Assembly (NCBI GenBank): GCA_021432655.1
Contig: MU271257.1
Span: 98,224 to 118,223, forward strand
Direction of reading: 5' to 3'
From: Atractiella rhizophila
Taxonomy: Eukaryota
DNA: 20,000 nt
Position numbers and translations under genes: made by a program. Every line of letters starts with the position of its first letter. The stretch's first letter is position 1. The notes beneath the pieces are model-generated. The model made no database searches, was not told the origin of the DNA, and was given only the letters and a program-made list of their open reading frames with translations. Positions 1 through 20,000 of this stretch are shown piece after piece.

Positions 1-22
1 TGTACAAAGAAAACTACCGCAC

Positions 23-165
23 CTAATTTTGAGGCAATCAGCTAACGCATCCGCCAAGTCACTATCGGTGATTCCATTCACTAGTCCATGGACGTAGAGT
101 ACTGATTCTTGGAGGTAAGGATGAGGGGGACCAGGGATATCCAAATCGTTTGTTGGAGATGCCAT
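23..165 (-). CDS. rrm4: First coding exon of an Rrm4-like RRM RNA-binding protein (gene continues beyond the window start)
   Basis: ATG at 165 (-) gives MASPTNDLDIPGPPHPYLQESVLYVHGLVNGITDSDLADALADCLKI(R), followed by a GTGCGG donor at 22. The HPxL..LYxxG...TD..LA pattern resembles, from memory, the start of RRM1 in Ustilago Rrm4. Only 47 codons are visible. Confidence 0.6.
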
Positions 166-353
166 TTCTTCTATATCACTTGTTGAGAAATTTTTTGGGA
201 GAAGGTGGAAAACTGGAGATTGGAAGAAGTGTAAAACTGCTGAATCCGAGATGTAAAAGTGAAAGCTATAATTTTTGGGTCAGATATAAAGAAGAAGGGG
301 CATAGATCGTGAAATTGATAGGAAAGGTGGTCGTCCTTTGAGAAAGGGCAAGT

Positions 354-936
354 AGCGGTGTCCAAAATATCGCTGGCTTTTTGGAAAGGGAGCAAAAGGT
401 CGACTTTGGCCGCGCGAATACCACGTTCCCGCAGTCTGAAGTGCCTGTAAATAGCAACCGCGGAATCTAAAAGTCGAAAGTGCGAAAGTCGAGCCAGAGG
501 CCCGCTCGCGGGCCTTTCGTGGCACTTTCGCACTTTCGACTTTTGAAAACACGTGTGAACCATGCAAATCTCACGTCTACAATCCTCACAGTTCTTGTAC
601 TCCTCTCCATTTCCACAGCCATGAGTACATCACCTCTCTATTATCAACAAGCTGAGGCTATGATGAGCGCTGCAGCTCTTCAGTTTACAAGGTCATCAAC
701 ATGTCTGACATTTTTATTGACCAGAACGTTGTAGAAAAGTGAGATGGACAGAGTTGGGCTGTTAAATCGCAAACTCCGTGGTCCCCGCGTGTGTGCAACT
801 CGTAGTACCATTTTGGTCCCTCCAGCTGAGTGAGGTAGCCTCTTCGGACTATCCCAAGCGCCGTCCAATATATCACGCTCTTTTGACTTTTACATTTTCG
901 GGACTCTCAAAAGCCAGCGATATTTTGGACACCGCT
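354..936. mobile_element. Non-autonomous DNA transposon (MITE-like), ~583 bp
   Basis: Perfect 29-bp inverted match: 353-381 (TAGCGGTGTCCAAAATATCGCTGGCTTTT) and 909-937. AGT flanks both sides (351-353, 937-939), consistent with a 3-bp TSD; a TA TSD with the element at 355-935 is the alternative. No transposase ORF inside. Confidence 0.8.
469..544. repeat. Long internal palindrome/hairpin inside the MITE
   Basis: Perfect 21-bp arms AAAAGTCGAAAGTGCGAAAGT (469-489) and ACTTTCGCACTTTCGACTTTT (524-544), with an inner 8-bp stem AGGCCCGC/GCGGGCCT (498-505/508-515). Confidence 0.9.
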
Positions 937-1265
937 AGTCAGAACTGAACTAAGATTTCCTTTTGTCGCCTTCTTCCTTTCTTGGAACATTTTGATTCCG
1001 CAAGTTGCTGTTTTTCTGCCATATAATATTAATTACACCACACCGTAACACTCCAGCGCATCGTAATACAGATATCACACATGGGGAGGGAGAGGTGAAG
1101 TAGAAAATGTTGGTTAACACTTCCTCACAGTGAGTACCTTTTCTCTCAGAGAGTTATATGATGTGCATGTCGTGCAAGTCCATATTGCAGTGTTACCAAT
1201 TTTTATTTTACTAAACGTTTACCTGTACTCAACATCCACATACATCCCTTTGACACCTTCAAAGC

Positions 1266-3331
1266 TTAAAGGCTGTAGTAAAACCCGACCGTATTCTCAA
1301 TGGGTCCCCGACGGCCATTCTTTAACAAGTTGTTTTGGTACTTGAACCAGATCGTGAGTAGTATCACGACGGTAATGAGGAGGAACTGGAAGCCAACGTT
1401 CGCCCAGAGTCCAGGCTATGCGAGTTAATCACGGCTTTCAGTATTTTTGGTTTCGAAGTAGAAGCAAAGGAAACATACAAGATATTTTGGACTGTCTTTG
1501 GAGCGCATGATCAGAGGCGAAATAATCCCTCCCACTCCGCCGAACGCAACGACAATGGCGTTAGACACGGAGCGTTTCGATTGACCCACGATGTTGGTTG
1601 ATTGCTTTACATGAGGGACTTAGTTCATATTGTTTTTAGCAAGCTGACTTGGAAACACTCACATATGCAAGGACGGTGGGGATGTTGACCGTCGCGCCGC
1701 TAATTCCAAGGATAACACCAGCGTAGCGTGCCTGTCGCCATTCCACTGTCAATGTACAATTTCAAAATAGGAAATAGCCCACATCGTTATTGTCCAATGC
1801 GTAGGCAGTCATGAGGAGACCGCAGATAGACAGCAGAGACTGCCCGATGAGGAACAGGTATCGATGACCAAATCTATCCGCACAGTAGGAGAGGATGGTG
1901 GACAAGGTGACTGCCACGATCTATATTAACTATATCAGTCCATCGATTGCTGTTGCATGAAGACAAGAGCGTGCATAGGGAGGAGTCGCGAGCAATTGAG
2001 ACTGTGCCACAGATTTTCCAAACCCTGCCAGAATAATGGGGAGGAAGGATGAATAGGCGTATGTCGACACAGTTGTGCAGCAGAATAAGATCCCGAGCGC
2101 CCAAATCTTGAGATCGAGGAAGTACACTTTGATTTTCTCTATCGTGATTGGGTCGTAGACGGCTGTGGAGAAAAAATCAAATCTCGTACTGAAACGAAGA
2201 TTTGAACACTGACCGTCACCTCTGTCGATGTCAATGCGACGCTTTACGATCTCAGTTTCTTCTGCTGAGAGAAACTTATTCTTGTCCGGGAAATCAACAA
2301 TGAGAGGATAGGCAATCAGTCCTAAGTCAGGGGTGAGAACTGGGAAATCGGGAAATCAGACCCCCTCAGAAGGAATCAGACCTAATCCGATGGTAATAAT
2401 CCCTTCTACTAAAAATATCCAACTCCATCCAGCCAAATCATTCTTGCCTGCCAACGTCGAAAGGCCGTATGCGATGATCGGAGAGAATCCAGAAATCAAG
2501 CTCGCAACTACACCCTTCTTCATATATTTCACAACTGAAACAAATTGGGCCGCTCACTGTTCCAGAAAGCAGCAAGACGAAGCTGCATCTCGCGGCGGGT
2601 GTACCAGGTGCTGATTAAGTAGGCACAGGAAGGAAAGAATCCTGTACCCGTTCGTGGATGAGCTGCTTGCTTTTTCATGCATGGGCGACTAACCGGCCTC
2701 GAGGAATCCCAAGAGTGATCGCAAGCCTGCCAATGTGCGCCACGTTGGGGCATAAGCCATACCAACGAGGATAGATCCCCAAGCAACAGTGATGACGGAG
2801 AGCAGTAGAGAAGGTCCTACTCTCCTCACCACCATGTTGGCAGGTAGCTCGAAGAGGATGTATGGCACGAAGAAGGCGATGATAACAATCCTGTTCTCCC
2901 AACCTTAGTCAACTTTGACGAATGGCGGGAAGACAATGAGGCATACGTATAGCGGTCTCCCACATAAAGAACTAGGTCACGAGCAAGACCAGCAACGTAG
3001 GCGAGTCCAAGGTTGGACCTGTCTACAAACGCAATGATTCAGTCCTAAGCTCATATGAATAACAGGAGCGCGTACCGATGAGGGAGAAGCTGTATAGCAA
3101 CCCCAAGATGGGGAGCAGTCGCAAGTCAACCTTCCGCCTGAACATGCATTAGTTTCCAAGCTCTTCAATCCTCAATGGGTCAAAAGCATACATTGTTCTT
3201 CTTTCCAACACAGGGTCAATAGGCTCTCCTTGACCTACAACCCTAACGCCTGCCTGGTGGTCTCCTTTCCCATCCTCAACCTGGTCAATCTCACCCGTTG
3301 CCTTTTCGTTCAAATCCTCAGAGGATGGCAT
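1266..3331 (-). CDS. MFS transporter, anion:cation symporter (ACS; Dal5/Tna1/allantoate-type) family, multi-exon
   Basis: Spliced translation: MPSSEDLNEK...RKVDLRLLPILGLLYSFSLIDRSNLGLA...FFVPYILFELPANMVVRRVGP...LRSLLGFLEAGFFPSCAYLISTWYTRREMQLRLAAF...GPIENTVGFYYSL*. The DRxNxG, FELP, EAGFFP and WY..E motifs are typical of fungal ACS carriers. Stop TAA at 1266-1268. Confidence 0.92.
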
Positions 3332-4386
3332 GTTGTTTTTTTTTCACGTCAGGTCTTGTTTAGGGCTTTAAGGAGAGCTTCGTGCACCTTCAGACAAGAC
3401 TGTGAGGAAGAGGCGAGGAGGCAGAAGTGGGACAGCGTCGAGCTGCTGATCATTGCGTCTCCCTTTATGCACAGTTTGGTTGGGTTGGACTTCCGTACCG
3501 AGTTCGCCAAGGATAGATAGAGTGCTTAGGGTGAAGTTTGGAACTTGATTCAATATTGTTGGCAAGAGTTCTTGCTAGCTGAAGAAGTCCTTCCTCCGGG
3601 CTCGAGTGCGGGGATTCCAGCACGAATGCAACAAGGAAATGAATTGTGATCGAAATTTGCTGGGTCACACAACTCATGCCAAGTTTATCCCCGTAGCACC
3701 CAAGCAAGAAGGAACACATTGCGACCCATAGAAACATGATAACAAACTCTCTCCGAGAAGGAGATTGAGAAGGGGATTAGGAGCTTCCGGCTAACACTGA
3801 AGATGAATGTGTCCGTCCATCACTGCCCTGACCGTTTCATCCTTCCGTCGTAGCACCTGCTCTCTTGGGCGTTCAACAGCAGTGGTCGGATGAATGTTCC
3901 GAGTGGAAGGGGCAAATTGAGGAAATTGTGAAAGGTCTCAGTAATCATTTTGCGTAGCCAGGCCCGGAGAGGGACACGAAGTTCCGTCAATCCCTGATGA
4001 TTCAGTGCCGCGGATTCTATGGAACTTCGAACAGGCTAGGAATGACCAATGTGTTAGTCAAAAAGGCCAGGACGGGGCAACAGGTCCAATTTTGGCGAAG
4101 ACTTTGGAGGACTACAAGTACATTTCTCAAAATAAATCTCGCAAGATGTTGAAACTAGATTGTCACAACGCCGTCTGCGCGAGACTGTATATCGCACAAA
4201 AAAAAGGAAAGAGGTTATCAAAGTGCTGCAAGGAAACGATCATATCCTACCACTACTCGTGCAGGGGTGCGTGGGACATCTAGGGGTCTGATTCACGATA
4301 GCAGCACTCTATTCTAATGGGAAAGAAAGGAAATAAAGAATCACAACGAGCTTCTCACGTAATAAAAATACAGCCATTGCATCTTT

Positions 4387-5798
4387 CTACGCCGCGACCC
4401 CATTTGCGTGTCCATTGCCATTTGCAAGAGGCTTCGACAACTCCTTCACATTCAACTTGCTCGCTCCCTCCTTCAATCCTTCCAGCGCCAAAATCTCTTC
4501 CAGTCTACCAATCAGAGCCTTCTTGTCTCCCTTGTATGGCCGAAGGGGACGACGAGGAGCACCTCCATAACCTGAAACCTCCTCCAACAACCACTTGTTC
4601 CCACTGATACCTGTCTTGGCAGTGATTCCATCGGCGAGAGAGACGACTTCTTGGAGCTTTTGAGCCTCCGCGAGCGCCTCAGGAGAGTAGGAGGAGACGA
4701 CTTTCTCCACCGCCTTGTTCAGACGCACGACAGTTTTCTACGACGCAAGATTTGAAATCAGTCAGCCAGTCCTTGTTCTCGTAAGTGCTGAGCGAGATGA
4801 AGAAACACAAACAGGGAAGACGTTGGCCAGTCCAGTAATGCAGCCGCCAGCTTTGACGAAAGCGGACGGGAGGAGGAAATCGGCGAAGCCTCCGAGGACG
4901 ACGAAGTTGCCTCGTTTGAGGTTTGTCAGACGAGAGAGCTTGCCAACGCTTCCGCAACTATTCATGCCACCCACATCAAAGCCATCAGTATTTATCAAGT
5001 GAGGGAGAAAACATGAAGGAGCTCACGTAAGCTTGACGCCAACAACGTTCGGTGCCAGGTTGGCGATCTCCTCAATCAGGTCAGAATCCAAATCAATTCC
5101 GGCGCTCGCTCCAGGATCTGGCAAAACGTTCAGCAGACGTACTCCCTTCGACCGACGGAGAGATTCTTACAATTGTAGAGAACGACCTAATGGCTGCCAT
5201 CAGCTAGGAAGTGGGGGAGAAAGGAGTTACGTACAGGGGAAGGAGATGCAGCAGCGACGTCCACAAAGTGATCACGAAGGGACTCTCTGTCTAGTGCTCC
5301 AGCATAATAACCGCCTGTGATGACCATAACGTGGGTCGCACCGAGCTCATGTGCCTCTTTGCAAAGTTGTATCGTCTCTGCGGAGCGAAGAAGCGAAGAA
5401 TCATCAAAATCGGACCTTCGTCGCGTCCATCAAATCTTCACTCACCTAAGGTAGATCCAGCACCAGTTCCAGCGATGAGAGGCACATCGAGCTTTTCTCG
5501 ATCCAACGCTTCTCTGACGGCTCGGAGGACGTCGTTTCTCTCCTGGTGAGTGAGGTGGGACGCTAGAAATCTCCATCGGTCAGCATGCTTTGGAGAAGAG
5601 ATAACTCCACACGGACGCACCTTCTCCCATGCTTCCTCCAACAACCAACCCCAACCCTTCCTTTGCCATTCTGATGGCATGATAAACAGTGGTGGCGACA
5701 TCGACCTCCTCTGTGCCAGGCTCGAAGAAAGTCATGAGGGGGACATAGACCCCCGAAGGGAGTGTGGTTGGGACGTAGACGGTGTTGTTTTGAACCAT
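4387..5798 (-). CDS. gaaC: DHDPS/NAL-family class I aldolase, similar to L-threo-3-deoxy-hexulosonate (2-keto-3-deoxy-L-galactonate) aldolase GaaC/Lga1
   Basis: Spliced: MVQNN...GVYVPLMTFF...GLVVGGSMGEASHLT.QER...PLIAGTGAGSTLETIQLCKEA...VVLYNYPGASAGIDLDSDLI...PNVVGVKLTCGSVGKLSRL...GGFADFLLPS...GCITGLANVFP. Contains the GxxGE motif, the conserved Tyr (LYNxP) and the Schiff-base Lys (GVKLT). Substrate is inferred from family and neighbourhood. Confidence 0.85.
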
Positions 5799-6072
5799 GG
5801 CTAGGGGCGTGCAAGCTACTTCTGGGATGGAGCTGTCGAATGGGGAAATAGGCTGGGGAGAGTGATCATCTTTATACCAGATCTCAGACGGCGGATCGTG
5901 GGGGCCGGCAAGTGCGGAGTACGGTCCGCCACGTACAGTGCTACAAAAGGCACGCAAAGCAGCATGAGAGCAACGATTCAACACTGAAAATTACCCCAAA
6001 TCATCCACCAGGATCAGAGTCTAGCTTCGTCGTCTTGTTGGTCAGGAAAGTAAACAGGAAAAGTTAAACAGG
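5799..6072. promoter_or_regulatory. 274-bp bidirectional promoter shared by the aldolase and dehydratase
   Basis: Head-to-head ATGs at 5798 (-) and 6073 (+). TATAAA on - at 5871-5876, SYGGRG-type sites at 5853-5858 and 5898-5903, and an inverted GCGGA-N6-TCCGC at 5914-5929. Confidence 0.7.
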
Positions 6073-8181
6073 ATGTCAATTACAGGATTCAAAGTCGAGG
6101 ATTTGCGATTCCCGACATCCTTGAGCGGGGATGTAAGTGGGCAAATACCTCCTTAGCGCAATGCGCGGAACTGATGGAGGGAAATGAAGGGAACAGACGC
6201 GATGAACCGCGATTGCGATTATTCGGCGGCGTATGGTGTGTTTTGTCCTTCGAATAGACATCCCACGCCCACAAAGCGCGTGGGAACATGCCGAAAATCG
6301 TGTTAATTGCATTGACTCAAATTGGGCCCAATATTCGCCAGCATGCTCGTCGCATCAATGCGTCGCCTTGTCCCTTAGAGCGTGGACTGTCTGACATGTG
6401 GTTCCCCTGGCACAGTGACCTTGAACACGGACAAAAATGTTGCTGGGTATGCCTCTATCCCGTGTTTGGAAAGAGTTGACGATGATCGGAGATCAGCTCT
6501 GGCATGACTTTCACCATCGGTCGCGGGAACGACATCGTCTGCATGGCCGTCACTCAGGTTGCTGAGAAACTCGTCGGGAGATCCCTTCCTTCTCTCCTTG
6601 ACAATATGGGAGCAAGTTGGGACTACCTCCTCTCCGATCCACAATTTCGTTGGATTGGCCCTGAGAAAGGAGTGATCCACATCGCCATCGCCGCCGTTGT
6701 CAACGCGTTATGGGACCTAAAGGCCAAGTTGGCCAGAAAGCCTCTCTGGAGGCTTATAGTTGATATGACGCCAGAGGAGTTCGTCCAAAGCACTTCGTTC
6801 AGGTAAGCACACTTGGACGACAAGAAAAATCGTAATGTATGAGGTTTCAGGTACATATCGGACGCAATCACAAAAGAGGAGGCACTTACTCTTTTGAAAG
6901 AAAAGGAAAAAACGAAGCAGGAAAGAATTGATTTGGTGACCAAAATTGGCTATCCTGCATATACTACCTCCGTTGGTTGGATAGGTGCGCAGTTCACTAG
7001 GGTCTTCACCAAGCTGAACGAAAACCCAGGCTACAGTGATGAAAAGGTCATTCGCTTGACGAAAGAAGCGATTGCTCAAGGATTCAACCATTTCAAAGTC
7101 CATTCTCATTACCTGCGCCGCAGAGGTGTTAGCTGACTGGCCCGCAGGTAAAAGTTGGGATCAGCGTAGAAAACGATCTTCAGCGTCTACGACTCGTTCG
7201 TTCAGTCATAGACGATCCAGCTAACTTTGCCAACCGGGAGAAACCCGATCCAGCAACGATTGAAGGCAAAAATGCCGGTCCAACCGGCGCGGTTCTCATG
7301 GTAGATGCAAATCAAGGTGTGTGATCGCTTCTAAAGTGGGGGTTCTGGATGCTTACCAGCTGCTGACCTGCCTACCAGTTTGGGACGTCCCACAAGCGAT
7401 TGAATGGATGAAGCAGCTCGAAGAAATTAAACCCTGGTTTATTGAAGAGCCAACGGCCCGTTAGTCGACCTTCCCTTGCTCCTCTTATTACTGCGTCATT
7501 GACTCTTTTGCACAGCCGATGACATTTTGGGTCACGCGCGCATCAGAAAGGAACTAAAACCATATGGAATTGGTGTTGCGACGGGGGAGCACGCTCATAA
7601 TAGGTAAATAATAGCCGTTTCCGAGGCAAGGAGGGATGGGAAGACGTTGACACTTTATTCTACTCAGGATGGTCTTCAAACAACTTCTGCAGGCAGACGC
7701 TATCGATGTCGTTCAAATCGATTCTTGCAGAGTTGCTGGAGTGAATGAAATCCTCGCTATTCTGCTCATGGCCGCGAAGTTCGGTAAAATCGTCAACCCT
7801 CATGCTGGTGGAGTCGGTCTATGTGAATACGTCATTCACTGTACGCTTCTCTTCTCTTCAGCATAGTCGAACTCATTCTCTTGCAGTATCACTCATCGAC
7901 TACATTTGCGTCTCAGGATCCATGACAAGGAACGTACTTGAGTAAGTGCTAGTTTTGCTGTGTTAGAATTTCCTTGACTCCTCGCCAGATACGTTGATCA
8001 TCTTCACGAACATTTCCCAAACAAATGTACCATCAATCCTCAAGGACGCTATAACGTTCCACAGAACCCCGACGAGGGATATTCGATCGACATTTATGAA
8101 GAAAGCAAAGCAACTTATCGCTTCCCCGACGGGAAGTACTGGAGTTCAGAAGAAGCTAAGAAAGCGCATGGGTTGAAATGA
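6073..8181 (+). CDS. gaaB: Enolase-superfamily (mandelate racemase subgroup) acid-sugar dehydratase; L-galactonate dehydratase GaaB/Lgd1 / L-fuconate dehydratase (ENOSF1)-like
   Basis: Spliced: [36 protein letters not shown]...[14 protein letters not shown]...[15 protein letters not shown]...NALWDL...[17 protein letters not shown]...GFNHFKVKVG (KxK)...MVDANQVWDV...[15 protein letters not shown]...VATGEH...[10 protein letters not shown]...[10 protein letters not shown]...FPDGKYW...LK*. Metal ligands D/E/E and the catalytic His context are intact. TGA at 8179-8181. Confidence 0.92.
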
Positions 8182-8252
8182 TGGTATTTGGAAATTGTGT
8201 ATTTGTATCCAATATCTAAGTATTCGTGCAAATGTCAAATGTTCTGTGCATG

Positions 8253-9527
8253 TCACAGGTCTGGAAGAAACCCAAAATCCCTCGACAAGATCTCCCAAAT
8301 TGCCCCTTCAGTCATGGGAACCTTCTGCACGTTCTCAAAACCTCCAGAAGATCCATGCCTTGAATAATACTCTCCGGCTTCTGGATCCCTCTTGGAGTCA
8401 AATACCAAGCTCCACCTAGTTCCGGAGGGCAAGAGCCGTGAGATACTCATGAAATGCGAAAAGTAAGCGGAGGGACAATGACTCGTGAAGCTAGAATAGT
8501 GATATCGTGATATCATGATTAAGTTCATCTACATTGAACAACGAGGAAATATGCTCACTAGTTGACGATTTCCCAATCAAATTGGGTGCACGACAAGTTG
8601 ACAAAGTGATAAAGAGGGCTGCTGTACCGGTCTTTCTTCTCCAAAAATCCTTTCTCGAACGTTCGGTATAAGGTCCAGCTGATTCCGGCATCTTCATAGG
8701 GAAGGAACTGTTTGTCTGCGCCAGGGAGAGACTCTTTTAGCAGAAAGAATGATTCATCGTCCGTAATTGATTCTGATTGCACATCATGTGCCAAGAGTAT
8801 CCTACCTGAGAATTAGCCTTTCAGCTTTAATAAAAAGGGATGCAGACGGATAAGGCGATCCACCACCGCCAAATCCCACATCACACAGCCACTCTCCTTC
8901 TTCGCCAGGAACGGAGACGATGAGAACCTGATGGTTATTCATACCCGACCAATCGTAACCTACTTCCTTAGGGTCCTTATTTCTCAGCATGTAAACTCGG
9001 GCTGGAACCTGATCCTTAGACATCAACACTTGCTATGCTGCGTCATGCAAAGGAGACCCGCCTGAGCAACTCTGAAACCTATGGAGCGAAGGACTGCCGC
9101 GAACTGTATCCTTGTAAGGAAGAGATAAAATGCGAGAGGAACAACGCGCCAGTCCATTGTTGGCAAAGCAATACCTGAAAGCTATAGCTCATCATCTATC
9201 GTCGTAAGAGGCGAAGTGTGCGCACCCTCCCCTCCTAAGCTCTACGATTTGTCTATAACAGTGTTGTACATCAATATTGACACCTTCGCCTCCGCCCCAA
9301 CGGAAGGGGGTCTCAGAATCTTGAGGATCGCGGCCAATTGTCTTTTTCAGATGCATGCGAGAGGTATCAAACGGTATGTTCGTTAATGTCGAGAACTGGA
9401 GAGCTCGAAGATACTCCGAAGAAGGATCTTCTGGCTTGCTCGAGAGTGAGACTCGCGTCAGGTAGGAGCTCACTTGTTCAGGTGTGAGGAGAGGGTAAGA
9501 GGTCCAAGAGGCTGATGGTGTCGTCAT
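8253..9527 (-). CDS. nat: Arylamine N-acetyltransferase (NAT family), multi-exon
   Basis: Spliced: YLTRVSL...LQFSTLTNIPFD...RRGGYCFANNGLFAAVLRSIGFRVAQVPARVY...NHQVLIV...WLCDVGFGG. The Cys-His-Asp triad motifs (RGGYC, H, DVGFG) are present. The model uses GC-AG introns at 9104-9149 and 9009-9061. Confidence 0.9.
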
Positions 9528-10207
9528 CTGTGATATCTAATATCTAGTGCCAAAATAAGCGCGTCAATCTCAAGTATTACATCTTTTTATCAGAGTCAAT
9601 AGTCTCAGGCTATAATTGATCAAGAGAGACTACTGAAGTCAATACGACAGCTGACGCTATCATACTAGTACGCTCTCACTCCCAAACACTTAAGCATGAT
9701 GGAAGGGCATCCACGGAAAAGTACGAGTTATATCACACACCTTTCTATCTCCTACGGTGGTAAAAAGTCTGAACTTGAACCCAGAAGCTTGACTAGAAGC
9801 TTCGAGGTGTTGTGGATATTTGAACCTGAAGTCACCGTGCTGACTCGCCAGTGACTCGAGCTCGACACTTCGCGAGGTATACATAATCAGTTGTGACTGT
9901 GCTACACACAGGACAGACAGTCGTGTAACACAGTTTGTCTCGCGTATGGAGACCTTAATAATTATCGTCTTTTTTCCAGTTTCTACTAGTTCCATGACTG
10001 TGAGCATCAGTTGTTAATCCGAACCAAACTACATTGTTGACTTATTCGATTGTCGCAGAATACCATGTTGATGGGTACATCTGGAAGACGTTTGTGCACA
10101 CACAGGAATAAAAACCACCTGAGGCAGAAATTTGCTAATATTCGAGACATACATTGTTAAGAATCTTTTTACAGTTTAGAGTAGCTCACTTTTCAACACA
10201 TATGAAC

Positions 10208-11146
10208 TTACGTGCCCCCCAGCCTACTTCCTACCCCATCCGTACCCTGCACTTTCGTATGATCTGCCGGGTTGGCTTTCAGCTCATAAACAGTAATCAT
10301 AGGTTGTTCCTTCGAAAAAACAATTAGCAAGAAATAAGAATGGCGAAAAGGGCAGAAATGACGAAGAAATAATGAGACGAACCTTAAATTCTGAGAATTC
10401 GCCTTTGAAACCGATGTAGTAGACACGCGTGGAATCCTCTCCGTGGTTTGAAGGAAAGAACAGCGACAGATTCTTCACCACTGGAAATTTTGCCACTCTG
10501 TGAGTTTTATCAGAAGGATCAGCGCCAACTGGAGTTCAGAGACAGAAGGAGTAAGGAGAAGGAGGACCTTAATGGATATTCTACCGCTTCTCGCGAGATT
10601 GGAATGTCGATTTCTTGGGTTCCAACCGATGAATCAGCTTCATTGAAATCTAGCGTTCGGTTCGAAAACTTGGTCGTGATTTCAATAAAATGTCTCCATT
10701 GTTGAGAAAGACGCACAATTTTGAGCTTGTTTGCCGTGTTTCCTGACAAAATGTCAAAGGTCATGAATGTTTCAGAACGAAGGAGGGATACACACCGGAA
10801 GGTCCAGATTTAACTATTATTGAGCGCAGCTTCACATTACCCGTGAAAGGGACCTGAATAATGAGCTGCTCGTCCGCGTCGCTTTCTACAAACTGCCCAT
10901 CCAGACCAGAGGAAAATCAACAACATTGTTTTCTTGTCTAAGCTCTGCAACATGACGAACCTTGCTCTCATCTAATCGTTCATCCCAAGGCTTGAACACA
11001 TTTGTGGCCTTGTTTTCAACGGCATTCAAGAACTGCACGTTCTCGATATCAATCTTGCTAAACAGCAAATCCTGCGTGCCTTCCCCTGCGACAAGGTGTG
11101 AGTCGTCGTTTTCGTGGCCGCAGTGCGCGTCGTGGACATGTGGCAT
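10208..11146 (-). CDS. PITHD1: PITH-domain protein (PITHD1-like; proteasome-interacting thioredoxin domain)
   Basis: Spliced: MPHVHDAHCGH...LFSKIDIENVQFLNA...VFKPWDERLDESKFVESDADEQLIIQVPFTGNVKLRSI...EYPLRVAKFPVVKNLSLFFPSNHGEDSTRVYYIGFKGEF...TVYELKANPADH...*. ESDADEQL and TRVYYIGFKG are PITH hallmarks. Confidence 0.93.
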
Positions 11147-11388
11147 CCTGCTCACTGGCCAGAAATTTCAGAAGGTCTCCAATTCGCGTAAAAGTCAGAT
11201 ATAAGTCAAAGGATTGATAAAGGGTGGAGCAAGCGGTCACGTCCGATCATCCAAAACAGGAAGTTGGCCGGAGATAAACGGAGAATGTCTCGACGTAATT
11301 TCGTTGTTCCATTTCCATTTCAGGACAGGTGCAGGCAGAAGAGATATTAGATATTTAGGCCTGATTTCTTTGCCACAAAGCAACGACA

Positions 11389-14300
11389 ATGCAGCGCACG
11401 AACTTGTTACTGATACTTTCTTTGGCGATACTGATCATCCTGGTATTTGCGCCAACCGCAAATGCTTTTGGTGAGTTCAATCTTGAAAACCGTTAGTCAG
11501 GACGTTTTGGTGATGTTTGATATGGAACAGGTGCTGGCAATATTCCTAGTTTCGCCTATCTCGAAGGTATGCATTGCACAAAATGTCCAGAGATGAGTGA
11601 TAAATTTGCGGCACCAGGCAAGGCGTTCAGGCATGGAGATATCGAAGGTTTGTGTTCACTTTATGGAAGATCTCTCGCTGATCAACAATATCATCTTGAT
11701 AGATATACTAGAAGGAATCAAGAAAGGTGGTGGATTGTTGGGGAGAGGAAAGTTTGGAGGATTGGGTACGTTTCCCTTTTTTTCACCAATTTTGATGAAT
11801 TTTGATCGATGTGGCAATAGATGTGAAACGGGTATACTTTGGCAACTGGTACAGTTTTCTACTGTTCTATCTGGGTTATCGAAAATTCTGAAAGACTTAG
11901 CTGACAATGTGTGTTGTAAAGGCTTAGAGATTACAGTCAAGCGATGGACGTTGCTGGCCTCACTAAGCTATCTAAACAAACGATCATCAACTTATGCATG
12001 GTGCTCGGCTTTCTGGCTCACGGATATGTAGGTTTCTGAAATTTCCCAGAAGAGTAAATGTGACAATCATCAGGCAACTGGAGAATTCGAGGTCACAGAA
12101 GAACGACTTGGCGTTTATCTGCCTGTCGAGCATGTAAGCTGTTTTTCGGCAGCTAGTAGATTGCGACTTTCTTACAACATTCGCGACTGGTTGACAGATC
12201 GACAATCCCAAGGATTACAACTCGAACAAAGATGCACGTACGGTTCATCCGCAGCTGAGACCACCTGTGGAACCTCGCGAACTTGAGGTTTGTCTCACCG
12301 CCTTCTCTTCTTTCCAAGCGCTCATCGATAAATTCTCAGATCGACCCTCGAACGGGAATGAAGGTTTATCCATGGTCTACGCCCAATCAGACTTGTGTAT
12401 GTTGACAACAGTTTAGAATTACATTGCGAACGAAACCGGCGGTTGGGATACCTCCTCTGCACTCATTCGCCGAGTCCTTGAAAAGTGCATTGAAACTGGA
12501 AGGAGGTATAGGGCATCGAAAAATATTGCAGATGAATACGAGAGTTATCGGCTGTTAGGTACCGCATTGCATACTTTGGAGGATCTGGCAGCTCACTCGT
12601 ACGTTACTGTCAGCGTTGCAGAGATCTGTTGAAATGTGACACAGTAATTGGTGCGAGATTTCACTTGTACGCTTGGGCTATCGGAAGGTGTTTTGCCATG
12701 TTGGAGATGCTGGTACGTAGCCCCCTTCCACATTTTGCATGGCATTAAAGAAGTTCCATTGACGGCACATTGCAAGTGATCATTCAAACGCCAAACGGTC
12801 CCGCTCCCCCTCTCGTCACGGGCACATTTGGGAGCGACGATTTTATCCATTCCCTCCTTGGAGAAGCAGGTGACAAGTTGAGCGAGGCGTCCGTCAGCGA
12901 CTTGAATAAGGCTATCGACAATGTACTGCCATCCTCCCCCTCTTGGCGGAGCACAGTTTGACGATGGGTTATGGATAGGCCCACAACACTACAGATAGAG
13001 GAGGCGGAGGAGATACCCTGAGGAACCTCATATTCTCTTTACCTGGGGGAATTGGAAACGATCCGGAGCTCAGTAGGGGAATGGCAGAATGTGAAGGTGC
13101 GCCGTTCAATTCTTTCCCTGTAGTTGCCATAGGAATAGCTCACTACTTCCATAGGTATAAGATCGAGAGCGGCGAATATAGATCCGTCCCAAATGAGTCC
13201 TCAGGACTTGCATGCTACACTTTGGAAGGTCCTGACGTTTCGTGACAACGTACGTATTCTCTGGGTTAGAGTTCCTGAGAGTTGCTGATGACACCTGGTA
13301 AGGTCGTGAAATCAATCGAGAATACCATCGAGAAGATTCCTGGCTTGAGTACTTTGGTTGGGAAGATCACAGACTCTATAAACAAGTGTACGCGTCCCCA
13401 CCTTACCACGTTAAGGAATACAGGACTTGAGAACTGAAAGATGCACGTTCTACCAGTCGTCTTTGTAACGCTGGAACCTTACCTCAAGGTAGGCTTCTCA
13501 AAAATACACTGAACGTGTTGTGATGCGTTCTGTTGTCTTAGCCTCTCCTTTCTTCTGCTACCGGAGCGCTCCAAACAGGGTCAGCGGAGATCCTCAACAA
13601 TTCAGATCAGGTCCGTCACACTTGCTGCCCATTAGGATATACTAATCAACTTTTAATGATTTTAGTTTCAAGTCTTCGATAACCCTCAAGCTAGTGATCC
13701 AACTCATTCGTTTTTGTCGAAAGATCACTTCAACTTGATTCTGAACGAGGTGTGTCCTGTCGTTCAGCTTTCGGGCTAGGATTGACCCGTTCCGTAGCCT
13801 GCTGGAAACCTCGCAAAGATCATCGTGAACCATACGGTGAACTTAGTGGTAAAGGTATATCGCTTGTTTTCTGTTGAATAATCGCAGGCCTGAAAGCCCT
13901 TGAAGGCATGGGAAAAGTCAGATGTAAACGTTCGCCAGACTATCGATACTATCCTGGAGGCGCTCCACCACCCCTACTTTCTGAACGAGCGATCAGCAGT
14001 GCAAAAGGAAATGGGTGCGTTTTCGTCCCTCCCTCCTCCCCTGTGATCCAGAGCTGAAGAGATTGCTCCAGGCACTTATATGAAGCAATGGATCGAAGGC
14101 ATGTCTCCAGCAGACAAGGAATTTATCTTGAAAGGACTCGAGCGGGTATACTTTCTTCTGCTCGACCATCCAGAGCTTGTTAACCGATACTATCTGATTT
14201 GTGAATAGGATTCGGTGCGAGCAGGGAAGAACAAACGAAAGGGTTCCAAGGAGGAACAAGTCGGCCATGGCCAGAACGGGCAATACCAATCTTTCCTACC

Positions 14301-14862
14301 GCCTCCTTCCGAACTGTTAGGGAAGATAGGCCAACAAGCGAATGCCAGCATCCCAGGTTTTTCTCAAGCTACTTCGTACTTCCAGTCAACCCAAGGAGTT
14401 GGACGCGACATGCCTTCTCCATCCTATGCTCCTCCGCCTGGCCCACCAAGGGACTTCAACACCCGAGAATTCGCGCCTCCTCCTGGACCACCCAGTGGAT
14501 ATTCTTCGCCTCCCATTCGTCCCCCATCTCCTTCGAGATACGGCGGATCGCCTACTTCTTATGGACCGCCTCAGCCGCAGCATCATCAGCATGGGCACCA
14601 CGAACATCACGAACGCAGGGACTATAGGGGGGAGTCGCTCAGCTACTACGATACGAATACGAATACAAGTTATGCTCCCCCTGGAATGCCCCCACCGGGG
14701 GCACCTCCGTCTGCCATGCCTGATGCCTCTTCCTACGGTGGATATGGAGCGCCTCCCTCTGGCCCTCCTGCTCCCGGTGGATTCCCGGATGCTCAGAACT
14801 ATGGCGGGTATAATCCTCAGTACTATGGTGGAGGACAACAAGGAGGAAAGCCTTGGTATTGA
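11389..14862 (+). CDS. het-c: Het-C domain protein (heterokaryon incompatibility protein C homologue) with signal peptide and Pro/Gly/Tyr-rich tail; about 20 introns
   Basis: MQRTNLLLILSLAILIILVFAPTANAFGAGNIPSFAYLEGKAFRHGDIED...KRVYFGNWLRDYSQAMDVAGL...ERLGVYLPVEHIDNPK...GMKNYIANE...RLLGTALHTLEDLAAHSNWCE...PLVTGTFGSDDFIHS...SDPTHSFLSKDHFNLILNEPAG. These are characteristic Het-C motifs. Last exon ends GGKPWY*. Confidence 0.93.
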
Positions 14863-15210
14863 GAATTGAGACAATGAACGATTGGAATTCTTTACGAGCA
14901 GAATGTTGTAAGGCTTTGAAACAATGTTGATCGAAACAAAGTGTAATTAGGCTCTCTTTTATAGACATTTGATTATCAAATAACTATCTCTCCATATTAT
15001 TCTCCTTGTGCATAAGTCGCTAGTATACTGTGAAACAGTGGACGGTTCAGCATCACGTGAAGATTTTCTGACGCGCATTTCGTTACTGAAACCCAAAAAA
15101 CGACGGCAATGTTGGTGGGACATATCATTTTCTTATCCTGTGGTCAACTTGACATGGCTCATGCACCCACGTCGCTGGAATGCATGCTCCAGTGGCGAAT
15201 TTAGGGAAGC

Positions 15211-15228
15211 TTTTCGCGACGCGTAAAA
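15211..15228. promoter_or_regulatory. Putative composite SCB/MCB (G1/S) element upstream of the kinase gene
   Basis: TTTTCGCG (CGCGAAAA on -) directly abuts ACGCGT, followed by AAAA, about 350 bp upstream of ATG 15575. An extra ACGCG core lies at 15071-15075. Confidence 0.4.
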
Positions 15229-15574
15229 CTCCAACTGCTTGTTTTGGTATGATCTCATTTGGAGAGCGGGACATGGGAAAGGGGGGAAGCTTTGACCCTA
15301 TAAAACCACCAAGTCTTGGTTTCTCGCCACCATTCTGCTCGTCTTTCCGATATCTCTGTTGGTGCTTGGTGCTCCTCCGTTGCTTCGTTTTCTGCTCAAT
15401 CTGCCCGTCAAGTCTGAAGGACTGGGCGATCGAGCGATAGAGCATATCAACATCTTCCTTCTTCGCTCTTTTGAGATCACACTACTTTACTTCGTATCAT
15501 AGTCGTATAACATATCATTTTCTCGAGACTCCGCACAGCAACAACACGACCCTCTTCTCCTCAAGTCGAACAAG

Positions 15575-18500
15575 ATGTCTCGAGTTCCTCAACCGTACAA
15601 GNNNNNNNNNNNNNNNNNNNNNNNNNNNNNNNNNNNNNNNNNNNNNNNNNNNNNNNNNNNNNNNNNNNNNNNNNNNNNNNNNNNNNNNNNNNNNNNNNNN
15701 NNNNNNNNNNNNNNNNNNNNNNNNNNNNNNNNNNNNNNNNNNNNNNNNNNNNNNNNNNNNNNNNNNNNNNNNNNNNNNNNNNNNNNNNNNNNNNNNNNNN
15801 NNNNNNNNNNNNNNNNNNNNNNNNNNNNNNNNNNNNNNNNNNNNNNNNNNNNNNNNNNNNNNNNNNNNNNNNNNNNNNNNNNNNNNNNNNNNNNNNNNNN
15901 NNNNNNNNNNNNNNNNNNNNNNNNNNNNNNNNNNNNNNNNNNNNNNNNNNNNNNNNNNNNNNNNNNNNNNNNNNNNNNNNNNNNNNNNNNNNNNNNNNNN
16001 NNNNNNNNNNNNNNNNNNNNNNNNNNNNNNNNNNNNNNNNNNNNNNNNNNNNNNNNNNNNNNNNNNNCAACCGCTTGGTCCTCCCGACCCCTCTCGCGCA
16101 GGTTCGAACACACCCCTCAATCCAGCTGACTATCATTACCCGAACTAGTGACGGCACCACCGACAGACTCTTCCTCCCCCTCCCCTGTAGCCTGCAAGAC
16201 CGTAGAGGCCTTACCAGCTCTACGCACATGCAAAGCTAACGGGCGGCAGTGCTAAAACCCACCTACTCGCCCTGCATCAGCTTCACCACGGGCAGAGGTA
16301 AAGATCTGCAGTACACAACTCTTTGTCGCCCTTCTCTTGTTCACTACTGCTTGGGTCTCGCGCTCCGGGCTATAGAAGGAGAAGCAACTTTAAAAGGTTC
16401 AAAGAGCGAGCTATGAAGCAGTTGTTCTTTATTTTCTGGAAAAGGGTTAAAAAGGATAGGCTACCTCTAACAATCGCCATTGAAAATGGACTTTACTTCT
16501 TTCTGTTTGAGGAAACTCTAGTTGCGTAGATGTTATTGGGAGAGACCTCCTAACATGGTGTTTTGGGACTCTAACCGCTCTTATAGCTGCAGCTACAGAA
16601 GTTAAGATAGCTACCCGGAAAGTTAGAGAACGCCTCAGCCGCCGAGGTTCATGAACCCCGGTTGAGCTCCTCCAGCAGAGCACTTGGTTCCTACTCGTGC
16701 TTACGGAAGGTAGACAGAGTTATTGCCTGGCAATGCTACCCCCTTGACTCCCCTTCGCTTTACCTCACTTTGCGTGCCATTAGGCAAAGAACCCCAGTTG
16801 GAGGTTGTAGGAAGACTAGTTCAGGACATGGTAAAGACCTTCAAGTGCCCCGTACTATTTAAAGGGTTGGAACTGGAATCTATTCTCCCAAGACTATAAG
16901 AGTAGCAGCTTACCTTCAGCCGGATGCGTGGTCACGTTCTTCAAATAATTGCTCCACTTGCTTGTAACTTCCATCGTTCCCTCTCTTGCGTGGTTGCTCT
17001 TCGCGCTTCTCTTACTATGGTGTCCTGGTCTATAGCCTTCTTCTCGGTACTATCACGCATGGGACGAGGCGGTTTAAGTTGAAGTTAAGCTCTACTCTAC
17101 TTCCCGCTGCTTGTCTCTGCTAAAGCCCTGACCGCATCACTCCTGATGGCGTCGACCAGAGGTTGTTAAATAAGAGAGAAAGGTTACGACGGTAGGGTTT
17201 TAGTCGCTAGAACTACAAAGATAGGGACAAGGTATTTTATCGTAGTAATGTTGAATGTGAAGGTTCCGTCTTGCACCTTTCCCTCAGTTTCCCCTGTTCT
17301 CCATGATTGAACAGTTCGTCTTCCAAGAGTCCGAATTCCAGTGCTACCGTTTATAATTTGGACACCGTCATCAGCTACGGCCTTTATTCAACAACCTTCA
17401 TAACTTCGCGAAGTAGAAGAGGATTAGACGGCGCTCTCTGTTCTATCAGTTTGTCGAGGGGCGGAAGGTGTATAAGGTACTACTCTATGGACCTGCTTCC
17501 GGGCTTGAACAGTTATACATGTGTATCTCCCCTAGTCCCTGCGGCCCTTATCTCTCCTCTCTGTTTGTTAAGCGAGGGGCAAAGGGTGTGCAGCATGTTC
17601 GCTTCCTACAAGCCTACAAGCTATTCGAAGTACTAGTGTTAGAGAGCGATAATTGTGTTGTTCTGGTTAAGCAGTCTCCTTTCTCTCTGAACCCTTTTCT
17701 ATTATCCTTGCTTGGAGTTACGGGGTTGTAGTAGAATAGCCGAAAGCGCGGCCGAAGTAAATAGCTGTAAGAGCTTAAGTTGTCGTCGACGGACCCCTGC
17801 TAGAAGCAAGACGGGAGTACCGGTGATCCAGCTTCAGGAGGCGACGCCGCAGAAAGGATCATACGTCCACAAGGAGAGAGAGCCTACTTTCGTTGAAGTG
17901 GATCCTTCTACTACTCCCGCTCCAGTTATACCCATTCATATTCCGCACGTGGAAGACGCGGCCATGCAGAGGTTTTTTCACGATATTGTCGACCAACTCC
18001 AGACTATGTCTGTTAAGACAGCTTCCGTGGGGTCTGCTTCTCCGTCTCTCTTCGGCGGTAGCACCACGCCCTCTTCAATGGACTCCCCTATGCTTGGTGA
18101 AGGGAGTGCCTGTGTTGGTGGTAATCATTCTCCAGCTGTTGGGAGTGGAGCTGGCGAGAAAGCAGTTGATAACAGATTTGAGGATGCGGAGGGAGACTAC
18201 AGCATGGTGGACGTTGAGGCTCTGAACGCAGCAAAAGTCAAGCTTCCGGAGCGTCCTCCTCTCTCAGCTCGCCCAACCGCCCTTCATCGCACGTCTACGC
18301 GAACGACGAGCTCAAATCCGAGTCGTCAGTCTTCTGGTTCATCTGTCATTGGCACTCGAGGAGGTCGAGGCGTATCTGGACAAGCTCCCACCACTTCCGT
18401 GGCGATGCTGAACCCTGGTTCTCTCCCCACTAAACCTCAGCTCGTTGCTGTTGGCCAGCAGCAGCACGTTAGGTACTCGATCGACAATAAAGAGAATCAG

Positions 18501-19408
18501 TTCGCTGCTGGTAAAAGGTCGAGCATACAGCAGGAAGGGCCAAAAGGCATTCTGTCACCCACGAAGAACGAGAAGCGGACGACATTGGGATTGGCTATTC
18601 AATCCGTGGAGGTGCCTAGGTTTGACGGTAGCGAAAAGTCTGGAGGTCTGTTGAAGAAGAGGAAGGGTGCGTCACAACATTTCGTTTCGCTCGAAAGAAC
18701 CTGAGTCTGACGGTTTGTCGCAGCAGTTCCCGACACAACTAACTCCCCTATTCTTAGCGATCCCATGAGCCCAAGACAAAGCTGGTTCGCCAACCTCTTT
18801 AACTGGAAGCAACTGGTACTTTCCATCTATCTTACTCAGAGCATGTACTAATGATAATGGGCGGGAATAATAACAGAGCCACACGCTCCTTTCGACTGAC
18901 AACATCTCTGCGACGAGGAGCGAGTGCAAGAAGATCCTTACTTCCTTTGGCGTTGTCGTCATTGTCGAAAATAGCGAAGGAAATGCTGTCTTAAAATGCA
19001 GAGTCGAGGAGATAGTTGGTTCGTCTTCCCTTGCTGCTTCATTCTTCCTTTCCTTCTAAACGTCTGGTATGTGGAAAAGATTCGAACTCGAACAGCTCGG
19101 TCCTTAAACCTGTCAAGTTTCGTGTCGACTTCACCTCTCATAACACTGTCAGTCCGACTCTGAGTGGACACCCATCGCCTAAGCTGAATGAACCGAAGCA
19201 CATCACCTGCCTTAACATGGTGATGGAAAAAGGAGCGCATTCCACCTTTAGAGCCATCTACAATCGTCTGAAGAAGGAGTGGGAGTATGTCTTTCTTTTC
19301 ATCCATCTCTTCAATCGTTGATTGATTGACATTCGGCGCAGACTTGATACTGGTCGCTCTCCTGTGATAGCGCAGGGCTTCCAGCCTGAAGCTATGATGA
19401 TGGTTTGA
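15575..19408 (+). CDS. gin4: Nim1-related Ser/Thr kinase (Gin4/Hsl1/Kcc4/Cdr2 family) with C-terminal KA1-like domain; interrupted by an N gap and a mirror-reversed block
   Basis: Probable start MSRVPQPYK before the gap (start is tentative). The kinase and UBA-like region is recovered by reading 17806->16068 backwards ([57 protein letters not shown]). Forward exons from 17807 include SPRQSWFANLFNWK, KPVKFRVDF and EKGAHSTFRAIYNRLKKEWE. TGA at 19406-19408. Exact orthologue within the family is not resolved. Confidence 0.82.
15602..16067. other. Assembly gap (466 N)
   Basis: Run of N. It is expected to hold the kinase N-terminus including the glycine-rich loop, which is not seen elsewhere in the window. 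Confidence 0.99.
16068..17806. other. 1,739-bp block that is reversed but not complemented (mirror-image sequence) encoding kinase subdomains II-XI and downstream region
   Basis: Reading the + strand right-to-left without complementing gives kinase exons separated by 8 GT...AG introns. HRDLKPEN at 17347->17324, DFG at 17203->17195, [12 protein letters not shown] at 17158->17123. Confidence 0.95.
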
Positions 19409-19736
19409 TCCTTTCTGTGTAAGCTTGGTCGACTTTCTGGCTTCGATGAGTTTTGTAAGACTCAGAAGTTATGTACGGCTGATTGTGAAACAATTTCTTT
19501 TGTCAAGTATTGATTCTTGTTAACTACAACATCCTCCTAATGCGACTACACTTGATATCCTATGATACACATCGAACAAAATAGTCAAACAAGTGGGTTG
19601 AAAGAAGTACAAACATGCGAATGCAGTGATGAGTTCTAGAAAATGCAGTTGTGTCCGTTGGTGATAAATGAATACTGAAATGTGGTCAAGTCCATTATGC
19701 AAAGCTGTCCATCTCAGTCGCAGTCATTACGACGAA

Positions 19737-20000
19737 TCAATCGCGCCTGGTAATCCATCCCTGTGCAACAGCACGTCTGATATCCCACCTCCACTTCTCA
19801 CGTTCAATCATTGCCAATGTCTCCTCCCTCTCCCTCCCACTCAAGTAGGTTTTAACTATATCTCGATAGTAGACGGGCTCCGAAACATCGTCATAATACA
19901 TTGATTTATGTGCTTCATGCGAAATAGGAAGAGGGGAGAGGTGGATAGGGTGTTCTGGAGAGGAGTACCAAAGCGCATGAAGTGCCTTTGCTTGGAGCGG
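19737..20000 (-). CDS. 3' end of an unidentified protein-coding gene (runs off the window)
   Basis: Stop-free frame from the window end: PLQAKALHALWYSSPEHPIHLSPLPISHEAHKSMYYDDVSEPVYYRDIVKTYLSGREREETLAMIEREKWRWDIRRAVAQGWITRRD* (TGA at 19737-19739), convergent with the kinase gene. No family recognised. Confidence 0.5.
   Translation of the reverse strand, partial: PLQAKALHALWYSSPEHPIHLSPLPISHEAHKSMYYDDVSEPVYYRDIVKTYLSGREREETLAMIEREKWRWDIRRAVAQGWITRRD

What the first reader, a model, noticed from the sequence alone, without database searches (positions are those of the whole stretch)
16068..17806. A kinase domain written backwards: 1.74-kb block reversed without complementation
Seen: this stretch has no credible ORF in six frames. 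Read right-to-left on the same strand with no complementing, it gives KIVPRQLLLNSRMSINEAGAKADKMMLG(IE)/REIVIMKLIEHPNILRLYDVWETGSEL/YLIMEYVEGGELFDYLVSRGRL...[103 protein letters not shown]...VDPKKRIT/MEGIRAHPWF...ILANLRVLW...KNWEKVFYFLL...RALPSPPGSP, with 8 GT-AG introns. The reversed end (...CCA AC at 16068) joins forward base 17807 in frame (ACC AAG ACG GGA GTA = SPTKTGVPVIQLQEATP), restoring one continuous gene; the right boundary could be up to 6 nt further (17812). Established: genuine inversions yield reverse complements, and no known replication or repair process yields a mirror copy. Inference: because the block abuts an N gap, it is most likely a gap-extension sequence pasted in with a faulty orientation step. 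It hides a conserved cell-cycle kinase from annotation. If it were real DNA it would be unprecedented.
Basis: partly seen in the sequence, partly recalled or inferred. Interest (0 to 1): 0.9.

Follow-up and report, generated by a model that had tools for sequence, protein, structure and literature searches.

The report
Kinase gene stored backwards: assembly artefact
A 1.7-kb stretch next to an assembly gap in this fungal scaffold is written in reverse letter order without complementing, which is a data-handling error and not real DNA, and it hides the catalytic half of a conserved cell-cycle kinase gene from annotation.

Summary
Block 16068-17806, directly right of a 466-N gap, matches no protein as deposited or as a reverse complement. 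Reversed without complementing, it gives a collinear Hsl1/Gin4-type kinase domain: 9 of 9 full-length homologues hit it, E down to 7e-121. A public Atractiella rhizophila protein matches it exactly over 205 residues in four exons and runs on into forward base 17808. An annotation-free k-mer test also says the block runs backwards.

It is not real DNA. In 4 of 4 sequencing runs no contig covers 15604-17806. Three contigs from two DNA runs and one spliced RNA run bridge 15601 to 17807 exactly, with other letters between: 2139 in the DNA contigs, against 466 N + 1739 in the window.

A public 384-residue gene model is an exact spliced product of the deposited window. It starts at the first ATG after the junction (17964), so the error truncated the annotation.

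The likely cause is a gap-extension or contig-orientation step that reversed without complementing, or complemented without reversing. The program is unknown. Biological interest is low. There is some value for database quality control.

The parts
15575..15601 (+). ATG and first 9 codons of the kinase gene, cut off by the gap
   Evidence: The sequence read and the ORF list show it. Contigs of X1, X2 and X3 align up to 15601. The X3 RNA contig has about 1553 letters between 15601 and 17807 (my subtraction), and 1553 mod 3 = 2, which keeps this ATG in frame with the codon that ends at 17807.
15602..16067 (.). Assembly gap of 466 N
   Evidence: One search gives the N run. The DNA contigs of X1 and X2 hold 2139 letters between 15601 and 17807. 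If the block is 1739 nt there too, about 400 real letters are missing (inference).
16068..17806 (.). Block stored reversed without complementing. Read from 17806 down to 16068 on the + strand it is the kinase-domain part of the gene.
   Evidence: protein matches only when flipped. (k-mer direction test negative here only). (no contig covers it; three contigs bridge it with other letters).
16684..17806 (.). Approximate extent of the protein kinase catalytic domain (from just after the conserved lysine strand to the domain end), read right to left
   Evidence: Homologue residues about 56-300 lie within Pfam Pkinase in P0003-P0006. They align to flipped 16069 to about 17190. P0001 residues 3-36 match the end of Pkinase.
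17721..17721 (.). One-letter frame break in the mirror reading (flipped 16153), 86 nt from the true gap-side tip of the block
   Evidence: The frame changes between the first coding stretch and the two codons before intron 1. It is not known whether this is a base-call error or real.
16303..16353 (.). Intron 8 of the mirror reading (51 nt). The other seven lie at deposited 16455-16509, 16713-16776, 16923-16992, 17063-17113, 17226-17309, 17490-17567 and 17648-17714.
   Evidence: One search gives lengths 67, 78, 84, 51, 70, 64, 55 and 51, total 520, leaving 1219 exonic. All eight are GT..AG when flipped. The boundaries of introns 7 and 8 were moved 1 nt by eye using the letters.
17807..18665 (+). 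Forward continuation of the same exon. The first base completes the codon begun in the block.
   Evidence: Contigs of X1, X2 and X3 start matching exactly at 17807.
17964..19408 (+). Extent of the truncated public gene model P0002 (384 residues, 6 exons; Fungal_KA1 domain at residues 251-360)
   Evidence: 384 of 384 residues map exactly, starting at the first ATG of the deposited open frame 17691-18704. Fungal_KA1, E 6.6e-12. RNA joints 18665/18726, 18814/18876, 19017/19079 and 19284/19342.

Best explanation
The block is a computer artefact in the assembled scaffold. The real sequence between the gap and base 17807 was written in reverse letter order without complementing.

The likeliest cause is either of two faults that give the same string:
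- The contig that began at 17807 was extended leftwards into the gap, and the new letters were prepended in the order they were found (outwards from the contig end).
- A minus-oriented piece was complemented but not reversed.

The organism itself, an Atractiella-like fungus of the Pucciniomycotina, carries an ordinary Hsl1/Gin4-type kinase gene here:
- ATG at 15575.
- About 400 bases still missing in the gap.
- A kinase domain with eight short introns.
- A long linker and a C-terminal KA1 domain.

Shown: the mirror reading, its absence from reads, the exact boundary, and the truncated annotation. Inferred: the software step.
For: 1. Protein matches appear only when the block is flipped. P0001 residues 1-205 are exact in four exons and 207-406 are exact on the forward side. 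9 of 9 full-length homologues align with E down to 7e-121, against 0 of 9 as deposited or as a reverse complement.

2. The direction test needs no annotation. With Markov chains of order 1-4 trained on the rest of the window, 10 of 10 other tiles score +8 to +58 for the deposited direction and the block scores -34 to -61. On 290-nt tiles, 5 of 5 in the block are negative.

3. Reads agree. The best runs hold 0.46, 0.45 and 0.42 of the sampled words of 16068-20000, below the 0.56 that the forward flank alone makes up. Depth is zero over 15604-17806 in 4 of 4 runs. One contig each in X1 (3239 nt), X2 (3852 nt) and X3 (3246 nt, spliced) joins 15601 to 17807. The X1 and X2 contig coordinates give 2139 other letters between.

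4. Splicing fits. There are eight GT..AG introns of 51-84 nt when flipped, and 8 of 8 donors have GT at positions 1-2 and 5-6 (the letters of two donors by eye). 3 of 4 RNA-confirmed forward introns of the same gene show the same donor pattern.

5. The left edge of the block is exactly the gap edge. A public gene model that is an exact product of the window starts at the first ATG after the junction.
Against: The letters of the bridging contigs were not shown to me. Identity of the real sequence to the flipped block is direct only for the 615 coding bases covered by P0001, and that only at protein level. For the rest it rests on homologues at 41-78% identity.

The two DNA runs laid (X1, X2) differ from the window by scattered substitutions and small indels. 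They are therefore a close strain and not the window's own isolate.

The near-identical run X3 is RNA. No DNA reads of the window's own isolate were examined.

The software step is not documented anywhere I could search. No whole assembly is held, so I could not look for further cases.
Confidence: 0.93

Rival explanations
1. The public record is correct, and the reversal arose later, in a copy or processing step, or as a deliberate control placed in the window given to this scan.
For: Reversing without complementing is a standard way to make decoy sequence (passages read in PMC3531169, and in bioRxiv 10.64898/2026.04.14.718546). I could not see the public nucleotide record. No whole genome is held.
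Against: The block starts exactly at the gap edge. A public protein that is an exact product of this window starts at the first ATG right of the junction instead of running up into the kinase exons. That start is what a gene caller would give if the upstream letters were already unreadable or absent at annotation.
Confidence: 0.05
2. The mirror-order block is real DNA in the window's own isolate, made by an unknown process that reverses a duplex without exchanging strands.
For: No DNA run of the very same isolate was laid. X1 and X2 are a close strain.
Against: X3 matches the window's flanks with 0-1 differing letters per piece. Its RNA contig crosses from 15601 to 17807 with about 1553 other letters and puts nothing on the deposited block. 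That length keeps the reading frame from the ATG at 15575.

A reversed gene could give neither the spliced, in-frame kinase message nor a working kinase. No replication or repair reaction is known that reverses polarity (established knowledge, recalled).
Confidence: 0.005
3. It is an ordinary inversion (reverse complement) or an unrelated insertion that differs between strains.
For: Contigs of other strains carry different letters here.
Against: With the block reverse-complemented in place, 0 of 9 homologues and no further part of P0001 match inside it. An unrelated insertion would not encode the missing kinase exons letter for letter when read backwards. No second copy, forward or mirrored, lies elsewhere in the window.
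Confidence: 0.005

Closest known systems
Synthetic reversed locus HPRT1R (Camellato et al., Nature 2024, PMC11006607; abstract and passages read)
   Same: The same operation on the letters: reversed but not complemented. It keeps composition and repeats but ablates coding information.
   Different: HPRT1R was designed on purpose and built as physical DNA. Here the reversed string exists only in the assembly file, and the organism has the normal order.
Reversed-not-complemented genome sequence used as decoy or negative control (Dfam, PMC3531169, figure legend read; RRE preprint 10.64898/2026.04.14.718546, one passage read)
   Same: The string operation is the same, and so is the result that homology searches find nothing in it.
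   Different: Those decoys are deliberate and labelled. This block sits unlabelled inside a genome scaffold and breaks a gene.
Chromosomal inversion or mis-oriented contig (reverse complement)
   Same: A block whose order is flipped relative to its flanks, next to a scaffold gap.
   Different: A true inversion or mis-orientation is a reverse complement and still translates on the other strand. Tested here and not met.
Hsl1/Gin4/Kcc4 (Nim1-related, septin-associated) kinases of fungi: the hidden gene
   Same: Homologues have a Pkinase domain followed by a C-terminal Fungal_KA1 domain. The best solved relative of homologue P0003 is yeast HSL1 (8a3t_S, E 7.9e-115), then BRSK2.
   Different: The window's copy lacks its first roughly 110 codons (in the gap), is stored backwards over the kinase domain, and shows a 1-nt frame break. 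Which of Hsl1, Gin4 or Kcc4 it is orthologous to was not tested.
Mirror repeats / H-DNA-forming tracts (recalled, not from a call)
   Same: Mirror symmetry of letters on one strand.
   Different: A mirror repeat has both arms present and is usually a short homopurine tract. Here there is no forward partner in the window, and the block does not match itself in mirror.

Membership tests
Reversed-without-complement data artefact | Sequence matches known proteins only after reversal without complementing | tested here: met
   matches in the flipped version only, none as deposited or reverse-complemented.
Reversed-without-complement data artefact | Deposited letter order absent from independent reads, which carry other sequence at the same place | tested here: met
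   zero cover in 4 of 4 runs. Contigs of 3 runs bridge 15601 to 17807 with other letters between.
Reversed-without-complement data artefact | Independent sequence equals the flipped block at nucleotide level over its whole length | not testable with these tools
   The intervening contig letters were not returned (table 5c empty). Only protein-level identity over 205 residues is available.
Genuine inversion (reverse complement) | Block translates or aligns on the opposite strand | tested here: not met
Hsl1/Gin4/Kcc4-type kinase | Serine/threonine kinase catalytic domain of the AMPK-related (CAMKL) type | tested here: met
   In the flipped reading only. It is collinear with the Pkinase regions of P0003-P0006, P0008, P0010, P0012, P0021 and P0043. 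Catalytic-loop and activation-segment motifs are visible.
Hsl1/Gin4/Kcc4-type kinase | C-terminal Fungal_KA1 domain | tested here: met
   P0002, an exact product of the window, has PF16797 at E 6.6e-12, 45.6 bits, cut-off 27.
Hsl1/Gin4/Kcc4-type kinase | Orthology to one named yeast member, and septin or bud-neck function | not tested
   No tree was built. Only the best PDB match of a homologue to HSL1 is available.
Mirror repeat | A forward arm paired with the mirrored arm | tested here: not met
   no blastn hit of the flipped or deposited block to the rest of the window or to itself in mirror.

The most novel reading that the evidence does not exclude
The fault is systematic. The same assembly or gap-closing step may have written every leftward extension (or every minus-oriented piece) of this assembly, and perhaps of other assemblies from the same pipeline, in mirror order.

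If so, many gap-adjacent blocks in public fungal genomes would be unreadable, and genes there would be falsely truncated or scored as lost.

The k-mer direction test used here could find such blocks without annotation.
Probability: 0.3. Interest if true: 0.35.

Novelty: not a real feature. Interest (0 to 1): 0.15.

Why it matters
Biologically there is nothing new. The organism has a normal Hsl1/Gin4-type kinase gene.

The practical point is data quality:
- The error removes the whole catalytic domain of a conserved cell-cycle kinase from the gene model. The public model is 384 residues; the full-length homologues used are 793-1153 residues.
- Comparative studies could therefore score a kinase-dead or truncated protein, or a gene loss.
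- This class of error escapes the usual checks, which look only for reverse complements.
- Four literature searches found deliberate uses of reversed-not-complemented sequence but no report of it as an assembly artefact.
- A simple direction statistic flags it cleanly.

Tried and rejected
- **Whole genome**: none is held, so I could not scan for other mirror blocks.
- **The listing of cluster members** on P0001-P0006: the database was switched off. The sources and names of P0002 and the homologues stay unknown.
- **The search for related loci** with P0001 in metagenome contigs: 63 pattern matches, none confirmed. This gave no independent DNA.
- **Earlier findings**: nothing relevant.
- **First intron search**: the path enumeration was cut at 3001 paths and gave nonsense models, so I discarded it.
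- **** failed at intron 1 because of the 1-nt frame break that one search then showed.
- ****: rows after residue 417 are spurious 4-residue seeds and were ignored. One search covers that part.
- ****: its printed spliced translation started one base off and is not used. Only its intron table is used.
I set those boundaries by eye.
- **Pfam on the 11 longest raw ORFs** elsewhere in the window: 0 families. This is uninformative in an intron-rich genome.
- **PMC11602793**: its 'reversed' GenBank entries appear to be reverse-strand records, not clearly mirror-order ones.

Full report
**What is in the window**

- An N run of 466 lies at 15602-16067, and the block in question, 1739 nt, follows it directly at 16068-17806.
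- Left of the gap there is an ATG at 15575 followed by nine codons that run into the N run.
- Right of the block an open frame runs on to 18704.

**The mirror reading is real**

- As deposited, the six frames of the block have 19-39 stops each, and the longest open stretches are 40-109 codons. Reversed without complementing, three frames carry the successive parts of a protein kinase domain.
- A search with the forward part (17808-18701) found one public protein, P0001. It is a 643-residue hypothetical protein of Atractiella rhizophila with a Fungal_KA1 domain and the last 34 positions of Pkinase.
- tblastn places P0001 residues 1-206 only on the window with the block flipped, not on the deposited window or on a version with the block reverse-complemented.
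- Exact matching gives residues 1-26, 27-94, 95-127 and 128-205 on four exons of the flipped block. There is one differing residue at the junction codon, then residues 207-406 on forward 17808-18407. Later rows of that call are artefacts of my seeding and are ignored.
- A full HMMER search with P0001 gave 826 relatives. I used nine full-length ones (793-1153 residues). Four of them (P0003-P0006) were scanned against Pfam: all four have Pkinase, and P0003 and P0006 also show Fungal_KA1 below Pfam's cut-off.
- All nine align their kinase domains collinearly to flipped 16069-17516, with E from 1e-70 to 7e-121. None aligns inside the block as deposited or reverse-complemented.
- In the flipped window a single 379-codon open frame crosses the junction.

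**A test that needs no annotation**

- Markov chains of order 1-4 were trained on the rest of the window, both strands. They score the deposited direction above the reversed one in 10 of 10 other tiles (+8 to +58 log units). They score it below in the block (-34 to -61).
- With 290-nt tiles, 5 of 5 inside the block are negative and 5 of 5 left of the gap are positive. Right of the block, 5 of 7 are positive and two are near zero (-0.2 and -2.3). The last 289 nt of the block were not tiled.
- The block has no second copy, forward or mirrored, in the window and is not a mirror palindrome.

**Anatomy when flipped**

- There are nine exon pieces and eight GT..AG introns of 67, 78, 84, 51, 70, 64, 55 and 51 nt, total 520, leaving 1219 exonic bases.
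- The first intron was set, the next four were chosen by homologue score, and the last three come from P0001. I moved two boundaries 1 nt by eye on the letters.
- All eight donors have GT at positions 1-2 and 5-6. So do 3 of the 4 forward introns of the same gene that RNA contigs confirm.
- One flaw remains: a single extra letter at flipped 16153 (deposited 17721) breaks the frame just before intron 1.

**It is not in the organism**

- For 16068-20000, the best runs hold 0.46, 0.45 and 0.42 of 399 sampled words. No run holds half, while the forward flank alone is 0.56 of the stretch.
- I laid X1-X4 on 14500-20000. Depth is zero in every bin from 15604 to 17627 in all four runs. It resumes within the bin 17628-17811 in X1, X2 and X3, whose contigs start matching at 17807. 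X4 has no cover until the bin 18180-18363.
- X1 record 3 aligns 15108-15601 at its positions 1-498 and 17807-18408 at 2638-3239. X2 record 10 does the same (1-580 and 2720-3852). Both therefore hold 2139 other letters where the window has 466 N plus 1739.
- X3 record 18 is spliced, with four GT..AG joints in the forward part, so it is RNA. It also joins 15601 to 17807, with 95 letters on the left side.
- By subtraction (3246 - 1598 - 95), X3 has about 1553 letters between. 1553 mod 3 = 2, which is what keeps the ATG at 15575 in frame with the codon completed by 17807. This is my arithmetic and is a one-in-three coincidence at worst.
- X3 matches the window's flanks almost perfectly (21 of 26 laid pieces at 99% or more).
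- X1 and X2 carry scattered differences. Those at 18409 and 18442 fit two of the residues by which P0001 differs from the window's own translation (my reading of the codons). P0001 therefore probably comes from that close strain, and the window from the X3-like one.

**Effect on annotation**

- P0002, a 384-residue public protein found, maps with 384 of 384 residues exact onto the deposited window in six exons.
- It starts at 17964, the first ATG of the deposited open frame 17691-18704.
- It has only the KA1 domain. The kinase half of the gene is lost from the model.

**What the gene is**

- The best solved relative of homologue P0003 is yeast HSL1 (8a3t_S, E 7.9e-115), then BRSK2, Ssp2, AMPK and MARK kinases.
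- With the KA1 domain this is a Hsl1/Gin4/Kcc4-type kinase. Which orthologue it is was not tested.

**Cause**

- The block sits in the right place and has a plausible length. Only its letter order is reversed, its left edge is the gap edge, and its right edge is an otherwise unremarkable point inside an exon.
- That pattern is what one gets if a contig starting at 17807 was extended leftwards and the new letters were prepended in walking order. Complementing a minus-oriented piece without reversing it gives the same result.
- The frame break lies 86 nt from the true outer tip of the block, where extensions are weakest.
- All of this paragraph is inference. I could not see the assembly history or the rest of the genome.

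**Literature**

- Searches for several phrasings of 'reversed but not complemented' found only deliberate uses.
- These are the synthetic HPRT1R locus (PMC11006607, abstract and passages) and decoy sequence for false-positive control (PMC3531169, one figure legend; bioRxiv 10.64898/2026.04.14.718546, one passage).
- I found no report of this as an assembly artefact. The library lacks most subscription journals, so this is weak evidence of absence.

**Verdict**

- It is not a biological feature, so biological interest is low.
- The worthwhile follow-up is to correct the record and to scan the assembly for more such blocks.

Noticed in passing
window 17721 (flipped 16153): A single extra letter breaks the reading frame of the mirror-read kinase just before its first intron. 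It may be a base-call error at the weak outer tip of the extension, or it may be real.
   Followed up: partly
window 16068 (junction codon) and 18409, 18442: P0001 differs from the window's translation at the junction codon (residue 206), at residue 407, and in a nearby stretch. The X1/X2 contigs carry substitutions at 18409 and 18442 that fit two of these differences (my reading of the codons). P0001 thus probably belongs to a close strain. The junction-base difference could be a strain difference or an error in the first extended base.
   Followed up: partly
P0001 start, flipped 17020 = deposited 16854: The related strain's public model P0001 is itself cut short. It starts at an internal methionine in the last part of the kinase domain, although that strain's DNA contigs are continuous there. 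This looks like a separate annotation shortfall.
   Followed up: no
window 19148-19198: P0002 removes this stretch as an intron (17 codons inside the KA1 domain). The X3 RNA contig reads straight through 19079-19284, and P0001 keeps the residues. The public model is probably wrong here as well.
   Followed up: partly
window 15601, loose end of X4: A contig of a more distant relative (95-99% alike) runs on for 59 letters beyond 15601 into the gap. The 30 letters shown read in frame without a stop (by eye), which fits a coding exon continuing into the gap (table 7).
   Followed up: no
window 14500-14867 and 19652-20000: The RNA-like run X3 has contigs of very high word depth at both ends of the laid stretch (about 1100-1250 and 3650-5000, against 58 for the kinase gene). 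This hints at strongly expressed neighbouring genes. The tool warns that contig depth is a poor measure of expression.
   Followed up: no
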